This document shows, piece by piece, positions 1 through 64,000 of a stretch of 64,000 nucleotides of DNA; position 1 is the first letter of the stretch; every line of letters begins with the position of its first letter. The DNA comes from an uncultured Cardiobacteriales bacterium. GTDB lineage: Bacteria; Pseudomonadota; Gammaproteobacteria; CAYWWW01. Under the pieces are notes generated by a model, which worked only from the letters and a program-made list of their open reading frames with translations, was not told the origin of the DNA and ran no database searches. The position numbers and the translations under genes are program-made. The stretch lies in contig CAYWWW010000002.1 of the NCBI GenBank assembly GCA_964462205.1, forward strand, positions 71,223 through 135,222, given 5' to 3'.

Positions 1-128
1 CCCTTGGCGCAAAAAAGCAAGAAGGTTTTAATAATTAAGATATTGTAATATCTTTATATTTGTAAAAAGTGAAAATTTTAACTTTCAGACTATTTTAGAA
101 ATATTTTCTGAATAGGTATTTTTTAAGG

Positions 129-2723
129 CTATAACCAATGCTGAAGTCCCAAGCCAAAAGGGTGCGCAGCCGCTTGATGATGGGGCACTAGGCGAAAGCG
201 TAATTGTTGCCGACCAGAGAGTGGTGGTGCGCAGGAGAGACGAAAAATAGTGCTGCCATCGGGATGCCTTTCGCTTGCGCTCAACAATAAGGTATTGGCC
301 GGCGACGCAGTTGAACACTGCACTTGATGGCGTTCACCGCTGCAAAATAAGCATTCGAGGCGCACCTCGTTTTCGCTTAAACCATTTAAAAAGACTTTGA
401 AAGCCAAAGTAATTTTTTCTTGACTCTGAATTTTTTGCGCTGGCATTTCTAAAACTTCCCAACGAATACCCGACCAGGCCTGAAAAACCTGTTGTCGCCA
501 CTCTGCTAGAGCTTTGGCCGTTTCGCCGTCATTGATTTGTAAGCGATTAAAAAGGCCACTGGCGGGTGCATAGGCTTTACGCAAATATTCCTCCACCATG
601 CGCTGGGCATTGAAGCGCGGAATGGTATCCAACATGGCATTTTTGGCACGGCGCACCCAGGCTTCCGAATGACCGTTATCATTTTGATAGTATTCAGGAA
701 TAACTGCATATTCCAAAATATCGAGCAGCTCTTTGGCTTCTTCGGTATCTTGATCCAGCGCTGTGCCATCCGGGGAATTTGGCGGAATCGCCCAACCATT
801 GTCGCCGGTATAACCTTCGCCCCACCAGCCATCTAAAACACTTAAATTGATCACGCCGTTCATGCCAGCTTTTTGCCCTGAAGTACCACTGGCTTCTAAA
901 GGATAGGTCGGATTGTTTAACCAAACATCACAACCGGAAACCAATTTTCGTGCCAAGGCCATATCATAGTTTTCAATCAGAAAAATCTTGCCTTCTAAGC
1001 GCAAATCACGGCTCAGTTGTTGAATATCTTTAATTAACTGTTGACCAGGTTGATCTTTTGGATGCGCTTTGCCAGCAAATAAAAATACTACCGGACGTTT
1101 GCTATCATTGAGAATACGACAAATTCTTTCTAAATCTTTGAAAACTAAAGTTGCACGTTTATAGGTAGCAAAGCGACGCGCAAAACCAATAGTTAAAACA
1201 TTAGGCTTTTCTGGATTGAGATGCTGAAAGAGACGTTTAATATGTGCTTCTGAAAAGCCATGACGTTGATATTGCTGTTGAACTTTATCTTGCACGACTT
1301 TTAGCATCTGACCTTTTAATTCTTGATGAATGCTCCAAAAACTATAATCCGGTAATTTGGGGATGCGTTCCTGCCAATAGCGTTGGTCACAGAGATGGTT
1401 GCGCCATTCCAGACTTAATTGACTATCAAAATAGAGCTTCCACATATTGGCTAAAAAAGTATCTAAATGTACACCATTGGTAATGTAACCCATTGGATTT
1501 TCAGCAGGTGAAATATCAGGCCAGATATAACCCTCCATTTCTGAAGCCACGTGGCCATGAATACGACTGACACCATTGCAATGCCGACTGCCGCGCAAAG
1601 CCAAGCTCGTCATATTAAAACTATGCGGATCATGATGCCCGCCCAAAGCGCAGAGTTTATCAAAACCGATATGTAAATGGGTTTCTGACCAATGGCTTAG
1701 ATATTGTCGCAGGAGATCATGACCAAAAATATCATGACCGGCAGGCACCGGGGTGTGGGTGGTAAATACTTGTGCCGAAGCTGCCAATTCCCAAGCAGTT
1801 TCAAAGTTATAGCCTTGCGCAATCCATTCTCGGCAATGTTCCAGCGCCACAAAAGCGGCATGGCCTTCATTCATGTGTAAAACCGTTGGTGCTACGCTTA
1901 GAGCGCGGAGTGCGCGTAAACCACCAACGCCTAAAATCCATTCTTGTTGTAGGCGGGTTTGTCGGTCGCCGCCATAAAGTTGATGGGTGATTTTTCGGTC
2001 GGCTTCGCTGTTATCAGGATGATCGGTATCTAATAATAACAGGCTGATATTGCCGACTTGTGCTTTCCAGACAACAATTTTTAGACGACGTTCGGCTAGT
2101 TCTAGGTCTAAAATAAGCTCGCTACCCGAGGCGGTTATTGCTGGTTCTATCGCTAAATCCTGTGGCAGCAAAGTGGGATATTCGCTTTGTTGTTGGCCAT
2201 TTTTGTCAATGCGTTGGGTAAAATAACCTTTCCGATATAGTAAACCGACCGCCACAAAGGGTAAGCCTAAGTCACTGGCAGCTTTACAATGATCACCTGC
2301 TAAAATTCCTAAACCACCCGAATAGATCGCTATGCTTTCGTGTAAGCCAAATTCGGCACAAAAATAAGCGATGCAATCTTTTGCGGCATGAAGATGTGGC
2401 GATTTTTCTCTTTTCCAAACAAAGCCTTGCTCTAAAGTATAAGCTGCATGTTGCCGATAATGATCAAAAACCGATAAGGCATGATGAAAACTCGCCATAT
2501 ACACTTCATCTTGTACGGCGGCATCCAGATGCGCTTGATCAACTTGACGTAAAAAGATTTTTGGATTATCGCCACAATCCCGCCAGAGCAGTGGATCAAG
2601 CCGCGCAAACAAAGAACGAATGTCATTGTTCCAGGCGTAATAAAGATTATTGGCTAAATCAGTTAATCGGGTTAAGGGTTTAGGTAGAGTCGCTTCAGCT
2701 TCGATATAAAAAACAGTGGTCAT
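129..2723 (-). CDS. glgP: alpha-glucan (glycogen/maltodextrin) phosphorylase, GT35 family
   Basis: 864-aa ORF; pyridoxal-phosphate lysine signature EASGTSGQKAGMNGV; overall layout typical of bacterial alpha-glucan phosphorylases. Confidence 0.8.
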   Translation of the reverse strand: MTTVFYIEAEATLPKPLTRLTDLANNLYYAWNNDIRSLFARLDPLLWRDCGDNPKIFLRQVDQAHLDAAVQDEVYMASFHHALSVFDHYRQHAAYTLEQGFVWKREKSPHLHAAKDCIAYFCAEFGLHESIAIYSGGLGILAGDHCKAASDLGLPFVAVGLLYRKGYFTQRIDKNGQQQSEYPTLLPQDLAIEPAITASGSELILDLELAERRLKIVVWKAQVGNISLLLLDTDHPDNSEADRKITHQLYGGDRQTRLQQEWILGVGGLRALRALSVAPTVLHMNEGHAAFVALEHCREWIAQGYNFETAWELAASAQVFTTHTPVPAGHDIFGHDLLRQYLSHWSETHLHIGFDKLCALGGHHDPHSFNMTSLALRGSRHCNGVSRIHGHVASEMEGYIWPDISPAENPMGYITNGVHLDTFLANMWKLYFDSQLSLEWRNHLCDQRYWQERIPKLPDYSFWSIHQELKGQMLKVVQDKVQQQYQRHGFSEAHIKRLFQHLNPEKPNVLTIGFARRFATYKRATLVFKDLERICRILNDSKRPVVFLFAGKAHPKDQPGQQLIKDIQQLSRDLRLEGKIFLIENYDMALARKLVSGCDVWLNNPTYPLEASGTSGQKAGMNGVINLSVLDGWWGEGYTGDNGWAIPPNSPDGTALDQDTEEAKELLDILEYAVIPEYYQNDNGHSEAWVRRAKNAMLDTIPRFNAQRMVEEYLRKAYAPASGLFNRLQINDGETAKALAEWRQQVFQAWSGIRWEVLEMPAQKIQSQEKITLAFKVFLNGLSENEVRLECLFCSGERHQVQCSTASPANTLLLSASERHPDGSTIFRLSCAPPLSGRQQLRFRLVPHHQAAAHPFGLGLQHWL

Positions 2724-2853
2724 GGTTTTCCCGCGTCAATTAATTAAAATAATTAGATAAATTGAGCTATTTATAGTTTTGGAGAGAAGTTGAAAGTAAA
2801 AAATAACCTACCCTCTCCTCTGGCCGGAAAGGGAAGGGACAATATTAAGGATT

Positions 2854-3789
2854 TTAATCGTATTGGGTTTCTAAGAACAGGCGATATTCTTTCGGAATGA
2901 CATTAAACATGCGGCAGATGGGACTGGCGAAACCATTGTCATAACAACCATATTGACGTTCTAAGGCTTCGCGCTGTTTGGGATACCAGCCGCAAAAACC
3001 GTGTAAATTCAAGCTGTCTTCATAACGGGATTTGTCCACGCGCATTTTGACATTGCTGAAAATATAGCCGCTGGGCGTGCGTAAGGCGCTGACAAAGGCT
3101 TTGGCACCACCTGGGGACTGACTGCTGCCGCGTTCATTGCAATCCAATTCCCAAAAAATACCGTTGGGTTGTTCGCGAACAATGGTTAATTCATAGCGAC
3201 GGCGATCAGCAGCGGGAACGGCTTCATTTTTGGACATATTGGGTAAGCGCAGGCTGTTTTCCATTGGGTTGTCGGGTACGCTTGGCAATTGTGGCGCACC
3301 GGGGAACATGCTGGCTAATGGATCATCAGGATTGGGTTTTTGTTCTTCGGCTTCGATTTTGGCTTTCATATCATTAAAAGGTAAGCCGTTGACAAATAAG
3401 CGAATAGAAGATATTTGTTGCGCGGGATTAGCCTCAACCAGCATGACCACGACATCTTGGCCGCAACGCACGGCGATCTGTTGTTCCACGGCGGGGTCTT
3501 CGGCACTTGGATATTTGCTACGCGCTTGTACTTCAAAATTACCTTCAGGGGTGCGCGTCAGTAAAAACTCGCCCTCTGGTTGAATGTCAATAATATCATT
3601 GTCATAGGTTTCAATGGTGGTGTTGCCGGTATAAACGCAGGTGCCAGTTTCATTGCCGTCACCATTAAAATCGGGTAAGCGGGTTTGTTCTTCTTGCGCG
3701 CCTTGGCCGGAACCAAAACCAAGCGGTGCGCCAAAAAAGGCCAAAACTGGCCAAATGGAAAAAAGAGAAAAAAGAAGCAGAAAGCGCAT
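2854..3789 (-). CDS. hypothetical secreted protein, unknown function
   Basis: ORF-track frame 2854..3867 trimmed to the ATG at 3789, which is preceded by AGGA; N-terminus MRFLLLFSLFSIWPVLA looks like a signal peptide; no catalytic motif recognised. Confidence 0.5.
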   Translation of the reverse strand: MRFLLLFSLFSIWPVLAFFGAPLGFGSGQGAQEEQTRLPDFNGDGNETGTCVYTGNTTIETYDNDIIDIQPEGEFLLTRTPEGNFEVQARSKYPSAEDPAVEQQIAVRCGQDVVVMLVEANPAQQISSIRLFVNGLPFNDMKAKIEAEEQKPNPDDPLASMFPGAPQLPSVPDNPMENSLRLPNMSKNEAVPAADRRRYELTIVREQPNGIFWELDCNERGSSQSPGGAKAFVSALRTPSGYIFSNVKMRVDKSRYEDSLNLHGFCGWYPKQREALERQYGCYDNGFASPICRMFNVIPKEYRLFLETQYD

Positions 3790-3866
3790 AAGGAATCCTT
3801 GAAAAAGAAAGAAAAGAAGGGCATGGCGGTTGTAACACCGAGGGTCGTACTGGTCAAGCGTCAGCA

Positions 3867-4118
3867 TTATTTTTCTTGGTCAGTTTTTTTGCTGCTTTGT
3901 AAAATTTCTGCTTGCTTTTCCATGCTGTAGAGTAGTTTCTCGACTTCTTCCTTAGAATGTTGAAGTTTGATCTGGCAAATCTGTAATAGCACGGTAGCGC
4001 GTTGTAAATTTTCAATCAATAATTCTAAAGGCGTGTTTTCATCATTAAGAATTTCTTGAACTTTTGCTAATTCTGCTAAAGCATCAAGAGGATAATCGGC
4101 ATCAGATTGTGACATCAT
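3867..4118 (-). CDS. xseB: exodeoxyribonuclease VII small subunit
   Basis: 83-aa ORF; LDALAELAKVQEIL..TPLELLIENLQRATVLLQICQIKL fits the XseB helical-hairpin pattern including the conserved Cys. Confidence 0.6.
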   Translation of the reverse strand: MMSQSDADYPLDALAELAKVQEILNDENTPLELLIENLQRATVLLQICQIKLQHSKEEVEKLLYSMEKQAEILQSSKKTDQEK

Positions 4119-4266
4119 TAGGCTCCACAGGTTTAATGAAATAGTGAACTTTAGTTATACACTTGCATCCTAACACGCGCAAAAAAAGAAAAAATCCCTG
4201 TTCTTGACCGCTATTTTTTGCACGCTTTTGCTTTTATTAGCTCAACACGCAACGTTAAGGAGCTTT

Positions 4267-5277
4267 ATGCGAGTTTTTTTGGGTTTATTTTGTCTATTGT
4301 TTTTTACAACGACATTTGCGCAAGCAGCAGTTTTTGTTACAACGCCACGAGAAGAAGTTTTTTATGAAAAAATTGAAGGCATTGGCACAGCTTTAGCCAA
4401 AGAAAGTATCAATTTAAGTGCCAATGTGAGTGGTATTGTCAATAAAGTGCATTTCGATGACGGGCAAGTCATTGAACAAGGTCAACTTTTGTTGGAAATC
4501 ACCAATCGTGAACAAAGCGCTCTGTTAAGAGAGGCACAATCGCGTTTTAATGAAGCCAAAAGTCAATTTAATCGTTTGCAACAATTATCTGCTGAAGGCA
4601 ATGTTTCTAAAGCAACTTTAGATCAACAACGTCGCGAAATGGAAACGGCACAAGCGCGCTTACAAGCCGTGCAAGCACAATTGGCTGATCGAGTGGTATT
4701 AGCGCCGTTTTCCGGCGTTTTAGGTTTTCGGCAAGTGAGTGTTGGCGCTTTTTTAGAGGCAGGTCAAGCTATTAGCACTTTAGATGATATTTCGCAAATT
4801 CGTTTAGAATTTCCTGTTGCCAGCCTTTATTTATCAAAACTAACACCAGGGGTAAAGGTAGAAGCCAAAACCCAAGCCTTTCCTGATCAAGTGTTTATCG
4901 GCGAAATTCGCAGTGTGGATTCACGGATTGATCCAGTAACGCGGGCGATCACCGTTCGCGCTTTATTTGACAATACACAAGGTTTATTACGACCAGGTTT
5001 ATTGATGCAAGTCACCGTTTTTTCGACACCAAGAAAAGTGCAAGTGGTTGAGGAGTCTGTTCTGCAAATGTCTGGAAATAAATACTTTTTATTGACAGTC
5101 GAAGAAGAAAAAGCCAAGCGTATCGTGGTTGCGATAGGACAACGTGAGCCAGGTTTAGTGGAAATTATCAGTCCTGATTTGCGCGGTAAAACCATTATCA
5201 AGGACGGCATGAATGCGCGTCCAGGACAACCCGTTCGTATCGTCAATCCCGAAACAGTTTTAGGCAAAAAGGAGTAA
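4267..5277 (+). CDS. RND efflux periplasmic adaptor (membrane fusion protein, HlyD/AcrA family)
   Basis: ATG at 4267 preceded by AAGGAG; N-terminal hydrophobic anchor then coiled-coil-rich region; ends 7 nt before the RND permease gene. Confidence 0.8.
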   Translation: MRVFLGLFCLLFFTTTFAQAAVFVTTPREEVFYEKIEGIGTALAKESINLSANVSGIVNKVHFDDGQVIEQGQLLLEITNREQSALLREAQSRFNEAKSQFNRLQQLSAEGNVSKATLDQQRREMETAQARLQAVQAQLADRVVLAPFSGVLGFRQVSVGAFLEAGQAISTLDDISQIRLEFPVASLYLSKLTPGVKVEAKTQAFPDQVFIGEIRSVDSRIDPVTRAITVRALFDNTQGLLRPGLLMQVTVFSTPRKVQVVEESVLQMSGNKYFLLTVEEEKAKRIVVAIGQREPGLVEIISPDLRGKTIIKDGMNARPGQPVRIVNPETVLGKKE

Positions 5278-5283
5278 ATTATC

Positions 5284-8200
5284 ATGCTGTTATCTGATGT
5301 ATCAGTTAAACGTCCGGTCTTTGCTATTGTTGTTTCCTTGCTGTTAATTATTTTCGGTATTATGGCTTTTTTGTCTTTACCCTTGCGGCAATATCCCGAT
5401 ATTGATCCCCCCGTAGTTTCGATCACCACCGATTATCCAGGTGCTTCCGCAAATATCATTGATACCCAGATTACGGCTTTAATTGAAAGACGGATTGCTG
5501 GCATTGAAGGTATTGATTTTATTAGCTCCAGTAGTGAGGCTGGTCGTTCAAAAGTCGAAGTGCAATTCCGTTTAAGTCGCAATGTGGATGATGCGGCCAA
5601 TGATATTCGTGATCGTATTTCGCAAATTCTGGATAACCTTCCTGAAGAAGCCAATCCCCCCGAAGTGGAAAAAGTGGATTCCAATGATGATGTGATCCTT
5701 TGGTTAAATTTAACCAGTGATCAAATGTCTGTCATTGAATTAACTGATTATGCTCGGCGTTTTTTACAAGATCGCTTCGGTACTTTAGATGGCGTGGCGC
5801 GGGTGCGCGTCGGCGGTGGTTTGGAATATGCCATGCGGATTTGGTTAGATCGGCAAGCCTTGGCAGCGCGAAATTTAACGGTGGCCGATGTAGAAGCCGC
5901 TTTACGGCGGCAGAATGTTGAATTACCAGCAGGTTCTTTAGAGTCAACTGAGCGGCAATTTACTTTACGCATCGCTCGTCAGTTTAAGACCCCAGAGGAT
6001 TTCCAACAGTTGGTGATCACCCAAGGCGAAGATGGCTATTTGGTGCGTTTAGGCGATATTGGCCGCGTCGAGCTAACGGCACGCGAGTCGCGGACTTTTT
6101 TCCGTGGTAATCAAGTGCCTATGGTTGGTATTGGCATTGTTAAACAGTCCACTGCCAATACCTTAGCGGTGGTACAAGCGGCAAAAGCGCAAGCAAAACA
6201 ACTCAATGCTACCTTGCCGGAAGGGATGAAAATCGTTGAAAGTTATGATACTTCGGTGTTTATTCAAGGTGCCATTGACGAAGTTTATAAAACGCTAGGC
6301 TTTGCCATTGTTTTGGTCATCTTGGTGCTGTTTTTGTTTTTAGGAAGTGTGCGTGCTACGTTAATTCCAGCAGTCACCGTGCCAGTTTCGATTATTGCTA
6401 CCTTCACTGCACTCTATGCTTTTGGTTTTTCAGTAAATTTATTGACGCTTTTGGCCTTAGTTTTAGCCGTTGGTTTGGTGGTAGATGATGCGATTGTGGT
6501 CTTAGAAAATGTCTATCGGCGTATTCAACTTGGTGAATCGCCCTTGGTTGCCGCTTATTTGGGAACGCGACAAGTCGGTTTCGCGGTGATTGCCACGACT
6601 TTATCCTTAGTTGCGGTATTTGTACCGATTGCCTTTTTGGAAGGGGATATTGGTCGGTTGTTTTCCGAATTTGCCTTAACCTTGGCGGTAGCCGTGGGTT
6701 TTTCAAGCCTGGTGGCTTTAACTTTGTCGCCAGTGCTGGCTAGTAAATTTCTGCGTCCGGTTAATACTAAACCCCCGCTTTTTGTTCAGGTCATTGATAG
6801 TAGTACTTTGTTTTTGCAAAACATCTATCGCCATCTTTTGCGTTTTAATTTACGCTTTCCCTATTTAGTTATCGTCACTTTTCTGGCGCTGATTGTCCTA
6901 ACCGTCTGGCTATTGCCAAAAGTGCCGAGCGAATATGCACCGCGTGAGGATCGCGGTGCGTTTTTTGTCTTGGTCAACGGACCAGAAGGTGCTACTTATA
7001 ATTATATGCTTGATTATATGAATGAAATCGAAAAACGACTGATGCCCTATGTGGAAACGGGAGAAGTAACGCGGCTTTTGGTACGCGCACCGCGGGCTTT
7101 TGGTAATTTAGAGAGTTTTAACAGCGGTATTATTATCGTTGTCTTAAATGACTGGGGTAAACGTCGCAATGGTTTTGTTATCATGGATGAAGTCCGTAGT
7201 AAACTTGCCGATTTACCTGGTGTGCGTGCTTTTCCGGTGATGCGTCAAGGCTTTGGCAGTGCCGTTTCCAAGCCAGTGCAGTTTGTTATTCAAGGCAGTA
7301 ATTACGAAGAATTACAAGCCTGGCGCGATATTATTCAGGCAAAAATTGACGAAAATAATCCAGGCTTAGCAGGCGTGGACTTTGATTACAAGGAAACCCG
7401 ACCGCAGATGGAGATCAATATTGATACCCTACGCGCTGCGGATTTAGGTGTTGATATTGAAAATATTAGCCGTACTTTGGAAACTTTTTTTGCTTCTCGA
7501 CGGGTAACTACTTATATTGATCGCGGCGAAGAGTACGATGTTGTTTTAGAAGGAGAAAACGAACTGAGTCAACGTGTCACCGACATTAAAAATTTATATG
7601 TTCGCAATGATCGTGGACAACTCATTCCTTTAAGTCAATTCGTTACGATTCAAGAATTTGCCGACGCTGCAACCTTAAATCGCTATAACCGTTTGCGGGC
7701 GATTACTCTAGAAGCCAATTTAGCCGAAGGTTATACCTTGGGTGAAGCACTAGACTATTTGAATAACTTAGTCAAAGAACATCTACCGGAAACTGCCAGC
7801 GTGGATTACAAAGGCCAATCCAAAGATTTTCAATCGGCCAATCAATCCTTTTTGTTTATTTTTCTGTTAGGTGTCGTTATTGTTTATCTAGTATTGGCGG
7901 CACAATTTGAAAGTTTTGTCCATCCTTTTGTGGTGCTGTTGACCGTACCTTTGGCAGTTTTAGGTGCGCTTGGTGGCTTGTGGTTGAGCGGTAATTCTTT
8001 GAATTTATACAGTCAGATTGGTTTAGTGATGTTGGTCGGTCTAGCAACCAAAAATGGCATTTTAATTGTTGAATTTATTAACCAGTTGCGCGACGAGGGC
8101 ATGGCTTTTTTTGAAGCGATTGTTGAAGCCTCGGTGATTCGTCTGCGTCCGATTTTAATGACCGCCATTACCACCGTCATCGGTGCTATTCCCTTGTTAT

Positions 8201-8388
8201 TGTCCACAGGTCCTGGGGCGGAAACCCGCGCTGTCGTTGGCTTGGTGATTTTCTATGGTGTATTATTTGCTACTTTCTTGACTTTGCTAGTTATTCCTGT
8301 TGCCTATCGGCTATTGGCCTTTCGCACCGGTTCGCCGGAAGCCACGGCTAAGCGTTTGGCAGCGGCCTTGAAAAGTTCCTCTATCTAG
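5284..8388 (+). CDS. RND multidrug efflux permease (AcrB/MexB-like, HAE1 family)
   Basis: 1034-aa ORF; start preceded by AAGGAG; alternating large periplasmic loops and hydrophobic blocks typical of 12-TM RND transporters. Confidence 0.85.
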   Translation: MLLSDVSVKRPVFAIVVSLLLIIFGIMAFLSLPLRQYPDIDPPVVSITTDYPGASANIIDTQITALIERRIAGIEGIDFISSSSEAGRSKVEVQFRLSRNVDDAANDIRDRISQILDNLPEEANPPEVEKVDSNDDVILWLNLTSDQMSVIELTDYARRFLQDRFGTLDGVARVRVGGGLEYAMRIWLDRQALAARNLTVADVEAALRRQNVELPAGSLESTERQFTLRIARQFKTPEDFQQLVITQGEDGYLVRLGDIGRVELTARESRTFFRGNQVPMVGIGIVKQSTANTLAVVQAAKAQAKQLNATLPEGMKIVESYDTSVFIQGAIDEVYKTLGFAIVLVILVLFLFLGSVRATLIPAVTVPVSIIATFTALYAFGFSVNLLTLLALVLAVGLVVDDAIVVLENVYRRIQLGESPLVAAYLGTRQVGFAVIATTLSLVAVFVPIAFLEGDIGRLFSEFALTLAVAVGFSSLVALTLSPVLASKFLRPVNTKPPLFVQVIDSSTLFLQNIYRHLLRFNLRFPYLVIVTFLALIVLTVWLLPKVPSEYAPREDRGAFFVLVNGPEGATYNYMLDYMNEIEKRLMPYVETGEVTRLLVRAPRAFGNLESFNSGIIIVVLNDWGKRRNGFVIMDEVRSKLADLPGVRAFPVMRQGFGSAVSKPVQFVIQGSNYEELQAWRDIIQAKIDENNPGLAGVDFDYKETRPQMEINIDTLRAADLGVDIENISRTLETFFASRRVTTYIDRGEEYDVVLEGENELSQRVTDIKNLYVRNDRGQLIPLSQFVTIQEFADAATLNRYNRLRAITLEANLAEGYTLGEALDYLNNLVKEHLPETASVDYKGQSKDFQSANQSFLFIFLLGVVIVYLVLAAQFESFVHPFVVLLTVPLAVLGALGGLWLSGNSLNLYSQIGLVMLVGLATKNGILIVEFINQLRDEGMAFFEAIVEASVIRLRPILMTAITTVIGAIPLLLSTGPGAETRAVVGLVIFYGVLFATFLTLLVIPVAYRLLAFRTGSPEATAKRLAAALKSSSI

Positions 8389-8404
8389 TTTTTTAGGAGT
8401 AACT

Positions 8405-9055
8405 ATGAATTTTATCTATTCTCTTGTTTTGTTTATTTTTATATCAAGCGCCACAGCGCAAAATTGGTATCCTCTTGGTGATCAGGTTTTTCGCTATAGA
8501 AATATTGAGAATCCTGATGAACATTGCGAAATCCGCGTGCTTGATCAAAAAGATTTTATTATCAACGGCAGAACAGAAACTTTTTATTTAATTATTGAAT
8601 GTTTACCTATGCCAGCAACGATGGATCATGGCTTAAATGCAGAAAAACTAGCCTTATATGCTGACAGTGGCAATTGGTTTTGGATGCAGAATGATGCTAT
8701 CGGTCAAAAGGAACTACTGAATGTTAATTTTGCTGGCGAACTTGATGATCAGAGTGAAAATTTTGAAACCGGTTATTTTTTTCGTTGGCCAAAAGCGCCG
8801 CAAGGTCTTTATCGTCTCAATCCAACATTTTATGAAAATGCCTGGATGGCCTATCGCTATCCTATTGATAAAAAAATAGTTGCACCTAATGGTCAGACTT
8901 ATAGCGATCTTGCTGAGTATCTCTTTAGTGATGGTTATGGTTTTTGGCTGCATTATTTTCTTGCTCCAGATGTTGGGGTTGTGCGTTATTCCTTTTGGAG
9001 TCAAGAAGAACCTATCCAAACTTATCTCTTAACAAGCATTGATAAAAATCAATAA
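8405..9055 (+). CDS. hypothetical secreted protein, aromatic-rich, co-oriented third gene after the RND pair
   Basis: ATG preceded by AGGAG 17 nt after the RND stop; signal peptide MNFIYSLVLFIFISSATAQ; no similarity to outer-membrane factors recognised. Confidence 0.55.
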   Translation: MNFIYSLVLFIFISSATAQNWYPLGDQVFRYRNIENPDEHCEIRVLDQKDFIINGRTETFYLIIECLPMPATMDHGLNAEKLALYADSGNWFWMQNDAIGQKELLNVNFAGELDDQSENFETGYFFRWPKAPQGLYRLNPTFYENAWMAYRYPIDKKIVAPNGQTYSDLAEYLFSDGYGFWLHYFLAPDVGVVRYSFWSQEEPIQTYLLTSIDKNQ

Positions 9056-9066
9056 ACTAAAATCAT

Positions 9067-9100
9067 CTGCGTGATTTTTTATCACGCAGTTTCTTTTTTT
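9067..9100 (+). terminator. intrinsic terminator after the RND operon
   Basis: perfect 9-bp stem CTGCGTGAT/ATCACGCAG with TTTTT loop followed by a T-run (tttcttttttt). Confidence 0.7.
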
Positions 9101-9118
9101 ACCTTTGACTATAGCCTT

Positions 9119-11089
9119 ATGCCTATTTCTACCCTTGAACTCTTAGCGCCAGCAAAAAATCTTGCCATTGGTAAAGCTGCTATTACCCACGGTGCCGATG
9201 CCGTTTATATCGGTGGACCGGCTTTCAGCGCACGTTATCAAGCTAATAATAGTATTGAAGAAATTGCTGAACTTGCCACCTTCGCACATCGTTATCACGC
9301 CAAAATTTTTGTTGCCTTGAATACCATTTTTCATGACGAGGAATTAGAAGCCGTTGCGCAGTTAATTGATCAGCTCTTTCAAGCGGAAGTGGATGCTTTA
9401 ATTATTCAAGATATGGCTATTTTGGAATTAAATCTGCCACCTATTGCACTTCATGCTTCTACCCAATGCGATATTCGCACCCCAGCCAAAGCCAAATTTT
9501 TAGCCGAAGTTGGCTTATCACAATTGGTATTGGCGCGGGAATTATCGCTGGTGGAAATTGCAGAAACGCAGCAAGTTATTGGTGATAAAGCGGTTTTAGA
9601 ATATTTTATTCACGGGGCATTATGTGTAGCCTTTTCGGGGCAATGTTATATGTCCCATGCCGAAACTGGGCGAAGCGCCAATCGTGGCGATTGTTCGCAA
9701 GCCTGTCGGCTACCTTATACCTTAAAAAATGCCGCTGGTGAGATTATTGCTTTTGATAAACATTTGTTATCTATGAAAGACAATGATCAAACCAATAATT
9801 TAGAAGCCTTGGTCAATGCTGGTATTCGTTCTTTTAAGATTGAAGGCCGTTACAAAGATATCAATTATGTCAAAAATAATACCGCGCATTATCGGCAGCA
9901 TCTGGATGCGATTTTAGCAGCGCGTTCTGACTTAAAACCGGCCAGCAGCGGACGTGTGGACTATGCTTTTGTTCCTGATCCGCAAAAAACTTTTCAACGC
10001 GGCAGCACCGATTATTTCGCGCATGGTCGTCAAGAAAATAGCATTGCGGCCTTTGATTCGCCGAAGTTTTTAGGCATTCCGGTGGCAGAAATTATCAGCT
10101 TAAAAAATAATTGTTTAGGCGTGCAGTTAAAGCCGGAAATTACCTTACGCAATGGCGATGGCGTGAGTTTTTTGTATCGTCGCGAAAGTAAAGGCTTTAC
10201 CATCAATGCTATTCGCGAAGCGCATCTGCCCAAGTGGGGGAAAATGATTTGGTTGACAGCCAATGATAACAGCATTTTCAATGCGTTGGATGCCAATGCC
10301 TTGGCCGGTCAAGTGCTCTATCGTAATCGTGATCATGCTTGGGAAGAAAGCCTGAAACAAGCCTCAGCGGAACGTCGTTTAGGGGTGCGTTTTTTATTGC
10401 AAGAAAATCAAAATGGCTTGATTTTGCAAGCAATAGATGAAGATAATAACATCGCAATACAAAAACTAGCGGTAACAAATAAAGCACGACAGCCAGAAAA
10501 ATTAGCGGAGCAATGGCAGGCGCAATTATCGCGTTTGGGGGACTCATTATTTTATTGGCAGGGCTTAGATTTATCTTTGAATTATCAATGGTTTGTGACA
10601 GTTTCGCAGATGAATCAACTGCGTCGCGATATTTTGACAGCTTTACTGGCAGAGCGCTTACGTCGTTATATCCGCCCGCAACGGCAGCCAGCGCTCGAAC
10701 CTGCGCCGGTCTATCCTTTGGAGCAGCTTTCCTATTTAGCTAATGTTTATAATAATTTAGCGCGAAAATTTTATGCGCGTCATGGGGTCAAAATAATGGA
10801 TCCGGCCTTTGAAGCACATCAAACCGATCAAGAAGTCAGCCTGATGATCACTAAACATTGCTTACGTTTTTCCTTTCAACTTTGTCCGAAACAAGCCAAA
10901 GGTATCACTGGTGTGCAAGGGCAAATTCGTGCTGAACCCCTTTTTTTAAGCAATGGCCAAGAGCATTACACCTTGACCTTTGATTGTCGTCCTTGTGAGA
11001 TGCATATTCGTGGAAAAATCAAGAAAAACATCATTAAGCAATTGCCGCCAGGGTCACAACCGATCAAGTTTTTTCCGCAGAAAAGCTAA
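9119..11089 (+). CDS. U32 family peptidase-like protein, long form (RlhA/YdcP-like putative rRNA hydroxylase)
   Basis: N-terminus MPISTLELLAPAKNLAIGKAAITHGADAVYIGG matches the U32 N-terminal domain; 657 aa from the ATG at 9119 is close to E. coli YdcP length as recalled; ORF-track start at 9071 lies inside the terminator hairpin so the start was moved to the first ATG. Confidence 0.7.
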   Translation: MPISTLELLAPAKNLAIGKAAITHGADAVYIGGPAFSARYQANNSIEEIAELATFAHRYHAKIFVALNTIFHDEELEAVAQLIDQLFQAEVDALIIQDMAILELNLPPIALHASTQCDIRTPAKAKFLAEVGLSQLVLARELSLVEIAETQQVIGDKAVLEYFIHGALCVAFSGQCYMSHAETGRSANRGDCSQACRLPYTLKNAAGEIIAFDKHLLSMKDNDQTNNLEALVNAGIRSFKIEGRYKDINYVKNNTAHYRQHLDAILAARSDLKPASSGRVDYAFVPDPQKTFQRGSTDYFAHGRQENSIAAFDSPKFLGIPVAEIISLKNNCLGVQLKPEITLRNGDGVSFLYRRESKGFTINAIREAHLPKWGKMIWLTANDNSIFNALDANALAGQVLYRNRDHAWEESLKQASAERRLGVRFLLQENQNGLILQAIDEDNNIAIQKLAVTNKARQPEKLAEQWQAQLSRLGDSLFYWQGLDLSLNYQWFVTVSQMNQLRRDILTALLAERLRRYIRPQRQPALEPAPVYPLEQLSYLANVYNNLARKFYARHGVKIMDPAFEAHQTDQEVSLMITKHCLRFSFQLCPKQAKGITGVQGQIRAEPLFLSNGQEHYTLTFDCRPCEMHIRGKIKKNIIKQLPPGSQPIKFFPQKS

Positions 11090-11119
11090 ACTAAAAGGGA
11101 AAAAACCCGCAGTTTTAGA

Positions 11120-11728
11120 TTAACAATGCTTCTGCACTGGCACGCGAAATTCCAAGTCAATCGTTGACCAAGATTTGCCACGGTGCCAGGCGATTTGACA
11201 AACTTCTTCAAATTTGCTCCAAGCCATGTTGCTGTTAAAATCAAGAATATCCAGCGTTCCTGTGCCAGTTAATATGCCGTTGTTTTCGCTGATTTCCATC
11301 ATAATATTTTTGGTAACACCATTCATGGTGACGGCTAACTCGGCTTTTTTATTATCAATATTAAGAATTTTTGCTTTAATTTCAGTAGGATTAGTGAAAT
11401 TCATAAAAAGGCTGGTGACAGTATTTAAGTTGCGAATCATGGCAAAATCGCTTGGCCACTCGCTGCCCAGGCCATTACTCATATCGGCAGAAGTATCGAG
11501 AGAGTTGGGATCAATGCTGATTTCCGCGCCAAGTAAATTGCCTTTTTCGGCGCTAAGTTGATAATTAGTAAAGGTATTTTTGGTCACAACATAAGATTTA
11601 TCCGGCGCACCATAAAAAGTAAAACCAAACCAAAAGCCTTCTTTTTGGCCTTGATATAAGCAGGTGCCTGCCAAGGTTTGGCCAGCCAATAAAAACAAAA
11701 TAGCTAAAGAGAAAATGATTTTTTTCAT
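11120..11728 (-). CDS. secreted YceI-like protein (putative)
   Basis: signal peptide MKKIIFSLAILFLLAGQTLA; segments ISIDPNSLDTS, VTMNGVTK and TLDILDFN resemble YceI-family motifs recalled from E. coli YceI. Confidence 0.5.
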   Translation of the reverse strand: MKKIIFSLAILFLLAGQTLAGTCLYQGQKEGFWFGFTFYGAPDKSYVVTKNTFTNYQLSAEKGNLLGAEISIDPNSLDTSADMSNGLGSEWPSDFAMIRNLNTVTSLFMNFTNPTEIKAKILNIDNKKAELAVTMNGVTKNIMMEISENNGILTGTGTLDILDFNSNMAWSKFEEVCQIAWHRGKSWSTIDLEFRVPVQKHC

Positions 11729-11980
11729 AAAGATATTCCTTTAAAAATAATTTTTGCCAAAAAAGAACGATTGCTAAATTGGCGAGCGCATCCTAAAAGG
11801 CCATAAAAACTTTTGTCAATTTTTTTGTAAAATTTTTTACAGTAATTTTTAAAAAGATACTGAAAAATATAAAATAAAGTATTTTTTTCGCAGCATTGGA
11901 ATGCAAAAATCCGCGCTCACTTATCTTAATAATGTAATGAAATGCTTCTTTATGAAGCAGCATTTTGTTGTTTAGGCAAT

Positions 11981-12026
11981 AAAAATGCCCCGCTCTTCTA
12001 TGAAAAGAACGGGGCATGATTTTTTA
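11981..12026 (-). terminator. intrinsic terminator downstream of grxD
   Basis: stem ATGCCCCG/CGGGGCAT flanked by an A-run and a T-run, so it can terminate in either direction. Confidence 0.6.
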
Positions 12027-12038
12027 ATGGCCGAGAGT

Positions 12039-12386
12039 TTAATGTTCTGCCGTGCCGCTATTGCCTTGGTGTTTTGCCACCGCTGCCTTGATCAAAGGTT
12101 GTAACTCACCTTTTTGCGCCATTTCGACGGTGATGTCACAGCCGCCGATGAGTTCGCCATTGACATAGATTTGCGGAAACGTTGGCCAGTCGGCATAACG
12201 TGGCAGATTTTCAAAAACTTCGCGGTCGGTCAAGACGTTGACATAGGCAAATTCTTCGCCACAACTGGCTAAGGCTTGCGCGGCGCGTGAGGAAAAGCCA
12301 CACATCGGCATTTGCGGCGTGCCTTTCATGTAAATGACGACGGGGTGGGAGGTGACTTGCTCACGAATACGTTCTAATACGTCCAT
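12039..12386 (-). CDS. grxD: monothiol glutaredoxin (Grx4 family)
   Basis: 115 aa; CGFS active-site motif (MPMCGFSS); start preceded by GAGGA. Confidence 0.9.
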   Translation of the reverse strand: MDVLERIREQVTSHPVVIYMKGTPQMPMCGFSSRAAQALASCGEEFAYVNVLTDREVFENLPRYADWPTFPQIYVNGELIGGCDITVEMAQKGELQPLIKAAVAKHQGNSGTAEH

Positions 12387-12442
12387 AACATCCTCAAAAG
12401 TAAAAAATAAAACGATTTAGTCAACTATTAACCGCTAGCTAT

Positions 12443-14233
12443 TCAAACAGAGTCTAGGTGCGTCTGCAACCAAAGTTCCAGTAAGGCATTATGCCAAAGT
12501 TTGCTGCCTTGCAATTTTGTGTAATGCGCTTGCGGCTTGGCCAGCAATTTAGCCAGGTAATCCGGGTTAAATAAGCCGCGTTCGCGGCAGGCGGTAGATA
12601 ATAAAATATCCCGCATAAAATCAAAAAACTCGCCTTCAACATATTTCAAGGCCGGCACCGGAAAATAGCCTTTGGGACGGTCAATCACGCTGCTTGGCAG
12701 ATATTTTCGGGCGATGTTTTTTAGTATTCCCTTGCCGCCTTCAGCCAGTTTTAGGTCTTCTGGCATGGCCGCTGCCCATTCCACCACGTTTTTATCCAAA
12801 AACGGCATCCGCGCCTCCAAACCATGCGCCATGGTCATATTGTCCACACGCTTGACCGGATCATCCACGATGAGCGTCGTGACATCTAAACGCAGCACTT
12901 GATCCAAAAAACTATCGGCATTTTCATCTAATAATCGCTCGCCAAGCCATTGATAAACAAAATTTTCACCCTGAAATTTTGGCAATAACATCGCAAGCAC
13001 TTCCAAAGGCTCACGGTCGCAATAAAACGGTGCAAAACAAGCAACAGGATGATTTTTCCAGGAATTTTGCGCCGCACAAGCCGCCATTTGTGGATACCAA
13101 AAATAACCGGCAAACACCTCATCGGCACCTTGGCCGCTTTGCACGACTTTGACCTGCTTGGCAACCGCTTCGGCCAAGAGATAAAAAGCCACGGCATCTT
13201 GACCAACCATGGGTTCGGCCATTGCTGCCACTGCTTCGGGCAAACGCGGCAAAACTTGGCGATTGTCCAGGAAAATTTTTTCATGCTGGGTTTTATATTG
13301 ATCAACCACTTGATCTGAATAAAAAAATTCATCACCAGCTTCTTCATTTTTACTTTCAAAACCGATGCTAAAAGTATGCACTGGCCGGGTTTGCGCCAGC
13401 ATGGCGGTGATTAAACTCGAATCGAGGCCACCGGACAGCAAAATGCCGACCGGCACATCAGCGGCGCTATCACGACGTAAAATAGCCAATTGTAAACGTT
13501 TTTCCAGTTCTGCCTGCCACTCGCCGGCGCTCATCGCAGCTTCGGGACGCTTAGCGGTGAGTTGCCAATAGCGTTTAACCGTCAATTGGCCATTTTTAAG
13601 CCAAGCGCAATGTGCTGGTGGTAACTTTTTGATCCCTTTGATAATCGTCTCTGGTGCTGGTACGACCCCATGCAGCATCAAGTGAAAGGGCAAGGCGGTG
13701 GTTGCTAAATCCTTGGCTATTTTTCCGCTGGCAAGCAGCGCTTGCGTATTAGAAGCAAAATAAAAATCGCTGCCGACTTGGCTGTAATACAAGGGTTTAA
13801 TGCCGAATAAATCCCGAGCTAAAAATAATTTTTCCTCGGCTAAGTTCCAGATAGCAAAAGCATACATTCCTAAAAAGCGCGACAAACAGTCCTCACCCCA
13901 AGCATGAAAGGCTTTGCTTATCACCTCGGTGTCGCCGCTGCTAAAAAATTGGTAGCCGAGTTTTTCCAATTCTTGCCGCAATTCCCGATAGTTATAAATG
14001 GTGCCATTAAAAACAATGGCCAATTGCAAGGCATTGTCCACCATCGGCTGATGTGCGCGACTCGATAAGTCAATGATGGATAAGCGGCGATGCGCCAAAG
14101 TTATCCTTTGGTGCTGAAATATCCCCTGGCCATCGGGACCCCGCTGCGCCAAGGCGTTGAGCATTCGTTGTAAACTGCGCAAGGTCTCGGTCTGGTTATG
14201 ATCGGCTGAAAAAATACCGGCGATGCCGCACAT
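12443..14233 (-). CDS. asparagine synthase (glutamine-hydrolysing) family amidotransferase
   Basis: N-terminal MCGIAGIF with Cys2 nucleophile; PP-loop ILLSGGLDSS; 596 aa. Confidence 0.75.
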   Translation of the reverse strand: MCGIAGIFSADHNQTETLRSLQRMLNALAQRGPDGQGIFQHQRITLAHRRLSIIDLSSRAHQPMVDNALQLAIVFNGTIYNYRELRQELEKLGYQFFSSGDTEVISKAFHAWGEDCLSRFLGMYAFAIWNLAEEKLFLARDLFGIKPLYYSQVGSDFYFASNTQALLASGKIAKDLATTALPFHLMLHGVVPAPETIIKGIKKLPPAHCAWLKNGQLTVKRYWQLTAKRPEAAMSAGEWQAELEKRLQLAILRRDSAADVPVGILLSGGLDSSLITAMLAQTRPVHTFSIGFESKNEEAGDEFFYSDQVVDQYKTQHEKIFLDNRQVLPRLPEAVAAMAEPMVGQDAVAFYLLAEAVAKQVKVVQSGQGADEVFAGYFWYPQMAACAAQNSWKNHPVACFAPFYCDREPLEVLAMLLPKFQGENFVYQWLGERLLDENADSFLDQVLRLDVTTLIVDDPVKRVDNMTMAHGLEARMPFLDKNVVEWAAAMPEDLKLAEGGKGILKNIARKYLPSSVIDRPKGYFPVPALKYVEGEFFDFMRDILLSTACRERGLFNPDYLAKLLAKPQAHYTKLQGSKLWHNALLELWLQTHLDSV

Positions 14234-14290
14234 AGTTGGCTCCTAGCTGCAAAAAAGGTGGAAAAGGCGAAAAAAATGACAAATTGCCGT

Positions 14291-14319
14291 GTCAGTAAAA
14301 AAGGCAAGCAGTGTATAAT
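14291..14319 (+). promoter_or_regulatory. putative extended -10 promoter for sodB
   Basis: TGTATAAT at about 14312..14319, roughly 60 nt upstream of the sodB start; weak -35. Confidence 0.35.
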
Positions 14320-14382
14320 CTCTGGACGGTGGCGCAAGCTGCCTGACTTTTGATAGCCATTTTCATTTTTGAGGAATAAACC

Positions 14383-14967
14383 ATGCAACATCAACTGCCT
14401 GAATTGCCTTATGCTAAAGAGGCTTTAGCGCCTTATATTTCTGCCGAAACCTTGGATTATCATCACGGCAAACACCATCAAGCCTATGTTAATAATCTTA
14501 ACAAATTGATTCCAGGCACTGAATTTGAAGCGCTGCCTTTGGAAGAAATCATTATGAAAGCGCCAGCCGGTGGCGTTTTTAACAACGCCGCGCAAGTGTG
14601 GAATCACACCTTTTATTGGCACTGTCTTGCGCCCAATGCCGGTGGCGAACCAACCGGTGCTATTGCCGAAGCTATCAATCAAGCCTTTGGTTCTTTTGAA
14701 GAATTTAAGGCAAAATTTTCTGCGGCAGCGGTGGCCAATTTTGGTTCTGGCTGGACCTGGTTAGTGAAAAATGCCGATGGCAGTTTAAGCATTTACGATA
14801 GCAAAAACGCTGGCACCCCAATGACCGAAGGCAAAAAAGCCTTGTTGACCGTGGATGTTTGGGAACATGCCTACTATGTGGATTATCGTAATGCTCGTCC
14901 ACAATATGTTGAAAATTTTTGGAATTTAGTGAATTGGCATTTTGTTAATCAACAATTTGCTGCTTAA
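14383..14967 (+). CDS. sodB: superoxide dismutase (Fe type)
   Basis: 194 aa; near-colinear with E. coli SodB as recalled (LPYAKEALAP..ISAET..YHHGKHHQAYV, DVWEHAYY); GAGGA ribosome-binding site. Confidence 0.9.
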   Translation: MQHQLPELPYAKEALAPYISAETLDYHHGKHHQAYVNNLNKLIPGTEFEALPLEEIIMKAPAGGVFNNAAQVWNHTFYWHCLAPNAGGEPTGAIAEAINQAFGSFEEFKAKFSAAAVANFGSGWTWLVKNADGSLSIYDSKNAGTPMTEGKKALLTVDVWEHAYYVDYRNARPQYVENFWNLVNWHFVNQQFAA

Positions 14968-14984
14968 AGCTTAAGATTAAGTTA

Positions 14985-15212
14985 ATGGATAGTTTAACCA
15001 TTCAGAAGCATATTGAAGCCGCACTCCCCGATGCCAAAGTCACCGTGCAAGGCGGCGAAGGTAAATTTGAAGCCGTGGTGATAAGCGCAAGTTTTGCCGG
15101 TAAAACCTTGATTCAACGGCAACGTTTGGTCAATGCTGCCGTGCGCGAGCATTTAGAAAGCGGCGCTTTACATGCTTTATCTATGCGCACCTTGCTGCCG
15201 GAAGAAGTGTAA
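14985..15212 (+). CDS. BolA family protein (IbaG/YrbA-like)
   Basis: 75 aa; C-terminal HALSMRTLLPEE matches the BolA signature. Confidence 0.7.
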   Translation: MDSLTIQKHIEAALPDAKVTVQGGEGKFEAVVISASFAGKTLIQRQRLVNAAVREHLESGALHALSMRTLLPEEV

Positions 15213-15252
15213 CAAAAGCCTTAACCAAACCCTTTTTTTATCAAATACAAAA

Positions 15253-15284
15253 GGCATCTGAACGGATTCAGATGCCTTTTTTTT
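15253..15284. terminator. bidirectional intrinsic terminator between bolA-like and the convergent peptidase gene
   Basis: perfect 10-bp inverted repeat GGCATCTGAA/TTCAGATGCC with CGGA loop, A-run upstream and T8 downstream. Confidence 0.8.
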
Positions 15285-15302
15285 CGGCTTTTTCAGCTAT
15301 GC

Positions 15303-16190
15303 TTAGGGTTTTTGTACTTGAAAACTTGCGATATTAGAAACTTGCTTATCACTTTTTACAACTTGAACCTGCCAGGGTGCGGGTGTAGTGCCAACATTGA
15401 TTTCATAAGCTAAGGTTTGTGCATCCAAAAATAAGGGAACGCGATCATTAAAATCCGCATAGCCCACCATCTTAAAATTTAACTTGTCCGTTTCAGCAAA
15501 ATTTTCGCCAAAAAGAATTAACCATTGCCGTTCACCAGAGGCTTTAGTAACTAGCGGATTTGGATAAATAAAAGAAATTTCTGGTGCCGGCTGACTTGCG
15601 CTTTCTACGACTTGGTTAAAACGACGTGGTAAATAATTGTTATCTCTGGCTAAAACCCGATGCGTAACGCCATCAATGCTTCCTGAGGTGGTGGATTCGT
15701 AGAGCATCATGCTGCCATCGCTATTGTAATAATGAAATAACCGCACATGACTCCCTGCTTTATTGACAATATCGCCAGCTTTTAAGTCCGACCAATTGAT
15801 TTGCTTAGAAATATTTGGCAGGCTGCGGGTGCTATATTTGCTTGAGGTTTCCCAGACCCGGCTGACAAAACCCGAGCAGTCAATACCGGCAAAATCGGTG
15901 CGAATATGCGTGGAATCATGCAAGGTTTTTTTGTCGTTGCCAGCGATACGGCCAGCATTAACTCGACTTAAAAATTCAGAAACGCTATTAAACCCACCCC
16001 AGTTATAGGCCATGCCGGTAACTTTTTGACCAATGCTGCGGTTATTCCAATAACTATTGGCATTACCGGATTTTACCGTCCATTGGACATTGGCAAAGGT
16101 TTCGGCGTTATCAATAATTTTTTGCCGATCAATGGCTGGTGCAGAAAGGGTGAAGCAAAAAATAATCAGAAAAAGTATAAAACGCATCAT
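15303..16190 (-). CDS. secreted papain-fold cysteine peptidase/amidase-like protein (NlpC/P60 or CHAP-like)
   Basis: start trimmed to ATGATG at 16190/16187 preceded by GGAG; signal peptide MMRFILFLIIFCFTLSAPA; catalytic-looking Cys in AGIDCSGFVSRVW and downstream His in AGSHVRLF. Confidence 0.55.
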   Translation of the reverse strand: MMRFILFLIIFCFTLSAPAIDRQKIIDNAETFANVQWTVKSGNANSYWNNRSIGQKVTGMAYNWGGFNSVSEFLSRVNAGRIAGNDKKTLHDSTHIRTDFAGIDCSGFVSRVWETSSKYSTRSLPNISKQINWSDLKAGDIVNKAGSHVRLFHYYNSDGSMMLYESTTSGSIDGVTHRVLARDNNYLPRRFNQVVESASQPAPEISFIYPNPLVTKASGERQWLILFGENFAETDKLNFKMVGYADFNDRVPLFLDAQTLAYEINVGTTPAPWQVQVVKSDKQVSNIASFQVQKP

Positions 16191-16242
16191 AAACTCCGAC
16201 ATGAAAGAAATAAAAGTTGAAGAAAAAACTTTAAGAAACAAA

Positions 16243-17709
16243 TCAACGCCATTGCAGCACTTCGGCACCGTTTGGCGTGGTGATCAATTGTTGCAATTGA
16301 CCATTTTTATCGCTTAATAATTTGCGATAACTGGTGGTGTGATAGTCATTCGGCAAGGCTTTTTCAGCGATAATTTTTTGCTTTTCCAAGTCTATTTCCA
16401 AGACTTTTAAGCCGACATAACCATCGGGATAGACATATTCTGCTTCCAATAACAAGTTACCAGCGGCAGTTTTGCCAATGGGACCGACAACGCCAAGGTC
16501 GCCAGCAGGGTTGAATGGTAACTGACCTTTGGGTTGACCTTCACTATCAAGTAACAACAAATTGACTTCTCTCGGATTTTTCCAAGAAGTGCGGATAAAA
16601 TCCTCACCAAAAGGATAGCCTGGCAATATCGGTTGTGGGTTGGTTAAAAGATTTTTACCTTTAGCAACCGCTTGACATTGTTGTAGTTTGCAAACATAGG
16701 TTTGACCATTTTCTTGATAAAAACCTTGGCGATAACCTTCGCTTTTGGGTAAGTCCTCTAAAGAAAAGCGTTGCTGATTCATCTGAATACCCGCAGCTTG
16801 CAAGGTAAGCAATTGATCACCAAGAGTAATCATATCTTCTACTTGCGTGTCAAAAGTTAAATTTTCCAACCAGTTGCCATTGCGATCATATTTTTTCACG
16901 GTTAAGCCATCGGCATCTAAAAGATAGCGATGGCCAGCGGCATCTACGGTAAAGGTTTGTGCGCCAACGGTTTCTAGTTCTTCACCCTGTTGTAACTCTA
17001 GGTTTTCTTTATCTTTTCCCCAAGGAACACTGAGTGCTGCGCTTAATTCTGGTAATTGATTTTGTAAGGCTTGCGGCAAACGTTGTTGCCAGTATTGACG
17101 ACGTTTTTCTAAATCAGTTTTTTCAGCAGAAAAGTTTTTTGCTTCAGTAGCTTGTGGTTCAGGACAGGGGCTTTCAGTGGAGAGGCAAATAGACAAATCA
17201 AGCAGCAAAGTTAAAAATTCTTGGCAGTTATCAGAAAAAATTGGGGTAATGATTTTTCCTTCGGCAAAAATAGCTTCGCCTTGATAGACTGGACAAGGGA
17301 GGTCTTTTTCATAATGTTTTGTTTTTATAAATTTTTCCATCAATAATTGACCTTTACCTTGCGGTTGACCAAAGGCAAAATCACCTTGATAGCGCATTTG
17401 AAAAGCATCGTCAGTGACCGTTAAATTGCCTTCACCATGCGCACGACCGATTTGAAATGTACCTTGAAAATGCCGGAAAGGTTCGGCCAATAGCGGGTCT
17501 TGTCGAGTGAGATCACCTTTGCCGCTGGCGAAACCGGCGCTGAATTGGCCGCGATAATGCCAAATGGCGAGAATACGCTCTTGATTTTGCAAAGTTAAAC
17601 GGTATTCTCCGATACCTTCTTGACAATCGCCAGAAAGGCATTGCGCAGCTAAGAGCGGTGAAAAAAATAAAGCGATCAGTGGCAAGGCTATGAATGATAA
17701 ATTAAACAT
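16243..17709 (-). CDS. secreted MORN-repeat protein, unknown function
   Basis: signal peptide MFNLSFIALPLIALFFSPLLAA; three MORN-like repeats (YRGQFSAGFASGKGDL, FQGTFQIGRAHGEGNL, YQGDFAFGQPQGKGQL) then about 330 aa without recognisable domain. Confidence 0.55.
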   Translation of the reverse strand: MFNLSFIALPLIALFFSPLLAAQCLSGDCQEGIGEYRLTLQNQERILAIWHYRGQFSAGFASGKGDLTRQDPLLAEPFRHFQGTFQIGRAHGEGNLTVTDDAFQMRYQGDFAFGQPQGKGQLLMEKFIKTKHYEKDLPCPVYQGEAIFAEGKIITPIFSDNCQEFLTLLLDLSICLSTESPCPEPQATEAKNFSAEKTDLEKRRQYWQQRLPQALQNQLPELSAALSVPWGKDKENLELQQGEELETVGAQTFTVDAAGHRYLLDADGLTVKKYDRNGNWLENLTFDTQVEDMITLGDQLLTLQAAGIQMNQQRFSLEDLPKSEGYRQGFYQENGQTYVCKLQQCQAVAKGKNLLTNPQPILPGYPFGEDFIRTSWKNPREVNLLLLDSEGQPKGQLPFNPAGDLGVVGPIGKTAAGNLLLEAEYVYPDGYVGLKVLEIDLEKQKIIAEKALPNDYHTTSYRKLLSDKNGQLQQLITTPNGAEVLQWR

Positions 17710-17840
17710 GGGTCTTGACCTCTCAGTTGAAAGCGCTGATTATAAAAATCTTTTTCTAAAAGTTACCGCCACTGGTCAGGCTTTTTCTACCGTCTGTCGT
17801 TCAAGCAACTTGTCAACACTTTTTATCTTTTGAGGCAGTT

Positions 17841-19178
17841 ATGACTGAACTTTTATCCCCCGCCGGCACTTTGAAAAATATGCGTTATGCCTTTGCTTAC
17901 GGTGCCGACGCTGTTTATGCCGGTCAACCCCGTTATTCGTTGCGGGTGCGCAATAATGATTTTTTGAACGATAATTTAACCATCGGCATTCAAGAAGCAC
18001 ACACACAAGGTAAGCGGTTTTATCTCACCTTAAATGGCATTCCGCACAACAATAAAACCAAGACCTTTCTTCGTGACTTGGAAGAAATCATGGACTTAAA
18101 ACCCGATGGCGTGATTATGGCCGATCCTGGGTTAATTGCCTTGGTGCGTGAAAAATATCCCGAATTGCCGGTGCATTTATCGGTGCAAATGAATACGGTC
18201 AATAGTTTGTCGGTGAAGTTTTGGCAAAGTTTAGGCTTAACTCGGGTGATTTTATCCCGCGAACTCGGGCTAGATGAAATTACTGAAATTAAAAGTGATT
18301 GTGCCGATATGGAACTCGAAGTTTTTGTCCACGGTGCTTTGTGTATTGCTTATTCAGGACGTTGTTTATTATCAGGTTATTTTAACCATCGTGATCCCAA
18401 TCAAGGTGCCTGTACCAATGCTTGTCGTTGGGAATATCAAACCGTGGCCGCCGAAGAAAATTTAACCGGTGAAGTCTTACCGATTTCTCGCCAGGCATTG
18501 GAAGCCATGGAGGCAATACCTTTGCAAAATCAAGCACAAGTAGTCAAACGGCATCCGGCTGCTGATAAAGTTTATTTATTGCAGGAAGCGCAGCGTCCGG
18601 GGGAATATTTTCCGATTTTAGAAGATGAGCATGGAACCTATATCATGAATTCCAAAGACTTGCGCGCTGTGCAGCATGTAGATGCCTTAGTAAAAATGGG
18701 TATGGATTGCTTAAAAATTGAAGGTCGTACCAAATCGCATTACTACGTCGCCCGCACCGCGCAGGTCTATCGGCAAGCCATTGACGATGCAAAGGCCGAA
18801 CGACCATTTAATCCTAAGTTGCTTTGGGAACTAGAAAATTTGGCCAATCGTGGTTATACCGAAGGTTTTTATGATCGGCATCCGCCGAATCATTATCAAA
18901 ATTATCAGCAGGATATTTCCCGTAGCAGTCAACAGCAATTTGTCGCTGAAGTGCTTGATAGTCATGGAGACTGGTTGACCGTTGACGTAAAAAATAAATT
19001 TGCGGTTGGCGATACATTACAATGGTTATCCCCGTTGGGTAACGTGGATTTTGTGCTGACAGCCATGGAAAATCTCCACGGTGAAAAAATGGCTTTAGCA
19101 CCCGGTGCTGGTTATCGGGTACGCATCCCAATGCCCGCGCCTTTTCATCCCTATGCTTTGTTATTGCGTTATTTCTAA
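17841..19178 (+). CDS. trhP: U32 family peptidase-like protein, short form (YegQ/TrhP-like tRNA hydroxylation protein)
   Basis: 445 aa; N-terminus ELLSPAGTLKNMRYAFAYGADAVYAGQPRYSLRVRNN and internal EAQRPGEY..EDEHGTYIMNSKDLRA closely follow E. coli YegQ as recalled. Confidence 0.7.
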   Translation: MTELLSPAGTLKNMRYAFAYGADAVYAGQPRYSLRVRNNDFLNDNLTIGIQEAHTQGKRFYLTLNGIPHNNKTKTFLRDLEEIMDLKPDGVIMADPGLIALVREKYPELPVHLSVQMNTVNSLSVKFWQSLGLTRVILSRELGLDEITEIKSDCADMELEVFVHGALCIAYSGRCLLSGYFNHRDPNQGACTNACRWEYQTVAAEENLTGEVLPISRQALEAMEAIPLQNQAQVVKRHPAADKVYLLQEAQRPGEYFPILEDEHGTYIMNSKDLRAVQHVDALVKMGMDCLKIEGRTKSHYYVARTAQVYRQAIDDAKAERPFNPKLLWELENLANRGYTEGFYDRHPPNHYQNYQQDISRSSQQQFVAEVLDSHGDWLTVDVKNKFAVGDTLQWLSPLGNVDFVLTAMENLHGEKMALAPGAGYRVRIPMPAPFHPYALLLRYF

Positions 19179-19203
19179 AAGTAATTTTTTATTGGTTTTT
19201 CTT

Positions 19204-19219
19204 TTTATGCCTCTGCCTT
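19204..19219 (+). repeat. 16-nt repeat TTTATGCCTCTGCCTT, copy upstream of fbpA
   Basis: exact copy also at 20414..20429; 15-nt match at 45177..45191; one-mismatch copy at 26096..26109. Confidence 0.6.
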
Positions 19220-19313
19220 GATTAGCGATTGCAGGGAATGGCTTGCAATGCAAAATAAAAACGGTTAGCATTGCCTTGCTTTTGAAATTTAATCGTAAAA
19301 AAAGGAGAACTTT

Positions 19314-20321
19314 ATGATTCGTTTTGCTTTTATGTTTTTGTCTTTGTGGTTAGCTGGTAGTGCTCTGGCGCAAGGCGTGGTCAATGTTTATTCAGCACGC
19401 CAAGAAGCCTTAATTAAGCCATTATTCGATGAATTTACGCAAGAAACTGGTATTAAAGTTAATATTTTAAGTGCCAAGGCCGAGGCTTTAATTGAGCGTC
19501 TGCGTTTAGAAGGCGCTCGTTCACCTGCCGATATTTTGTTGACCGTAGATGCTGGCAACCTTTATACCGCCAAAGCCGATGGTTTATTTGAAGTTTTACC
19601 AGCTTCTGTTCGTGCTTCAGCGCCTGCTGCAATGCAAGATGCCGAAGGTGCTTGGGTAGCTTTGTCCATGCGGGCACGACCAATTTTTGCTGCTAAAGCA
19701 CGGGTGGCGGCTGACATGAGCATGAATTACGAAGATTTAGCTAATCCTGGCTTAAAAGGCAAAGTTTGTATTCGTTCTTCAGGAAATATCTATAATCAAT
19801 CCATGGTTGCGGCAATGCTTGCGCAGCTTGGTGCTGAAAAAACCACAGCTTGGGCAAAGGGACTGGTGGCCAATTTTGCGCGTCCGCCGGTGGGTGGCGA
19901 CCGCGACCAAATCAAAGCCGTGGCTGCGGGTGAATGTGATTTTGCCGTTGCTAACACCTATTATTATGCGGGGATGCTGACTGGTAGCAAAGCCGATGAA
20001 AAAGCCGCAGCCGAACAAGTTTTTATCATTTGGCCGAATCAAAATGATCGCGGTACGCATGTCAATGTCAGCGGTGCTGGTATCTTAAAATCTGCTAAAA
20101 ATACTGAAAATGCTGAAAAATTATTAACTTTTTTGTTAAGTCCAAAAGCGCAAGCCTGGTATGCTGAACAAAATGGTGAATATCCGGTGGTTGCAGGTGC
20201 AGCTTTAAGTGCCGTTTTGACAAATTTAGGTAGCTTCAAAAAAGAACAAGTGGATTGGAATGTTTTGGGAAAAAATAACGCTGAAGCCGTGAAACTTATG
20301 GATCGTGCCGGTTGGAAATAA
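19314..20321 (+). CDS. fbpA: Fe(3+)-binding periplasmic protein (FbpA/AfuA-type ABC substrate-binding protein)
   Basis: signal peptide; AGGAG ribosome-binding site; GARSPADI, ANTYYYAG and C-terminal MDRAGWK parallel Neisseria FbpA as recalled; no permease or ATPase gene adjacent. Confidence 0.65.
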   Translation: MIRFAFMFLSLWLAGSALAQGVVNVYSARQEALIKPLFDEFTQETGIKVNILSAKAEALIERLRLEGARSPADILLTVDAGNLYTAKADGLFEVLPASVRASAPAAMQDAEGAWVALSMRARPIFAAKARVAADMSMNYEDLANPGLKGKVCIRSSGNIYNQSMVAAMLAQLGAEKTTAWAKGLVANFARPPVGGDRDQIKAVAAGECDFAVANTYYYAGMLTGSKADEKAAAEQVFIIWPNQNDRGTHVNVSGAGILKSAKNTENAEKLLTFLLSPKAQAWYAEQNGEYPVVAGAALSAVLTNLGSFKKEQVDWNVLGKNNAEAVKLMDRAGWK

Positions 20322-20372
20322 GACCTTAGCTATTTATTTAACTGTAAAATTTTCGTAAAAATTCGTAAAAAA

Positions 20373-20399
20373 AGGACGCAATAGCCGCGTCCTTTTTTA
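20373..20399 (+). terminator. intrinsic terminator after fbpA
   Basis: stem AGGACGC/GCGTCCT with 7-nt loop followed by T6; A-run upstream. Confidence 0.7.
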
Positions 20400-20413
20400 T
20401 GGCGAAAATAAAG

Positions 20414-20429
20414 TTTATGCCTCTGCCTT
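20414..20429 (+). repeat. 16-nt repeat TTTATGCCTCTGCCTT, copy downstream of fbpA
   Basis: identical to 19204..19219; the two copies flank fbpA as direct repeats about 1.2 kb apart. Confidence 0.6.
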
Positions 20430-20475
20430 AAAATTCATTGCTATTGAAAAAACCAAGCGGAAAGACATCTTCTGC

Positions 20476-21135
20476 TTAAAATTTTCCACAGGCAGCTTCA
20501 ACATCTGCCGCCATTTTTTCAGGATGATGCGGTGGAAAAAAGGCACCTAAATACCTTCCTTCGGGAGTAAATAATAAACTCTGCGCACTGTGATCCAAAA
20601 GATAGGCATCTTGTTGTTCGGGATTAAAGGGATTGGCTTGTTTTTGATAAAAAATATCTAATGGTTTTGTCAATAGGCGCAACTCTGCTGCTTCTCCTGA
20701 TAAGGCAATAAAACTTTCATGAAAAAATGCCAGATATTCGGGTAAGCGTTCTGGTGTGTCGCGCTCAGGATCAAGCGAAATAAAATGTACTTGCAGGTTT
20801 TTTTGTGTACTTTCCGATAATTTTTGATACATTTCACTTAAAGAAAATAAAGCCATCGGACAAATATCTGGGCAAAAGGTATAACCAAAATAAATCAATT
20901 GACAGCGTGGTGCTTCTTTTGGAAAAAAATAATTTTTATCGTAACTTTGGCCAGCATAATGTAGAACTTGTTCAGGCCAGGTGCGTGCTTGTGAATCAGG
21001 ACGCAATTCTTGCCAGTCTATGCTTTTAAAATTTTGTAAAAATTGATTTTTTTCTGAAGTAGTTGGCGGTTGTAACCAAAAAGCCAGGCCAAGTGTGGCC
21101 AAGGCGAGTAGAATGTTGAAGGCTTTGGTCATCAT
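20476..21135 (-). CDS. SCO1/SenC family copper chaperone (thioredoxin fold)
   Basis: N-terminal membrane anchor; CPDICP metal-binding motif. Confidence 0.8.
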   Translation of the reverse strand: MMTKAFNILLALATLGLAFWLQPPTTSEKNQFLQNFKSIDWQELRPDSQARTWPEQVLHYAGQSYDKNYFFPKEAPRCQLIYFGYTFCPDICPMALFSLSEMYQKLSESTQKNLQVHFISLDPERDTPERLPEYLAFFHESFIALSGEAAELRLLTKPLDIFYQKQANPFNPEQQDAYLLDHSAQSLLFTPEGRYLGAFFPPHHPEKMAADVEAACGKF

Positions 21136-21150
21136 TATTAGGGAACCTCG

Positions 21151-22068
21151 ATGTTAATAAAAGAAAATCTTACTTGGTCGGAACGTCGCTTAGTCACTGA
21201 ACTTATTACCATTCGTGACTATATTCGCTTTGCTACCAGCCGTTTTGCAGCCGCAGAACTACATTATGGACATGGCTTTGAAGATGCCTTTTCGGAAGCG
21301 GTCTATCTGGTTTTAGCCGCCCTGCACTTACCGCAAAATTTGCCAGAACAGTATTTTTCTAGTCAATTGACCTTGGATGAGCGCCACCGCATATTACAAT
21401 TTTTTGATAAGCGAATAAATACACGAATGCCCGTGGCGTATTTGACGCAGGAAGCCTGGTTTGCTGGCATGTCCTTTTATGTTGACCAGCGGGTGTTAAT
21501 TCCCCGCTCGCCCCTGGCGGAAGTGATTGAGGCGGCTTTTGAGCCGTGGCTTGCGCCAGAAAAAATCTTTAATATCCTGGATTTATGTACAGGTAGTGGT
21601 TGTATTGCCTTAGCTTGTGCCAATTATTTGCCACATGTGCAAGTGGATGCAGCCGATATTTCGCCGGATGCTTTGGCTGTGGCAGCAAAAAATATTGCGC
21701 ATTATCAGGCGGAAGAGCAGGTGCATTTGGTGCAGTCGGATTATTTTGATGCGCTTTTGGGTAAGCAATATGATGTTATTATTAGTAATCCGCCCTATGT
21801 TCCTGCCACAAGTTTTAATCAATTACCACCGGAATATCATCACGAACCAAGAATTGGACTCTTAGCCGGTGAAGAAGGATTGCAAGCGGTCAATATTATT
21901 TTACAAGAAGCAAAACTTTATCTAAAAGAAGATGATAGTCTTTTAATTGTCGAGGTTGGCGAAAGCAAAGAAAGTGTTGAAGCGGCTTTCCCACATCTAC
22001 CCTTTACTTGGCTTGAATTTGCGCGTGGTGGCGAGGGGGTCTTCCTCCTTAAACGCTGCCAATTATAG
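21151..22068 (+). CDS. prmB: ribosomal protein uL3 glutamine N5-methyltransferase
   Basis: 305 aa; NPPY motif (VIISNPPYVP); N-terminal region and C-terminal PFTWLEF..GGEGVFLL parallel E. coli PrmB/YfcB as recalled. Confidence 0.8.
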   Translation: MLIKENLTWSERRLVTELITIRDYIRFATSRFAAAELHYGHGFEDAFSEAVYLVLAALHLPQNLPEQYFSSQLTLDERHRILQFFDKRINTRMPVAYLTQEAWFAGMSFYVDQRVLIPRSPLAEVIEAAFEPWLAPEKIFNILDLCTGSGCIALACANYLPHVQVDAADISPDALAVAAKNIAHYQAEEQVHLVQSDYFDALLGKQYDVIISNPPYVPATSFNQLPPEYHHEPRIGLLAGEEGLQAVNIILQEAKLYLKEDDSLLIVEVGESKESVEAAFPHLPFTWLEFARGGEGVFLLKRCQL

Positions 22069-22175
22069 GAATATCGCCAAAGGCGCTAAAAATGTTACAA
22101 TCCTACTGTTTTGTGTTTGCGACGAGCGCCACAGAGCATATATAGTTTTTTATCAATTATTTAATAGAGGTAGTT

Positions 22176-22544
22176 ATGGCTGAAAAATTGATGATTGTGA
22201 TGGTGAATACCGACCCTAAAAACGGTTCCGAATTGGGTGCGCCGTTTTTCCAAGCCACTGTTGCCGCAGCAATGGACTTAGAAGTAGAAGTAATTTTAAC
22301 TGCTCGCGCTGGGGAATTGGCAGTTGCTGGTGTTGCCGAAAAATTATTTGTACAAGAAGGCAGTCCGAAAAGCGTCTATGATTTTATTAAAGATGCGCAT
22401 GAAGCTGGCGTGAAATTCAAAGTCTGCACCCCGACTTTAGAGCTTTGGGGTAATAATTTAATTCCAGAAATTGTTGAAACCGTTGGCGGTGCCTATGTGA
22501 TTCAGCAAGCGATGGATGAAGATGTTGTCACCTTCACCTATTAA
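22176..22544 (+). CDS. DsrE/DsrF-like family protein
   Basis: 122 aa; conserved Cys in KFKVCTPTLELWG; size and hydrophobic pattern typical of the family. Confidence 0.55.
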   Translation: MAEKLMIVMVNTDPKNGSELGAPFFQATVAAAMDLEVEVILTARAGELAVAGVAEKLFVQEGSPKSVYDFIKDAHEAGVKFKVCTPTLELWGNNLIPEIVETVGGAYVIQQAMDEDVVTFTY

Positions 22545-22576
22545 AAAATAGCGATTAAAACTTTTTGATATTGAAT

Positions 22577-22606
22577 AAGGCGAAACGTTTTTCGCCTTAT
22601 TTTTTG
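22577..22606 (+). terminator. intrinsic terminator after the DsrE-like gene
   Basis: stem AAGGCGAAA/TTTCGCCTT with CGTT loop followed by ATTTTTT. Confidence 0.75.
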
Positions 22607-22647
22607 CTGTATATCTATAGATAATAACAAGGAAAAAAGGAAAAAAG

Positions 22648-23202
22648 ATGACCACCTGGCAGGAAGCGCAAGAAATGCATACCGCTGCGGAACAAGTTTG
22701 GAATGCCTCGCAAGTTCAGCAAGCCATTTCGGCTATGGCGTTGAAAATAAATAATTTATATAAAGAGTCTGAAGAAATTTTAGCACTAGTGATGATGAAT
22801 GGTGGCTTATTCACTGCTGCTTCACTTTTACCGCAACTGCATAGTGCCGTGCGTATGGATTATATTCATGCCAGTCGCTATGGACAAAATACCGAAGGCG
22901 GGGTGTTGACTTGGCACAGTAAGCCTAAGTCACCCTTGGCAAATACACATATCTTATTGATAGACGACATTTTTGATGAAGGCTATACCTTGGCGGCAAT
23001 TTATCATTTCTGCCAAGAAGTCGGCGCAGCTTCAGTGCGTTCGGCGGTGTTGACCACTAAGACGCACACCCGCAAAGTTCCTGATTTTTATCCAGATGTC
23101 AGCGGTTTAATGGTGCCAGATCGTTATGTTTATGGTATGGGTATGGATTACAAAGGATTTTTTCGCAATTTGCCAGCAATTTATGCAGTGCGGGAGGCGT
23201 AA
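22648..23202 (+). CDS. hpt: hypoxanthine-guanine phosphoribosyltransferase-like protein
   Basis: 184 aa; PRPP-binding motif HILLIDDIFDEGYTL; C-terminal VPDRYVYGMGMDY matches purine PRTases. Confidence 0.65.
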   Translation: MTTWQEAQEMHTAAEQVWNASQVQQAISAMALKINNLYKESEEILALVMMNGGLFTAASLLPQLHSAVRMDYIHASRYGQNTEGGVLTWHSKPKSPLANTHILLIDDIFDEGYTLAAIYHFCQEVGAASVRSAVLTTKTHTRKVPDFYPDVSGLMVPDRYVYGMGMDYKGFFRNLPAIYAVREA

Positions 23203-23976
23203 ATGCAGCGGGTTTTAGCCGTCATTGGCGGCACGGGTTTCAGCCAATTGCCAGGTTTGTCTATCGTGCGTCGCCAAGTGGTGAATACACCTTTTGGCGA
23301 GCCATCAGCGCCCTTAATTTTTGGCAGTTTTGCCGATGAACAAGTGATCTTTTTGCCGCGTCATGGTGAAGCGCATCAATTCCCGCCGCATCGTGTCAAT
23401 TATCGCGCCAATATCGCGGCTTTGGCAGCAAGCGGCGTGACCGATATTTTGGCGTTTAATGCCGTTGGTAGCTTAAATCCCAAAATGCTACCAGCGGCCT
23501 TGGTTTTGCCTGATCAATTGATAGATTACACTTATGGTCGCGCACAGACTTTTTTTGAAGGCGGCAGCAGTCAAGATGTTCAACATATTGATTTTACAGA
23601 ACCATTTTCAAGAAGTTTTCGTGAAATCTTGCTGAAAATCGCAGCGAAGGCCGAGATTGATTTATATGCTGGTGGCTGTTTGGCCGTTACCCAAGGACCA
23701 CGTTTGGAAACCGCAGCAGAAATCAAGAAGCTACAGCGTGAAGGTTGCGATCTTGTCGGTATGACGACCATGCCAGAAGCAGCTTTAGCACGCGAAAAAA
23801 ACTTGGCTTATGCCACTTGTGCGTTGGTGGCTAACTGGGCGGCAGGTCTCGAAGATCAACCGATCACTATGGAAGAAATTAACAGAAATGTTGAGAAAGC
23901 CACGGAAAATGCGAAAAATTTATTAACATATTTTCTTAAAAATTTACAGCAAGTGGATAAAATTTTAACTAATTAA
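23203..23976 (+). CDS. MTAP-family phosphorylase (5-prime-methylthioadenosine or methylthioinosine phosphorylase)
   Basis: N-terminus AVIGGTGF; 257 aa; ATG directly abuts the hpt stop codon and is preceded by GGAGG. Confidence 0.65.
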   Translation: MQRVLAVIGGTGFSQLPGLSIVRRQVVNTPFGEPSAPLIFGSFADEQVIFLPRHGEAHQFPPHRVNYRANIAALAASGVTDILAFNAVGSLNPKMLPAALVLPDQLIDYTYGRAQTFFEGGSSQDVQHIDFTEPFSRSFREILLKIAAKAEIDLYAGGCLAVTQGPRLETAAEIKKLQREGCDLVGMTTMPEAALAREKNLAYATCALVANWAAGLEDQPITMEEINRNVEKATENAKNLLTYFLKNLQQVDKILTN

Positions 23977-23992
23977 AAATAGAGTTGATAAT

Positions 23993-24349
23993 ATGGCCTT
24001 TGTTCTTCATTTATTAGATGCACCAAGCATATCCGATGCAGGAAGTGCCGAAGTATTTATTGATCAACAACGTGATTTTCCTGCTGTTCTTAACCCAAAG
24101 TTTGTTACTTTTGTCCAAGCAATTACCAAGGATTATCCTGATTTATCCCTAGAAGATGATGATAACGACAACGACCATAATCTCTGGGAAGAAGGTTTAG
24201 ACGATCAATCTTCTTACGGCAAGGTAAAAGAATTGGTGATCAAGGTGGAAGTCGCAGATGCGATTGTTTTAGAACGTTTAATTGCTGCCGCAGTTAAGAA
24301 TGACTTAAAGTTATACGATAGCGAAGGTGAAGTGGTTTATCCAGAATAA
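23993..24349 (+). CDS. hypothetical acidic protein
   Basis: 118-aa ORF with an acidic stretch (LEDDDNDNDHNLWEEGLDD); weak ribosome-binding site; no recognised domain. Confidence 0.4.
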   Translation: MAFVLHLLDAPSISDAGSAEVFIDQQRDFPAVLNPKFVTFVQAITKDYPDLSLEDDDNDNDHNLWEEGLDDQSSYGKVKELVIKVEVADAIVLERLIAAAVKNDLKLYDSEGEVVYPE

Positions 24350-24450
24350 TTATTTTAGCAGAAATGAGCGTCAAATTATTTTATAGATTTTCATGCTTCT
24401 TAATAAGAAATTTTATTTTTCAACACCATGCTATAGTTATTAGAGGATTT

Positions 24451-24778
24451 ATGGCAGTGCCTATCTACATGCTTCGCTACACTTTTGATTGTGGCTCTGG
24501 TATTTGCTTATAGTCAGCAAACGAAGCTGCACGTTCTCGTTTTGACTATGCTGTTTCCTTAAACAGAACTCAATCTTCCAGAGCATATTATCTGCCAAGG
24601 CCATGATTTAATAGCATGGTATGACCGTTTTTTGGATTGGGATGATCCTACTGCGCCAACGGCCAAGTCGCAAGGAGAACGTGCTGCCTTTCAAGTGGCA
24701 GCCGCTGCTTTTTTAACGCGCTTACGTCAGGAATTAGGTCAGGATTTCTCAATTTTTGCTGAGATCGAACTTCCTTAG
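24451..24778 (+). pseudogene. possible gene remnant (short ORF with good ribosome-binding site, in-frame TAG, protein-like C-terminal frame without a start)
   Basis: GAGGA then ATG at 24451 gives only 20 codons before TAG at 24511; a second frame (24563..24775) encodes a protein-like segment ending FLTRLRQELGQDFSIFAEIELP with no ATG. Confidence 0.3.
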
Positions 24779-24792
24779 TCTATGATCTTTGC

Positions 24793-25062
<270 letters not shown>

Positions 25063-25091
25063 TTACTCCACATTGATTTATCCTAATTGCT

Positions 25092-25406
25092 TTAATTCTG
25101 TAAATTCTTTAATTTTTCTGCTTTCCACGTCTGAAAATTATCGTAAATCTTGCCTATTGGCCAAGGTAGCCGCTCTTGCCGTTTACTCCAGGTTAAATGC
25201 ACTTCTGCGACACGGCCACTGCCATCATCAATTAAAAATAATACATCGTCTTGACCATCTATTCGTGCTAAAAACTTAACTTTTAAGCCGTATAAACAAT
25301 GTCTTGGCGGTAACTCTTGTTTGAGTTGGGTAATGAAAGTTTCAGCGGCATTTCGCTGTACCCACCAATTATCTGGCAGTTGTGCTTGCCAATTTTCGGG
25401 TAGCAT
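25092..25406 (-). CDS. hypothetical protein co-transcribed with coaD
   Basis: 104 aa; ATG directly follows the coaD stop (TAAATG); Trp-rich; no recognised motif. Confidence 0.5.
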   Translation of the reverse strand: MLPENWQAQLPDNWWVQRNAAETFITQLKQELPPRHCLYGLKVKFLARIDGQDDVLFLIDDGSGRVAEVHLTWSKRQERLPWPIGKIYDNFQTWKAEKLKNLQN

Positions 25407-25883
25407 TTAGGTTTTTTGTGTTTGAATTTCTGCTAAAACTGCTTTAGGAACAAAATGTTCGATATTGCCACCTAATCGTGCCAATTCGCGCACTAAACTC
25501 GATGATAAAAAGCCAAATTGCTGGGCGGGTGTCAAAAAAACCGTTTCTAATTCTGGTGCCAACTGCCGATTTAATTCCGCCAATTGCAGCTCATATTCAT
25601 AATCGGAAACTGCGCGTAAACCGCGTAAAATAACGCCAACGCCTTGTTCACGAGCAAAATCAATCAATAGACCAGAAAAACCAAGCACTTCGACTTGTTG
25701 AAAGTCGCTACAGGCTTTTTGCGCCAGCCGGATGCGTGTTTCTAAAGTAAAGTGCGGTCGCTTGGAAGGATTCTCGGCGACTGCCACAATCAAGCGCGAA
25801 AAAATTTTGCAGCCGCGCACGATAATGTCGAAATGTCCATTGGTTAAAGGGTCAAAGGTTCCTGGATAAATGGCGGTTATCAT
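25407..25883 (-). CDS. coaD: phosphopantetheine adenylyltransferase
   Basis: start trimmed to the ATG at 25883; AIYPGTFDPLTNGHFD nucleotidyltransferase motif; about 158 aa. Confidence 0.85.
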   Translation of the reverse strand: MITAIYPGTFDPLTNGHFDIIVRGCKIFSRLIVAVAENPSKRPHFTLETRIRLAQKACSDFQQVEVLGFSGLLIDFAREQGVGVILRGLRAVSDYEYELQLAELNRQLAPELETVFLTPAQQFGFLSSSLVRELARLGGNIEHFVPKAVLAEIQTQKT

Positions 25884-25890
25884 ATTGTTT

Positions 25891-26436
25891 CTACATTTTT
25901 TTATTGAGTAGTTGTAAATAAACTTGACCAAGAGGTTTTTGCTTTAACAACTGCCAATGTTTTAAATCGGTTGCTTGTAACGGAATTGGACTTTCTACAT
26001 ATAATAACCCATTACCTTTCAAAAGGTTGTAAGCGTTAGTGATGGCCATTGACCAAAGATTTTCGGCAAAAGGGGGATCTAAAAAAATAATATCATATAC
26101 CTCTGCCTTGTTTTTATAAAAACTTAGAAAATTTTGTTGATGTAAGGCGTAATTATTAGGTTGCCAATTTTTAAGATTTTGTTTCAAAAAAGAAAAAGTT
26201 AAGGGATCGATTTCACAAAAATCCACAAATGCCGCCTCTCTGGATAAACACTCAATACCCAAAGCGCCGCTGCCGGCGAAGGCATCTAGGCAATAGGCAC
26301 CAGGAATTTGCCATTGCAACCAATTAAATAAGGTTTCGCGGGCGCGGTCGCCACTGGGTCGCAATCCTGGTCGGTCAGGAAAGCGCAATAAATGGCGGCG
26401 CCAGCTACCACCAATGATACGTACTTGATTTGTCAC
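25891..26436 (-). CDS. rsmD: 16S rRNA (guanine966-N2)-methyltransferase
   Basis: 181 aa; DAFAGSGALGIE SAM-binding motif and IIFLDPPF motif. Confidence 0.8.
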   Translation of the reverse strand: MTNQVRIIGGSWRRHLLRFPDRPGLRPSGDRARETLFNWLQWQIPGAYCLDAFAGSGALGIECLSREAAFVDFCEIDPLTFSFLKQNLKNWQPNNYALHQQNFLSFYKNKAEVYDIIFLDPPFAENLWSMAITNAYNLLKGNGLLYVESPIPLQATDLKHWQLLKQKPLGQVYLQLLNKKM

Positions 26437-26484
26437 TTTTTGTGGTTTCTTGGCAATTTATTAAAAACTACCCAGCAATTAAAA

Positions 26485-27798
26485 TTATTGTCCAGTACCG
26501 ACTTGTATTTTTATCAAAGCATCTGGCAATAGGTACTTTTCAATGGCTTTGTTGACCTCTGCCTTGGATACCGCATGAATTTTTTCTTGAAATTTTCCGA
26601 TCCTATCCAATTCTAAATCATAAAAAGCGATGCTACCGACCTGGGATAAGATGCTGCGGTTGCTGCTGATTGTTAAAGGAAAGCTATTGATAAGATTTTC
26701 TTTAGCATCGTTAAACTCAGTATCACTGAAACCTTGTTGCCGTAAATTGTCGAGTGTTTCTTGAATAAGCGCTAAGGCTTGCGTGCTTTGTTCCACACGT
26801 GTTTGCAGCCGAATGCTAAAAATACTACCGTCGCGCATTGGAATGATATGGCTGTAAATTCCGTAGGTTAAGCCACGTTCAACCCGCACTTTTTGCATCA
26901 AGCGTGAAGAAAAACCATTGCCACCCAAAAGATGATTGGCAACCAGCAGCGGATAATAATCGGGATGCGTGCGCGGAATAGTGACATAACCTAAAATAAG
27001 ATGTGCTTGTTGGCTAGGGAAGTTAATAATTTGTTGTTTTGGCTCACTTTTAGTTAAGGAAACTTGTGCTGCCGCGCCGCCGTTATCAGCCAAAGCAGTG
27101 CTGACTTTTTCTGACAGTGCTTCGGCTTGTTGATGGCTTAGGTCGCCAACGATCACTAGTTTAGCATTGTGACGATGATAAAAATTCTGATAAAAAGTCT
27201 TTAGGTCTTCAATGGTTAGCGCCATAAGGCTTTTCTCTGTACCTAAGCTGGGTTGACCCAAAGCACTATCAGGAAAAAGTGCTTGATAAAAGGCTTCATT
27301 GGCCAGATAACTGGGGTCTTGTTGTTGATCGCGGTATTGGCTTAATAATTGCTCACGGACCCGCTGCCAGTCCTCTTGGCGAAATTCGGCTTTGCTGATA
27401 ATTTTTAGCCATAAATCAAGCGCTTCATTGAGCGTGTCGCTGTCGCTTAAACTGCGCAAGCGAATGCCTGCGCCCTCTCGACGCGAGGTCAAGGCAATTT
27501 CCGCGCCCAGGCTTTCTAATTTTTCTGCCCAATAGGTTTGCGGCTGACCATCGGCGTATTCATAAAACATGGCGTTGGTGGCATTGGCCAAACCGTTTTT
27601 TTCGCCATCATAAGCACTGCCAGCGGCAAATAATAATTCAATATCCACCATAGCCGGACTTGGACTATAAACCCAATAAACACCTAAGCCGGCTTTAGTT
27701 TGCCAATGGACAATATTTTCCAAGGCATTGCTGGAACTGCTAAAAATGCTTAAAAAAATCAGCGTCAGGAAATAATTTTTGCTGGGAAAAAACTGCAT
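26485..27798 (-). CDS. M16 family peptidase-like protein, partner subunit lacking HxxEH
   Basis: 437 aa with signal peptide; M16-like fold features but no inverted zinc motif; immediately downstream of the HxxEH-containing paralogue. Confidence 0.6.
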   Translation of the reverse strand: MQFFPSKNYFLTLIFLSIFSSSSNALENIVHWQTKAGLGVYWVYSPSPAMVDIELLFAAGSAYDGEKNGLANATNAMFYEYADGQPQTYWAEKLESLGAEIALTSRREGAGIRLRSLSDSDTLNEALDLWLKIISKAEFRQEDWQRVREQLLSQYRDQQQDPSYLANEAFYQALFPDSALGQPSLGTEKSLMALTIEDLKTFYQNFYHRHNAKLVIVGDLSHQQAEALSEKVSTALADNGGAAAQVSLTKSEPKQQIINFPSQQAHLILGYVTIPRTHPDYYPLLVANHLLGGNGFSSRLMQKVRVERGLTYGIYSHIIPMRDGSIFSIRLQTRVEQSTQALALIQETLDNLRQQGFSDTEFNDAKENLINSFPLTISSNRSILSQVGSIAFYDLELDRIGKFQEKIHAVSKAEVNKAIEKYLLPDALIKIQVGTGQ

Positions 27799-27825
27799 AA
27801 AAAATCCTTCAAAAATAATTAAAAT

Positions 27826-29220
27826 TTATTCTGCTTGTGCCAAGGGCATAATTTGACCAACGGTGAGATAACGCTCTTGAAAATATTGCTGAATAACATT
27901 TTTCAAGTCTTCATTGCTCACTTGCGCAATGCCATGATCAAAATAGGCATCGCTGGCTAAGGGCAGGCGCAAAGTGCTGTAATGTGCCAAGGTAAAGCCT
28001 TGATAAAAAATGCTATCCTGTTCATAAATGCGTTTGGCTTTCAAGCGGTTGCGAATGCGCTTAAACTCTTCTTCGCTTAAACCTTGATCAGCGATTTGTT
28101 GTAAGACTTGTTTTAAGGCTTCTTCTAAAGTGCTTAAACTATGACCAGGTTGTGGTTCAGCGGCGAGGATAAATAAGGTTTCTAGTCGTGCATCGGCGCT
28201 ATAACTACTGTCGGCATAGACAGCGATAGCTTGTTGACGAACCAAGGTTTGTGGTAAGCGGCTGCTATCACTGCCGGCCAGCGCTTCATTTAATACAGCC
28301 AAGGCAAAGGCGGGTTTGCCTTTCTCTAAAAAGGCTTCTTGGCTTATTGCCTGTTCTGTAGAAATTTCTTCGGCTAATAAACTTGGTAGCGTTGGCACAG
28401 GATAGGCAAGATATAGCAAATCATTTTGCGTATTGACTTCTAGGTTGATGACTTTCTTGCCAATAGGTTGAGGGTCTTGCTTAGTAGCGGGTTTATTTAA
28501 GGGTCGAGCAGGAATGTCGGAGAAATGCTTTTTGACCAAAGCAACAGCAGCAGCTACATCCACATCACCGGCCAAAACTAAAGTGGCGTTATTAGGTGAA
28601 TACCAAGTGGTAAACCAGTTTTTTACTTGATCAATGCTATAATTTTCAATATCTTGTCTCCAGCCAATAATCGGTTGGCGGTAGGGATTGGTGAAATAGG
28701 CTTGTGCATAAAAATATTCGTTGGCCTTGGCATAAGGATCATCTTCGCTGCGCAAAATACGTTCTTCTAAAACGACTTCTCGCTCACTTAAAAATTCCTT
28801 TTCTTTGAATAAGGGTGCGCGTAATCTATCGGCTTCTAAAGCCAAAATGGTATCGAGATGCTCCTTGGCAAATTTGGCGTAAAAGCCAGTAAAATCACGG
28901 CTGGTAAAAGCATTTTCTTCGCCGCCAAGTTTGGCAATGATGTTTGAGTATTGGCCATCGGGATACTGTGCGCTGCCTTTGAAGAGCATGTGTTCGAGCA
29001 TGTGCGAAATGCCAGTTTCGCCAGCTTTTTCATCGGCAGAACCAACACGATACCAAAGATGACTGACGATAATCGGCGCTTTGCTATTTTTTTGAATGAT
29101 CAAGCGTAAGCCATTGTCTAGGAAAAATTCCTGCGGTGCTTGCGTTTCAGCAAAAAGATTTTGTTGGATAAGAATTTGAAAAATAATTAAAAAAGTTAAG
29201 AATCGCATAATTTTTCTCAC
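27826..29220 (-). CDS. M16 family zinc peptidase (insulinase/pitrilysin-like)
   Basis: 464 aa with signal peptide; inverted zinc-binding motif HMLEH followed by a downstream Glu. Confidence 0.75.
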   Translation of the reverse strand: MRKIMRFLTFLIIFQILIQQNLFAETQAPQEFFLDNGLRLIIQKNSKAPIIVSHLWYRVGSADEKAGETGISHMLEHMLFKGSAQYPDGQYSNIIAKLGGEENAFTSRDFTGFYAKFAKEHLDTILALEADRLRAPLFKEKEFLSEREVVLEERILRSEDDPYAKANEYFYAQAYFTNPYRQPIIGWRQDIENYSIDQVKNWFTTWYSPNNATLVLAGDVDVAAAVALVKKHFSDIPARPLNKPATKQDPQPIGKKVINLEVNTQNDLLYLAYPVPTLPSLLAEEISTEQAISQEAFLEKGKPAFALAVLNEALAGSDSSRLPQTLVRQQAIAVYADSSYSADARLETLFILAAEPQPGHSLSTLEEALKQVLQQIADQGLSEEEFKRIRNRLKAKRIYEQDSIFYQGFTLAHYSTLRLPLASDAYFDHGIAQVSNEDLKNVIQQYFQERYLTVGQIMPLAQAE

Positions 29221-29402
29221 AAGTTGAAGAAAATAACAAAGCGCATAAACGCTGTGAACTGTCGAAGGGTAAATGCTGACTTAACATTTTGTCCAGACGG
29301 CGATTTATCGGGTTTCTTAATTTTTATCAAAAACTGCTTGGCTTTTTTTGGCATTTTATAACGCTTTTTGACAACCACTTTTAATCTATTTTTGGACAAG
29401 CA

Positions 29403-29612
29403 ATGGAAACTTTACAAACGCCTTTTGATCAAATTATTGAAATTCGTCAAATTATTCATGAAAGTGGCGTGCCTTTGCTGCGCTTGATTTTACGGGATGG
29501 ACAACGTTATCAATTGCTGGATTTGGATGTTGCTACGGCACATGCTTTGGGAAAAACGATCAAGATTTGGGCAGAGAAAACGGCGGCAAGTTTTAACCAG
29601 GAAAATTCCTAG
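29403..29612 (+). CDS. hypothetical small protein
   Basis: 69-aa ORF with ATG; weak ribosome-binding site; no recognised motif. Confidence 0.3.
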   Translation: METLQTPFDQIIEIRQIIHESGVPLLRLILRDGQRYQLLDLDVATAHALGKTIKIWAEKTAASFNQENS

Positions 29613-29672
29613 AAAAAACTTGCGCTTGGCTTCTCTTTAATTAGAAAATCTATATGAAGTAAATAATGTGTA

Positions 29673-30008
29673 CTAGAGGATCAGCGCATCTATTTTGGCG
29701 GCACAGATAAAATCATTTTCTGATAAGCCATTGATAGCGTGAGTGGTATAGGTTACTTGGCAAGTGTTATAACCAATGTGGAGGTCGGGATGATGATCTT
29801 CCTGATGCGAAACAAAGGCGATGGCATTAACCAACGCCATGATTTCATAGTGATTGCGGGCGCGAAAGCTGCGTGTTATCTGTGTGTAATTGCTGCTTAG
29901 TTGCCAATCGCTATGAATTTCGCTGCGCAGTTGGCTGATGGTGTCTTTCGTTAATGCAGGCATCCCACCTTCGCAGGCTTGGCAATGTTTTTGACGTAAA
30001 TCGCTCAT
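29673..30008 (-). CDS. phhB: pterin-4a-carbinolamine dehydratase
   Basis: 111 aa; signature EDHHPDLHIGYNTCQVTYTTHAINGLSENDF matches the PCD/DCoH motif; similar to Pseudomonas PhhB as recalled. Confidence 0.8.
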   Translation of the reverse strand: MSDLRQKHCQACEGGMPALTKDTISQLRSEIHSDWQLSSNYTQITRSFRARNHYEIMALVNAIAFVSHQEDHHPDLHIGYNTCQVTYTTHAINGLSENDFICAAKIDALIL

Positions 30009-30336
30009 GGTGTCCCCAAAATTCCCTCGTTATCAGCGAATTGGAAATAGCCAGCATTGAGATAATCAGTGACAGCAAGTACGTCTTCATCAAAATATTG
30101 CAAACCAAAGTGGACTTCGCAGGCTTGTACCATGTTTTTGAGTTTGCTTAGGTTGGTGGAGATACGTTCGGGTCGTTCATAAAGCAAAGCGCTTTTGAGC
30201 TTGAAAATTTTTGGACATGACAAGCGCTACAATCTTGTAAATAAAGTGTTTCTCCGGCAATTTGTCTGTCGCTGAATGGCGTAGCAAGAGCGGTAGTTGT
30301 GGCAAGAAAACCTAGTATTATCAATAAAAAAGGCAT
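30005..30336 (-). pseudogene. class I c-type cytochrome gene interrupted by a frameshift in an A5T4 homopolymer (or a sequencing error)
   Basis: GGAGG then ATG at 30336; signal peptide MPFLLIILGFLATTTALA; heme motif CSACH; frame stops at 30148 while the -1 frame continues to 30005 with a cytochrome-like C-terminus (KNMVQA..FDEDVLAVTDYL); run at about 30204..30212; stop overlaps the phhB start (ATGA). Confidence 0.5.
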
Positions 30337-30460
30337 TTTTCCTCCAAAATTGTTGAACCTTGAGCAGAAGCCAACCATACTGCGCATATTTTTTTGCTGC
30401 AACCTTAAAGCTGTGGCTGATAACGGTTTATTGCAGATAAATTTTTTCTAAATCAAAGTA

Positions 30461-31039
30461 ATGGAGAATTTTTTTGTGGAGAGAGTGAAAGATCGCTTGG
30501 TTTGGCTTGATTTGGAAATGACCGGTTTAGATACTTTTAATGATCAAATTATTGAAATTGCTACGATAGTTACCGATGCCGAATTAAATATTTTAGCCGA
30601 AGGTCCGGTTTTAGTCATTTATCAGGCTGAGGCGATCTTGGCGGCCATGGATGATTGGAATCAAAAGCAACACAGCGGCTCGGGTCTCCTGACACGGGTG
30701 CGTGCAAGTGGCCTCTCTTGTGCCGAGGCCGAGCAGCAAACTTTGGCTTTTCTCAAACGCTGGTTGCCGGCAAAAGCCTCGCCGATGTGCGGCAATAGTA
30801 TCTGCCAGGATCGACGATTTTTGGCGCGGTTAATGCCGGAGCTTGAAGATTTTTTTCATTATCGGAATTTAGATGTCAGTACGATAAAAGAGTTGGTCTT
30901 ACGGTGGTATCCTGAAGGGACTGCTAAATTTCAGAAAAAAAGCAGTCACTTGGCTTTGGATGATGTTCGGGATTCCATCGCCGAATTAAAGTTTTATCGC
31001 GAACATTTTTTTGTCTCGGCTAAGTCGTTTTTTTCATAA
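30461..31039 (+). CDS. orn: oligoribonuclease
   Basis: 192 aa; [32 protein letters not shown] and [14 protein letters not shown] parallel E. coli Orn as recalled. Confidence 0.9.
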
Positions 31040-31062
31040 AAACTACTCATAGCAGATAATTC

Positions 31063-31097
31063 GCACATCCTGATGTATTCAGAATGTGCTTTTTTTA
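31063..31097 (+). terminator. intrinsic terminator after orn
   Basis: stem GCACAT(CCTGA)/(TCAGA)ATGTGC followed by T7. Confidence 0.7.
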
Positions 31098-31155
31098 GCT
31101 TTTGATCTTATTGAAGATAAGTTAAAGACGAAGATTAAATAACTGTCGAAAAAAG

Positions 31156-33186
31156 TTATTCAGCGCCGTCCTCTTCCCCTTTGCTACGCTGGACGCTCGG
31201 ACGGTATTTGCGCCGTCGCAAGGGATAACGGCTGTTGCGTTTGCTATCCTCGTTGTCGTTATTCGCAGTCAACTTGGGGCGAATAATCACCGGTGCTTTA
31301 TCAGTTTTTTCGAGTTCGCTGGGATTTTTTTCGTTGGCTTTGTCTTGCTTTTCCAAAGCCTTGCCAGTTTTTTCTGCTGCTGGCGTTTTTTTGCTACCCG
31401 GCAACTGGACAGTTGGCGCTTGGCGTGGGGTGTCACTGAACTGATTTTTTGGCGTTGCTGGACTCGGCGTTGCTTCTACGACCTGTGCTATGGCCGTGGC
31501 TTGGCTTTTTTTCAGTGGTCGCGCAAACCATCTTAGCCAAAAACCTGACCAAAACCCGTAAGTTGCTTTGCTATCCTCTGTATCATTGGCGACGCTGGCC
31601 GTCTCTGCTGCTGGTTTTATGGCGAACAAACCTGGGTTGCTGGTCTGCGAGATATAGGCTTTATTTGGTTGTTGTTCTTTTAACCATTCGTAACTCCCCT
31701 TGCCTTCTGGTGCCGCGCTTACTACAACATCTTTGCTATCAATGTTTTGCAGATGTGGGTTGGGAATAACCAATAACTGTGTCTGGTAAAAACTTTCAAA
31801 TTCTTGAATAGTATGTCTTTTTTCATTCAAGAGATAAGTTGCAACATCCAGAGGTACTTGCGCGGTGATTTTGCCAGGCTTGCTTTCCGACTGCATCGCC
31901 AATTCATGACAGAGACGCAACACATAATCGGCAGAAGATGGCGTGCTGCGCACCCGACCAGAACCGCCACAGCGTGGACAAACAATTTGACTGGTTTCCC
32001 CCAAAGACGGTTGCAAGCGCTGGCGTGACATTTCCAGTAAACCAAAGCGGGAAATGCGACCGACTTGGACGCGGGCACGGTCTTGATACAGCGCTTCTTT
32101 GAGGCGATTTTCGACTTCGCGCTGGTGGCGATTGTCGCTCATATCAATAAAATCAATAACAATCAAGCCGCCAATATCGCGCAAGCGCAGTTGACGGGCG
32201 ATTTCATCTGCCGCTTCCAAGTTGGTATTTAAGGCAGTTTCTTCGATGTCGTTGCCGGCGGTGGCGCGGGCGGAGTTGATGTCAATGGCTACCAAGGCTT
32301 CGGTGTAATCCACGACAATCGAGCCGCCAGACGGCAGTTGAATTTCATGTTGATAGGCGGTTTCAATTTGATTTTCAACGCGAAATTGATTGAATAGCGG
32401 AATTTCCGACTCATAAAAATGCAGTTTTTCGACGCTGTGCGGCATCATGGTCTGCATAAAAGTTTTTGCTTCGGCAAAGCGCTCTGGTTCATCAATAAGA
32501 ATTTCGTCAATATCAGGCCGTAAATAATCGCGTAAGGCGCGAATAATCAGTTTGCTTTCTTGATGAATCAGTGCGGGTTTGCGCGACGGTTTCTGATAAG
32601 CCTCTTCAATGCTTTGCCAAACTTTCAATAAATAATCTAAATCCCATTGGAGCTCTTGTTGATTGCGGCCTACGCCGGCGGTGCGCACGATAATCCCCAT
32701 GCCCTCGGGGATGATAAGGCTCCCCATGATTTCCTTCATGGCTTGGCGGTCTTCGCCTTCGATGCGCCGCGACACGCCACCAGCGCGGGGATTATTCGGC
32801 ATCAATACCAGATAACGTCCAGCCAAACTGACATAAGTCGTCAGCGCAGCACCTTTGTTACCGCGTTCTTCTTTTTCAATTTGAACAATGACTTGCTGAC
32901 CTTCGCTGAGGCTGTCTTTGATCTGGCCACGGACGATATTGCCTTCCCCCTGCAAAAAATTACGGGCGATTTCTTTAAAAGGCAAAAAACCATGGCGTTC
33001 ACCACCATAATCCACAAACGCCGCTTCTAAGCTCGGTTCGATACGGGTGATGGTGCCTTTGTAAATATTGGCTTTTTTTTGTTCTCGACTTAACAGTTCG
33101 GTGTCGAAATCGTAGAGTTTGTCGCCATCCATGATTGCAACCCGAAGTTCTTCGGGATGGGTGGCATTGATTAACATCCGTTTCAT
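31156..33186 (-). CDS. rne: ribonuclease E (short-tail form)
   Basis: 676 aa; N-terminal S1 and catalytic region (MKRMLINAT..); Zn-link motif [10 protein letters not shown]; Arg/Lys-rich C-terminal tail; divergent from rluC as in E. coli. Confidence 0.85.
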
Positions 33187-33634
33187 AAAAAATCAGGTAC
33201 TCGTGAAAAAGGTTGAGAAAAGCGTTGCATGATAATTGGCAAAATAACGCGACCGGTGCAACGAAAAAAAGCGGCATTGGGATGCTTGGCAGGCGGCCAA
33301 GCCAGAATCCCGAGGCGCTGAATCGTACAAATCTTGATAGAAAGAGAGGTCTCTGACCGGGCAGACAGAATTGGTTAGACAGGACTTTTATGCGGCAGAA
33401 AAAAGCCCGATGACAGAAAAAAGTCAATACACGCCAGCCTATGCTTGAACGGCAGTGCGCTGCCAAAGCATATAGCAGCCATGCTATGCTCGCGTTTTTG
33501 ACAGTGGCGGATGTTTTATGGTGTGCATTATTGATAGATAAACCCAGCAGCCATAAAAACCATAAGTTGGTATTTTTATCAAACATTATCAATAGCTTGT
33601 TGAAGTTTGGTAAAGAGCATCCCTGGCTGTCGAG
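33187..33634 (-). promoter_or_regulatory. rne promoter and long 5-prime leader region (shared divergent region with rluC)
   Basis: 448-bp non-coding gap upstream of rne; E. coli rne has a long structured autoregulatory leader; contains one copy of the AGCATCCCAATGCC motif. Confidence 0.4.
33274..33287 (-). repeat. conserved motif AGCATCCCAATGCC, copy in the rne leader
   Basis: minus-strand reading gives GCCAAGCATCCCAATGCCG; other copies at 39262..39275 and 45908..45920 in the same orientation as the downstream gene. Confidence 0.5.
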
Positions 33635-33673
33635 GTGTGGCCTTTCAACTTTTTTCTTTCTGGTTCTCTCTGC

Positions 33674-34699
33674 ATGGTCAAGCCGTTTTCTTTAGAAAAT
33701 AATCTGTTACAAGTTGCTACTGCCTACGCTGGACAGCGTTTGGATAATTTTTTGCTCTCGCGTTTGCCGCTGACGCGCGGGCATTTGTATAAGTTGATCC
33801 GTACCGGTCAGATCCGCGTCAATGGCAGCCGACAAGCGCCATCGGCGAGGTTAGCCAGCGGTGACGCGATTCGTCTGCCGCCTTTTTTATGTCAGCCCAC
33901 CTGCCAAATGCCGCCACCGCTGCTGCCAGAGCGGGCGAGAAGCGCGCTAAAAACCGCCATTATTTTTGAAAATGATGCTTTTATTGTGCTAGATAAACCC
34001 GCCGGCATTCCCGCCCACGCCGGCAGCGGTTTGCAGTATGGCGTGATTGACATTGTAAGACAACAACTGCCCAACTTCCCCGACTTGGCCTTGGTACACC
34101 GCCTTGATCGTGCCACCAGCGGTCTTTTATTGTTGGCTAAAACCCCGACTGTTTTGCGAACGTTGATCGCGCAGTGGCCAAGTGTTGAAAAAACCTACCT
34201 CGGCGTGGTGGATGATCAACACAACTATTGGCAGTCGAATGACCAGCCACCGACACGAGCTTGGCGTGCGGTGACTTTACCGTTATGGCGTGTGCCGCCG
34301 GAACAAGCTGACAAAGCCAAAGGTAAAGTGCTGGTGCATCCCAATGGCAAAACCGCGCAGACCGATTTTTTTTGTCTCGCCAGTGCGTCAAGCAGCGAGC
34401 AACATCGTCCATGGCGCTTGTTGGCAGCACAACTGCACAGCGGTCGGATGCACCAGATTCGCGTTCATGCCGCGGCTTCTGGTTTTCCCTTGGCCGGCGA
34501 TGTCTTATATCATCCCAAGCCGCGCTGGCCTTCGCCGGAATGGACGGGTTTGCTATTACATGCTTGGCAGTTATCGTTTATTTGGGAAGGGGAAAGGCAG
34601 CTTTTTCAGGCAGATCCGCAACATTGGCACAGCGCTTTACCACGGCTGTTTCCTGATTTTTCGCTGAAAAATGCCGAATTGCCAACGGCCAAGCCATAA
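33674..34699 (+). CDS. rluC: 23S rRNA pseudouridine synthase RluC-like
   Basis: start trimmed to the ATG at 33674; S4-like N-terminus and catalytic HRLDRATSGLLLLAK motif; divergent from rne. Confidence 0.75.
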   Translation: MVKPFSLENNLLQVATAYAGQRLDNFLLSRLPLTRGHLYKLIRTGQIRVNGSRQAPSARLASGDAIRLPPFLCQPTCQMPPPLLPERARSALKTAIIFENDAFIVLDKPAGIPAHAGSGLQYGVIDIVRQQLPNFPDLALVHRLDRATSGLLLLAKTPTVLRTLIAQWPSVEKTYLGVVDDQHNYWQSNDQPPTRAWRAVTLPLWRVPPEQADKAKGKVLVHPNGKTAQTDFFCLASASSSEQHRPWRLLAAQLHSGRMHQIRVHAAASGFPLAGDVLYHPKPRWPSPEWTGLLLHAWQLSFIWEGERQLFQADPQHWHSALPRLFPDFSLKNAELPTAKP

Positions 34700-34713
34700 A
34701 ATTTATTATTGTC

Positions 34714-35442
34714 ATGTCATCTCCTGATTTTAAAACGCTGACTTCTAAAGATTTTCCAGAAAATTTCGATAAAATAAGGCATTGTGAATTGCTTATTTTC
34801 GATTGGGATGGCACCTTGGCCAATTCCACTGACCGCATTATTGATGCCATGCAGCGTGCCGCGGTTGCTTGCCATTTGCCGCCGCCAAGTGCCTCGGCGG
34901 TTGCGGCGATCATCGGTTTGGCTTTGCCGGAAGCCTTAGCGCAACTTTTTCCCGCTGCCACTACCACCACTTTGGCTTGTTTAAGTGCTGGTTATCGCCA
35001 ATGGTTTTTATACGACAGTTCCGTCCCTGATGATTTATTCCCAGGTGTTGCGCACTTGCTACAGGACTTACAGCAAGCGGGTTTTTTATTGGCCGTAGCC
35101 ACTGGCAAAAGCCGTCTTGGCTTAAATCGCAGTTTGCGCAAGCAGCAGGTGGCTTCTTATTTTGTCTATAGCCGCTGTGCCGATGAAAGTGCCTCAAAAC
35201 CTAATCCGCTGATGTTAAAACAAATTTTAGCAGCTTGTGCCTTGCCGCCAACGGCAAGCTGTTTGGTCGGCGACAGTGTTTTTGATATACAGATGGCGCA
35301 AACCTTGGCGATAACCACGCAGGCGGTCGGTTTTGGTGCCGGGCATCCCGATGCCTTGCAAGCCTTGTCGCCGGATTATTATTTTTCTACCCCGGAAGCC
35401 TGGATTGCTTTTTGGCGGAATGTTTTAAGCGAATTTTTTTAA
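34714..35442 (+). CDS. HAD-superfamily hydrolase
   Basis: motif I LLIFDWDGTL; 242 aa; same position as the HAD hydrolase after rluC in Pseudomonas-type synteny (from memory). Confidence 0.7.
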   Translation: MSSPDFKTLTSKDFPENFDKIRHCELLIFDWDGTLANSTDRIIDAMQRAAVACHLPPPSASAVAAIIGLALPEALAQLFPAATTTTLACLSAGYRQWFLYDSSVPDDLFPGVAHLLQDLQQAGFLLAVATGKSRLGLNRSLRKQQVASYFVYSRCADESASKPNPLMLKQILAACALPPTASCLVGDSVFDIQMAQTLAITTQAVGFGAGHPDALQALSPDYYFSTPEAWIAFWRNVLSEFF

Positions 35443-35545
35443 TTTTTTATAAGTAAAATTTTAATTTTTTTGAATATAAGTTAAGATATTGCTTAAACTT
35501 GGAACCTCTTATTTAACCCTTGATTTTTAACCTTAGTGAACCCTT

Positions 35546-36517
35546 ATGGAACCTAATCAGACGACGAGCAGTGCTGATACGTCAGTCAAAGCTTTTGAAA
35601 CCAACACCTGGTCTTTGGCGCTACTCGAAAAAATGCTTTTTGCCAGTATCGAAGAACAACGTCGCGCCCGTCGCTGGCGGATTTTTTTGCAACTTTTAAC
35701 CCTATCCTATCTTTTGCTGGTGTTGTTTTTGGTCTTAGACATTGAGATGCCGAAAGATTTTGCTATCAGCGAAGGTCACACCGCCCGCATTGACATTGAA
35801 GGCACTATCAGCGACGGCGGCGATACCGATGCTTTGCGGGTCAATCGCGCTTTGCAGGCAGCTTTTGAAGACCCGGATACCAAGGGGGTAGTGTTATACG
35901 CCAATAGCCCTGGCGGTAGCCCGGTGCAGTCGGGGATGATTTATCGGGAAATTCTTAAATTAAAACAAGAGCATCCTGAGACAAAAGTCTATGCCGTGAT
36001 AAGCGATCTTTGTGCCTCTGGCTGTTATTATATTGCGGCGGCAGCCGATAAAATTTATGCCGACCCGGCGAGTTTAGTCGGTTCGATTGGTGTGCGTTTT
36101 GATAGCTTTGGTTTTGTTGATTTATTGGAGAAAATCGGCGTTGAGCGGCGCTTAGTGACTGCGGGTGAAAATAAAGGCATGTTAGACCCTTTTTTACCGA
36201 TTGACCCGCTGCAAAAAGCGCATGTTGAAAATTTATTAGCCGATATCCATCAACAATTTATCAAAGCCGTACAAGATGGACGGGGTGAACGCTTGGCCGA
36301 CGACGAGAAAATTTTTTCCGGCTTAATCTGGACCGGCGACAGCGCCATTGCCCTTGGCTTAGTGGATGAACTGGCGGACTTGTCTTATGTCGCCAAAACG
36401 GTGATCGGTGCGGAAACCATTGTGCGTTATGGCCAAAAGCGACCCTTGGATGATGTTTTTGCTTCAATAACGCAGGCTTTTTGGCGTAATATGGCCAAGG
36501 CTTTTACCTTGTATTGA
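35546..36517 (+). CDS. sppA: signal peptide peptidase SppA (S49 family, 36K type)
   Basis: N-terminal TM segment; S49 core (VVLYANSPGGSPV.., SDLCASGCYYIA, GSIGV). Confidence 0.7.
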   Translation: MEPNQTTSSADTSVKAFETNTWSLALLEKMLFASIEEQRRARRWRIFLQLLTLSYLLLVLFLVLDIEMPKDFAISEGHTARIDIEGTISDGGDTDALRVNRALQAAFEDPDTKGVVLYANSPGGSPVQSGMIYREILKLKQEHPETKVYAVISDLCASGCYYIAAAADKIYADPASLVGSIGVRFDSFGFVDLLEKIGVERRLVTAGENKGMLDPFLPIDPLQKAHVENLLADIHQQFIKAVQDGRGERLADDEKIFSGLIWTGDSAIALGLVDELADLSYVAKTVIGAETIVRYGQKRPLDDVFASITQAFWRNMAKAFTLY

Positions 36518-36580
36518 GCGCAAATTTTTTGCTTTGCGCGATCCTTTAACCTTTTTTGGTAACCTTTTTGGGAGTAAATC

Positions 36581-37207
36581 ATGGCGGATTTTCGTAAAGC
36601 GCTGGTTGTGGATGACTCAAAACTTGCCCGTTTTACCTTGACTAAAATCCTCGAAAAAATGGGTTTTGAGGTCTCCGGGGTCATCTCTGGCGAGGAGGCG
36701 TTGCTTGCGGTAGAGCAAGCGCCACCAGATTTGATTTTCATGGATTTTCAAATGCCTGGCATTGATGGTTATGAAGCCAGCGCTCGTATTACCGCACAAA
36801 AATCTATTCCTATCATTATCTGCACCGCGCAAGAGGATTACGAACAGGAGTTGGCGCGTGCCAAAGCACACGGCGCTTTTGACCTGTTACGCAAACCGGT
36901 GACGGAAGAAGGTGTGGAAGGCGTGATGCAAAAAATTCACAAGCATTGGCAAGCAGCACCCCAACAAGCGGTGGTTGCTCCGGCTGCCGTGCCGGCTGAC
37001 GTGGTGACCCCGCTGCCTTCTCCCGAAATGCTGGCGGCGTTTTTTCAACAAGAAGCCGCCTGGTGTCAAAGCCAAGTGCAAGAGGCGCTGCGTGGCCTGT
37101 TGATGGAAAAAATTTCGCTCTACTTGGCCAGGGAATTAACGCCTATCTTGATGCAAAAACTTCAGGTGCATTTTCAAGAATGGTTAGAAAAGCACGGAAA
37201 AAGCTGA
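36581..37207 (+). CDS. stand-alone response-regulator receiver protein with uncharacterised C-terminal tail
   Basis: GGGAG ribosome-binding site; REC residues VVDDS, phospho-acceptor Asp in LIFMDFQMPGIDG, IICTAQ, LRKP; about 85-aa tail with no helix-turn-helix. Confidence 0.8.
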   Translation: MADFRKALVVDDSKLARFTLTKILEKMGFEVSGVISGEEALLAVEQAPPDLIFMDFQMPGIDGYEASARITAQKSIPIIICTAQEDYEQELARAKAHGAFDLLRKPVTEEGVEGVMQKIHKHWQAAPQQAVVAPAAVPADVVTPLPSPEMLAAFFQQEAAWCQSQVQEALRGLLMEKISLYLARELTPILMQKLQVHFQEWLEKHGKS

Positions 37208-37268
37208 AATTATTTTATAACCAGCTTGATAATAATCGCGTAACCTTTATTTATTCTTAGGATAAGCA

Positions 37269-37886
37269 ATGAAAACAGCATTAGTGGTGGATGATTCCCG
37301 TTTGGCGCGAATCAGTTTGACAAAAATTCTTGAAAAATTAGGCATGCAGGTAGATGCCGTTGAAAACGGTCGGGTGGCGCTGGATTTTTTGAAATCAACA
37401 GATAATCCGCGTCCTGACATTATTTTTATGGATTATTTAATGCCTGAAATGAATGGTTACGAAGCGACCAAGGCTATCAGTAGTAATCCCCATACCATGC
37501 ACATTCCCGTCATCATCTGCACCTCGCAGGAAGACGAAGACAGAGAGCGGCAACGCGCCCGCGCCAATGGTGCGCAAGGCTTTATCAAAAAGCCCATCAC
37601 CGATGAAAAAGTCAATGAAGTTATTCAAGATATGCGCTCAAAAACCCGTGCTGCACCGGCAGCGACAAGTGCACCACCTTCCGATGAAGCGCTACAAAAA
37701 TCTATCAAAACCACCTTGCAAAAATATCTGCCCGACTTAACCGCCGAGATTGCCAAAAAAGTCGAGCATGATTTACTCGAGCATCTGCAAAAGGTCGCAG
37801 CACAACAAAAAGCGCAGCATGAACAACTGGATAGCTTGCATAAACGCCTAAGTCGTATTGAGCAGTTTTTGATGAAAAAAACTTAA
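37269..37886 (+). CDS. stand-alone response-regulator receiver protein, paralogue of the upstream gene
   Basis: AGGA ribosome-binding site; REC residues VVDDS, IIFMDYLMPEMNG, ICTSQ, IKKP; Ala/Pro-rich linker then helical-looking tail. Confidence 0.8.
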   Translation: MKTALVVDDSRLARISLTKILEKLGMQVDAVENGRVALDFLKSTDNPRPDIIFMDYLMPEMNGYEATKAISSNPHTMHIPVIICTSQEDEDRERQRARANGAQGFIKKPITDEKVNEVIQDMRSKTRAAPAATSAPPSDEALQKSIKTTLQKYLPDLTAEIAKKVEHDLLEHLQKVAAQQKAQHEQLDSLHKRLSRIEQFLMKKT

Positions 37887-37906
37887 AACTGAAAAACTTA
37901 AAACTG
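37877..37906 (+). repeat. tandem duplication of a 15-bp unit (AAAAACTTAAAACTG x2) overlapping the stop codon of the second receiver gene
   Basis: two perfect adjacent copies. Confidence 0.6.
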
Positions 37907-37932
37907 AAATGCAAAAGCAGCAATGGATTTTG

Positions 37933-38556
37933 CTAAGGAACGGCAAAGCCAACTTGCCGTAAGGCTTTGGCCAGCGCTATCAATGGCAGGCCAATCAACC
38001 CGCTGGGGTCTTGATTTTCCAAGGATTCCAGCAAACTTATTCCCAAGCCCTCGCTGTGCAGACTGCCGGCGGCATCCCAAGCCGCTTCTTTCGCGAGATA
38101 GCGGTCAATTTCCGCTGGCGATAATTCGCGCACCCGTAATTTTTGGACATCCAGATGCGTAAGTGTTTGCTTTGTTTGCTGTTGAAATAAGCAAAAAGCG
38201 GTGTAACAGAGCAGATTTTGGCCGGACATTTTGCGTAATTGCTGATAAGCACCGTCACGGCTGCCGCCTTTGCCTAAAATTTCCGCATTCAGCAACAAGC
38301 ATTGATCACTACCGATCACCCAGGCATGGGGATGCCGCGCAGCAACGGCTTGCGCCTTAGCTTTGGCCAGACGCAGCGTATAGTTAGCAGCGCTTTCCAA
38401 GGCTTGCGGTGTTTCGTCAACGTCGCTAGTTTCACAAGTAAAATCAAGCTGTAAACGTTGCAGTAACGCCCGCCGATACGGCGAGGCCGAGGCCAAAAGC
38501 AAAGGCATGGTGCTGGCGGTTGCTGGGGAGCGGGGTGCGCTGGCTGGTTCTGGCAT
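37933..38556 (-). CDS. maf: Maf-like nucleotide pyrophosphatase (YceF-type)
   Basis: MPLLLASASPYRRALLQRLQL..DVDETP matches the Maf N-terminus; ATG at 38556 has AAGGAA; an alternative start at 38508 would remove a 16-aa extension. Confidence 0.8.
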   Translation of the reverse strand: MPEPASAPRSPATASTMPLLLASASPYRRALLQRLQLDFTCETSDVDETPQALESAANYTLRLAKAKAQAVAARHPHAWVIGSDQCLLLNAEILGKGGSRDGAYQQLRKMSGQNLLCYTAFCLFQQQTKQTLTHLDVQKLRVRELSPAEIDRYLAKEAAWDAAGSLHSEGLGISLLESLENQDPSGLIGLPLIALAKALRQVGFAVP

Positions 38557-38680
38557 CGTTGGTTCCTTTATTTTTAATGGCTTTAAGGCTTGCTATGCTA
38601 TTTTATTTTTCAAATTATTGGCTTATGGTTTTATTTTGATGAAAATAAACACCTGAAAAGCCCCTGGATATTTGCGGCTC

Positions 38681-39202
38681 ATGATAACACTAGATATGCC
38701 CCTGCCCTATCTGCGCTTGGCACGCGACCAAACGGTTTTACAAGGCGAGACCCCCTTGCGGGATTTTCCGCGTCTGTTGCCGGAACTGACCGATTTCCCC
38801 GCCACTGACAGCCCGCAGCTCTACTACCGATTAGCCTGGCGGCTTTGGCCAGCCTCAAGCCTCGCTGCTGCACAAGGACAATTGATCACCACCTTGCCTT
38901 TGCGCTGTCAACGGTGTTTGCTGCCATTGGCTTGGCCGCTGGTCTATGACCTGCATTGGGTATTTATTGACAAGCCGGAGGATGCTGAGGTTTTGCCGGA
39001 GGATGTAGAAGCGATTGATCCAAAAGAAGCGCTGTCGGTATTGAATTTACGCTATCTTTTAGAAGACAGCCTGCTTTTGGCGCTGCCTTTGTTTCCGCGG
39101 CATCCCGATGCGGATTGCGCGGGACTCGGCACGATTGGCAAAGCACGGCCACAGCCCTTTGCGGCACTGGCCGACTTAAAAATTCGTAAAAAAGACCCCT
39201 AA
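38681..39202 (+). CDS. yceD: YceD family protein (DUF177)
   Basis: start trimmed to the ATG at 38681; Cys pairs CQRC and DADCAGLG; position directly upstream of rpmF. Confidence 0.7.
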   Translation: MITLDMPLPYLRLARDQTVLQGETPLRDFPRLLPELTDFPATDSPQLYYRLAWRLWPASSLAAAQGQLITTLPLRCQRCLLPLAWPLVYDLHWVFIDKPEDAEVLPEDVEAIDPKEALSVLNLRYLLEDSLLLALPLFPRHPDADCAGLGTIGKARPQPFAALADLKIRKKDP

Positions 39203-39275
39203 AAAATTTTAGTAAAACTCCCCTGAAAAAATTTCTGAAAAATTTCTAAAAAATTCGCCAAAGCATCCCAATGCC
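39203..39275 (+). promoter_or_regulatory. phased A-tract array ending in the motif AGCATCCCAATGCC, upstream of rpmF
   Basis: five A5-6 tracts at roughly 10-13-bp spacing then CGCCAAAGCATCCCAATGCC (motif 39262..39275), about 130 nt upstream of rpmF. Confidence 0.45.
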
Positions 39276-39404
39276 CTGCGCTAGGTGGAGGCTAGGCCAA
39301 GCACTTTGCGCAGGTCTGGTGCAGGGTTACACGAAAAGCCTTGTGCTGCATCCTGATTTTTCTGTATTATTTGCCACTTTTTTATTTGTAACGAGGAAAC
39401 CCCT

Positions 39405-39608
39405 ATGGCCGTTCAACAAGCCCGCACCACCCGCTCCCGCCGTGGGATGCGCCGTGCCCATGATGCGCTCTCCCCACCGACTTTAAGCACCGACCCGCAA
39501 ACCGGTAAATTGCATCGTCGTCATCACATTGGTGCCGATGGTTTTTACCGTGGTCGCAAAGTCTTGTTGACCAAACAAGACAAGCAAGATAGTCAAAGCG
39601 ACGAATAA
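39405..39608 (+). CDS. rpmF: 50S ribosomal protein L32 (bL32)
   Basis: [22 protein letters not shown].. is the canonical L32 N-terminus; GAGGAA ribosome-binding site. Confidence 0.9.
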
Positions 39609-39617
39609 ACCATTGTT

Positions 39618-40643
39618 ATGGCAAACATTACTATTGCCTTAGATGCGATGGGCGGCGATGCCGGTGTCGCGACCACCGTGCCGGCAGCCTTGGCTTGTGC
39701 GCGGCGGCATCCCGATGTCACCTGGCTTTTGGTTGGCGAAGCGGCAGCTTTAGCGGCGGCTTTGCCAAAAGTTTTGCCGAAAAATCTGGAAGTTGTACCA
39801 GCCAGCCAAGTCATTGGCATGGATGAACCGCCGCTGCAAGCCTTGCGTAGCAAACGCGATTCTTCCCTGCGTGTGGCTTTGGAACTGGTGAAAGCCGGTC
39901 GCGCACAAGGTTGTGTCAGCGCTGGCAACACCGGTGCTTTGGTGGCGGTGTCGCGTTATGTTTTGAAAACCTTTGCCGATTTGGAGCGCCCAGCCATTTG
40001 TGCGCCGATGCCGACGCGGCAAAAACCGGTGCTGATGCTGGATTTGGGTGCCAATGTGGATTGCAATCCTTTGTTATTGCAACAATTTGCGATTATGGGT
40101 GCGAGTTTGGCACAGCAAGTCTATCAGCGTCCGCGTCCCAAAGTGGCCTTGCTGAACATCGGTTCTGAAGACATCAAAGGCAATGCGCAAGTCAAAGCCA
40201 CGGCAGAATTATTGGAACAAGCGGCATTGCCGTGGTTTGATTATGTTGGTTTTGCCGAAGGGGATAGCATTTTTAGCGGCGATTATGATGTGATTGTTTC
40301 CGATGGTTTTATTGGCAATATCGCCTTGAAAACCAGCGAAGGCACTGCCAAACTTATCAGCCATTTTTTGAAAAAAAGCATTCATGCCAATTTTTTCAAT
40401 ACCTTGTTGGCGCTTCTTGCCAGTCCGTTATTACAAAATTTGAAACAAAAAATTGACCCGCGGCATTACAATGGCGCGAATTTACTGGGCTTGCGTGGCG
40501 TGGTGATCAAAAGTCACGGCAGCGCTGATGCCTTTTCTTTTCAGAATGCGTTGGAAACGGCGCGGGTCAGTATTGCGCAAAACGTGCCGGCGTTGCTGGC
40601 CGCGCATTTAGAACGAGAAAAAGAACCTGAGGAAAGGCTTTGA
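39618..40643 (+). CDS. plsX: phosphate acyltransferase PlsX
   Basis: N-terminus ITIALDAMGGD; 341 aa; rpmF-plsX-fabH order. Confidence 0.9.
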   Translation: MANITIALDAMGGDAGVATTVPAALACARRHPDVTWLLVGEAAALAAALPKVLPKNLEVVPASQVIGMDEPPLQALRSKRDSSLRVALELVKAGRAQGCVSAGNTGALVAVSRYVLKTFADLERPAICAPMPTRQKPVLMLDLGANVDCNPLLLQQFAIMGASLAQQVYQRPRPKVALLNIGSEDIKGNAQVKATAELLEQAALPWFDYVGFAEGDSIFSGDYDVIVSDGFIGNIALKTSEGTAKLISHFLKKSIHANFFNTLLALLASPLLQNLKQKIDPRHYNGANLLGLRGVVIKSHGSADAFSFQNALETARVSIAQNVPALLAAHLEREKEPEERL

Positions 40644-41596
40644 TTTATGCACGATTGGTCGGTAGTGGTAGTTACCTGCCACCGAATATTGTTACCAATG
40701 ACGATTTAGCCAAAATCGTTGACACCAGCGACACCTGGATTCAGGAGCGCACCGGCATCCGCCAGCGGCATATCGCCACCTCCGAAAGTACCTTAGACCT
40801 TGCCGAACAAGCGGCGCTACAGGCGTTGGCGGCGGCAGGCAAAAAAGCGCAAGAAATTGATTTAATTATTATTGCGACCACTACCCCTGACCGCGTTTTC
40901 CCGAGCACCGCGACTTTATTGCAAGCGCGTTTGGGGATTGCCGGTTGTCCCGCCTTTGATTTGCAAGCGGTTTGTAGCGGTTTTGTTTATGGTTTGGCGG
41001 TGGTCAATGCCTTTATCAAAACCGGACTTTGTAAAAATGCGCTCTTGGTCGGTGCCGAAACCTTGTCGCGGATTGTGGATTGGACTGACCGCTCCACCTG
41101 TGTGCTGTTTGGCGATGGCGCGGGCGCGGTAGTGATAAGCGCTGATACTGCGCCGGGAATTCTTTCCACCCATATCTATGCCGATGGAAAATATCAAGAT
41201 TTATTAACCGTCCCGAAAGGTATTGGTCAAGCGGCCAACGATTTATCGCCTTTCATTCAGATGAAAGGCAGTGAAGTTTTTAAGGTGAGCGTGGCGACTT
41301 TAGATCACCTGGTTGAAGAAACCTTGACCGCCAATAAACTCACCAAAGCGGATTTGGATTGGTTAATTCCGCATCAGGCCAATTTTCGCATCATTCAAGC
41401 CACCGCCAAGCGCTTGCAGTTGCCGATGGAACGGGTGGTTTTAACGCTGCAAAAACATGGCAATACCTCGGCGGCTTCGATTCCTTTGGCCTTGGATGAT
41501 GCTTGGCGCAGCGGTCAATTAAAGACCGGCGAATTGCTATTATTCGAGGCTTTTGGCGGTGGTTTTACCTGGGGTTCGGCACTGGTGCGCCTCTAA
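40640..41596 (+). CDS. fabH: 3-oxoacyl-ACP synthase III
   Basis: 318 aa; active-site Cys in AFDLQAVCSGFVYGL; His/Asn region (IPHQANFRI..GNTSAASIP); 4-nt overlap with plsX. Confidence 0.9.
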   Translation: MIYARLVGSGSYLPPNIVTNDDLAKIVDTSDTWIQERTGIRQRHIATSESTLDLAEQAALQALAAAGKKAQEIDLIIIATTTPDRVFPSTATLLQARLGIAGCPAFDLQAVCSGFVYGLAVVNAFIKTGLCKNALLVGAETLSRIVDWTDRSTCVLFGDGAGAVVISADTAPGILSTHIYADGKYQDLLTVPKGIGQAANDLSPFIQMKGSEVFKVSVATLDHLVEETLTANKLTKADLDWLIPHQANFRIIQATAKRLQLPMERVVLTLQKHGNTSAASIPLALDDAWRSGQLKTGELLLFEAFGGGFTWGSALVRL

Positions 41597-41638
41597 AAAT
41601 TGTTGCGTCTCTAAAAAATTTATAGCGAACTTATAAAA

Positions 41639-42115
41639 ATGGCGCAGGAAATCGAACGCAAGTTCTTGTTAAAAAATGATCTTTGGCGAGATGCGATTGT
41701 TGAAAGTCAAAGCATTCGCCAAGGCTATCTGACGGCGGAAGCGGGGAGTCGCAGCTCCATTCGCATTCGCCTGGCCGGTGAAAAAGCAACCTTGAATATC
41801 AAAAGTTTAACTTTAGGAATTTCCCGGCTGGAATTTGAATACCCGATTCCGCTGGCCGATGCCGAGGCGCTTTTGGCGTTGTGCTTGCCAGCACAAATTC
41901 ACAAAGTGCGGCATCTTGTTCCTTTTGAAGGTTTTGTTTTTGAAATTGATGAGTTTTTCGGCGATAACCAGGGTTTGCTGGTCGCCGAATTGGAATTACT
42001 TAGCGAAGCGGCGACTTTTCCACGTCCGCCGTGGCTTGGCGAGGAGGTGAGCCACGACCCGCGCTATTACAATGTGCGTTTATTGACTTCCCCTTTTAAC
42101 ACCTGGCCGAAGTAA
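41639..42115 (+). CDS. CYTH-domain protein (triphosphate tunnel metalloenzyme; class IV adenylyl cyclase/triphosphatase-like)
   Basis: N-terminal ExExK signature (EIERKFLL); 158 aa. Confidence 0.65.
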   Translation: MAQEIERKFLLKNDLWRDAIVESQSIRQGYLTAEAGSRSSIRIRLAGEKATLNIKSLTLGISRLEFEYPIPLADAEALLALCLPAQIHKVRHLVPFEGFVFEIDEFFGDNQGLLVAELELLSEAATFPRPPWLGEEVSHDPRYYNVRLLTSPFNTWPK

Positions 42116-42122
42116 TTTTGCG

Positions 42123-43961
42123 ATGTCCGATAGGCTACTTCCGCCCTTTGATGCAAAGACATTTTTGGCGACAGCGCCAGAAAAAAGCGGTGTTTATCAG
42201 ATGTATAACGCTAAAAAGCAGTGTTTGTACGTCGGTAAGGCCAAAAATCTCAAAAAACGCCTGACCAGTTATTTTCAACGCCAAGTCAGCGCCAAAACGG
42301 CGCGGCTGGTGGCGGAAATTCAACAGATTGAACTCATTATTACCCAATCCGAAGCCGAAGCGCTGCTTTTGGAAAGCAATCTCATCAAAGCTCGGCAGCC
42401 GCGTTACAACGTCCTGTTGCGCGACGATAAAAGTTATCCTTTTTTGCTTTTGGAAGATGGCGACTTTCCACGTTTGGCCTTTTATCGCGGCCATAAACCG
42501 AAAGCAGGCCAAGCCTTCGGGCCGTATCCCAATGCCCAGGCGGTGCGGGAAAATCTCGTGTTATTACAAAAAGTTTTTCGGCTGCGTGTCTGTGAGGACA
42601 GTGTGTTCAAAAATCGTGACCGTCCCTGTTTAGAGTACCAAATTCAACGCTGTAGTGCGCCTTGTGTCGGTTTAGTGGCACCTGCGGATTATCACAGCGA
42701 AGCCGAACGCGCGCGCGATTTTTTATCGGGGAAAGACGTACAGTTTTTGCTGAAACAATTGGTGGACAATATGCAGCAGGCGGCACAGGCTTTGGAATAC
42801 GAACGGGCCGCTTATTTTCGCGATCAGATCGCCCGCTTACAGCAGATGCGTCAAGAGCAAACTGTTTATAGTGACGCTGGCGATGTAGATATTTTTTCCT
42901 TGGTTGACAATGGCTTGCAGGCCGCTTTGGCCGTTTTGTGGGTGCGCCAAGGACGACTGCTCGGCAGCGACGTGCGTTTATTAACCTTGCCGGAAAGTTT
43001 AAGTACTGAGGCGATTTTGACCTCAGCAATTCCGCAGTATTATCAAAAACATTTGCCACCAAAGACCATTATTTTGCCGCAAGCGCTTAAAGCGGCAGCG
43101 CTGTGGCAAGCCGCCTGGCAACAGCAGGACGGGCAAGCGCGTCAATGTATCAGCGGCCAACACAATGCTTTACAAAAGCGTTGGTTAGCGATGGCAGAGG
43201 CCAATGCCACCCAGCATCTCCAGGCGCAAGCCGCGAAATTTGCCGCCTGGCAGGCCGGTTTTGCCGCTATCGCCGAGGTTTTGGCGCTACCGGCATTGGA
43301 ACGCATTGAATGTTTTGACATCAGCCATCAGCACGGCCAAGGCACCGTCGCCGGTTTGGTCACGTTTACGCCAGACGGTGCCTTGAAAAGCGCCTATCGG
43401 CGTTATCATATTGAAAACATTACGCCAGGCGATGACTATGCTGCCTTGGCGCAGGCGGTGACGCGGCGTTTTCGTAACACTGAAATTTATCCTGAAATTT
43501 ATCCTGATTTATTGTTGATTGATGGCGGCAAAGGTCAAGTGCAGGCAGTGCAGGCAGCGCTGGCAACCCTTGGCGCAGCTTTGCCGACCTTGCCAATGCT
43601 TGGCATTACCAAAAATAAGGAACGCAAAGCTGGTGAGGAGCGCTTTTATCGGCCAGAACTTGAGCAATTTTTGGCTTTGCCACCAACGCATCCGGCTTTG
43701 CGCTGTCTTTTGGCGATTCGCGATGAAGCACACGGTTTTGCTTTGCGCGGCGGCCAGTTACGGCAAAAAAAGCGCCTGCTGCAATCGCGTTTAGAAGCGA
43801 TTCCTGGCCTCGGCAAAAAACGTCGGCAACTGCTGTTGCAATACTTTGGCGGTTTTCGCGAAGTCGAGGCGGCGGCACCAGCCGATTTGGCCAAGGTGCC
43901 GGGCATTGGGATGACCTTAGCGCAGTTGATTTATGCGCATCTTCATGCAGAAAGTCCATGA
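42123..43961 (+). CDS. uvrC: excinuclease ABC subunit C
   Basis: 612 aa; GIY-YIG N-terminus (GVYQMYN..CLYVGKAKNLKKRL); C-terminal helix-hairpin-helix region. Confidence 0.9.
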   Translation: MSDRLLPPFDAKTFLATAPEKSGVYQMYNAKKQCLYVGKAKNLKKRLTSYFQRQVSAKTARLVAEIQQIELIITQSEAEALLLESNLIKARQPRYNVLLRDDKSYPFLLLEDGDFPRLAFYRGHKPKAGQAFGPYPNAQAVRENLVLLQKVFRLRVCEDSVFKNRDRPCLEYQIQRCSAPCVGLVAPADYHSEAERARDFLSGKDVQFLLKQLVDNMQQAAQALEYERAAYFRDQIARLQQMRQEQTVYSDAGDVDIFSLVDNGLQAALAVLWVRQGRLLGSDVRLLTLPESLSTEAILTSAIPQYYQKHLPPKTIILPQALKAAALWQAAWQQQDGQARQCISGQHNALQKRWLAMAEANATQHLQAQAAKFAAWQAGFAAIAEVLALPALERIECFDISHQHGQGTVAGLVTFTPDGALKSAYRRYHIENITPGDDYAALAQAVTRRFRNTEIYPEIYPDLLLIDGGKGQVQAVQAALATLGAALPTLPMLGITKNKERKAGEERFYRPELEQFLALPPTHPALRCLLAIRDEAHGFALRGGQLRQKKRLLQSRLEAIPGLGKKRRQLLLQYFGGFREVEAAAPADLAKVPGIGMTLAQLIYAHLHAESP

Positions 43962-44491
43962 ATTACCTCCCAAATATCTTGACCCTTAGCCGTTTTTTGG
44001 CCGCGATTCTCACCGCTTGCGCCTACTTACAGCACGCTACCGCCTTGGCGACGCTATTTTTAGCCTGGGCGGCGGTGAGCGATGTATTGGACGGCTGGCT
44101 GGCGCGGCGCTTACAGGCAACCTCGGCTTTCGGCGCAACTTTGGATTTATTTGCTGATAAGTTTTTGGTTTTATTGTTACTGGTGATTTTACTCTGGCGC
44201 AATCCCGAATTTTGGCCTAGCTTTTGGCTGGCGTTCTTGCTGACCTTGACCCTGCTGCGCGAAGGCGTGATGGCTTGGCTACGGCAACGGCAACCATTGA
44301 CGGTGAAATCTTGGGGGAAGTTAAAAACTTTCTTGCAATTCAGTGGGTTGTTTTTATTGCTGTGGCCTGCGACTTTTGCCTTTGGCTTGGCGATTTTTGC
44401 TTTGGCGACGGCGGTGGGTTTTTGGTCGCTGTGGCGCTATTGGCAAAGCGCTGGCGCTGCAAAGTCAATGAAAGCTGTTGAAAATGGGTAA
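43958..44491 (+). CDS. pgsA: CDP-diacylglycerol--glycerol-3-phosphate 3-phosphatidyltransferase
   Basis: CDP-alcohol phosphatidyltransferase motif DVLDGWLARR..G..LDLFADK; 4-nt overlap with uvrC as in enterobacterial uvrC-pgsA. Confidence 0.85.
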   Translation: MNYLPNILTLSRFLAAILTACAYLQHATALATLFLAWAAVSDVLDGWLARRLQATSAFGATLDLFADKFLVLLLLVILLWRNPEFWPSFWLAFLLTLTLLREGVMAWLRQRQPLTVKSWGKLKTFLQFSGLFLLLWPATFAFGLAIFALATAVGFWSLWRYWQSAGAAKSMKAVENG

Positions 44492-44543
44492 AAATACGAT
44501 GGAAGGAAAAGAATGCTAGGCGGTATAAAAGAAATGCAAGAAA

Positions 44544-44627
44544 TACCGGAGGTCGGACTCGAACCGACACTGTGTCACCACAATCGGATTTTGAATCCGA
44601 CGCGTCTACCGATTTCGCCACTCCGGC
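44544..44627 (-). tRNA. tRNA-Leu (anticodon CAA)
   Basis: minus-strand sequence GCCGGAGTGGCGAAATCGGTAGACGCGTCGGATTCAAAATCCGATTGTGGTGACACAGTGTCGGTTCGAGTCCGACCTCCGGTA folds as a class II tRNA with long variable arm; anticodon loop TTCAAAA; CCA not encoded. Confidence 0.85.
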
Positions 44628-44662
44628 AAGGAAGTGCGGCATTATAGGGATTTTTTTTGGCC

Positions 44663-45781
44663 ATGCAAGCAAAAATTTTTAATACCGCCGCAAACCGCTC
44701 AGAAAACAGCGCTGAGCGACTTTGGACGCTGGCTGATTTCCATTATGTGTTGCCAGCGCAGTTGATCGCGCAACTGCCGCTGCCGCTGCGTTCGGCCAGC
44801 CGTTTATTGTGTGTAGCGCCTGGCAGCCAAGATTTTTTACACAAAACTATCAAAGACTTGCCTGATCTATTGCAGCCTGGCGACTTGCTTGTTTTCAACG
44901 ACACCAAGGTGCTGCCGGCGCGGTTTTTTATGCAACGGCAATCCGGCGCGGTGCATGAACTGCTGATGGAACGTATCTTGCCAACTACAAAACAATTTTT
45001 AGCCAAAGTCCGTCGTTCCAAAGCCTTGAAAGTCAATGAAGTTTTATCGTTGGTCAATCAGCCAGAAATTTATTTTACGGTTTTGTCGAAAGGCGAAGAC
45101 GGCCTTATCACCTTGCGTTTTGACTGGCCAGCCGCACCAGAGGCGACCTTGCTGGACTTATGCGAAACCTACGGTCTTATGCCTCTGCCTTCTTATATTG
45201 AACGGGCGGCAACGTTGGCCGATCACAGCCGCTACCAGACAGTTTTTGCCAAAAATCCAGGCGCGGTGGCGGCACCGACAGCGAGCTTACATTTCGATGC
45301 CGAACTTTTGGCACAATTGGCGGCAAAGGGCGTGGCGCAAACTTTTGTCACCCTGCATGTGGGTGCTGGCACCTTTACGCCGGTGCGTGTGGCCAATATT
45401 GCCGAACACACCATGCACGCCGAGCGCTTTTTTTTGCCAGAGGCGACGAAAGAATTGATTTTAGAAACAAAAAAACAAGGCCGACGGGTGATCGCCGTCG
45501 GCACCACGGTGCTGCGGACTTTGGAAGGTGCTTACCAGCAAGGCTTTCAGGCTGGTGCTGCCGAAACGACAATTTTTATTTACCCAGGCTTTACTTTTCA
45601 GATGGTGGATGGCTTGTTGACCAATTTTCATCTGCCAGAGTCCACGTTATTGATGCTGGTGGCAGCCTTTGCTGGTTATGAAACCACCATGGCGGCCTAT
45701 CAGGCGGCGATTCAACAAAGCTATCGTTTTTATAGTTACGGCGATGCCATGTTGATTTTGCCAGGTTGCTTTGCTGGATGA
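44663..45781 (+). CDS. queA: S-adenosylmethionine:tRNA ribosyltransferase-isomerase
   Basis: colinear with E. coli QueA as recalled (FHYVLP..RSASRLL, DLLVFNDTKVLPAR, GHMPLP-like MPLPSYIER, VGAGTF, TNFHLPESTLLMLV, FYSYGDAM); start uncertain (ATG 44663 or TTG 44657). Confidence 0.85.
   Translation: MQAKIFNTAANRSENSAERLWTLADFHYVLPAQLIAQLPLPLRSASRLLCVAPGSQDFLHKTIKDLPDLLQPGDLLVFNDTKVLPARFFMQRQSGAVHELLMERILPTTKQFLAKVRRSKALKVNEVLSLVNQPEIYFTVLSKGEDGLITLRFDWPAAPEATLLDLCETYGLMPLPSYIERAATLADHSRYQTVFAKNPGAVAAPTASLHFDAELLAQLAAKGVAQTFVTLHVGAGTFTPVRVANIAEHTMHAERFFLPEATKELILETKKQGRRVIAVGTTVLRTLEGAYQQGFQAGAAETTIFIYPGFTFQMVDGLLTNFHLPESTLLMLVAAFAGYETTMAAYQAAIQQSYRFYSYGDAMLILPGCFAG
45177..45191 (+). repeat. 15-nt copy of the TTATGCCTCTGCCTT repeat inside queA
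   Basis: exact 15-nt match to the copies flanking fbpA; here it encodes LMPLP. Confidence 0.5.
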
Positions 45782-45826
45782 TGGTGAAGGATGGGAATGC
45801 TGTCAATTTCAAAAAATACCATGAGT

Positions 45827-45920
45827 TAAAAATTTTCGCCTAAAAGTTTATCTAAAAGTTTCATTCAAAAAAGTTATCTAAAAAAGTTATCTAAAAAAGT
45901 TATTGAGAGCATCCCAATGC
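45827..45920 (+). promoter_or_regulatory. AT-rich tandem repeat array ending in AGCATCCCAATGC, overlapping the bioF-like start codon
   Basis: units TAAAAGTTTATC / TAAAAGTTTCAT / TCAAAAAAGTTATC / TAAAAAAGTTATC / TAAAAAAGTTATTG then GAGAGCATCCCAATGCG, in which ATG is the bioF-like start. Confidence 0.45.
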
Positions 45921-47053
45921 GCCAACCTGAAACAATTTTAGCCGAAAAGCGCCAAAAACAGCTTTGGCGACAACGCCAAACCCTGACTTCGGCCAATGCT
46001 GCCTGGGTGCAAGTGCAAGGCCGTTGGTTCAGTAACTTCACCAGTAACGATTACTTAGGCTTGGCCTCTCATCCGGCTTTAGCCCAAGCGGCTTATCACG
46101 CCGGTCAGCGCTATGGCTGGGGGAGTGGCGCGTCACCCTTGATTTCCGGTTTTACGGCAGAACATCAAGCACTTGAAGAAGAATTGGCCGATTGGTTAAA
46201 TTATCCAGCGGTTTTATTGTTTAACAGCGGACATGCGGCAAACACCGGAATTTTAAGCAGTTTCCTGGAGCATTCCGATGTGGTCATTGCTGATAAAGCC
46301 ATTCATGCCTCGATGATTGATGGTGTTTTAGCGGCGCAAGCGCGGTTGCTGCGTTTTTCGCATAACGATATTTTGGCGGCGGAAAAACTCCTGCAAACGC
46401 ATCCCGAGGCGCTGTTTTTAAGCGAAGGCGTTTTTAGCATGGATGGCGACAGTCCGCCTTTGGCAGCTTGGCAGGCCAAACTTGTGCAACGGCTGTGGTT
46501 TTTGGATGACGCGCATGGTTTTGGCATTTGGGGGGAGCAAGGGCGCGGAACTTTGTGGCAGCAGAACTTGGCCTTGCGTCCGCCGCTGCTTTTAGGAACT
46601 TTTGGCAAAGCCTTTGGCAGCCACGGGGCATTTATTGCTTGTTCAACAACTTGGCGGGATTTTTTTCTGCATGAAGCCAGGAGTTTGATCTATTCAACGG
46701 CGATGCCAGCGGCGGTGGCAGCAGCGAATCGCCAAGCCTTGAAATTACTGCGGCATGGCGAGGCGCGTCGAGAAAAACTTTTTGAAAATATTGCTGAATT
46801 TCGGGATTATGCCGAAAAAGCCGGCTGGCCGGTAGGAAAAAGTTTTTCAGCGATTCAATGGCTAAATTTACAAACCGCTGAAAAAACTTTAGCAGTTCAA
46901 CAAAAACTTTGGCAATCCGGCATTTGGGTGAGCGCCATTCGTCCGCCGACAGTGCCGCCACAGACGGCGCGGTTGCGGATCAGTTTTTCTAGTTTACATT
47001 CAAGTCAGCAAATTCAAAGACTTTTGCAAGAATTAGATAAAATTCTTGTTTAG
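45917..47053 (+). CDS. bioF: 8-amino-7-oxononanoate synthase-like PLP-dependent alpha-oxoamine synthase
   Basis: 378 aa; FSNFTSNDYLGL, GVFSMDGD, PLP-lysine context TFGKAFG, C-terminal AIRPPTVP..TARLR all parallel E. coli BioF as recalled; no other bio genes adjacent. Confidence 0.65.
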   Translation: MRQPETILAEKRQKQLWRQRQTLTSANAAWVQVQGRWFSNFTSNDYLGLASHPALAQAAYHAGQRYGWGSGASPLISGFTAEHQALEEELADWLNYPAVLLFNSGHAANTGILSSFLEHSDVVIADKAIHASMIDGVLAAQARLLRFSHNDILAAEKLLQTHPEALFLSEGVFSMDGDSPPLAAWQAKLVQRLWFLDDAHGFGIWGEQGRGTLWQQNLALRPPLLLGTFGKAFGSHGAFIACSTTWRDFFLHEARSLIYSTAMPAAVAAANRQALKLLRHGEARREKLFENIAEFRDYAEKAGWPVGKSFSAIQWLNLQTAEKTLAVQQKLWQSGIWVSAIRPPTVPPQTARLRISFSSLHSSQQIQRLLQELDKILV

Positions 47054-48432
47054 AAAGAACGGCTGTAGCCAATACTCAGTTCCAGTTGGTCTTCCATTTG
47101 AATTTCAATGGTCTGCGCTGGGTCTAAAGGATTGTTGCCTTTTACAGCAGTACCTTGTGCATACATCAAAGCAAAATCTAAGGCGCTGTTATTGCCTAAA
47201 CGACGGGTAAAGCCAAAGGTGTAATGGGTTTCAATGGTGGCCGGCGCTAAAATATTGAATAACACTTCGCTTTCTGAAATCGGCTGTTCGGCATAACTAA
47301 AACCAAGGCGATACGTCCACTTATCATTGCGTTGCCATTGGTAGCCGAGTTTATAAACCAAGACATCATCCCAACCAAAGCCTGGGCCGTTACTACCACC
47401 TAAACAGCCACTCCCCGCTGCCGGTGTGCCGGCGAATGGATTGGCCGGTTGGCAACCGGTGAATAAAGGCGCGATAGGGTTAGAAACACTTTTGACTTGA
47501 TTGTAATAAATGCCTTGCACATCAAAAAATAAAATAGCGCGTGGGTTGATGGAAACGGCAATACCAGCATTGAGCACTGGCGGAATGTCGAAATCGCCAC
47601 CATTGGCAAATAAGCCTTGATATTCTTTGAATTTACTCATATTGATTTTGCTTTGATAAGACAAACCAGCGCGTAAACGCGGGGATAATTGTCCTTGCCA
47701 GCCGACGCGCAAGCCAAAACCGGTGCTGTCGTCGTAGTCATTATTGGTTAAATCCTCTGGATTCAAGGAAAAGGGCGCAAAATTGCCCAGTCCTTCGGCC
47801 TTAAAGCGTTGATAAACAAAAACACCGCTAATACCTAAGCCATGATTTTGATTAACGCGGTAAGAGTAGGTCAGCAAGGTGCCAAGCTGCATTAAGTCCA
47901 CACCAGTGCGTCCGGCACCATAAGTTCCTGGTAAATCAAAGAATAAAGGTGCGCCAGTGTTGGGGTCAAAGCCACCGAAAACCGTGGCGGTGCCGCCTTC
48001 ATATTCGCTGTTTAAGCCGCCATTGCCATAAACGCTTAGGGTTAAAGCGGATTTTTGATTGAAGCGTTTATGAATACCAAAGGAGGGAATAAAGAAGTTT
48101 TCGTTATCGCTATCAATGCTTTGCGGTCCAATACTAAAACTCGCTTGACCAGTGTTGGGGTCAAAAAAACGCGAAGGTGTGCCGGTGCTTTGATAATTGC
48201 GGCTCGGCATAAACCAGCTTAAACCGAAATCAAATTGACTTTCATCAATAAAAGCCATGCCGGCATTGTTGGTGGCGGCGGAAAGGCTATCTTGTCCTAA
48301 AGCCGCACCAGCACCGGCCAGGCCTTTTTCTTTAATGCTGTAACTATGTGAAAAATAAGCGTTGGTAGCAAGTACCGAAGCAGAAGCGAGAATAGAAGCC
48401 GTACAAAAAGCCAGCCGAAGCAGTTTTATCAT
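47050..48432 (-). CDS. outer-membrane long-chain fatty acid / hydrophobic compound transporter (FadL/TodX/OmpP1 family)
   Basis: start trimmed to the ATG at 48432 preceded by AGGA; signal peptide MIKLLRLAFCTASILASASVLA; NAGMAF-type N-terminal motif; C-terminal aromatic residue. Confidence 0.7.
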   Translation of the reverse strand: MIKLLRLAFCTASILASASVLATNAYFSHSYSIKEKGLAGAGAALGQDSLSAATNNAGMAFIDESQFDFGLSWFMPSRNYQSTGTPSRFFDPNTGQASFSIGPQSIDSDNENFFIPSFGIHKRFNQKSALTLSVYGNGGLNSEYEGGTATVFGGFDPNTGAPLFFDLPGTYGAGRTGVDLMQLGTLLTYSYRVNQNHGLGISGVFVYQRFKAEGLGNFAPFSLNPEDLTNNDYDDSTGFGLRVGWQGQLSPRLRAGLSYQSKINMSKFKEYQGLFANGGDFDIPPVLNAGIAVSINPRAILFFDVQGIYYNQVKSVSNPIAPLFTGCQPANPFAGTPAAGSGCLGGSNGPGFGWDDVLVYKLGYQWQRNDKWTYRLGFSYAEQPISESEVLFNILAPATIETHYTFGFTRRLGNNSALDFALMYAQGTAVKGNNPLDPAQTIEIQMEDQLELSIGYSRSF

Positions 48433-48561
48433 GATTATTATCCTAGGGTGATGGTAAAAAACCCAGGCATCATGAAACAACGTTAATTTTTTATCAACAA
48501 GAACAATTATTTATTTTGAAATAGTTAAATTATCAATAAATAATATGCCAGGTAAAATTTT

Positions 48562-48837
48562 TTAAGCCTCACTTTGACTGATAAAAGTAGCTAAGGCATT
48601 GACTGCTTCCACGGCATCACCACCAAGTGCTTCAATATCAATATGTTCCTCATATTGTCCAGCAAGTTTCATCAATCCCATAATACTTTTGGCATTGGCG
48701 CGTAACGGCGGTTTACCTAACCAAATTTCTGCTGAAAAGCTGCGCGCTAGTGTGGCAATTTTGGCACAGGGTCGCGCATGAAGACCAAGATGATGTCCAA
48801 TTTTTACCTGTTTTTTCACTAACAGCATGAGGGACAA
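48562..48837 (-). CDS. HPr-family phosphocarrier protein (NPr/PtsO-like)
   Basis: His-15 motif GLHARP; Ser-46 region NAKSIMGLM; last gene of the rpoN-ptsN-rapZ cluster. Confidence 0.75.
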   Translation of the reverse strand: MSLMLLVKKQVKIGHHLGLHARPCAKIATLARSFSAEIWLGKPPLRANAKSIMGLMKLAGQYEEHIDIEALGGDAVEAVNALATFISQSEA

Positions 48838-49259
48838 CAGGAATTATCATCAATGCCATTGCGACCACCGGCCAGTGCCAGATGGCTTAATTGATCGAGG
48901 TCGGTAGGAAAATAATTTAAGACGCGCAAGAGCATGGGTAAATTGACCCCGCTGACTAGACGATAATTTTGCGGATTACCAATTTTTTTGACAATATTAC
49001 AAGGAGTTGCACCATAAATGTCAATTAAAATAAGTGTTTTTTTCTCTTTTAAGAGGGAACTTAGATGTTCAATAAATTCAGGAGAATCATTTTGCATTTG
49101 ATAGGAAATGCAATAAACAGGTATTTGATTTTCACCAAAAATAGTTAAGGCAGTATCAAGAAGCGATTGACCGATTTGGCCATGCGTAATTAAAAGAATT
49201 TGTTGGGTATTATCAACTGCCGTCTGTGCGCTGTGTGGCTTCAGCCAGGTTGTGTGCAT
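48819..49259 (-). CDS. PTS EIIA component, mannose/fructose family
   Basis: 146 aa; N-terminal ILLITHGQIG with His as in EIIA-Man; between rapZ and HPr. Confidence 0.6.
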   Translation of the reverse strand: MHTTWLKPHSAQTAVDNTQQILLITHGQIGQSLLDTALTIFGENQIPVYCISYQMQNDSPEFIEHLSSLLKEKKTLILIDIYGATPCNIVKKIGNPQNYRLVSGVNLPMLLRVLNYFPTDLDQLSHLALAGGRNGIDDNSCCPSCC

Positions 49260-50137
49260 GTTGGTAAATCTCGATGTTGTAATAATAAAGAATAACTTGG
49301 CAGCGCTTGTTTTTGAAAAAACGCAAAAAGTTGTTCAGCCGCATATACCGAGCGATGAAAACCACCGCTGCAACCGTAGGAAACTGTTAATAAAGGTCGT
49401 GCGCTATTATTAAAATGCGGAAGCCAGGTTAATAAAAAATTTTGTAAGTCGCTTAACATTGCCTGCATTTCTGAATTTTCTCTAAAAAAATCCTGTACTT
49501 GCGGACTATTTCCTGGTAAATCACGCAGGTGATCTAACCAGTGTGGATTCGGTAAACAACGGAGATCAAAGATATAATCGCTATCCGCAGGTAAGCCATG
49601 CCGATAAGCAAAAGATTGAAAAACCAAGAGCATTTTTCGGTCTGTCTCAGGAATTAAGCGTTCTCTTAACCAATGGCGCAAATCATGTACGCTCATTTCG
49701 CTAGTATCTAATACTAAATCTGCTATAGATTCAATAGGTTCAAGTGTTTTTTCTTCTAAAGTCAGTGCTTGCGTTAAAGCAATCTGTTGGGTTTGCAAGG
49801 GATGTTTGCGGCGGGTATCGGCATAACGTTGTAAGAGATTTTCGTTTTTAGCGCGTAAAAAAATAGTTAAGATATTTAAGTGCGGGTCTTGCCGTAATTG
49901 TTTCAAAATGTTTGGAAAATTTTCCAGTTCACTTAAACCGCTACGGATGTCAATGCCAATAGCAAAACGCTCTAAATGCAATTTCCGATGAAAATTTTCT
50001 TCACAAAGATGCGCAACGGTCACTGCCAATAAACTTAACGGCAGGTTATCAATACTGTAAAAACCATGATCTTCCAGGGTGCGTAGCGCGGCAGATTTGC
50101 CAGCACCAGATAAGCCACTGATTATAAAAAGCTGCAT
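49241..50137 (-). CDS. rapZ: RNase adapter protein RapZ (YhbJ)
   Basis: 298 aa; N-terminal Walker A GLSGAGKS; conserved position after ptsN. Confidence 0.85.
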   Translation of the reverse strand: MQLFIISGLSGAGKSAALRTLEDHGFYSIDNLPLSLLAVTVAHLCEENFHRKLHLERFAIGIDIRSGLSELENFPNILKQLRQDPHLNILTIFLRAKNENLLQRYADTRRKHPLQTQQIALTQALTLEEKTLEPIESIADLVLDTSEMSVHDLRHWLRERLIPETDRKMLLVFQSFAYRHGLPADSDYIFDLRCLPNPHWLDHLRDLPGNSPQVQDFFRENSEMQAMLSDLQNFLLTWLPHFNNSARPLLTVSYGCSGGFHRSVYAAEQLFAFFQKQALPSYSLLLQHRDLPTCTQPG

Positions 50138-50451
50138 AGAGAATTTCCTGAAGTCAATAAGCCGCTATCCAGATGATAAATATGATCAATAGTCGTGATT
50201 GGCGCACAGTAGGCTGCTGGCAGCTTTTGTAGTGCTCCGTTAAAATAGAGATTTTGCCGATTGGCAAGTCCTGGGTCTAGGCCATAATAACGATCACAAA
50301 ATATAAAAATACCAACTAAATCATCGCTAATCAGTTGTGCACCGCGTTGTAACAGTAACCAACTTAACAGCGTTTTACCACTTTCGGCAGCACCAAGTAG
50401 CAAAATTCCACACCCTTGCCAACGCAGAAGATTGCCATGCCGATAAATCAT
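50122..50451 (-). CDS. mini HPr kinase/phosphorylase-like P-loop protein (truncated HprK core)
   Basis: P-loop region GILLLGAAESGKTLLSWLLLQRGAQLISDD aligns with the HprK Walker A region; only about 109-118 aa fit between ptsN and rapZ; start taken as the ATG at 50451, 2 nt after the ptsN stop. Confidence 0.5.
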   Translation of the reverse strand: MIYRHGNLLRWQGCGILLLGAAESGKTLLSWLLLQRGAQLISDDLVGIFIFCDRYYGLDPGLANRQNLYFNGALQKLPAAYCAPITTIDHIYHLDSGLLTSGNSLCSFL

Positions 50452-50453
50452 CT

Positions 50454-50927
50454 TTAAAAGCAACCGGGACATGGCCATTGTGCAAAGATGGCAAGAATAT
50501 CCACTGGTTTTTCAGTTTGTTCCAAATGCTGACGTTGTTGGCTTTGGCTAAAGCCTTCAGCCAGCGCCGCAAAAATTTTCAAGTGTGCTTGCTGTCCTTC
50601 TGTAGAAGGGACGAGCAGCGCAAAAAATTGTTTGGTTAAGCTGTCATCGGTATCGGAAAAGTCACTGATGCCTGGTAAAACTTTGAGATAGGCACCAAGC
50701 GGTTGCTCTATTTTATCAAGACGCGCATGGGGTAAAGCAATGCCGTGGCCAATACCAGTGCTGCCAAGTTTTTCTCTTTGAAACAAGGCTTTAAGAATAC
50801 TTTCAGAAGATTCGCCACAGCCGCTGCTCAATAATTGACTTAATAATTCTAGGCTGCGTTTTTTGCTAGTAATTTGCGATGAGATGACAATGCGCTCAGG
50901 TAATAATAAATCAGCAATGCTTGTCAT
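50454..50927 (-). CDS. ptsN: PTS IIA-Ntr (nitrogen regulatory protein)
   Basis: 157 aa; phosphorylation-site motif GIGHGIALPHAR; immediately downstream of rpoN. Confidence 0.85.
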   Translation of the reverse strand: MTSIADLLLPERIVISSQITSKKRSLELLSQLLSSGCGESSESILKALFQREKLGSTGIGHGIALPHARLDKIEQPLGAYLKVLPGISDFSDTDDSLTKQFFALLVPSTEGQQAHLKIFAALAEGFSQSQQRQHLEQTEKPVDILAIFAQWPCPGCF

Positions 50928-50956
50928 GATAGTAATTTTTTGAAAATTAAATAATT

Positions 50957-52348
50957 TTAGGGATGTTTGCCTATGGAATCCATACCCGTTCTTTTGCGTA
51001 AATGTGCCGGAGGGATACCTAATTGTTCGCGGTATTTAGCGACGGTACGTCTGGCAATATGGATAGCACTGCCAGCTAAACTTTTTACTAACTGGCTGTC
51101 ACTCAAAGGTTTTTCTGGGTTTTCTTGTTGAATCATCTGACGAATTAAGGCTTGCACGGCGGTGGCGGCATGTTCACTATTTTGTCCGCTGGCATTGGAA
51201 AAAAAGCGACGCAAAGGGAGAAGTCCCCGCGGGGTTAAGAGGTATTTGTTATTGGTTGCCCGCGAAATAGTGGATTCATGAAAGCCAAGCTCTTCAGCAA
51301 TATCCTTTAGAATCAATGGTTTAAGATATTGATCACCATGTAATAAAAAATCCTCCTGATAGCGGATCACGGCTTCGGCAATTTTTAAGAGGGTATCATG
51401 GCGTTGGGAAAGGCTTTGTAAGATACTCCGCGCTTCTTGTAATTGCTGCTTGAGGTAATCTTTTTCACCATGTTTTTTAAGTAACTGAATATAATGTGTA
51501 TTTAAGCGGATATTGGGAAAGGCTTCTTGATTTAAGCGTATCCGCCAGCCTTGATTTTCCGAGGTTAAAACTAAGTCAGGGATGATAATTTCAGCAGCAA
51601 TGCTTTCTTCTATATTTTCTAAAGGGTATGGTCTTAAACTTTGTAACAAACTATAGGCTTGTTGCAAACTTTTCTGACTACAAGCAAACGTTTGCCGCAA
51701 TTTCTGAAATTGTTGTTCTGCCAAGAGTTCGAGGTATTGTGGTTGACAAAGTTGCTCGGCCAAGTGGTGTGCCGGCGTGCGTTTGGCTATAGCGGCCAAT
51801 TGCAAAGCTAAAAAAGCCGAAAAATCATAACAGCCAATGCCCAAGGGTTCTTGCTGCTGCAACCAATTGCGCACTTTAGTGATGTTTTCAGGCAAACAAT
51901 CTATGCCTTGTTGCTGAAAAATTTCTTGAATTTCCTCTAAATGATACGGACAGAAACCCAATTCATCGAGCAATTGAATCAAACCCAAGGCACAGGGTTG
52001 CGAGGCTTCAGGTAAAGCAATTTCTGCTTCTAAAATCAACGCATCACGCCAACTTTGTCCGGGACTGGCTTGGTTGCTTAAAAAATCCTCTTCTTCGTTG
52101 ATCGGTGCAGACAAAAAATTTTCAAAGGGATCAAGGCTTTCTAACTCAATCGGCGTACTTTCTTCTAAATTATCATCACGCATTTCTTCTTCCGCGGTTG
52201 GCTCAACTTCTTCAAGCAAGGCATTACTTTCCAGCGCCGAGGTGAGTTCTTGGCGTAGTTCTAAAGCAGAATACTGAAGAAATTTCAATGTCTTCTGCAA
52301 TTGCGCGGTAAGTGTAGTTTGTGCTTTTTGCTGAATTCCTAGTTGCAC
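50957..52348 (-). CDS. rpoN: RNA polymerase sigma-54 factor
   Basis: 463 aa; C-terminal RpoN box ARRTVAKYRE; acidic region and helix-turn-helix region present. Confidence 0.9.
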   Translation of the reverse strand: MQLGIQQKAQTTLTAQLQKTLKFLQYSALELRQELTSALESNALLEEVEPTAEEEMRDDNLEESTPIELESLDPFENFLSAPINEEEDFLSNQASPGQSWRDALILEAEIALPEASQPCALGLIQLLDELGFCPYHLEEIQEIFQQQGIDCLPENITKVRNWLQQQEPLGIGCYDFSAFLALQLAAIAKRTPAHHLAEQLCQPQYLELLAEQQFQKLRQTFACSQKSLQQAYSLLQSLRPYPLENIEESIAAEIIIPDLVLTSENQGWRIRLNQEAFPNIRLNTHYIQLLKKHGEKDYLKQQLQEARSILQSLSQRHDTLLKIAEAVIRYQEDFLLHGDQYLKPLILKDIAEELGFHESTISRATNNKYLLTPRGLLPLRRFFSNASGQNSEHAATAVQALIRQMIQQENPEKPLSDSQLVKSLAGSAIHIARRTVAKYREQLGIPPAHLRKRTGMDSIGKHP

Positions 52349-52415
52349 GGTTATTCTATCGCTAAAAGAAAAGAAAGTTGTCTATCATACCTGATTTTGC
52401 TTAGTTCTCCACTTT

Positions 52416-53156
52416 CTATAATTGAAAGCGTTCACCTAAGTAATACTGTCGCACCGCTGGATTGACAAGTATTTGTTTTTTATCGCCTTCAGCCAAAATC
52501 CGGCCTTGGTAGAGAATATAACTGTAATCACAAATTGCTAAAGTTTCCCGCACGTTATGATCAGTAATCAAGATGCCGATACCTAAATTCCGCAACCGCC
52601 GAATCCAGCCTTGTAACTGTTCCACTGATAAGGGATCAACAGCGGCAAACGGTTCATCTAAAAGCAAAAATTTCGGTTCTATAGCCAAAGCGCGGGCAAA
52701 TTCTAACCGCCGTTTTTCGCCACCCGATAAACGCTGTGCGCTTTGCTCTTGCAAAGCCAAAAGATCAAAGCGTTCTAATAATAACTGACAGCGTTGCTGT
52801 CGTTTTTCCAAAGAGAGTTTTTTATGATGATTTTCTAAGGCTAACAACAAGTTATCTCTAACACTGAGATCGCGAAATAAAGCACTTTCCTGCGATAAAT
52901 AACCAAGTCCCAGACGCGCCCGCGCATACATGGGCAGATGGCGAATATTTTCGTTGTTAAACGTGAGTTGACCGCTATCCGCTGCTAAAGCACCGATCAA
53001 AATTTTGAAAAAAGTCGTCTTGCCTGCACCATTAGGACCTAATAAACCAATCACTTGCCCGCTTTTTACTTCCAGATGCACTTGATTGAGCAAGGTGCGT
53101 CCGGCCAATTGTTTTACCAATGCCGTCGCCTTGAGTTGATGGATTGCGGCAGCCAT
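52416..53156 (-). CDS. lptB: LPS export ABC transporter ATP-binding protein
   Basis: Walker A GPNGAGKTT, ABC signature LSGGEKRR, Walker B LLLDEP; lptCAB-rpoN synteny. Confidence 0.9.
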   Translation of the reverse strand: MAAAIHQLKATALVKQLAGRTLLNQVHLEVKSGQVIGLLGPNGAGKTTFFKILIGALAADSGQLTFNNENIRHLPMYARARLGLGYLSQESALFRDLSVRDNLLLALENHHKKLSLEKRQQRCQLLLERFDLLALQEQSAQRLSGGEKRRLEFARALAIEPKFLLLDEPFAAVDPLSVEQLQGWIRRLRNLGIGILITDHNVRETLAICDYSYILYQGRILAEGDKKQILVNPAVRQYYLGERFQL

Positions 53157-53662
53157 CAGGGGGTAGCACTTGACTTAGGATAGAGCAGCATCTCAATGCC
53201 GCCTTTACCACTGGCTTTAAGACGACTTTGATTTAAATCATAGGTTAAACTTTGGCTGCGCATCTGATTTTTCCCTTGGGATAATTCGGCATCGCCTTCT
53301 AAAATTAAAAGACCACTATCCAGGCGATAGGATAAACGTTTTGCTTGTCCCTGCCATAGACCATCGTTGCTTTGCTGTTGAAAACGCAGCGGATTTCCAT
53401 TGGCTTCCAAGCGACTTGGCTGTTGATTATCAAAAAAAACGATGACTTTGTCCGCGCTTAAACGAAAACTATCCTGGTTAATTTGCACTTTACCGCTATA
53501 AATAGCTTGATTATTTTTTAAGTCAACTTCTAAACTATCAGCTTTAATTTGAATGACTTGCTGACTGAGAAGTGTATCTTGTCCCTGCGCTAAATTAAAA
53601 CCAAAACTTAAAATACATAACATCAACGGCAAAAAAAATAGCTCTATTGGCTTAAAGCGCAT
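53156..53662 (-). CDS. lptA: LPS transport periplasmic protein LptA
   Basis: 168 aa; signal peptide; OstA-like beta-jellyroll pattern; between lptC and lptB. Confidence 0.8.
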   Translation of the reverse strand: MRFKPIELFFLPLMLCILSFGFNLAQGQDTLLSQQVIQIKADSLEVDLKNNQAIYSGKVQINQDSFRLSADKVIVFFDNQQPSRLEANGNPLRFQQQSNDGLWQGQAKRLSYRLDSGLLILEGDAELSQGKNQMRSQSLTYDLNQSRLKASGKGGIEMLLYPKSSATP

Positions 53663-54301
53663 TTATTTAACTTCCATAGGCATTGGGATGACGGGAGGCA
53701 TTGCTTGCTGGTGGTTTTTATCTAAATAAATCCAGGTTTCTACTTGAGATAAATGCAAGCGCTGCGCTTGATAAAATAAGCCAGCAGCTTGGCCAGCGCT
53801 CATTTTGGCCTGCCAAAAGATTGGATCATTACTTTTGGCCGTGCGATTTTTTAGATCAATAACGAGCGTCTTTAAGTCTAAGACTAAATCTTGCTGTGAA
53901 AGTGCAGCTTGTTCTAAAAACAATTGATTTTCTTTGGAAAAACCAGTTTTTGCCTCTACTGAAAAATCCTGCCATTGCCAGCGCAAATCGAAAAATTCGA
54001 CTGCTGGCGAGGCATCCAAATGCAATTTTTGCACACTTGCCTGTTGTTGCATTGGTAAAAATAGACGATCTTCTCGATCAACTTCTTGATCAATTTCATT
54101 AAAAGTTAAGTCTTTGTTGATTTCTCCTGATGTTTCAGCGTTGGCATAACTACTGACCGTCACTTGATAAAAAGTGCTGGTGGTAAAATTCGGTGAGAGG
54201 TTATCTAAAGATAACTGTGGCGCTTGCTGTCCTATAAACCAGAGAAAAACCAACAGGGTAAGCGACAATAACAACCAAAGACGTAGGCTTAGTTTAAGCA
54301 T
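53663..54301 (-). CDS. lptC: LPS export system protein LptC
   Basis: start trimmed to the ATG at 54301 (MLKLSLRLWLLLSLTLLVFLWF membrane anchor); about 212 aa; position between kdsC and lptA. Confidence 0.7.
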   Translation of the reverse strand: MLKLSLRLWLLLSLTLLVFLWFIGQQAPQLSLDNLSPNFTTSTFYQVTVSSYANAETSGEINKDLTFNEIDQEVDREDRLFLPMQQQASVQKLHLDASPAVEFFDLRWQWQDFSVEAKTGFSKENQLFLEQAALSQQDLVLDLKTLVIDLKNRTAKSNDPIFWQAKMSAGQAAGLFYQAQRLHLSQVETWIYLDKNHQQAMPPVIPMPMEVK

Positions 54302-54347
54302 AAAATGTATTGTTCTCAAACAATGGCCAGGCGATTTATCTGCATCA

Positions 54348-54902
54348 TCAATCAAGGTAACTTTGCCAAAGGTCGGCAAGTTTATTCTGCGCCAGGAGCA
54401 AACCTTCAGCAATTTCCCGTACTGCGCCAGCGCCACCGCTGTGGGTGGTTTGCCAATGGCTATGTGCTTTGACCAAAGGATGCGCGTTAGCAACGCTGAT
54501 GGCCAAACCGACACGGGTCATCACTGATAAGTCCACTACATCATCGCCAACAAAGGCTAGATGCTTAGCGGGTAATTGCCAAGCGGCGCAGAGTGCTTCA
54601 AATGCGGGAAGTTTTTTTCGGTAGCCTTGATAAACATCACTGATGCCCAAGTCTTGCATCCGATGCGCTACTACTTGTGAAGAACGTCCGGTGATAATCC
54701 CTAAGCGAAAGCCTTGTTCTAACAGCAAACGCAGCCCATGACCATCCAAGGCATGAAAGGATTTATATTCCTGACCATCATCACCAAGATAGAGACGGCC
54801 ATCGGTCAATACCCCGTCAACATCAAAAATAATCCCACGAATATCTTTAGCTTGTTCTGGAATATTTTGTTTACTAAGGGAAAAAGTTGAGAGTCGGTTC
54901 AT
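54348..54902 (-). CDS. kdsC: 3-deoxy-D-manno-octulosonate 8-phosphate phosphatase
   Basis: HAD motif I IIFDVDGVLTDG; 184 aa; kdsD-kdsC order. Confidence 0.9.
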   Translation of the reverse strand: MNRLSTFSLSKQNIPEQAKDIRGIIFDVDGVLTDGRLYLGDDGQEYKSFHALDGHGLRLLLEQGFRLGIITGRSSQVVAHRMQDLGISDVYQGYRKKLPAFEALCAAWQLPAKHLAFVGDDVVDLSVMTRVGLAISVANAHPLVKAHSHWQTTHSGGAGAVREIAEGLLLAQNKLADLWQSYLD

Positions 54903-55873
54903 GATAATCCAGCGCGTAAAATATCTTGAAGGTGAATAATGCCTTGCACAGTTCCTTGTGTATCCGTAACAGGAAGAATTTGAATGGCTTTTTCTTTTAA
55001 TAATTGTAAAGCGCTATAGGCCAGTGTCTCGCGGTCAACGGTCACTGGTGTGACGGTCATCCACAGGTCAATGGGTGCCTTGAGGTCGAGGTTTGGCAAA
55101 GCACGACGTAGATCACCATCGGTAAAAATACCTTGTAAAATATTCTCTTGAGAGATAACCAACACCGCACCCAAACGCTTGGCAGTCATTTCGACTAAGG
55201 CTTGTTGTAAGCTAGTTCCAGGTAAAATTCTTGGTAAATCCTCATCTTGGTGCATGATGTCAGCTACCCGCAGCCATAAACGTTTTCCTAAGGCACCACC
55301 GGGATGACTCAAGGCAAAATCCTCCTTGCCAAAACCTTGTTCTTCCGACAAGGCAATGGCTAAGGCATCGCCCAAAGCCAACATCGCTGTGGTGCTGGCT
55401 GTTGGTGCCAAGCCTAATTGACAAGCTTCTTGGGAAATCACCACTGGCAAAACCGCGGCGGCTTGTTTGGCCAATGGGCTGTCAAGATTGCCAGTAATCG
55501 CCAATAACGGACAGCCAATGCGTTGTAATGCTGGTAATAAATTGACAATTTCTGCTGTCGTACCGGAATAGGATAAAACAATCAGCACATCATCACGGCA
55601 AATCATGCCTAAGTCGCCGTGTGCAGCCTCGCCAGCATGAACAAAAAAGGCTGGACTGCCGGTAGAAGCCAAGGTTGCGGCCAATTTACTGCCGATATGT
55701 CCTGATTTGCCGATGCCAAGCACGACCAAACGGCCGCGACAGCCAGCGCAAAGGCGAAAGGCTTGCTGAAAACGCGTTGGTGTCAAGGCACGGCGGCTTT
55801 CGATAAGCGCTTGTTCTTCCAGTGCTAATACCCGGCAGGCAATATTATAAAGCTGATCTTCTTGATTTATCAT
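54899..55873 (-). CDS. kdsD: arabinose-5-phosphate isomerase
   Basis: start trimmed to the ATG at 55873; SIS domain (VVLGIGKSGHIGSKLAATLASTGSPAFFVH) followed by tandem CBS-like region. Confidence 0.85.
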   Translation of the reverse strand: MINQEDQLYNIACRVLALEEQALIESRRALTPTRFQQAFRLCAGCRGRLVVLGIGKSGHIGSKLAATLASTGSPAFFVHAGEAAHGDLGMICRDDVLIVLSYSGTTAEIVNLLPALQRIGCPLLAITGNLDSPLAKQAAAVLPVVISQEACQLGLAPTASTTAMLALGDALAIALSEEQGFGKEDFALSHPGGALGKRLWLRVADIMHQDEDLPRILPGTSLQQALVEMTAKRLGAVLVISQENILQGIFTDGDLRRALPNLDLKAPIDLWMTVTPVTVDRETLAYSALQLLKEKAIQILPVTDTQGTVQGIIHLQDILRAGLS

Positions 55874-55881
55874 TTTGATTT

Positions 55882-56769
55882 TTATAAGTTTTTGTCCGAG
55901 CGGTGCAAGGCCAGTATGGCTTCCTGGCTTGACAAGCGTGGCTTGAAATCTAAAAGTTTTTCGGAAGAAGTGCAATCCATGATTAAACTATGCTCAGCAT
56001 GATGAAACCAGTGCGGATCAGCGCTTGCATCATCCCAATCCCCTAAAAATTGCAAAGTTTGCTTAAATAGCCAAACTGGCATTGGCCAAGCAATACCATG
56101 ATAATACTTGATATAATCTTGCCAAGTTAAAGCGGGTTGCGCACTTAAACAAAAATTACCGGTTAATTGTCGTGACACCAAGGCCAAAATGCCTTGTGCA
56201 GCATCGCTAGTGGCTAGACAAGAAAATTTTCCAGGATGTTGAAAATTTGGATAAAAAGGTAAAGCAAGCATCCTCGCTACCATGATTTGCAGGGGTTGAC
56301 CTAAAAGCATTGGCAGCCGCAAACTTGCTGTTTTTAAAGAAGATAAATTAAGATTTGCCAAATATTGTTCAACGGCAATTTTATCTTGCGCGTAAGGAAA
56401 GCGACTATGGGTTAATTCCGCGGCAATGCTTGAAATAAAGAGCAGGTAGGATAGGCCAAAGTCAGCAGCTAGGGAAAAAAGTCTTTGACTTTGTTGAACA
56501 TTTTGGAAAAATCGCCAACGTGCACGATTGGGATGCTGGCTGCGCATTCCCCCTAATAAAAAAGCGCTATGCAGACAAATATCACTTTTTCGTAAAGCGT
56601 GCAGTGCTGGCGGCGCAGAAAAATCGCTTTGAATATGCAAATAATTTCGATGTTTGACATGGTGCGCCGGTCGTTTATCAATGCCAAAAACAAAATAACC
56701 AGCTTTTAATAAAGCGGGTAATAGATAATAAGCCAAACTACCGCTGGCACCCGTTAAAAAGATTTTCAT
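55882..56769 (-). CDS. NAD-dependent epimerase/dehydratase family protein
   Basis: N-terminal Rossmann motif IFLTGASGSLA; YAQDK (YxxxK) catalytic motif; 295 aa. Confidence 0.6.
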   Translation of the reverse strand: MKIFLTGASGSLAYYLLPALLKAGYFVFGIDKRPAHHVKHRNYLHIQSDFSAPPALHALRKSDICLHSAFLLGGMRSQHPNRARWRFFQNVQQSQRLFSLAADFGLSYLLFISSIAAELTHSRFPYAQDKIAVEQYLANLNLSSLKTASLRLPMLLGQPLQIMVARMLALPFYPNFQHPGKFSCLATSDAAQGILALVSRQLTGNFCLSAQPALTWQDYIKYYHGIAWPMPVWLFKQTLQFLGDWDDASADPHWFHHAEHSLIMDCTSSEKLLDFKPRLSSQEAILALHRSDKNL

Positions 56770-56781
56770 AGTTCATCACAT

Positions 56782-56818
56782 AAAAAGGGAGCCTTGGCTC
56801 CCCTTCACTTTTTTTTAA
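56782..56818 (-). terminator. intrinsic terminator downstream of dps
   Basis: hairpin GGGAGCC..GGCTCCC flanked by an A-run and a T-run; read on the minus strand it is followed by TTTTTA. Confidence 0.6.
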
Positions 56819-56832
56819 ACATTATGAACGTC

Positions 56833-57276
56833 TTATTTTTGATCCAGCGCGTAACCCAACATCCAAAGATTTTTTTCTAACCAAGCGATATGGCCAGTCA
56901 TCACATCGGTCGTGGTAATATCTTTTTCGGCTTCAGCAGCAGCAAATAAGGCTTTGGCTTCGGCCAATAAGGCTTGAAAATCGGCTTGAATAGATTGTAA
57001 AACTTCGGTCGCAGTAAAGTTTTCGCGTGTTTCTTCGGCAATGGTGGCCAAGCTTAAGTATTCTTTGACGGTTGCTGCTGGTTTACAACCCAATTGCAAC
57101 ATGCGCTCGGCTACATCGTCAAAAATTTTAAAGAAGTAATTATAAAAACCTTCAGTCATTTCATGGACAGCAAAAAACTGCAAGCCTTTGACATTCCAAT
57201 GATATTTATGAAGTTTAATGCCGATGACATGAAAATCCGCTAACATTTTTTGCATGGTGTCGCTATAGTTAGGCAT
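56833..57276 (-). CDS. dps: Dps family DNA-binding ferritin-like protein
   Basis: 147 aa; ferroxidase-centre region HWNVKGLQFFAVHEMTE..FDDVAERM typical of Dps. Confidence 0.85.
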   Translation of the reverse strand: MPNYSDTMQKMLADFHVIGIKLHKYHWNVKGLQFFAVHEMTEGFYNYFFKIFDDVAERMLQLGCKPAATVKEYLSLATIAEETRENFTATEVLQSIQADFQALLAEAKALFAAAEAEKDITTTDVMTGHIAWLEKNLWMLGYALDQK

Positions 57277-57441
57277 GGTGCTACTCCTAGTAGTAAGTGA
57301 AAAATAAATGATGTCAAAAAATCAAAATTATCATGGTGCTGTATCGTGTGCCATGTCGAAACAGTGCTTACCATAAGCCTTTTTTACCGCTATGCCAAGT
57401 AAAATCATGCATGATAATTCCAATGGCAATAATTGTTTTGC

Positions 57442-58497
57442 TCAACTTATCTTATTTTCTTGTGGCTGGGTTTGATATTCGGGCATGATTTCGCGGTGAA
57501 AATAATCCAGATGTGTCAGCACCAATTCGGCATCTACCGCGCCAGCACCAATAGCCGAAACGAGGTGTGTTACCCCAGCTTTCTGCAATTTTTCAATGAC
57601 TTTTTTACAGTCAGTAGCATTGCCGACCATAACCATTCCCAGCGCTTGTAAGAGTTCCAAGGAAATGCCAGCGCTTAAAAATTGTTCAAAAAGATGAAAG
57701 CGATGGTAATAATTATAACCTTCATATAAATTTTTTAATAAAGGTCGTGTTTGTTCGAGTAAGGCTTTATAAAACCATTCCAATGCCGGTTTTGCCGCTT
57801 GCCAAGCGGCTTGCCGATTGGGCAGGCAGAGGCTGCCAAGGGTCACGGCAATGCGCGGCGGTTCAGGCCAAGCCCACTGTTTAAGAAATTGCTTGATGTC
57901 CGCTTCAATCATAAACCACGGCTTAAACGGGCCGATTAACACCCCTAAACCTTCTTTCGCAGCAAAAACAAAACTTTCTGGACTCGCCGCTGCCGTCCAC
58001 AATGGCGGCAATTGTTGCAAAGGTTGGGGTAAAACGGTTAAGGGTATGCCTTGGTAGTCCACTTGATCTTTTCCAGACCAGGCTTTTTTAAGCCATTGTA
58101 AATGTTCAAAAGTAATGGAGCGGCTATCTCCCATACTTTGTGAAAAAACTTGGTATTCTTCCGGGGAGAAACCACGGCCAATACCGACTTCTAAGCGTCC
58201 CTCCGATAATACATCTAAAGTTCCCAAACGCTCGGCAACCCGCAAGGGATGATGGTAGGGTAAAGGTACCACGCCATAACCTAAACGTAAGGTTTTGGTT
58301 TTGGCCGCCAAATAGCTTAAAAAAACATCCGGGGCACTGGAATGCGAAAAGGCCGGCATAAAATGATGTTCAACCAGCCAGATGCCATGAAAACCAAAGG
58401 CTTCCGCTTGCTGTGCTTCTAAAATTGTCCGTTGAAAAACGCTTTTTTCGCTTTGTCCTGGGAGAACCGATAATTCATAAAAAAGATCGAAATACAT
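57442..58497 (-). CDS. LLM-class flavin-dependent oxidoreductase (luciferase-like monooxygenase)
   Basis: 351 aa; N-terminal pattern FGFHGIWLVEHHF and GRLEVGIGRG typical of the luciferase-like family. Confidence 0.75.
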   Translation of the reverse strand: MYFDLFYELSVLPGQSEKSVFQRTILEAQQAEAFGFHGIWLVEHHFMPAFSHSSAPDVFLSYLAAKTKTLRLGYGVVPLPYHHPLRVAERLGTLDVLSEGRLEVGIGRGFSPEEYQVFSQSMGDSRSITFEHLQWLKKAWSGKDQVDYQGIPLTVLPQPLQQLPPLWTAAASPESFVFAAKEGLGVLIGPFKPWFMIEADIKQFLKQWAWPEPPRIAVTLGSLCLPNRQAAWQAAKPALEWFYKALLEQTRPLLKNLYEGYNYYHRFHLFEQFLSAGISLELLQALGMVMVGNATDCKKVIEKLQKAGVTHLVSAIGAGAVDAELVLTHLDYFHREIMPEYQTQPQENKIS

Positions 58498-58527
58498 TTC
58501 TTTATTTTGGCCTGAAAAGTAAGCGGG

Positions 58528-59589
58528 TTATTTTATTAAATTCTGCTCTAAATTTCTTTGTAAATCATGACCAATAGCTTGAATCAGTCTTGGTCCACGA
58601 TAGATAAAACCCGTGTATAACTGTAGTAATGTGGCACCAGCCTTTAATTTTTCTCGGGCATCTTCTGCTGTAAAGATGCCGCCGGCGGCGATAATGGGAA
58701 AGTTTTCCGGTAGATAGCCGCGTAATTCTCGAAGGATGGCCGTGCTTGGCAAAAATAAAGGTTTACCGCTTAAACCACCGCTTTCTTGCACATGTTTTTC
58801 TGGTGAAAGCCTGTCGCGTGCAATGGTAGTGTTGGTAGCAATAATCCCATCCCATTGATAGTTAATGATTAAATCACAAATATTTTTCAGTTCTTCTGCG
58901 GATAAATCTGGAGCAATTTTTAACAATAATGGTTTTTTAAACGCAAATTTTTCGCTTAATGCTTGCCTAGTTTTTGTTATCCCTGCCAAAAGCCTTTCCA
59001 ATTGCTCACCAAATTGTAAGGTACGCAAATCCGCCGTATTGGGAGAGGAGATATTGATGGTGAAATAATCAGCAGCAAGATAGGCTTGCGTTAAACCAAA
59101 TTGATAATCCACCACAGCATTAGCAAGGGGGGTATCTTTATTTTTGCCAAGATTGATACCAAGAATAACGTTTGGCCGATTTTTTGCATTGAGATGCGTG
59201 ACAGCAGCGTTAATACCTTGGTTATTAAAACCCATTCGGTTAATAATTGCTTGATTTTTCGGTAAACGAAATAAGCGTGGTTTTGCATTACCAGGTTGCG
59301 GAAGCGGGGTTAAGGTGCCGATTTCAATAAAACCAAAACCAAATTTTGCTAGACTGTGAAGATATTTACCATCCTTATCAAAGCCAGCCGCTAAGCCAAT
59401 TGGGTTTAAAAAATGTAAACCAAAACAGTCAACTGGTGCGATTGGCGTGGGATTGCGCGGCAGAAATTGGCTGGCGCTGAGGCTTAAATGATGCGCGATT
59501 TCTGGAGGTAGTGAAAAAAGCATCGGCTTCGCCAAGTCGTATAAATGATTTAAAAGGCTAAACGAAGGCTTTGGGTCTTGATTACGCAT
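58528..59589 (-). CDS. pyrD: dihydroorotate dehydrogenase (quinone), class 2
   Basis: NPIGLAAGFDKDG, IEIGTLTP, NRMGFNN, GINLGKNK, INISSPNT and ATNTT motifs parallel E. coli PyrD as recalled; start taken at the second ATG (59589). Confidence 0.85.
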   Translation of the reverse strand: MRNQDPKPSFSLLNHLYDLAKPMLFSLPPEIAHHLSLSASQFLPRNPTPIAPVDCFGLHFLNPIGLAAGFDKDGKYLHSLAKFGFGFIEIGTLTPLPQPGNAKPRLFRLPKNQAIINRMGFNNQGINAAVTHLNAKNRPNVILGINLGKNKDTPLANAVVDYQFGLTQAYLAADYFTINISSPNTADLRTLQFGEQLERLLAGITKTRQALSEKFAFKKPLLLKIAPDLSAEELKNICDLIINYQWDGIIATNTTIARDRLSPEKHVQESGGLSGKPLFLPSTAILRELRGYLPENFPIIAAGGIFTAEDAREKLKAGATLLQLYTGFIYRGPRLIQAIGHDLQRNLEQNLIK

Positions 59590-60238
59590 GGCGCTGGTCT
59601 GGCTTTTGCGCAATCATGCGCACAACGGAGGCAAGTCCTTGATGACCTAGCCCTTCTTGAAGAAAAGTTTCTTTTTCTGCCAGATAAATCATTTTGTAAT
59701 CGGAGAAATCTTGCCTTAGACGTTCTAAACTATACAAAAAATCAATGTTGCGTGGTCCACCGCTTTCATGTTTCTGTTGATAGTCAAGTTGTCGTTTGCT
59801 AAATACTTCAAAAATCGCTAATCCAGACGGAGAAAGATGCTTTTTGATCAGTTCGTGTAAAATTATCTGCATTTTTTCAGAAAGATGCAGATAGATGACG
59901 ATAATAATAGAAAAAGTTTCGTCTGGCCAAACGCTCGACTCAACAACATTCCCCTGCAACCAATGCAGGCTACAGTTACGCTGCTGTGCTAGGGTTTGCG
60001 ACTTGCTGATAGCAACCGTAGAAATATCTATCGCCGTGACCGCAAAGCCTTTTTCCGCTAGCCAAACCCCATTACGGCCTTCACCATCGCCAAGCAACAG
60101 GGCTTTTTTTGGCAGGTCAGGATTGCAAAAAATGTTTTTAGAGCAGGCTTCTTGTAAAAAAGCATTGGCTTCGGTGCCGTAGTAATAATCACTGGTTTCA
60201 GAAAACTTCTCGTCCCAGAAAATTTTGGTATTTTCCAT
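59582..60238 (-). CDS. class I SAM-dependent methyltransferase
   Basis: motif I LLLGDGEGRNGVWLAEKG and post-I AIDIS; 218 aa. Confidence 0.6.
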   Translation of the reverse strand: MENTKIFWDEKFSETSDYYYGTEANAFLQEACSKNIFCNPDLPKKALLLGDGEGRNGVWLAEKGFAVTAIDISTVAISKSQTLAQQRNCSLHWLQGNVVESSVWPDETFSIIIVIYLHLSEKMQIILHELIKKHLSPSGLAIFEVFSKRQLDYQQKHESGGPRNIDFLYSLERLRQDFSDYKMIYLAEKETFLQEGLGHQGLASVVRMIAQKPDQRHA

Positions 60239-60368
60239 AAGTTAGAACTTTAAAAAAGTAGAAAAAATTTTTTACAACAAACTTTTTTCAGCAAAGTGAC
60301 TTGATGAGGTCTTGAGAGATGTTGCTTTTCGTAGAAGCAAAGATTCTGAAAAGAAATGAGAAAAATTA

Positions 60369-60441
60369 TGTCCTGGATAGGAGTTGAACCTATGACCTTC
60401 CCCTTAGGAGGGGGACGCTCTATCCACTGAGCTACCAAGAC
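60369..60441 (-). tRNA. tRNA-Arg (anticodon CCT)
   Basis: minus-strand sequence GTCTTGGTAGCTCAGTGGATAGAGCGTCCCCCTCCTAAGGGGAAGGTCATAGGTTCAACTCCTATCCAGGACA folds into a canonical cloverleaf with 7-bp acceptor stem; anticodon loop CTCCTAA; CCA not encoded. Confidence 0.85.
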
Positions 60442-60530
60442 AAGACTGATGAGGTTAGGCAAAAAGATAACCAGCGTCAAGTATTTGCTAGGGCTTCTTT
60501 ATGGATTTTTTGTTTACCAATGTAACCTAA

Positions 60531-62702
60531 ATGATAAATATGGTGGATTTGCAATTATTCTTACAAAATGATTTGAAAAAACAAAGTGATTGGCAGGCAT
60601 TATTTTTACAATATTTGCCGCCAACGTCGCGTTTTTGGAAAGTTTTTCCTGATGCTTGGCAAGTCTATGAACAAGGTTCTTCGCCGCAATATCCTTTTGG
60701 TGTAGTCGTGGCTAAAACGCTTTTGACTCTGCCCATAGATGAAAATATGTTAATTATTAGCTTGTTGGCAGATCGTCATTTAGAAAGTTTATGGCCGAAA
60801 TCCCGTTTAATAGCTGAATTTAATGAAGAGTTTTCAGATTTGGTTTTGGCAACCCGACGCTTAAATCAATTTAAGGATTCCCGTGGAGAAGATAATCCTG
60901 AACAACAGGAATTGCTGCGCAGGATGTTGATTGTTTTGGCAAAAGATGTTCGCGGTATGGTAGTAAAGCTCGCTTTTCGCTTGGAAAGGTTAAGAATTTT
61001 AGTGCGTGCCTCTGAAGAAGAGCAAAAAACAGTTGCCAAAGAAACTTTGGATTTATTTTCGCCGATAGCCAACCGTCTTGGACTCTTTGAATTCAAATGG
61101 CTTTTAGAGGATTTAGCCTTTCGTTATCTTGAGCCAAATTATTATAAATACATTGCAAATTTTTTAGATGAAAAACGTCAGGAACGCGAAGCCTATATGC
61201 GCCTGGCAACACTTGAAATTCATCAGGTTTTAGAATATGCCAATATTAAAACTTGTGAGGTCAGTGGCAGACCAAAACATATTTATAGTATTTTCAAAAA
61301 GATGAAGCGAAAAAATATTGATGTAAGCCAATTACAAGATTTGCGTGCTTTGCGTATTTTATTACCCGGCAGTGCTATAGCGCCTTGTTTTCAAGCCTTG
61401 GCGGTGGTGCATCAATTATGGCCACCATTACAAGCAATTGAAGATTATATTTCCTCACCTAAACCCAATGGTTATCAATCCTTACATACCGTGGTCTTAG
61501 GTCCACAGCAAAAAGTTTTAGAGGTGCAAATTCGCACGCAAGCCATGCACGAACATGCAGAATTTGGTGTGGCGGCGCATTGGCGCTACAAAGAAGGTTT
61601 GAGTATGGATCAAGCACTTTTAAATAATATCAATGCCTTGAGAAAGACTTTGGAAAATATGTCCACCACTGATGAAGATGATATCAGTGTTTTTTCTGCT
61701 GAATTAGCTTCGGATAGCATCTATGTTTTAACACCAAAAAATCAAGTTATTTCCTTACCACGCGGTGCCACAGCATTAGACTTTGCTTTTCATATTCATA
61801 CCGATTTAGGCTATCGTTGTCGTGGTGCAAAGGTGGATGGCAAAATTGTTCCCTTAAATACAACCTTAGTTACTGGAAATACAGTGGAAATATTAAGTGG
61901 TAAGCTAGATGCGCCACGTCCAGACTGGTTAAATCAGGAGAAAGGTTATCTACGAACGACACGCGCACGCAGTAAGGTGCGTTTATGGTTTCGCCAACAA
62001 GCACCGCAGCAAGAATGGAAAAAAATTCGTGATTGGTTAGAAGACCTTTGTCAAGAAAGTAAAAGTGGTTACAAAATAGCTGACGTAATCAAGCATTTCG
62101 CGCAAGGTAATAGCGATAAATTTTTTCAAAGCGTTCATAGTCGTATCATTAGTAAAGATGCAATTGAAGCCTTTCTAAAAATTACTCCACAAAATTTTTC
62201 GGTAGAGCGAAAATTTTCTGAAAAGAAGGAAAACGCACAAAAAACAGTTAAAAAAATTCTTTATGTTGCTGGTATTCCAGATGTTTTAACCAAAATGGCG
62301 CAATGTTGTCAGCCACAAGAAAAGGATGCTTTGGTGGCTTTTGTTAGTCATTATCGTGGGGTGGTTATTCATCGTAAAGATTGTCCGAATGTCAATAAAT
62401 TAGGCAAAGAACAAAGACGCAGACTCCTACCTGCTTATTGGGGTGAAGAAAATCAAGACAGCCTACAGATTATTGAAATTGAAGTTTTGGCTTTTGATCG
62501 CTATCGTTTACTTTCTGATATTTCAAAGGTTTTTTCAAATTGTCAATTGAATGTCTTAGAGACACATACCAAAACCAACCCGGCAAGTCGGGAAGTAAAT
62601 ATGTCATTTATTATTGAATATAAAGCATTTGATTTAGTAGAAAAAGCGCTAACTGCCATTCGACAATTAGCACAGGTTTGGCAAGCGGAATATATTATCT
62701 AA
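60531..62702 (+). CDS. relA: GTP pyrophosphokinase, (p)ppGpp synthetase I
   Basis: 723 aa; synthetase core GRPKHIYSI..PKPNGYQSLHTVVLGP..EVQIRT..GVAAHWRYKEG parallels E. coli RelA as recalled; no intact HD hydrolase His-Asp motif seen; TGS and ACT-like C-terminal regions. Confidence 0.8.
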   Translation: MINMVDLQLFLQNDLKKQSDWQALFLQYLPPTSRFWKVFPDAWQVYEQGSSPQYPFGVVVAKTLLTLPIDENMLIISLLADRHLESLWPKSRLIAEFNEEFSDLVLATRRLNQFKDSRGEDNPEQQELLRRMLIVLAKDVRGMVVKLAFRLERLRILVRASEEEQKTVAKETLDLFSPIANRLGLFEFKWLLEDLAFRYLEPNYYKYIANFLDEKRQEREAYMRLATLEIHQVLEYANIKTCEVSGRPKHIYSIFKKMKRKNIDVSQLQDLRALRILLPGSAIAPCFQALAVVHQLWPPLQAIEDYISSPKPNGYQSLHTVVLGPQQKVLEVQIRTQAMHEHAEFGVAAHWRYKEGLSMDQALLNNINALRKTLENMSTTDEDDISVFSAELASDSIYVLTPKNQVISLPRGATALDFAFHIHTDLGYRCRGAKVDGKIVPLNTTLVTGNTVEILSGKLDAPRPDWLNQEKGYLRTTRARSKVRLWFRQQAPQQEWKKIRDWLEDLCQESKSGYKIADVIKHFAQGNSDKFFQSVHSRIISKDAIEAFLKITPQNFSVERKFSEKKENAQKTVKKILYVAGIPDVLTKMAQCCQPQEKDALVAFVSHYRGVVIHRKDCPNVNKLGKEQRRRLLPAYWGEENQDSLQIIEIEVLAFDRYRLLSDISKVFSNCQLNVLETHTKTNPASREVNMSFIIEYKAFDLVEKALTAIRQLAQVWQAEYII

Positions 62703-62709
62703 ATGATTC

Positions 62710-63915
62710 CTAGCGACTAAAAAAGTGCCTTTTGCTTTTTAAGGCAATTATTTCCTCATAAAACTGTTGTAATTGTTCGGCCATCGCTAGTGCTGACCAG
62801 CGTTGAATATAGACGCTGGCTTCTTTTTTAAGCCTATTCTTTACCTCTGGATTGGTTAAAATTTCTGTAACTTTATCAGCAAAATAAACAGGATCATCTT
62901 CTGAAATTAAAGCACCACTGTGTTCCTGTAAAATATCTTTGGTTCCCATCACCGATAAAGCTACCACCGGCGTACCAACGGCTAATGCTTCCAATAATAC
63001 TAAGCCTTGGGTTTCGGTTCTGGATGCAAAAACAAAGGCATCCGCAGCACTGCATAATTCTTGTACACCCTGCTCACGATCCAGATAACCTAAAAATAAA
63101 ATATGTTCTTGAATTTCAAGCTGTGCAGTTAAGCGCCGGAGATGAACTTCCGCTGGACCTTGCCCGGCAATTGCCAATAAAATATTTGGGAAGGTTTTGG
63201 TTAATAATTTAACTACCTGTAATAAAAAATCTATATTCTTCTCAAAAGCCACGCGACCGACAAAAGCTAATAAAGGTCTTTGGCTATCAATTTGATATTT
63301 TTGGCGAAAAGTCATCGGTTCACGTCGTGAAAAACGACTTAGATCAATACCAGTTGGCAAAACGCGCAACGGTTTTCGCACGCCGTAGCGATGTAATACT
63401 TTGGCAATCATCTGACTGGGTACAATAATACCTTGTGCGCGTTGACAATGTCGCCGTGCTAGATAGCGGGTAAATAAACGCAGTGGCCGTTGTGGCATAA
63501 AGGGAAAGTAATGCTGCAAGTATTCTTCAAAAAGGGTGTGATAGCTTAAAACTAAGGGAATTTTCAACCGACGTTTTAAGCGCACACCGAGCATTTGTGC
63601 AACAAATGGCGTTTGTACATGAATCAGATCAAATTTTTCTTCTTTTAACTTACGCCAATTAAGCAAAATATTGCGAACTTTCATGATTCGATCTTCAGGA
63701 TCAAATTCTATTTTTCGGGACGGCAAACGGATAATATCTTCTTCACTTTCTATAATATTGATGTTTTTTTCATTTTCTTCATCAACCCCATAATCTGGCA
63801 CAATCAACACCACTCTGTGACCAAGTTTTTGTAATTCATGCCGAAAAGTTTGAATAGAACTGGAGACCCCATTGACGCGGGGAAAATAAACATCGCTTAT
63901 CATCAAAATTTTCAT
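62710..63915 (-). CDS. glycosyltransferase family 4 (GT-B fold, group 1)
   Basis: start trimmed to the ATG at 63915 (MKILMISDVYFPRVNGV); E-x7-E region FASRTETQGLVLLEALAVG. Confidence 0.7.
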   Translation of the reverse strand: MKILMISDVYFPRVNGVSSSIQTFRHELQKLGHRVVLIVPDYGVDEENEKNINIIESEEDIIRLPSRKIEFDPEDRIMKVRNILLNWRKLKEEKFDLIHVQTPFVAQMLGVRLKRRLKIPLVLSYHTLFEEYLQHYFPFMPQRPLRLFTRYLARRHCQRAQGIIVPSQMIAKVLHRYGVRKPLRVLPTGIDLSRFSRREPMTFRQKYQIDSQRPLLAFVGRVAFEKNIDFLLQVVKLLTKTFPNILLAIAGQGPAEVHLRRLTAQLEIQEHILFLGYLDREQGVQELCSAADAFVFASRTETQGLVLLEALAVGTPVVALSVMGTKDILQEHSGALISEDDPVYFADKVTEILTNPEVKNRLKKEASVYIQRWSALAMAEQLQQFYEEIIALKSKRHFFSR

Positions 63916-64000
63916 AGCCTTTTCCCTTACCACGGATAAATACAGCAAAAATATTTTGGACAAAGCTACTATAAAGAAATTTTGAGAAAACTGCGACTCC

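What the first reader, a model, noticed from the sequence alone, without database searches (positions are those of the whole stretch)
15303..17709. Co-oriented secreted MORN-repeat protein and papain-fold cysteine peptidase with no obvious homologous context
Between the bolA-like terminator and trhP, two minus-strand genes lie 52 bp apart. The first encodes a 488-aa secreted protein with three N-terminal MORN-like repeats and a long unassigned C-terminal region. The second encodes a secreted protein with an NlpC/P60- or CHAP-like catalytic Cys (AGIDCSGFVSRVW) and His (GSHVRLF) plus a 130-aa C-terminal extension. Such a pairing could be a cell-wall remodelling or inter-bacterial effector module; the function cannot be assigned from sequence.
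Basis: partly seen in the sequence, partly recalled or inferred. Interest (0 to 1): 0.55.

Follow-up and report, generated by a model that had tools for sequence, protein, structure and literature searches.

The report
Propeller partner plus NlpC/P60 hydrolase pair
The two genes are real and form the split version of an uncharacterised module found in many bacterial phyla, in which a six-bladed propeller protein is encoded next to, or fused with, a divergent NlpC/P60 cysteine hydrolase that is probably a secreted cell-wall-cutting enzyme and its helper subunit.

Summary
Both minus-strand ORFs exist as described. They lie 52 nt apart with no terminator between them, and a hairpin terminator follows the second.

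- **Gene A (488 aa):** No Pfam model detects the propeller, which I call PD.

The new result concerns the pairing. I fetched 80 genome loci from more than 12 phyla using only the peptidase domain.
- In 29 loci the PD propeller is fused N-terminally to the peptidase.
- In 19 loci PD is the gene immediately upstream.
- PD always comes first, and no third gene is conserved.
- PD-anchored loci show the reverse link.

The pair is therefore one conserved functional unit sitting in a core housekeeping chromosomal region of a deep-branching gammaproteobacterium.

The most likely function is a periplasmic or secreted two-subunit peptidoglycan-peptide hydrolase in which the propeller recognises substrate or acts as a scaffold. 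A gating or inhibitor role for the propeller (like Tsi1), or a non-peptidoglycan substrate, remain open. I rate it a new variant of a known kind, of moderate interest.

The parts
16243..17709 (-). Gene A CDS (488 aa): signal peptide + MORN repeats + linker + six-bladed propeller (PD)
   Evidence: ORF. Homologues P0027-29. AF2 model with pLDDT 87.5.
17719..17724 (-). Shine-Dalgarno-like GAGAGG, 9 nt upstream of gene A's ATG
   Evidence: Read from the sequence.
17644..17709 (-). Gene A predicted Sec signal peptide (res 1-22, cleavage after LAA; not a lipobox)
   Evidence: Sequence. The segment is a low-pLDDT N-terminal helix in the model. Read by eye only.
17242..17640 (-). Gene A MORN-repeat beta-sheet module (res ~24-156), with conserved Cys pairs
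17047..17241 (-). Gene A helical/flexible linker (res ~157-221), replaced by N/S/T-rich low complexity in the L002 homologue
   Evidence: Alignment. pLDDT of 55-64.
16246..17046 (-). Gene A partner domain PD: six-bladed NHL-type beta-propeller (res 222-488)
16191..16242 (-). 52-nt intergenic spacer with SD-like GGAG (16194-16197); no terminator
15303..16190 (-). Gene B CDS (295 aa; 294 aa from the ATG at 16187): signal peptide + NlpC/P60-fold domain + IPT/TIG
   Evidence: AF2 model with pLDDT 90.7.
16134..16190 (-). Gene B predicted Sec signal peptide (cleavage after SAPA)
   Evidence: Sequence. Low pLDDT over residues 1-20. Read by eye only.
15603..16133 (-). Gene B NlpC/P60-fold catalytic domain (res ~19-195 of the 294-aa form)
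15876..15878 (-). Codon of catalytic Cys104 (TGC)
   Evidence: Invariant in 26 homologues. Aligns with the MepS catalytic Cys. It is the only Cys in the mature protein.
15747..15749 (-). Codon of catalytic His147 (CAT)
   Evidence: Invariant. Aligns with the His of the MepS motif HVGIY.
15696..15698 (-). Codon of Glu164 (GAA), the predicted third triad residue
   Evidence: Conserved in at least 90% of homologues. YESTTSG lines up with FVHASTSSG of MepS; this is my own comparison of the sequences and an inference.
15306..15581 (-). Gene B C-terminal IPT/TIG Ig-like domain (res ~203-294)
15249..15280 (-). Intrinsic-terminator hairpin ending the A-B unit (bidirectional with the convergent bolA gene)

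Best explanation
Genes A and B are co-transcribed and exported by Sec. Together they form a two-subunit envelope hydrolase.

- **Gene B is the catalytic subunit.** It is a divergent NlpC/P60 (C40-like) cysteine hydrolase with a Cys104-His147-Glu164 triad. It most likely cleaves an amide bond in peptidoglycan stem peptides, such as gamma-D-Glu-mDAP or a neighbouring bond. Its IPT/TIG Ig domain serves as an extra binding or spacer module.
- **Gene A is the non-catalytic partner.** Its six-bladed NHL-type propeller is the same domain that sits directly N-terminal to the peptidase in single-chain homologues. It docks to or works beside the peptidase and supplies substrate or envelope recognition. 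The MORN sheet adds a lineage-specific anchoring surface.

Shown here: the folds, the intact triad, the operon-like layout, and the conserved fusion or adjacency. Inferred: physical complex formation, peptidoglycan as the substrate, and a targeting rather than gating role for the propeller.
For: Folds and catalytic residues:
- The gene A C-terminus is a six-bladed NHL-type propeller.

Rosetta-stone linkage:
- Of 80 loci fetched with the peptidase domain alone, 29 have PD fused N-terminally and 19 have PD as the gene immediately upstream. PD always precedes the peptidase.
- 47 of the 51 PD-hit ORFs, out of 3354 ORFs in those loci, are the peptidase ORF itself or its immediate upstream neighbour.
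- The N-terminal extension of more distant fusions is homologous to PD blades 5-6 (hhalign probability 82%, E=1e-5).
- In the reverse direction, stand-alone PD genes in L088, L089 and L090 have the peptidase directly downstream. L084 and L087 have it nearby, separated by toxin-antitoxin insertions.
- No third gene is conserved.

Local layout and export:
- The pair is kept in L001, L002 and L003 down to 51%/33% identity.
- Local signals are a 52-nt gap with an SD, no internal terminator, and a terminator after gene B.
- Gene A has 8 conserved Cys, while mature gene B has a single Cys, the nucleophile. This fits an oxidising compartment.
- Fused homologues in Bacteroidota and Ignavibacteria end in T9SS sorting domains, so the module works outside the cytoplasm.

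PD looks like a general recognition module: it also occurs fused to an alpha/beta-hydrolase, a C-type lectin and Lcl_C. This fits a substrate- or surface-binding role better than a peptidase-specific inhibitor role.
Against: - No biochemical data exist for any member of either family; literature searches found nothing.
- The peptidase subfamily scores below Pfam's NlpC/P60 threshold (18.6 vs 23 bits), and only 6 of 26 relatives hit it even weakly. Its specificity may therefore differ from known DL-endopeptidases.
- The third triad residue is Glu rather than the His of MepS.
- The peptidase occurs without PD in Verrucomicrobiota, so PD is not needed for basic function.
- In L084, PD is intact while the peptidase is truncated, which suggests PD can act alone.
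- A propeller-like protein is known to inhibit an NlpC/P60 enzyme (Tsi1-Tse1, PMC3391265), so adjacency alone cannot separate a helper from an inhibitor.
- I could not run a complex prediction.
Confidence: 0.5

Rival explanations
1. The propeller is a built-in regulator or inhibitor. It binds the peptidase and occludes or gates its active site until a signal, a proteolytic event or a binding partner releases it. This would be analogous in action to Tsi1 on Tse1, IseA on LytE, or the RipA pro-segment. The pair would then be an autolysin with its safety catch.
For: - A periplasmic peptidoglycan hydrolase carrying its own Sec signal needs restraint.
- Tsi1, a partial beta-propeller, blocks the NlpC/P60-like Tse1 (PMC3391265).
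- LytE-IseA and MepS-NlpI complexes were among the structural neighbours.
- The strictly conserved order PD then peptidase, and a linker of about 42 aa in fusions, resemble an N-terminal pro-domain arrangement.
- Blades 5-6, next to the peptidase, are the best-conserved part of PD across distant homologues.
Against: - PD is also fused to unrelated modules (alpha/beta-hydrolase, lectin, WD40, Lcl_C).
- In L084, PD is intact while the peptidase is decayed.
- The peptidase exists without PD in about 14 Verrucomicrobiota loci.
- A 270-aa propeller would be an unusually large pro-domain.
Confidence: 0.2
2. The module acts on something other than peptidoglycan. Candidates are a secreted or surface protein, a lipoprotein, or a gamma-glutamyl or other amide-linked exopolymer. 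Alternatively, the NlpC/P60 domain could work as an acyltransferase or transglutaminase-type enzyme. The propeller would bind that substrate or be a second enzyme.
For: - The NlpC/P60 superfamily is known to include amidases and acyltransferases with non-peptidoglycan substrates.
- The subfamily is divergent and has a 35-aa insertion between the YNWGG motif and the Cys.
- PD keeps many invariant polar residues: EGYGQG, E..E(R), PNDY..T.YKK.
Against: - The closest structures by a clear margin are peptidoglycan DL-endopeptidases for gene B and non-enzymatic NHL domains for PD.
Confidence: 0.2
3. The pair is an inter-bacterial toxin and immunity pair. Gene B would be a delivered cell-wall toxin, and gene A the periplasmic immunity protein protecting the producer.
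For: - There is a formal resemblance to Tse1/Tsi1.
- Secreted NlpC/P60 enzymes can attack competitors' peptidoglycan, for example PnpA (PMC7860986).
- Many homologues occur in predatory or epibiotic lineages such as Bdellovibrio, Myxococcota and Bradymonadales.
Against: - The two domains are one polypeptide in 29 of 80 loci, which does not fit a toxin and its immunity protein.
- Gene B has a Sec signal, unlike T6SS effectors.
- No T6SS, contact-dependent inhibition or mobile-element genes occur anywhere in the 64-kb window, which holds only housekeeping genes.
- The locus is syntenic in L001.
- PADLOC and PHROGs gave nothing relevant.
Confidence: 0.05
4. The two genes are merely neighbours with unrelated functions.
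For: None beyond the 52-nt gap, which does not by itself prove co-transcription.
Against: - Fusion or adjacency occurs in 48 of 80 independent loci across more than 12 phyla, and the link holds in the reverse direction.
- PD homologues are rare overall: 263 of 1.84 billion representatives.
Confidence: 0.02

Closest known systems
NlpC/P60 (MEROPS C40) peptidoglycan DL-endopeptidases: E. coli MepS/Spr, B. subtilis LytE/CwlO, E. faecium SagA, B. cereus YkfC
   Different: - It scores below the Pfam PF00877 threshold.
- The third triad residue is Glu, not His.
- There is an insertion of about 35 aa between YNWGG and the Cys.
- The accessory domains are an IPT/TIG domain and a dedicated NHL-type propeller, instead of SH3b, LysM or coiled-coil domains.
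- No activity data exist.
PnpA of Photobacterium damselae subsp. piscicida (secreted NlpC/P60, PDB 6sqx; PMC7860986)
   Same: Both are Sec-exported NlpC/P60 enzymes of a gammaproteobacterium with non-catalytic accessory domains. PnpA's section headings report specificity for the gamma-D-Glu-mDAP bond and activity on other species' peptidoglycan.
   Different: - PnpA is a single chain. By my recollection it carries SH3b-type domains; I did not read that section.
- It has no propeller partner.
Tse1-Tsi1 (Tae1-Tai1) T6SS amidase effector and immunity pair of P. aeruginosa (PMC3391265)
   Same: An NlpC/P60-like hydrolase is encoded next to a periplasmic all-beta, propeller-like protein that binds it.
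   Different: - Tsi1 is a partial three-sheet propeller, not a six-bladed NHL domain.
- Tse1 lacks a signal peptide and is delivered by a T6SS.
- Tse1 and Tsi1 are never fused.
- No T6SS genes are present here.
NHL-repeat six-bladed propellers (Brat, Mei-P26, TRIM71; bacterial PknD extracellular sensor domain 1rwi)
   Different: - No Pfam NHL hit for the window protein, and only weak hits in 4 of 34 relatives.
- PD has its own invariant motifs: WG...QFGLQ.GEE.E, EGYGQG, a C-x4-C hairpin, PGYP, and LPNDYYTTVYKK.
- It is associated with a peptidase rather than with a kinase or a RING domain.
MORN-repeat proteins (Pfam PF02493; T. brucei MORN1 6t4r)
   Same: The repeat motif Y.G.f..G...G.G is present and forms an elongated antiparallel sheet.
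   Different: Here the repeats sit on a Sec-exported, Cys-rich bacterial protein as a lineage-specific N-terminal add-on. They are present in only a few PD proteins: the gene A clade and P0046.

Membership tests
NlpC/P60 superfamily (Pfam PF00877, clan Peptidase_CA; MEROPS C40) | Papain-like alpha+beta fold with the nucleophile Cys at the N-terminus of a helix | tested here: met
NlpC/P60 superfamily (Pfam PF00877, clan Peptidase_CA; MEROPS C40) | Conserved Cys-His-polar catalytic triad | tested here: met
   C104 and H147 are invariant and E164 is conserved in at least 90% of 26 homologues. The Cys and His motifs align with those of MepS. The role of E164 as third residue is inferred from sequence register with His131 of MepS.
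NlpC/P60 superfamily (Pfam PF00877, clan Peptidase_CA; MEROPS C40) | Sequence score at or above Pfam's gathering threshold (23 bits) | tested here: not met
   18.6 bits, E=0.0018. Only 6 of 26 relatives match, all weakly. The NCBIfam MepS equivalog scores 21 bits against a 186-bit cut-off. This is a superfamily member by fold and motifs, but not a member of the curated family model.
NlpC/P60 superfamily (Pfam PF00877, clan Peptidase_CA; MEROPS C40) | Hydrolysis of peptidoglycan stem-peptide bonds | not testable with these tools
   This needs a muropeptide or sacculus assay.
MORN repeat (PF02493) | Repeat motif scoring above the gathering threshold, and a MORN-type beta-hairpin sheet | tested here: met
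NHL-repeat six-bladed beta-propeller (PF01436, beta-propeller clan) | Six-bladed propeller fold closest to NHL domains | tested here: met
NHL-repeat six-bladed beta-propeller (PF01436, beta-propeller clan) | Pfam NHL repeat detected in the sequence | tested here: not met
   No NHL hit for gene A at E<=1. Weak NHL, SBBP or SGL hits occur in 4, 3 and 2 of 34 relatives. In a profile search, long multi-repeat proteins match only PD positions ~28-63.
IPT/TIG Ig-like domain (PF01833) | Ig-like beta-sandwich of the IPT/TIG type | tested here: inconclusive
T6SS amidase effector/immunity pair (Tae/Tai) | Effector without a Sec signal, delivered by a T6SS and encoded near T6SS, VgrG, Hcp or PAAR genes | tested here: not met
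   Gene B has an N-terminal signal-peptide-like segment. All large ORFs of the 64-kb window are housekeeping genes. The L001 neighbourhood is also housekeeping.
T6SS amidase effector/immunity pair (Tae/Tai) | Toxin and immunity are always separate polypeptides | tested here: not met
   PD and peptidase are fused in 29 of 80 loci.
Conserved PD-peptidase module (defined here) | PD-type propeller encoded immediately upstream of, or fused N-terminally to, the YNWGG...DCSGFVS..W...HV.L...YE peptidase subfamily | tested here: met
   In the window, PD is at 16246-17046 and the peptidase at 15603-16133, on the same strand with a 52-nt gap. The same arrangement occurs in 48 of 80 loci and in L001-L003 and L088-L090.

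The most novel reading that the evidence does not exclude
The PD propeller is not a passive binding domain. It would be a dedicated, co-evolving partner that switches the peptidase on or off, or presents a specific non-self substrate. That would make PD-peptidase a previously unrecognised and widespread class of regulated extracellular lytic enzyme. Such enzymes would be used in many phyla, exported by T9SS in Bacteroidota and Ignavibacteria and by Sec elsewhere, and common in predatory and epibiotic lineages. The MORN-bearing split form here would be a periplasmic variant.
Probability: 0.2. Interest if true: 0.6.

Novelty: new variant of a known kind. Interest (0 to 1): 0.42.

Why it matters
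NlpC/P60 hydrolases shape, recycle and attack bacterial cell walls, and how each one is targeted or restrained is usually the open question. This work has three consequences.

- **A defined partner domain.** The evidence defines a propeller domain family with no Pfam model. It is genetically locked to one divergent NlpC/P60 subfamily across more than a dozen phyla, as either a fusion or an adjacent gene.
- **A testable hypothesis.** This turns two "hypothetical proteins" into a specific proposal: a two-subunit hydrolase in which the propeller recognises substrate or gates activity.
- **Experimental and annotation routes.** Cultured organisms are available for testing. Rhizobium phaseoli and Rhizobium sp. 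carry fusions, and Akkermansia and Luteolibacter carry PD-less forms. Both domains could be added to domain databases, which would improve annotation of hundreds of proteins.

It does not overturn any current concept.

Tried and rejected
- **First hhalign test.** A 4-sequence PD profile against the N-terminal extensions of distant peptidase fusions was not significant (probability 2.5%). It became supportive only with the 34-sequence profile (82%, E=1e-5).
- **Search for a third conserved gene.** All-vs-all clustering of the 83 loci found only PD, the peptidase, and overlapping-frame shadows of the peptidase.
- **Defence and phage libraries.** PADLOC gave nothing. PHROGs gave only a MORN-region hit to an unknown-function family.
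- **NCBIfam.** It gave only a far sub-threshold MepS hit.
- **Metagenome scan anchored on PD.** I replaced it with look-ups of individual PD proteins.
- **Blocked resources.** Anantharaman & Aravind 2003 is not held in the library.
- **Literature.** Searches for an NlpC/P60 plus NHL or propeller association found no description of this module.
- **Lipoprotein reading of gene A.** Rejected, because Gln precedes Cys24, so there is no lipobox.
- **Frameshifted-fusion reading.** Rejected, because gene A ends exactly where stand-alone PD proteins end, gene B starts with its own signal peptide, and the split is conserved in L001-L003 and 19 other loci.
- **Horizontal-island reading.** Rejected. GC content is 0.40-0.44 across the pair against 0.43-0.47 in the flanks, the locus is syntenic in L001, and its neighbours are housekeeping genes.
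Full report
**Observation**

The region holds two minus-strand ORFs exactly as reported.
- Gene A is 16243..17709 (488 aa).
- Gene B is an open frame 15303..16268. Its likely start is the ATG at 16190 (295 aa), preceded by GGAG at 16197-16194. A second ATG at 16187 gives the 294-aa database form P0001.
- The A-stop to B-start gap is 52 nt.
- No terminator-like site lies between the genes. A 14-bp-stem hairpin follows gene B at 15249-15280, shared with the convergent bolA gene.
- GC content shows no island signature.
- Both N-termini are hydrophobic and end in AxA. This is my reading by eye, as no signal-peptide predictor was available.

**Gene B**

- Pfam's NlpC/P60 model matches only below threshold (18.6 vs 23 bits). 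NCBIfam's MepS model is far below its cut-off.
- A search of 5.8 billion proteins gave 26 homologues.
- In their alignment, D103-C104-S105 and H147 are invariant and E164 is conserved in at least 90%.
- A profile of this alignment finds MepS/Spr in the PDB (E=2e-5), with GIDCSGFV and HV aligned to the MepS catalytic Cys and His.
- By sequence register, YESTTSG corresponds to FVHASTSSG of MepS, so E164 is the likely third triad residue. This is an inference.
- The AF2 model is confident (pLDDT 90.7).
- Mature gene B has a single Cys, the nucleophile.

**Gene A**

- MORN passes Pfam's threshold. Nothing else matches.
- Only three close homologues exist. A fourth, in L002, shares the whole architecture, with eight conserved cysteines.
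- I searched a profile of the C-terminal 267 residues (which I call PD) against 1.84 billion representatives. It found 263 proteins.
  - Some are stand-alone secreted proteins of about 300-340 aa.
  - Some are fusions to an alpha/beta-hydrolase, C-type lectin, WD40, Lcl_C or MORN.
  - Some are long repeat proteins that match only one blade-like stretch.
- With these as the alignment, AF2 gave pLDDT 87.5.
- Pfam does not detect PD. Only weak NHL, SBBP or SGL hits occur in a few relatives.

**The link between the two**

- The pair is syntenic in L001 (79%/71% identity, between trhP and bolA), identical in L003, and kept in L002 at 51%/33% identity with a 12-nt gap.
- I fetched 80 genome loci using only the peptidase motif and scanned all their ORFs with PD and peptidase HMMs.

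| Arrangement | Loci (of 80) |
|---|---|
| PD fused N-terminally to the peptidase (median linker 42 aa) | 29 |
| PD is the gene immediately upstream (often overlapping or 4-36 nt away) | 19 |
| PD copies elsewhere in the locus | 1 |
| Unassigned N-terminal extension of 250 aa or more | 9 |
| No PD (mostly proteins of about 250 aa from Verrucomicrobiota) | 22 |

- PD always precedes the peptidase.
- 47 of the 51 PD-hit ORFs, out of 3354 ORFs, are the peptidase ORF or its upstream neighbour.
- The carriers span Bacteroidota, Ignavibacteriota, Calditrichota, Zixibacteria, Marinimicrobia, Chloroflexota, Myxococcota, Bdellovibrionota-like lineages, Desulfobacterota, Alpha- and Gammaproteobacteria, Actinomycetota and candidate phyla.
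- The N-terminal extensions of a more distant fused group are homologous to PD blades 5-6 (hhalign 82%, E=1e-5).
- No third gene is conserved.
- The link holds in the reverse direction.
  - PD-anchored loci L088, L089 and L090 have the peptidase directly downstream.
  - L087 has it 0.9 kb away, across a toxin-antitoxin pair.
  - L084 has a truncated remnant after a RelE/HTH insertion.
  - Only the short lectin-PD contigs show none.
- Fused forms in Bacteroidota and Ignavibacteria end in T9SS sorting domains.

**Context**

Every large ORF in the 64-kb window is a housekeeping gene. Examples are RND efflux, TrhP, an NAGGN amidotransferase, SodB, BolA, PrmB, RNase E/G, PlsX, FabH, UvrC, QueA, RpoN, RapZ, PyrD and RelA. 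There are no secretion-system, phage or mobile genes. Outside L001, TrhP's best named relatives are only about 65% identical (Thiothrix, Thiocaldithrix, Halothiobacillaceae, Methylosarcina). The host is therefore a poorly sampled gammaproteobacterium.

**Interpretation**

Fusion in some genomes and adjacency in others is classic Rosetta-stone evidence that the propeller and the peptidase act together.

The best-supported reading (about 0.5) is a Sec-exported two-subunit hydrolase. Gene B would cut peptidoglycan stem peptides, and gene A's propeller would give substrate or envelope recognition. The MORN and IPT/TIG domains would be lineage-specific extra binding modules. PD's occurrence with other hydrolase and adhesin modules favours a recognition role.

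| Rival reading | Confidence | Main point |
|---|---|---|
| Propeller gates or inhibits the peptidase | about 0.2 | Tsi1 is a partial propeller that blocks the NlpC/P60-like Tse1 (PMC3391265) |
| Non-peptidoglycan substrate, or an enzymatic propeller | about 0.2 | The subfamily is divergent and PD keeps many invariant polar residues |
| Toxin/immunity pair | about 0.05 | Argued against by the fusions, the signal peptide and the housekeeping context |
| Chance neighbours | less than 0.02 | Argued against by the co-occurrence counts |

The substrate, the physical complex and the direction of regulation are all inferred, not shown.

**Comparison with what is known, and novelty**

Gene B is a member of the NlpC/P60 superfamily by fold and triad, but it fails the curated Pfam family threshold. 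Gene A combines a bona fide MORN segment with an NHL-type propeller that no curated model detects. I found no description of an NlpC/P60-propeller module in the literature. The closest functional precedent for a secreted gammaproteobacterial NlpC/P60 enzyme is PnpA (PMC7860986).

I rate the finding a new variant of a known kind. The enzyme class is familiar, but it comes with a previously unrecognised, phylogenetically widespread dedicated partner domain. It is of moderate interest.

Noticed in passing
window 9071-11089 (+): This is a 672-aa ORF whose first ~220 residues match U32 peptidases (TrhP/UbiU-like), while the remaining ~450 aa are unassigned. It is a second U32 paralogue, 6.7 kb from trhP.
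   Followed up: no
window 12443-14233 (-): The asparagine-synthase-like gene is an equivalog-level match to N-acetylglutaminylglutamine amidotransferase (TIGR03104, 847 bits), an osmoprotectant-pathway enzyme. I did not look for its usual partner gene.
   Followed up: no
L084 178-2964 (JGI 3300028549): A MORN-PD protein (P0046) is followed by a RelE/HTH toxin-antitoxin pair. After that comes a 109-aa ORF covering only the first 79 positions of the peptidase domain, stopping before the catalytic Cys. It looks like a decayed peptidase next to an intact propeller gene.
   Followed up: partly
L087 1306-6592 (ENA ERZ23498358): A protein combining CAP, Thioredoxin_7 and a peptidase domain lies 0.9 kb upstream of an alpha/beta-hydrolase-PD-Lcl_C protein (P0043), separated by a UPF0175/DUF3368 pair. 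A second Lcl_C protein is nearby.
   Followed up: partly
L064 1573-7956 (Zixiibacteriota MAG): Four PD-like ORFs surround a single 887-aa peptidase ORF. These could be paralogue expansion or a fragmented assembly.
   Followed up: no
L032, L033, L036, L037, L044, L045, L047, L048, L056, L069, L074, L075, L077, L082: Verrucomicrobiota, including Akkermansia muciniphila and Luteolibacter, carry a stand-alone peptidase of this subfamily (about 230-340 aa) with no propeller partner detected.
   Followed up: partly
P0036, P0037, P0041, P0042, P0043 (one search hits): The PD propeller is also fused to a C-type lectin, an alpha/beta-hydrolase, WD40 and Lcl_C (DUF1566) modules. Several of these genes sit among toxin-antitoxin genes.
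   Followed up: partly
window 17332-17473 (gene A res 79-126): The MORN region matches phage protein family phrog_7324, of unknown function, at E=3.8e-7.
   Followed up: no
window 17841-19178 (+): The protein search with TrhP did not return an identical entry, even though genes A and B of the same genome are in that database from an NCBI contig of 253 kb. The nearest hit after L001 (92%) is only 66% identical.
   Followed up: no

Follow-up and report, generated by a model that had tools for sequence, protein, structure and literature searches.

Paired direct repeats conserved around an orphan fbpA-like gene: a possible regulator-binding site in an uncultured gammaproteobacterial clade

The AraC/XylS-type monomers MarA, SoxS and Rob bind a 20-bp marbox, and the AraC-type activators of iron uptake, PchR and YbtA, have boxes too; class I sites of this kind are asymmetric and lie upstream of the -35 element. 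Auxiliary operators and DNA looping are known from lac (O1, O2 and O3), gal (OE and OI), the deo operators and lambda OL-OR. Known uptake sequences occur about once per kb, in hundreds to thousands of copies, on both strands and in coding as well as non-coding DNA. The 3′ end of a housekeeping gene is a common integration position, and Hfq-type small RNAs can derive from 3′UTRs, as do CpxQ and DapZ. Here we compare with these systems a short word that stands on both sides of a gene for an iron-binding protein.

In the 64-kb stretch of DNA that we analysed (the window), the word TTTATGCCTCTGCCTT occurs exactly at 19204-19219 and at 20414-20429, both on the + strand, bearing out the exact 16-nt direct repeats that the first-pass annotation had described around an fbpA-like gene. 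The upstream copy lies 94 nt 5′ of the fbpA ATG (19314) and the downstream copy 93 nt 3′ of the fbpA stop codon (20321). The locus contains the following features:

17841-19178, + strand: trhP, encoding a U32 peptidase-family tRNA U34 hydroxylase (NCBIfam NF011996, 722 bits)
19204-19221, + strand: upstream copy, TTTATGCCTCTGCCTT followed by GA, exact match; core at 19206-19219
19243-19271, + strand: candidate sigma-70 promoter of fbpA, with -35 TTGCAA (19243-19248), 17-nt spacer and -10 TAGCAT (19266-19271)
19314-20321, + strand: orphan fbpA/futA-like gene for an Fe(3+) substrate-binding protein, 335 aa with signal peptide (Pfam SBP_bac_1/6/8/11)
20374-20398, bidirectional: intrinsic terminator common to fbpA (+) and SCO1 (-), GGACGC-AATAGCC-GCGTCC with an A-run and a T-run at its sides
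20414-20431, + strand: downstream copy, TTTATGCCTCTGCCTT followed by AA, exact match; core at 20416-20429
20476-21135, - strand: SCO1/SenC, convergent gene (Pfam PF02630), synteny conserved

The FbpA protein matches solved Fe(3+)-binding periplasmic proteins over ~315 residues each (6g7n, E 5e-93; 2pt1, E 5e-88; 1q35, E 9.5e-74), and this full-length similarity points to membership of the FbpA/FutA proteins. No fbpB or fbpC homologue, and no permease or ATPase partner for fbpA, was found in the 64-kb window, where lptB is the sole ABC ATPase match; within that range the gene is an orphan, as had been proposed. Outside the clade, the closest TrhP shares 66% identity and its locus is not syntenic, and two metagenome searches, one with FbpA and one with an FbpA alignment, returned no matches.

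Both copies share a 14-nt core, TATGCCTCTGCCTT, with two purines after it. Two tandem TGCCTY hexamers (TGCCTC TGCCTT) make up this core, which is non-palindromic. Taken alone, an exact 16-nt repeat pair is weak evidence and lies within chance, because by our own calculation ~0.6 exact direct pairs of any 16-nt word are expected in 64 kb and the window holds two other exact pairs of 17 nt (16721/35300 and 20356/39177). The word itself, specified beforehand and allowed up to two mismatches, was observed 3 times against 0.04 in shuffled sequence. We judge the motif to be real because its copies occupy both intergenic regions around one gene and because both are conserved in three other lineages; no further intergenic copy was present in the window or in ~52 kb of related DNA.

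Conservation was assessed in three further lineages (L116, L117 and L127) that have fbpA in the same trhP-fbpA-SCO1 locus, with FbpA proteins 86-91% identical. Together with the window lineage (W), all eight flanking sites keep TAT[G/A]CCTCTG[C/T]CTT. The upstream core is identical in L117 and L127 and reads TATACCTCTGCCTT in L116; the downstream core is identical in L127 and L116 and reads TATGCCTCTGTCTT in L117. Position 1 is changed from T to C in both L117 copies. Conservation at these orthologous positions is thus above neutral, as expected of an operator: 110 of 112 core bases are kept across the four lineages, whereas four-fold degenerate sites of fbpA are only 0.39-0.58 identical when W, L116 and the L117/L127 pair are compared, L117 and L127 reaching 0.70 with each other. 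The spacer DNA beside each copy is unalignable across lineages. By this comparison both copies are under strong purifying selection, and their near-constancy in four diverged lineages argues for a real functional signal. Relatives with fbpA at this place but without the repeats, which would have spoken against such a signal, did not appear; all three (3/3) carry both.

Ahead of fbpA, we read from the sequence a candidate promoter that scores 8/12 to consensus, under the 9/12 threshold of the promoter scan. It overlaps an inverted repeat, GCAATGC-N16-GCATTGC (19245-19274), and its TTGCAA, TAGCAT and 17-nt spacing are invariant in 4/4 lineages; invariant hexamers with only an 8/12 match are as expected of a factor-dependent promoter. 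In all four lineages 22-23 nt separate the upstream copy from TTGCAA, though the spacer sequence has diverged, and other spacers within these intergenic regions vary by 4-60 nt among lineages. A position fixed relative to this predicted promoter, as an operator would have, holds for the upstream copy only. Behind the gene, the terminator shared with SCO1 keeps its stem and varies in its loop across the four lineages, and the downstream copy starts 23 nt past the hairpin in three of them and 31 nt past it in L117.

Classical fbpABC relatives (60-63% identity) have Fur-box-like sequences matching at 14-15/19 (L121 and L123) and lack the motif, whereas the promoters of the four orphan-fbpA lineages match GATAATGATAATCATTATC at no more than 10-12/19, against a threshold of at least ~13/19; a different regulator is therefore plausible in the orphan clade. 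TTTATGCCTCTGCCTT itself has no resemblance to a Fur box.

Of the options raised in the first-pass annotation, a regulatory site fits best, given the constant spacing to a conserved predicted promoter. Tentatively, at a probability of about 40%, we propose that the copies are a non-palindromic binding site for a putative DNA-binding regulator of fbpA. One sequence-specific regulator would recognize both as double-stranded DNA: the copies share the same DNA orientation and have opposite RNA senses (trhP 3′ region and SCO1 3′UTR), so that a single factor could read both only as DNA. The upstream site would be centred ~66 bp before the transcription start, predicted near 19278, and 22-23 nt from the weak conserved promoter, where the bound regulator may activate, or otherwise set, the activity of that promoter; it could also block read-through from trhP. 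The downstream site, behind the shared fbpA/SCO1 terminator, might be an auxiliary site that either forms a ~1.2-kb loop around the gene or, as a roadblock or insulator, holds off convergent transcription from SCO1. The sequence and position of both copies and the strong purifying selection on them are observed; the promoter, the binding protein and any looping or insulation are inferred.

Among described systems, AraC-type class I sites resemble the upstream site in several respects: it is non-palindromic, 14-18 bp long, centred ~60-70 bp ahead of a weak promoter's start, fixed in its promoter spacing and attached to an iron-acquisition gene. In contrast to those boxes, its sequence is not known to resemble any described box, no AraC-type gene was identified nearby, a second identical copy stands behind fbpA, and none of its 14 positions varies, in place of a degenerate consensus. 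As in looping operators, identical sites stand here on both sides of a transcription unit, with hundreds to thousands of bp between them. Those operators, however, have dyad symmetry and are occupied by dimers or tetramers, whereas the fbpA site is a direct tandem repeat with no known repressor. Further points count against a regulator-binding site. No candidate regulator was found; nothing on the + strand lies downstream of the second copy to be activated, making its role ad hoc; a 6-bp tandem places half-sites on different helix faces, whereas OmpR/PhoB-type phasing is 10-11 bp; the fbpA promoter is a prediction; and two or three look-alikes in coding DNA exceed a codon-shuffle null, hinting at a wider distribution of the word. 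Moreover, identity at 14-16 contiguous positions between paralogous sites is unusually strict for protein operators, such strictness being commoner in nucleic-acid pairing or recombination cores. By eye, no sigma-54, sigma-32, ECF-type or minus-strand promoter reading of the motif was conserved in the four lineages.

It is quite unlikely, in our estimate, that the strict identity of the two copies is required for nucleic-acid pairing and not for protein binding, the copies being either a trans antisense link from the SCO1 3′UTR or the crossover cores of an undescribed type of cassette. Taken for itself, an RNA-RNA link, in which the SCO1 3′UTR pairs with the trhP 3′ region or a trhP-fbpA read-through transcript and so links the expression of SCO1 with processing, stability or read-through where trhP meets fbpA, strikes us as unlikely. 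The SCO1 3′UTR (minus strand) would include the reverse complement of the downstream copy, AAGGCAGAGGCAUAAA, just upstream of the terminator, as in the seed of a 3′UTR-derived small RNA, and this is perfectly complementary to UUUAUGCCUCUGCCUU of the trhP 3′ region or read-through transcript. W shows 16-17 nt of complementarity, the other lineages 10-12 contiguous nt. Fourteen contiguous, strictly kept bases suit base pairing, the motif and the terminator are the sole conserved blocks of the SCO1 3′UTR, on reading the sequence, the stop codon of trhP is followed by no terminator ahead of the upstream copy, and the T-to-C change at position 1 of both L117 copies is possibly concerted. Yet two of the three interior substitutions (position 6 of the L116 upstream copy and position 13 of the L117 downstream copy) would give A.C or C.A mismatches, neither compensated nor wobble; the target, being 5′ of the predicted promoter of fbpA, would be missing from fbpA's own mRNA; and pairing gives no reason for the constant distance to the -35 hexamer. 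Nor does any conserved structure free the seed, the motif pairing differently in each lineage: single-sequence folds of both strands gave no conserved structure, and RNAalifold of the upstream intergenic region placed the motif in a loop with no covariation. No Rfam family matched; Rfam gave only sub-threshold chance matches on the terminator, and in the whole window just two tRNAs passed the gathering threshold. The likeness to CpxQ- and DapZ-type RNAs lies in a conserved seed of single-stranded type that precedes the intrinsic terminator of an mRNA end, that of SCO1, by ~25-35 nt, while the putative target is no ribosome-binding site, structure is not conserved and the substitutions are non-compensatory. 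An anti-Shine-Dalgarno role was rejected, since the motif pairs with the fbpA ribosome-binding site over only 4-5 bp. Translation of the copies as a leader or arrest peptide, ATG CCT CTG CCT stop (M-P-L-P-stop, with a C-terminal proline), is highly improbable. An in-frame stop (TGA, TAA or TAG) does follow CCT at all eight sites despite at least three changes at those two positions, although the purine-purine constraint alone yields a stop in 3/4 cases. The downstream copy in three lineages closes a 10-codon open reading frame, M[A/V]K[I/V]K[F/S]MPLP, whose W and L127 versions differ by synonymous changes only. Within the motif, however, the third positions of CCT CTG CCT are invariant across the eight sites, and the only changes are a start loss (ATG to ATA, L116 upstream) and a missense (CCT to TCT, L117 downstream); this count of 0 synonymous against 2 non-synonymous or start-loss changes runs contrary to selection on a peptide. 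None of the copies is preceded by a Shine-Dalgarno sequence, and the downstream copy stands behind a terminator with no gene there to regulate. Small open reading frames on the minus strand that end KAEA-stop were discarded, as neither start nor length is conserved.

A recombination site pair that mobilized fbpA, also suggested in the first-pass annotation, found no support. We regard it as improbable that site-specific recombination placed a 1185-1210 bp unit of fbpA, promoter and terminator between trhP and SCO1, leaving attL/attR-like cores still recognized by a recombinase encoded elsewhere (a cis-mobilizable element). The direct repeats do bracket exactly one complete transcription unit, with fbpA as the only gene in its 1.2 kb; fbpA is an orphan whose nearest relatives sit in fbpABC operons of unrelated contexts; the first copy lies 25-27 nt past the 3′ end of a housekeeping gene; and strict identity fits the homology requirement of partner sites. 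The locus thus shares with attL/attR cores and integron attC sites 15-20 bp direct repeats around a discrete, possibly acquired gene. It lacks, by comparison, their inverted-repeat recombinase-binding arms, an attC-like imperfect palindrome and a GTTRRRY core: the motif core has no dyad symmetry (TATGCC vs AAGGCA, 3/6), unlike tyrosine or serine recombinase sites, terminal inverted repeats are absent, and no inverted motif partner within 4 mismatches was found in any flanking intergenic region. Nor does a cognate recombinase adjoin the unit: the Pfam tables of L116, L119 and L120, which cover ~9-31 kb and 36-56 kb of the window synteny, list no integrase, transposase or resolvase family. The gene and both copies are at the same place in 4/4 available lineages, with no empty site found among them and outgroups that are not syntenic; a look-up of SCO1 led back to the same contig only. 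A blastn search against plasmids and phages gave no match, and viral contigs only 3 chance-level ones. Relic att sites, finally, would not show the purifying selection observed on both copies. A transposon target-site duplication was set aside: the inner edges have no inverted repeats, there is no transposase and fbpA is the only gene. As improbable as the cassette is a sparse, oriented, genome-wide motif, uptake-signal-like or polar on the leading strand, of which the fbpA copies would be two conserved instances and those in queA, rsmD and an M16 peptidase gene younger ones. The coding look-alikes on which this turns are as follows:

26096-26109, + strand: look-alike in rsmD, TATACCTCTGCCTT, 13/14, or 13/16 over the full word; antisense to K-A-E-V-Y codons
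26556-26565, + strand: 10-nt core CCTCTGCCTT, exact, within the M16 peptidase gene, antisense and again to K-A-E-V; absent from the first-pass annotation
45176-45191, + strand: look-alike in queA, 15/16, bases 45177-45191 exact; codes L-M-P-L-P-S

The 10-mer CCTCTGCCTT occurs 5 times on the + strand of the window, which is the leading, GC-skew-positive one, and not on the - strand. The coding copies exceed a synonymous-codon-shuffle null (10-mer, 3 vs ~0.1; 14-mer at up to one mismatch, 2 vs ~0.04), and the queA site gains matches stepwise from L120 through L119 to W. Against this, the 10-mer was picked post hoc, and similar excess is seen in many 10-mers, such as AAGGCTTTGG (6+2) and TAAGGCTTGC (5), pointing to a strong oligonucleotide bias in the window. 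Neither L116 nor L120 conserves the coding copies: the queA site, which drifts at synonymous positions, reads CTTATGCCGCTGCCTT in L119 and GTGATGCCGTTGCCTT in L120, the rsmD orthologue of L116 encodes KIESY with no motif match, and its M16 peptidase orthologue has none either. The matches that had been noted in queA and rsmD therefore stand as matches (15/16 and 13/14); their belonging to the element does not, because they are coding sequence that drifts in relatives. With 2 intergenic and 1-3 partial coding copies in 64 kb, and no other intergenic ones, the density is far under that of known uptake sequences. A search of genome contigs with the 15-mer gave at least 114 matches, those listed all being single chance ones in unrelated genomes, and a full-text literature search for the motif word returned only plant primer sequences. 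Compared with the Neisseriaceae DUS ATGCCGTCTGAA and the Pasteurellaceae USS, the word is likewise short, non-palindromic, oriented and next to a terminator, and ATGCC-TCTG superficially resembles ATGCCGTCTG of the DUS. It differs in length and register from the 12-nt DUS and in having 2 intergenic copies per 64 kb against ~1 per kb. The interspersed or uptake-like repeat that the first reading had offered thus fails, in the window, on density and on over-representation. Our best explanation has the element confined to the orphan fbpA locus in this clade of uncultured gammaproteobacteria.

Should the copies be a regulator-binding site, they would mark a regulator outside the classical Fur arrangement, controlling an orphan FutA/FbpA-type iron-binding protein whose gene adjoins that of a copper chaperone (SCO1), and the 14-nt word would be a handle for that regulator and its regulon. 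If they instead formed an antisense link, this would have been made by sequence duplication of a 16-nt word and not by overlap; as cassette boundaries they would define a minimal, recombinase-less single-gene cassette with direct-repeat cores that have no dyad symmetry. The general importance is modest unless RNA pairing or a cassette proves true. As a case, a short exact repeat that is statistically unremarkable was validated by phylogenetic footprinting, and its functional copies could be separated from look-alikes in coding DNA.

Word counts across the window gave one minor observation. The motif word is missing from the 40 most over-represented 12-mers, whereas GCATCCCAATGC ranks among the top ones. 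GCATCCCAATGC is the oligonucleotide that is truly over-represented in the window.

The fbpA gene between trhP and SCO1 encodes a genuine Fe(3+)-binding-protein homologue; its product is similar to 6g7n (E 5e-93), 2pt1 and 1q35 and matches Pfam SBP families. The exact protein is on record only in one NCBI contig and an identical Logan contig. As the first-pass annotation had observed locally, fbpA has no permease or ATPase partner, and we found none anywhere in the 64-kb window. The nearest homologues outside the clade (60–63% identity) belong to classical fbpA-fbpB-fbpC operons. Fur-box-like sequences (14–15/19) lie upstream of these operons (L121 5950–5990, L123 5930–5960), and L123–L126 have a gene for a GerE-domain response regulator directly upstream.

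The 16-nt repeats reported around fbpA are both exact, and the matches reported in queA and rsmD also exist:

19204–19219, + strand: upstream copy of the 16-mer TTTATGCCTCTGCCTT, exact
19314–20321, + strand: fbpA/futA-like gene, 335 aa
20414–20429, + strand: downstream copy of TTTATGCCTCTGCCTT, exact
26096–26109: rsmD copy TATACCTCTGCCTT, 13/14 match
26556: M16 peptidase gene, a further exact match to the 10-nt core CCTCTGCCTT in antisense orientation
45176–45191: queA copy, 15/16 match

The upstream copy ends 94 nt before the fbpA ATG, and the downstream copy starts 93 nt after the stop codon. Taken alone, the repeat proves little, because ~0.6 exact 16-nt direct pairs are expected by calculation in 64 kb of this composition and two further exact 17-nt pairs are present. 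For the pre-specified word, three matches were observed versus 0.04 in shuffles. The weight is carried by position, in both intergenic regions around one gene, and above all by conservation. The 17-nt direct repeats are AAACCTTGGCGATAACC (16721–16737 and 35300–35316) and TAAAAATTCGTAAAAAA (20356–20372 and 39177–39193); the copy at 20356 abuts the fbpA terminator and is not conserved in relatives.

Three related lineages carry the trhP–fbpA–SCO1 locus, with FbpA 91% (L117), 90% (L127) and 86% (L116) identical; L116 (21 kb) shows full synteny, trhP-fbpA-SCO1(-)-prmB. Between L117 and L127, identity at four-fold degenerate sites of fbpA is 0.70, and in comparisons among the window lineage (W), L116 and this pair it is 0.39–0.58, so neutral DNA is close to saturation. 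For the first-pass annotation, relatives with fbpA at this locus and no repeats would have helped to refute its proposal; all three carry both copies.

Element copies flanking fbpA in four lineages
W: upstream TTTATGCCTCTGCCTTGA; downstream TTTATGCCTCTGCCTTAA
L117: upstream CTTATGCCTCTGCCTTGA; downstream CTTATGCCTCTGTCTTGA
L127: upstream CTTATGCCTCTGCCTTAG; downstream TTTATGCCTCTGCCTTGA
L116: upstream TTTATACCTCTGCCTTGA; downstream TCTATGCCTCTGCCTTAA

Over these eight sites, 110/112 positions of the 14-nt core TATGCCTCTGCCTT are kept, and the DNA directly bordering either copy is unalignable between lineages, so both copies are under strong purifying selection.

The queA, rsmD and M16 copies lie outside this conserved element. 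The queA copy codes for L-M-P-L-P-S, in agreement with the conserved MPLPPYI region of QueA. The same position reads CTTATGCCGCTGCCTT in L119 and GTGATGCCGTTGCCTT in L120 (L120 and L116 come from one sample), differences that amount to ordinary synonymous drift. At the rsmD and M16 copies the core is antisense to K-A-E-V; RsmD of L116 has KIES instead, with no match to the core there. On these comparisons, the proposal that queA and rsmD hold further copies of the element fails. Coding look-alikes are somewhat more frequent than the null, a minor unexplained excess: two 14-mers with ≤1 mismatch versus 0.04 under synonymous-codon shuffling, the choice of core being partly post hoc. All lie on the + strand. 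The window holds 127 10-mers with at least four copies, several at equally low expectation. The 10-mer AAGGCTTTGG has 6+2 copies (+ at 3095, 7247, 21119, 37961, 56948 and 59565; − at 31353 and 45018) versus 1.2 after codon shuffling, and TAAGGCTTGC has five; these counts show a strong codon-pair or oligonucleotide bias of the genome that inflates apparent repeat statistics. A degenerate intergenic copy in L120, TTTATGCCTCGCCTTT (11170–11185; the 16-mer minus one base), lies 45 nt past the queA stop codon, a position with no counterpart in the window.

The candidate fbpA promoter (TTGCAA 19243–19248, 17 nt, TAGCAT 19266–19271) is invariant in the four lineages, and the 42-nt leader, including GGAG, mostly so. 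This predicted promoter is weak, at 8/12 to consensus and under the promoter-scan threshold. In all four lineages, 22–23 nt of unalignable spacer separate the end of the upstream copy from the −35 hexamer, and the centre of the copy is ~66 bp ahead of the predicted start. The other intervals differ between lineages (23–27 nt from the trhP stop to the element, 29–52 nt from the fbpA stop to the hairpin), and no terminator separates trhP from the upstream copy. An inverted repeat, GCAATGC-N16-GCATTGC (19245–19274), spans the −35 to −10 hexamers, and promoter spacer plus leader (19245–19313) are almost invariant; this suggests a further operator overlapping the promoter, or else a Fur box in degenerate form (10–12/19) at that place. 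In the downstream region, a bidirectional terminator (20374–20398) and the element are the only conserved blocks. The interval from the hairpin to the downstream copy is 31 nt in L117 and 23 nt in the other three lineages; that from the copy to the SCO1 stop codon is variable, measuring 46 nt (W), 54 nt (L116) or roughly 110 nt (L127). Lying past the terminator, the downstream copy is therefore transcribed in sense by read-through alone, and in antisense within the SCO1 3′UTR.

Both copies are read consistently only through duplex recognition, by a protein or recombinase, or through pairing of upstream-sense with downstream-antisense transcripts. We tentatively favour a putative site for a DNA-binding regulator (probability about 0.4), because the upstream copy keeps a constant distance to the promoter, that promoter is weak and looks factor-dependent, a convincing Fur box is absent and the substitutions are independent and uncompensated. 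The downstream site would have an auxiliary, looping or roadblock role. Transcript pairing, to which the strict conservation of 14 consecutive bases and an SCO1 3′UTR laid out like an sRNA both lend something, is unlikely: two interior substitutions would be disruptive, the target sits upstream of the predicted promoter and no conserved structure was found. In its way of working, the element comes closest to a looping operator pair or a class-I activator site of the asymmetric type. It can be placed in no named family; it is a conserved cis-element, new and specific to this clade, and its general kind is familiar.

Cassette boundaries would place a copy on either side of a gene, as found, and we consider this reading quite doubtful. 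The element's core, TGCCTC TGCCTT, consists of hexamers in direct tandem and lacks dyad symmetry; with no inverted partner found and no recombinase among neighbouring genes, its anatomy is not that of a transposon or recombinase-type site. The element is also unrelated to plasmid and phage DNA. A sparse, oriented genome-wide motif, in keeping with the common strand of the look-alikes, is equally improbable. An abundant uptake-sequence-like word, as once suggested, was rejected, the element being missing from an unbiased scan for over-represented 12-mer neighbourhoods in the window. A mini-ORF is very improbable: a stop codon follows ATG CCT CTG CCT at every site, but no Shine-Dalgarno sequence accompanies it, third codon positions never vary and the only changes are ATG>ATA and CCT>TCT, so peptide-level selection was rejected. 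A small minus-strand ORF ending in the element was likewise rejected, as was a Fur box: the best match is 10–12/19, and the relatives with classical fbpABC operons reach 14–15/19 and have no copy of the motif. No Rfam family matches. Tested as DUS/USS, att/attC, TSD, Fur box, leader peptide and Rfam member, the element belonged to none. Residual probability falls to functions outside these readings.

The top over-represented 12-mer neighbourhood of mixed base composition in the window is GCATCCCAATGC(C), a quasi-palindrome (GCAT-CCCA-ATGC) with 15 copies at ≤1 mismatch (4 exact, 11 one-mismatch) versus 0.2–1.3 expected; synonymous-codon shuffling leaves ~0.6 coding copies where ~11 are observed. 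Copies lie on either strand, within genes in several reading frames, and between genes as well:

Window: 11893(−), 19123, 33274(−), 34336, 35343, 38324(−), 39100, 39263, 42524, 43903(−), 45909, 53188, 53680(−), 54012, 59186(−)
L119: 3209, 3899, 4573(−), 7003, 13868, 14363(−)

The close relative L119 also shows enrichment, with 6 copies in 16 kb; the L116/L120 lineage, with 1 in 35 kb, and the outgroups do not. Unlike the fbpA motif, this word resembles an uptake signal or HIP1 and seems lineage-specific; we did not find it listed as a bacterial motif in the literature. Three tandem AAAAAGTTATCT(A) copies (45868–45905) with a 13-nt period, the third degenerate, lie directly upstream of an aminotransferase gene, whose start codon (45917) falls inside a GCATCCCAATGC copy. 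Two adjacent ~205-aa proteins (36581–37207 and 37269–37886), kept in L120, have a response-regulator receiver domain and a C-terminal ~90 aa with no Pfam match. Upstream of trhP lie clade-specific proteins of 488 aa (16243–17709, −; weak MORN-repeat match only) and 321 aa (15303–16268, −; faint NlpC/P60-like match), and L116 has similar-sized genes at the corresponding position.

Follow-up and report, generated by a model that had tools for sequence, protein, structure and literature searches.

The present analysis reveals that a small c-type cytochrome gene, which ends on the start codon of phhB, is broken by a 5-nt tandem duplication of the pentamer GCTTT within the window (the whole 64,000-nt stretch of DNA that was analysed). 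The most probable reading, to which we give nearly four chances in five, is that a gene for a small, periplasmic c-type cytochrome with one heme was inactivated recently, leaving a pseudogene or a strain-level null allele. A first-pass annotation of the same DNA had recognised a frameshifted c-type cytochrome gene whose stop overlaps the phhB start. Alignment with an intact ortholog bears this out, but the lesion lies elsewhere than that annotation placed it.

A cytochrome gene in two frames

The features of the locus are as follows (window coordinates).

29403-29612, plus strand: DUF6967 ORF of 69 aa, convergent with phhB (Pfam, E=2.9e-17); also present in L001 and L002
29673-30008, minus strand: phhB, intact, pterin-4a-carbinolamine dehydratase (PCD) of 111 aa (PF01329 Pterin_4a, E=2.5e-27, 95.3 bits, cut-off 26)
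30005-30008, minus strand: ATGA overlap of the cytochrome stop and the PCD (phhB) start (direct read); kept in L001
30005-30181, minus strand: out-of-frame C-terminal 58 codons and TGA, YERPERIS...VQAC...YFDEDVLAVTDYLN
30148-30336, minus strand: frame A ORF of 62 aa plus stop, from ATG at 30336 to TAA at 30150-30148
30181-30190, minus strand: tandem duplication GCTTT GCTTT (the lesion), between codons Leu50 and Tyr51
30204-30213, minus strand: A5T4 run CAAAAATTTT, in frame and encoding Q-K-F; not the lesion
30217-30231, minus strand: CSACH heme-attachment motif, codons 36-40; C, C and H invariant in 216 family members
30341-30345, minus strand: Shine-Dalgarno sequence GGAGG (direct read), followed by 4 nt (four A's) and the ATG at 30336
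30461-31039, plus strand: orn (oligoribonuclease, RNase_T domain; Pfam), divergent neighbour

Direct reading confirmed the elements that the first-pass annotation had listed, namely GGAGG with the ATG at 30336, CSACH, the stop at 30148, a second frame open as far as 30005 and the ATGA shared with phhB. The Shine-Dalgarno stretch TTTGGAGG is also kept in the ortholog contig, L001, by DNA alignment, and gene calls at the same overlap there give the cytochrome at 2964-3332 and PCD at 3329-3670. Frame A translates to MPFLLIILGFLATTTALATPFSDRQIAGETLYLQDCSACHVQKFSSSKALCFMNDPNVSPPT, starting with MPFLL and ending with CSACHVQKFSSSKALCFMNDPNVSPPT before the stop. It comprises a hydrophobic signal-like N-terminus, CSACH, ten authentic residues (VQKFSSSKAL), twelve out-of-frame residues and TAA. 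The -1 frame (frame B) is open from 30226 to the TGA at 30007-30005 and encodes ...YERPERISTNLSKLKNMVQACEVHFGLQYFDEDVLAVTDYLNAGYFQFADNEGILGTP. The C-terminal 58 codons hold the invariant third Cys of the family (C71) and a YLN..Y.F motif.

Searching protein collections with the joined sequence returned three proteins. P0003, present in NCBI and Logan, is exactly frame A, and P0002 is the C-terminal piece as called from a TTG at 30187 in a Logan contig. P0001 is an intact protein of 122 aa that reads ...CSACHIQRFSSSEALYQRPERISTSLSKL... and comes from JGI metagenome 3300040982, a pink/white/grey microbial mat in the outflow of a hot spring in Yellowstone (44.2 C, pH 8.3; PMC9600594). The joined protein matches P0001 with E=1e-48, and tblastn of P0001 on the window yields two HSPs in two frames (30378-30187 and 30196-30014). 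Thus, the split feature is not a chance one.

The N-terminus MPFLLIILGFLATTTALATP is hydrophobic and modelled as a helix. Relatives have signal-like N-termini led by MK/R, while that of the window contains no basic residue when read from the ATG at 30336. From an upstream in-frame ATG at 30376-30378 (minus strand; MVGFCSRFNNFGGK-MPF...) the frame can be read without a stop in the window as in the ortholog, for which JGI took this ATG as the start. This ATG has no Shine-Dalgarno sequence, and its 14 added residues are poorly conserved except those encoded by the Shine-Dalgarno sequence of the 30336 start. Starting at 30378 would add the basic residues otherwise missing from the signal-like N-terminus.

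Nature and position of the lesion

Frame A tracks P0001 through FSSSKAL, and frame B does so only from YERPERIS. By DNA alignment, the sole indel between the window gene and its intact ortholog is 5 extra nt in the window at 30181-30190. Here the window reads AAAGC GCTTT GCTTT ATGAA, and the ortholog reads GAAGC, a gap of five, then ACTTT ATCAA. The inserted 5 nt are a perfect repeat of the adjoining pentamer GCTTT (window 30190-30181), the two-copy allele across the lesion being GCTTTGCTTT. Removal of one GCTTT gives a protein of 108 aa that aligns with the ortholog gaplessly at 81% amino acid identity, and tblastn of P0001 independently of this repair puts the frame switch at 30187-30196. 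The sole indel, the gapless repair and the tblastn switch site together identify the lesion as a 5-nt tandem duplication and not as a one-base loss.

The first-pass annotation had instead proposed that one base was lost from the A5T4 run at 30204-30213. Adding one base in CAAAAATTTT does yield a continuous ORF of 110 aa, as it had stated. However, the frame is still correct past the run, since the residues that follow it, FSSSKAL, match FSSSEAL of the ortholog. The counterpart of the run in the ortholog, CAAAGATTCT, is in the same frame (A) and of the same length, and the only indel lies 14-23 nt further on. The one-base repair also mispredicts eight residues (VQKIFKLKSALLYE instead of VQKFSSSKALYE) and adds two. 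A base loss from the run can therefore be ruled out for practical purposes.

Age of the lesion and selection on the gene

The window gene, corrected by 5 nt, was compared with the single close ortholog by the Nei-Gojobori method. The dN/dS ratio was 0.10 for the whole gene (dS ~1.0) and 0.087 for the 58 codons downstream of the lesion (dS ~1.0). It was 0.064 for the mature part and 0.03 for the mature part upstream of the lesion (codons 20-50), with dS somewhat higher in both (1.1-1.4). Frame B carried no second indel or stop. Purifying selection thus acted on the cytochrome gene during almost the whole divergence of the window from the ortholog. By a rough estimate resting on this one pairwise comparison, with the one close ortholog found, the frameshift would date from at most the last few percent of the divergence time. 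Protein-pattern and degenerate DNA-pattern scans of the species-representative genome collection gave no match, nor did the first metagenome scan.

The cytochrome family

An exhaustive HMMER search with the intact ortholog as query found 155 cluster representatives at E<=1e-3, mostly of 90-125 aa. Pfam Cytochrome_CBB3 was matched at E<=0.01 by 29 of 40 representatives, and a profile built from the representatives matched cytochrome c6 in the PDB at 1e-6. An AF2 model with the alignment reached a pLDDT of 83, with the core above 90, as against 36 without the alignment; Foldseek of the model against the PDB was weakly informative. The profile match and the model both support a class I cytochrome c fold, in which N- and C-terminal helices pack around the heme. 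The one-base-corrected protein of that annotation gave only sub-threshold cytochrome matches in Pfam, NCBIfam and PDB sequence searches, with PF13442 at 15.1 bits (cut-off 27) and PF00034 at 13.7 bits (cut-off 21.3), both below the gathering threshold. Membership among the cytochromes is therefore established through relatives, by profile and fold. No specific Pfam or NCBIfam model for this small family was found.

Conservation was read from an alignment of 216 distinct members, comprising the 155 representatives and ORFs taken from 80 metagenomic loci. No variation occurs at Cys36, Cys39 or His40, and Cys71 is 99% conserved; several C-terminal positions exceed 90%, among them L64, V68, L91, N92 and Y96. 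Met67 of KNMVQA, which had been suggested as the Met ligand, is Met in 9% of the members and Gln in 70%, and the Met-bearing loop is absent in the cytochrome c6 alignment. It was therefore rejected as the sixth heme ligand. The near-invariant residue is instead the Cys four positions on, and no other conserved Met or His occurs in the 216 members. The sequences describe a class I-like cytochrome c with one heme, from a widespread and uncharacterised subfamily in which the sixth ligand is not the canonical Met. Cys71 is a candidate heme ligand, and His/Cys ligation is a possibility.

Gene neighbourhood and pairing with PCD

Gene order in L001 is that of the window, namely rne, orn, cytochrome, PCD (through ATGA), DUF6967, two M16 peptidases, rsmD, coaD and ferredoxin, at ~78-87% DNA identity. 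The phhB product of the window also scores 144.9 bits against NCBIfam equivalog NF002019 (cut-off 137). In most related loci orn adjoins the cytochrome and serves as a conserved anchor of the neighbourhood; distant members (~30-35% identity) show arrangements of orn, divergent from M48 peptidase, cytochrome, PCD and rsgA.

A scan with the family pattern gave 80 metagenomic loci, and the cytochrome ORF is intact in all 80. In the 73 with enough downstream DNA to judge, the gene directly following the cytochrome is PCD in 39, rsgA in 29 and another gene in 5. These fractions describe that subfamily only, because the 80 loci were picked by one C-terminal motif. In these pairs the gene for the cytoplasmic PCD has the orientation of the cytochrome gene and overlaps or adjoins it, with the PCD start at -26 to +17 nt relative to the cytochrome stop in the metagenomic loci. 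The partner PCDs are all NF002019 equivalogs, as is that of the window. A cytochrome c upstream of and overlapping phhB had been called unusual; within these loci it is the commonest arrangement, with PCD directly following in 39/73.

In another branch (L005 4001-5714, L006 101-4246 and L008 4001-8339), the cytochrome is followed by a thioredoxin and a PIG-L deacetylase-like gene. L006 and L008 also have a response regulator with an HD domain, a rhodanese and a TPR-thioredoxin nearby, and L005 has a histidine kinase/response-regulator gene instead. This thioredoxin/PIG-L/rhodanese branch hints at a thiol or sulfur context.

Elsewhere in the window, a 448-nt non-coding stretch (33187-33634) separates the divergent rne (RNase E, 31156-33186, minus strand) from a pseudouridine synthase gene (33635-34699, plus strand). 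A long rne leader is a plausible identity for it, and Rfam gave no family at threshold. The sole RNA genes detected in the window are tRNA-Leu(CAA) at 44543-44628 and tRNA-Arg(CCT) at 60368-60442, both on the minus strand. A promoter scan gave no promoters above the shuffle background.

Alternative explanations

An assembly or consensus artefact, or a minority variant, would mean that GCTTT is present only once in the organism and that its cytochrome gene encodes all 108 aa. The strong purifying selection on the downstream part, the absence of a second lesion and the intactness of all 80 other family members would fit such a reading, and the insertion could be one population allele if the record is a metagenome-assembled genome. 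However, a 5-nt tandem duplication outside any homopolymer is an atypical sequencing error. A separately built Logan assembly, of run SRR7048222, has a contig of 3569 nt that matches window 28819-32387 at 100% identity with the insertion included; this contig may share its read set with the deposited assembly, so that the organism may not have been sampled twice independently. Outside the locus, the window gives no sign of indel noise: it is 91% coding, it has many long ORFs without interruption (the longest of 1034 aa), no second case of neighbouring split ORFs was found in it, and all other genes that it shares with L001 are intact. An artefact or minority allele is therefore improbable, and it keeps a small share of the probability because the Logan contig may come from the deposited assembly's own reads. 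A homopolymer sequencing error in particular, which the first-pass annotation had listed, does not apply: the indel is a 5-nt unit at 30181-30190 outside any mononucleotide run, the insertion recurs in the Logan assembly, and the reading frame through the A5T4 run is intact.

Two further readings would keep the gene functional. Programmed -1 ribosomal shifting or transcriptional slippage within 30226-30151 (e.g., at the A5T4 run) would restore a full-length cytochrome with a trans-frame junction VQKF-FKLKSALLYERPE. The two frames do overlap by 76 nt, with CAAAAATTTT included, and such a product might still fold, because the length of the loop between CxxCH and Tyr51 varies across the family (occupancy ~0.5 at positions 42-47). 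Against this, the overlap has no frame-A X_XXY_YYZ heptamer (the sole heptamer is at 30331, beyond its limits) and no run of >=6 nt. The downstream RNA is not extra structured, its MFE of -10.1 kcal/mol comparing with a mean of -11.8 for shuffles (z=+0.61). Both the frameshift and the run are missing from the close ortholog, and 0/80 relatives need a shift. With heptamer, run, structure and conserved shift all lacking, slippage-dependent expression, an option of the first-pass annotation, is hardly credible. A reversible on/off switch, in which slipped-strand mispairing adds and removes copies of the 5-nt unit and so makes the cytochrome and, via coupling, PCD phase-variable, seems only slightly less far-fetched. 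The lesion is an exact tandem repeat, tandem duplications revert at raised rates, and the downstream frame is still pristine. Yet there are only two copies of the 5-nt unit where known contingency loci have many, the ortholog has no repeat at the site (ACTTTAT), and no other family member has a repeat-based interruption. Reversion of the duplication is possible in principle, and nothing points to a phase-variable design.

Recent inactivation by the GCTTT duplication thus remains our preferred reading. It was also among the options of the first-pass annotation, and the ortholog alignment, the dN/dS of 0.087 downstream of the lesion and the same insertion in the Logan assembly all support it. 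A disruption conserved across relatives, which had been named as the finding that would speak against it, was not seen; the ortholog and the 80 other members are single ORFs.

Probable consequences for the cytochrome and phhB

Replication slippage would have duplicated the pentamer between codons Leu50 and Tyr51. Translation from the ATG at 30336 would then quit the authentic frame after ...CSACHVQKFSSSKAL, read 12 wrong codons and stop at 30148. The resulting 62 aa still include the signal-like N-terminus and the heme-attachment motif, and the C-terminal 58 residues are untranslated from the authentic start. Since these 58 residues contain two core helices and the invariant third Cys, the truncated product is not expected to yield a functional cytochrome.

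In the intact gene, ribosomes would terminate on the ATGA that opens the PCD gene. On the duplicated allele they would stop ~140 nt earlier, and the termination-reinitiation overlap with phhB would be lost. With the cytochrome stop now that far before its start, phhB would have to initiate alone, presumably from its own weak SD-like GGGGA.

An annotation should treat both short ORFs as a single pseudogene, and the repair consists of removing 5 nt at 30181-30190 and not of adding a base in the A/T run. The 62-aa P0003 deposited in NCBI-derived data and the C-terminal fragment called from TTG 30187 in the Logan contig are both annotation artefacts. More broadly, a normally conserved small cytochrome (dN/dS ~0.06-0.1) appears to have been lost very recently in one lineage, with its overlapping partner gene intact. 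The frameshift is a genuine but ordinary event, and the cytochrome family is the more interesting lead. For the conserved cytochrome c/PCD gene pair and for a family with an invariant extra Cys, no description was found, and a literature search on a link between cytochrome c and PCD returned nothing relevant; the lead is a modest one. The pairing might reflect a real functional link, e.g., a cytochrome that senses redox state or thiols and is coupled to pterin or molybdopterin-related metabolism, in place of inherited gene order. We regard this as unlikely. If such a link is true, the window would represent a natural cytochrome knockout with the PCD gene retained.

Comparison with known cytochromes

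The window protein shares CxxCH with class I c-type cytochromes (PF13442/PF00034), such as cytochrome c6 and SorB of sulfite dehydrogenase. The profile alignment shows a deletion of the loop that bears the Met in cytochrome c6 (..NAMPAF..), and the family of the window protein has the 99% conserved third Cys instead. His/Cys axial heme ligation is a feature of SoxA, TsdA and DsrJ. No specific sequence similarity of the window cytochrome to these three was found; any likeness would lie in the ligation, and in the window family the contact between Cys and iron is only a candidate one.

The closest counterpart is the unnamed orn/rsgA-linked family. In most of its metagenomic loci, which are apparently of gammaproteobacterial type, the cytochrome stands between orn and rsgA, often after an M48 peptidase. 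The window has the genomic position of this family, with the divergent orn at 30461 and the PCD overlap ATGA, whereas in its lineage M48 peptidase and rsgA are missing from the neighbourhood, which runs on into DUF6967 and two M16 peptidases. The 5-nt-corrected window protein carries all the signatures of the family, namely CxxCH, Y-x-R-x-[DE]-R, L..V..C, [WY]F[DE][ED][DE] and YLN..[YF]Y.F. In the window as it stands these motifs are split over two frames, and they become colinear after one GCTTT is removed. The locus is therefore a disrupted member of this family, all motifs being present yet in two frames, and its cytochrome is the sole interrupted copy among those examined.

Follow-up and report, generated by a model that had tools for sequence, protein, structure and literature searches.

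Stand-alone receivers and receivers with helical extensions

Among response regulators, stand-alone receivers are the class understood least, since the sequence does not reveal what their output is. In CheY, Spo0F, DivK, EpsW, VemR, and McvR, the receiver is the sole globular domain and has an intact phospho-acceptor, DNA-binding or enzymatic output is absent, and the proteins are often encoded by orphan genes. The same holds for RR1 and RR2, two proteins encoded side by side between sppA and maf in the 64-kb stretch of DNA that was analyzed here (the window). For members of this group such as EpsW, VemR, and McvR, the mode of action is protein-protein interaction (PMC12802240, PMC8995066, PMC4671073). 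In contrast to this group, RR1 and RR2 have an extra 80 residues, consisting of a linker and a helix of 58-66 residues, which are conserved and restricted to one lineage.

A receiver fold at the N-terminus followed by an extended helical region is also found in FrzS from Myxococcus xanthus. There, the helical region serves interaction and localization in the form of polar targeting, and not catalysis (PMC1974792, PMC9811614). FrzS has a pseudo-receiver, in which the phospho-acceptor Asp is missing and Mg2+ is not bound (PMC1974792). RR1 and RR2 differ from FrzS by having the full catalytic set with Asp55 in both proteins, and no sequence relationship to FrzS was found. The coiled coil of FrzS is, in addition, much longer than the helices of RR1 and RR2.

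Short helical or disordered extensions behind a receiver are furthermore known from REC-HalX proteins and other archaeal receivers, such as the adjacently encoded MM_2953 and MM_2954 of M. mazei, and according to a census of such proteins, phosphorylation and signaling through protein-protein interaction are to be expected of stand-alone receivers with C-terminal extensions (PMC5847659). RR1 and RR2 share this layout of a receiver and a short extension. REC-HalX proteins are, however, archaeal or haloarchaeal, and HalX, a Pfam domain of three helices (PF08662), has no match in RR1 or RR2.

Tandem CheY-like genes also encode PilG and PilH, and proteins labeled as PilH are among the nearer relatives of the receiver domains of RR1 and RR2, with about 40-45% identity. 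These PilH-labeled matches differ from RR1 and RR2 in consisting of the receiver only (about 121 aa), without a helical tail. An assignment to PilG/PilH of the Pil-Chp system was rejected, as no pilI, pilJ, or chpA is present among the scanned ORFs of the window.

With somewhat better than even confidence, RR1 and RR2 are regarded here as phosphorylatable stand-alone response regulators that belong to a phosphorelay or two-component pathway, make protein contacts through their tails, and receive phosphate from a kinase encoded elsewhere. Orphan receivers with unannotated helical extensions are common, and the pair is a well-documented but unsurprising addition that opens no long-standing question. 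It is nevertheless a clean minimal case: the receivers are intact, the single-helix tail is conserved and ends in an invariant motif, and the two genes strictly co-occur.

The gene pair and its surroundings

The RR1 gene (36581..37207, + strand) encodes a protein of 208 aa with a receiver domain, an Ala/Pro linker, and one long helix. The RR2 gene (37269..37886, + strand) encodes a protein of 205 aa, in which the receiver is followed by a short linker and likewise by one long helix. A first-pass annotation of this DNA had described two adjacent ORFs of about 205 aa between sppA and maf, and both the ORFs and their flanking genes are found as described. On the upstream side lies sppA (35546..36517, + strand), encoding a peptidase of family S49, which is identified by PF01343 in the identical locus L001 and by conserved synteny. 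On the downstream side, the convergent maf gene (37933..38556, - strand) is identified by PF02545 in L001. RR1 and RR2 are on the same strand as sppA with intergenic gaps of 61-63 nt, the gap between sppA and RR1 being 63 nt, and the stop codon of RR2 is 46 nt away from maf. The ATG start codon of each gene is preceded by a GGAG or AGGA ribosome-binding motif at a distance of 7-8 nt.

The gene order of the region is rne(-)/rluC/HAD phosphatase/sppA/RR1/RR2/maf(-)/yceD/rpmF/plsX/fabH/CYTH/uvrC, and the neighbors sppA, maf, yceD, rpmF, and plsX offer no functional hint. In the three intergenic regions, a search for regulatory RNAs and terminators found folds that are no better than those of shuffled sequence (z -0.05 to -0.5), and a promoter search in the intergenic regions found one weak promoter-like site compared to 4.3 expected by chance. 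Co-transcription of RR1 and RR2 with sppA is possible because these regions are devoid of a convincing terminator, promoter, or RNA structure. A signature of horizontal transfer was looked for and rejected, since the GC content of 0.43-0.52 over the pair shows no compositional break relative to the surrounding 8.5 kb (0.38-0.56). Mobile-element genes were not seen around the pair.

No partner kinase was found nearby. A Pfam scan covered 40 ORFs of the window with lengths of 156-1034 aa, and some further housekeeping ORFs of >=150 aa were identified from synteny only. Among the scanned ORFs, neither histidine kinases nor Hpt or chemosensory domains turned up, in agreement with the earlier remark that the window contains no gene for a histidine kinase or an Hpt protein. 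No kinase or Hpt gene adjoins the genes of relatives in other genomes either. The kinase for RR1 and RR2 is most likely encoded elsewhere in the genome, of which 64 kb are visible.

The receiver domains

The receiver domain of RR1 comprises aa 1-125 (36581..36955, + strand) and that of RR2 aa 1-128 (37269..37652, + strand). Both match PF00072 (Response_reg) with an E-value of about 1.5e-25 (1.6e-25 is also given for RR2) and scores of 89.9 and 89.8 bits versus a curated cut-off of 30.2; in RR2, the Pfam match spans aa 5-119. In an alignment to CheY of E. coli, residues D12/D13/D57/T87/K109 of CheY correspond to D11/D12/D55/T82/K105 in RR1, with D55 encoded by the codon at 36743-36745, and to D8/D9/D55/T85/K108 in RR2, with D55 encoded by the codon at 37431-37433. 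These catalytic residues are invariant in 12 aligned family members. The first-pass annotation had recognized complete CheY-like receivers from the motifs VVDDS, IFMD with the acceptor Asp, ICT with the Thr, and R/KKP with the Lys, and the alignment to CheY arrives at the same motifs. Judged by these residues, the active sites of RR1 and RR2 are intact and both proteins can most likely be phosphorylated.

AlphaFold2 models, calculated with family alignments, have a mean pLDDT of 81 for RR1 and 88 for RR2. The (beta-alpha)5 receiver fold is modeled with confidence in both proteins (pLDDT >90, in the receiver of RR2 >92). The top structural matches of the receivers are CheY, DivK, and RR468, and Foldseek matches for RR2 comprise receiver domains only. 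The receiver domains of RR1 and RR2 are 48% identical to each other (E 8e-38).

At the switch position corresponding to Y106 of CheY, RR2 has the aromatic residue F105 and RR1 has a Leu. This Leu is counted against the reading of the pair that is preferred here. The NCBIfam equivalogs for EpsW and CheY (NF041866 and NF041367, the latter being CheY_Halo) were considered and rejected for both proteins, with 64.3 and 74.6 bits for RR2 and 45.6 and 55.2 bits for RR1 versus a cut-off of 200. Anti-phage defense was rejected as well, as PADLOC returned weak receiver-type matches only for RR1 (best E 1.9e-5, 22 bits) and none for RR2.

Linkers and helical tails

In RR1, the receiver is followed by a disordered linker rich in Ala, Pro, and Val (aa 126-147; 36956..37021, + strand) and by a hydrophobic-rich C-terminal alpha-helix (aa 148-205; 37022..37195, + strand) with AlphaFold2 pLDDT values of 70-84. 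In RR2, the disordered linker is rich in Ala and Pro and shorter (aa 129-138; 37653..37682, + strand), and the C-terminal alpha-helix (aa 139-204; 37683..37880, + strand) reaches pLDDT values of up to 91. The linkers are modeled with a pLDDT of <50 at residues 126-145 of RR1 and 129-137 of RR2, and each tail is modeled as a single uninterrupted helix over its entire length. A helical tail of 60-80 aa without output motif had been expected from the initial inspection; the helical character and the missing motif are borne out, but each tail is one long helix and not a folded domain. The straight single helix of the models may itself reflect the absence of a partner from the AlphaFold2 calculation.

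The helix of RR1 is unusually hydrophobic, with 23 strongly hydrophobic residues out of 58, and has no single heptad register; F155, F156, A160, M176, L183, T188, L195, W202, and L203 are invariant in this tail. In RR2, the last ~20 residues (QLDSLHKRLSRIEQFLMKK) are heptad-like and amphipathic (muH 0.52-0.56). A heptad pattern is confined to this stretch within the two helices of 58-66 aa and absent from RR1; these patterns fall short of establishing a classical coiled coil for the tails. The RR2 helix ends with the motif L190-x2-R193-x2-R196-I-E-Q-F-L201-x-K203, which is invariant down to orthologues with 44-51% overall identity. The invariant residues lie on all faces of the helix and, for this reason, the motif suggests that the RR2 tail would serve for docking to a specific partner and would not be just any coiled coil. 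The linkers vary even in length, which differs between the orthologues of RR1 and, in the RR2 orthologues P0124 and P0125, is affected by indels of up to ~50 aa. The two tails show no homology to each other, as BLASTP produces no alignment and hhalign gives a probability of 2.6%.

Searches for a known output in the tails were negative throughout. With Pfam and NCBIfam, nothing past the receiver reaches threshold in RR1 or RR2, and signals for ANTAR (PF03861), HalX, helix-turn-helix, or sigma-like domains are absent from both proteins according to Pfam. Tail profiles compared with all PDB sequences gave nothing significant, the best match being an unrelated protein with an E-value of 0.004, and fold comparison of RR1 and RR2 gave no match beyond the receiver. 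Among 1.84 billion representative proteins, a HMMER profile of the RR2 tail retrieved three with E <=0.001, all of which are RR2 orthologues. A metagenome scan with the RR2 alignment found only generic receiver domains with <=44% identity and no new orthologues. According to these searches, the helices of RR1 and RR2 are specific to one rare bacterial lineage and have no match outside it. The earlier statement that the tails carry no recognizable output motif therefore stands against Pfam/NCBIfam, PDB sequences, and fold matches alike. The profile and fold searches that the first-pass annotation had proposed matched nothing characterized, and the structures, each predicted singly, consist of receiver, linker, and helix. 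As there is no other output domain, RR1 and RR2 count as stand-alone regulators; strictly speaking, they are receiver plus helix and not receiver only.

The same searches bear on the explanation that the tails are known outputs in disguise, such as an Hpt-like helix, an ANTAR domain or another RNA- or DNA-binding element, or a zinc-finger- or anti-sigma-like domain. Very weak sub-threshold matches are all that speaks for it, namely zf-HC2 for RR1 (E 0.13) and families of the coiled-coil type for RR2 (E 0.03-0.17), and it is considered highly improbable. Cryptic DNA-binding or Hpt output is effectively excluded by the missing Pfam matches, which include Hpt (PF01627), and by the architecture of the tails, each of which is a single helix and not a four-helix bundle. 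An Hpt-like role is also argued against because no His is invariant in either tail.

In the preferred reading of RR1 and RR2 as phosphorylatable regulators with interacting tails, the flexible Ala/Pro linker would tether a canonical CheY-type receiver to a long helix specific to the lineage. Phosphorylation at Asp55 would switch the alpha4-beta5-alpha5 surface of the receiver, and the output would be a change in the protein-protein contacts in which the helical tail takes part, not DNA binding or catalysis. Such contacts might be self-association of the tails, association of RR1 with RR2, or binding of a third protein. The adaptor role assumed by the first-pass annotation is plausible in this respect. 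If a partner were found, one more mode of receiver signaling would be added and a function provided for a few dozen uncharacterized relatives.

A bolder version, put forward as a long shot, is a lineage-restricted, self-contained switch made of two receivers, in which the 'RIEQFL' helix of RR2 and the helix of RR1 would dock onto the alpha4-beta5-alpha5 face of a receiver. Docking could occur in cis or on the partner and would resemble the binding of FliM and CheZ peptides to CheY. Upon phosphorylation, the tail would be released or captured, and a new interaction surface would thereby be exposed. If true, response regulators would have a further, new output logic, which might be connected with the housekeeping block for envelope and division that surrounds the pair.

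Selection on receivers, linkers, and tails

The lack of an assigned function and of a local kinase, and nothing else, could be taken to mean that the two genes have no function and are either duplicates in decay or artefacts of annotation. This hardly credible explanation was examined by comparing the window with locus L084, in which the sequences are 77-83% identical. The dN/dS ratio omega is 0.061 for RR1, 0.059 for RR2, and 0.057 for sppA. The tails of RR1 and RR2 have dN values of 0.12-0.15 versus a dS of ~1.9, with a dN of 0.15 for the RR1 tail and an omega of 0.062 for the RR2 tail; the receiver of RR1 has a dN of 0.06. The linkers evolve fast, with dN values of 0.77 in RR1 and 0.54 in RR2. 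Both genes, including the tails, are under purifying selection. Values of omega around 0.06 that equal that of sppA, together with constrained tails, refute decay, and intact active sites, good ribosome-binding sites, and genes that keep their sequence and place even in relatives whose SppA is 62% identical point in the same direction.

Longer, membrane-anchored relatives

The nearest relatives outside the lineage form several dozen clusters of proteins with 290-356 aa, for example from Ketobacter alkanivorans and from MAGs of Pseudomonadales. Their receiver domains are 40-57% identical to those of RR1 and RR2 and have the motifs ALVVDDSK.AR, PDIIFMD, and IPVI.CT in common with them. Further common features are a helical tail without Pfam match, the lack of an adjoining kinase, and the tandem arrangement, which the long relatives show in Ketobacter, whereas elsewhere they are encoded singly. 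In contrast to RR1 and RR2, the helical region behind their receiver is about 170 aa long and leads to a C-terminal transmembrane segment, and their genomic context is another one. All 19 long relatives that were examined have a hydrophobic 19-mer (Kyte-Doolittle 1.6-2.9) at 0-10 residues from the C-terminus, and because of this segment they are regarded as tail-anchored receivers. No paper on membrane-anchored response regulators was found in a literature search.

These membrane-anchored cousins hint at a possible former role of the tail, and they form the basis of an explanation in which the helices of RR1 and RR2 would be localization devices. By analogy with the long relatives, amphipathic tails would hold the proteins at the membrane or at a scaffold, polar or otherwise, and the target of phosphorylation-dependent action would be enriched at that site; this explanation is regarded as unlikely. 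The explanation draws on the hydrophobic C-termini within the same receiver subfamily, on the last 18 residues of RR2, a basic, K/R-rich segment of amphipathic character (muH 0.56), and on the precedent of FrzS with its receiver and its helical region for polar targeting (PMC1974792, PMC9811614). Against it, neither RR1 and RR2 nor their orthologues contain a hydrophobic or transmembrane-like segment: the maximum Kyte-Doolittle value over 19 aa is 1.09 in RR1, where it falls into the linker, and -0.17 in RR2. Moreover, homology between short and long tails could not be detected, with hhalign probabilities of 6.9% (RR2 tail) and 19.8% (RR1 tail), and the terminus of RR2 is only moderately amphipathic, so that a coiled-coil heptad fits equally well.

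Distribution of the pair and the sppA-maf junction

Orthologues of RR1 are 77-84% identical, plus one with 45% identity, and those of RR2 are 83-92% identical, plus further ones with 51 and 44% identity. The order sppA-RR1-RR2-maf is found on four related contigs, of which L001 is identical to the window, L090 encodes an RR2 with 92% identity, and L084, from a metagenome of a 44 C mat in Yellowstone, encodes an SppA with 83% identity. On the fourth and most distant contig, L086, the identities are 62% for SppA, 63% for the receiver of RR1, and 48% for RR2. A further contig, L089, which is cut at the 5' end, has the order RR2-like, maf, yceD, rpmF.

Orthologues of RR1 and RR2 are thus encoded on the same contigs, adjacent and in the same order, in all four contigs that show both positions. 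This joint conservation can be taken to mean that RR1 and RR2 are an obligate heteromer held together by the tails, which would integrate two phosphorylation inputs or act as a phosphate-sink pair. It fits with tails that are unlike each other and yet each conserved within its clade, as would be expected from complementary surfaces, and with the tandem pair of long relatives in Ketobacter. A gene for an RR1-like protein, P0006, is, however, solitary in another genomic context, and the long relatives are often single. An obligate heteromer is therefore seen as improbable, and tail-mediated contacts of two phosphorylatable regulators remain the preferred reading.

The first-pass annotation had called RR1 and RR2 paralogous, and their receiver similarity is in line with this. 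In a neighbor-joining tree of receiver domains, the RR1 clade, which includes P0006, and the RR2 clade have 100% bootstrap support each, and the two are sisters, though at 34% bootstrap only. A tandem duplication within the lineage is plausible on this basis. The pair would probably have arisen by tandem duplication in a receiver subfamily that has longer, membrane-anchored members, and would then have been fixed at the sppA-maf junction of a deep and poorly sampled lineage of Gammaproteobacteria. The assignment of the host to such a lineage follows from the few close relatives of its UvrC and SppA, of which there are only two or three in 5.8 billion protein clusters; past these, the identity to proteins of named Gammaproteobacteria and Burkholderiales is <=56% for SppA and <=49% for UvrC.

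For comparison of synteny, 80 loci were fetched with SppA from collections with one genome per species, covering diverse Gammaproteobacteria including Burkholderiales, with SppA identities of 45-56%. Most of these loci keep the order rne(-)-rluC-HAD-sppA, which belongs to a conserved block that goes on with maf-yceD-rpmF-plsX, and 45 of the 80 have a convergent maf gene at a distance of <=5 kb on the downstream side of sppA. Among these 45, sppA and maf are directly adjacent in nine (<350 nt), separated by 475-884 nt with one small gene in 30, and by 1.1-1.6 kb in six. A gene similar to RR1 or RR2 is not present anywhere in the 80 loci, even at E 1e-3. Since only the related contigs carry the pair, the proposal of a lineage-specific insertion between sppA and maf is upheld: the position is conserved in a narrow lineage only and not in all related genomes. 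The accompanying comparison with 'Pseudomonas-type genomes' is correct for the synteny but not for the organism, which belongs to the deep gammaproteobacterial lineage.

Other lineages have different genes at the sppA-maf junction, which marks it as a permissive spot, and that RR1 and RR2 are functionally linked to sppA or maf does not follow from their location. Burkholderiales have a methyltransferase-like ORF at this site, two gammaproteobacterial MAGs have an ORF of ~400 aa that is EAL/HDOD-like by eye, and one locus has a lipase-like ORF.

The sppA-maf junction and its spacer

The content of the sppA-maf junction differs between lineages, as seen in the 80 loci from other species (L004-L083) that were retrieved with the SppA protein of the window. 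In Burkholderiales, the junction is occupied by a methyltransferase-like ORF of 175-243 aa on the minus strand. In two gammaproteobacterial MAGs, the inserted ORF is about 400 aa long and was judged by eye to be EAL/HDOD-like. A lipase-like ORF was found in one locus, and sppA and maf are directly adjacent in nine. Examples of ORFs between the two genes are located at L013:2142-3344, L039:3008-4225, L064:6064-7035, and L004:5960-6490. In the window, the stop codons of the convergent genes RR2 and maf are separated by a spacer of 46 nt (37887-37932), which holds the short direct repeat AAAACTGAAA(AACTT)AAAACTGAAA and in which no stable terminator hairpin was found (fold z -0.05).

Relatives outside the junction

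The gene for the RR1-like protein P0006 (L085:3525-4085; 186 aa, 42% identity to RR1, with a helical tail) is solitary, which shows that RR1-type proteins occur without an RR2 partner. It is flanked by genes for an rRNA adenine dimethylase and a lipoate/biotin ligase, an unrelated context.

The tandem pair of Ketobacter alkanivorans (L002:4940-5812 and L002:6001-7017) and the proteins P0007-P0014 and P0126-P0169 belong to a "tail-anchored" family of receiver proteins, which is sizeable and uncharacterised. In these proteins, a canonical, apparently phosphorylatable receiver is followed by a helical region of about 170 aa without Pfam match and by a hydrophobic segment at the extreme C-terminus. 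No kinase gene was found adjoining the respective genes, and a literature search for membrane-anchored or tail-anchored response regulators yielded no description of such receiver proteins.

Host lineage

In the public protein collection, no more than two or three close relatives (83-91% identity) exist for the housekeeping proteins SppA and UvrC of the window, beyond which identity falls to 49-56% or lower versus named Gammaproteobacteria and Burkholderiales. In addition, the species is missing from the one-genome-per-species set. Thus, the window represents a deep, sparsely sampled lineage. One of the relatives originates from a Yellowstone mat at 44 °C and pH 8.3.

Further ORFs of the window

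Three ORFs of 216-337 aa, located at 2854-3867 (-), 8405-9055 (+), and 53663-54514 (-), matched no Pfam family at an E-value of 1e-4 or better. The last of these, which sits within a block near rpoN (50.9-56 kb), may have to be read from another start codon or in another frame. No Pfam match was obtained for a 321-aa ORF (15303-16268, -), which overlaps the end of an ORF of 488 aa (16243-17709, -) that has a MORN repeat (E 1e-6) as its sole match. Two genes of the peptidase U32 family are encoded at 9071-11089 (+) and 17841-19178 (+), one of which carries a DUF3656 "collagenase" C-terminal domain; this pair may represent UbiU/UbiV-type factors for O2-independent ubiquinone hydroxylation.
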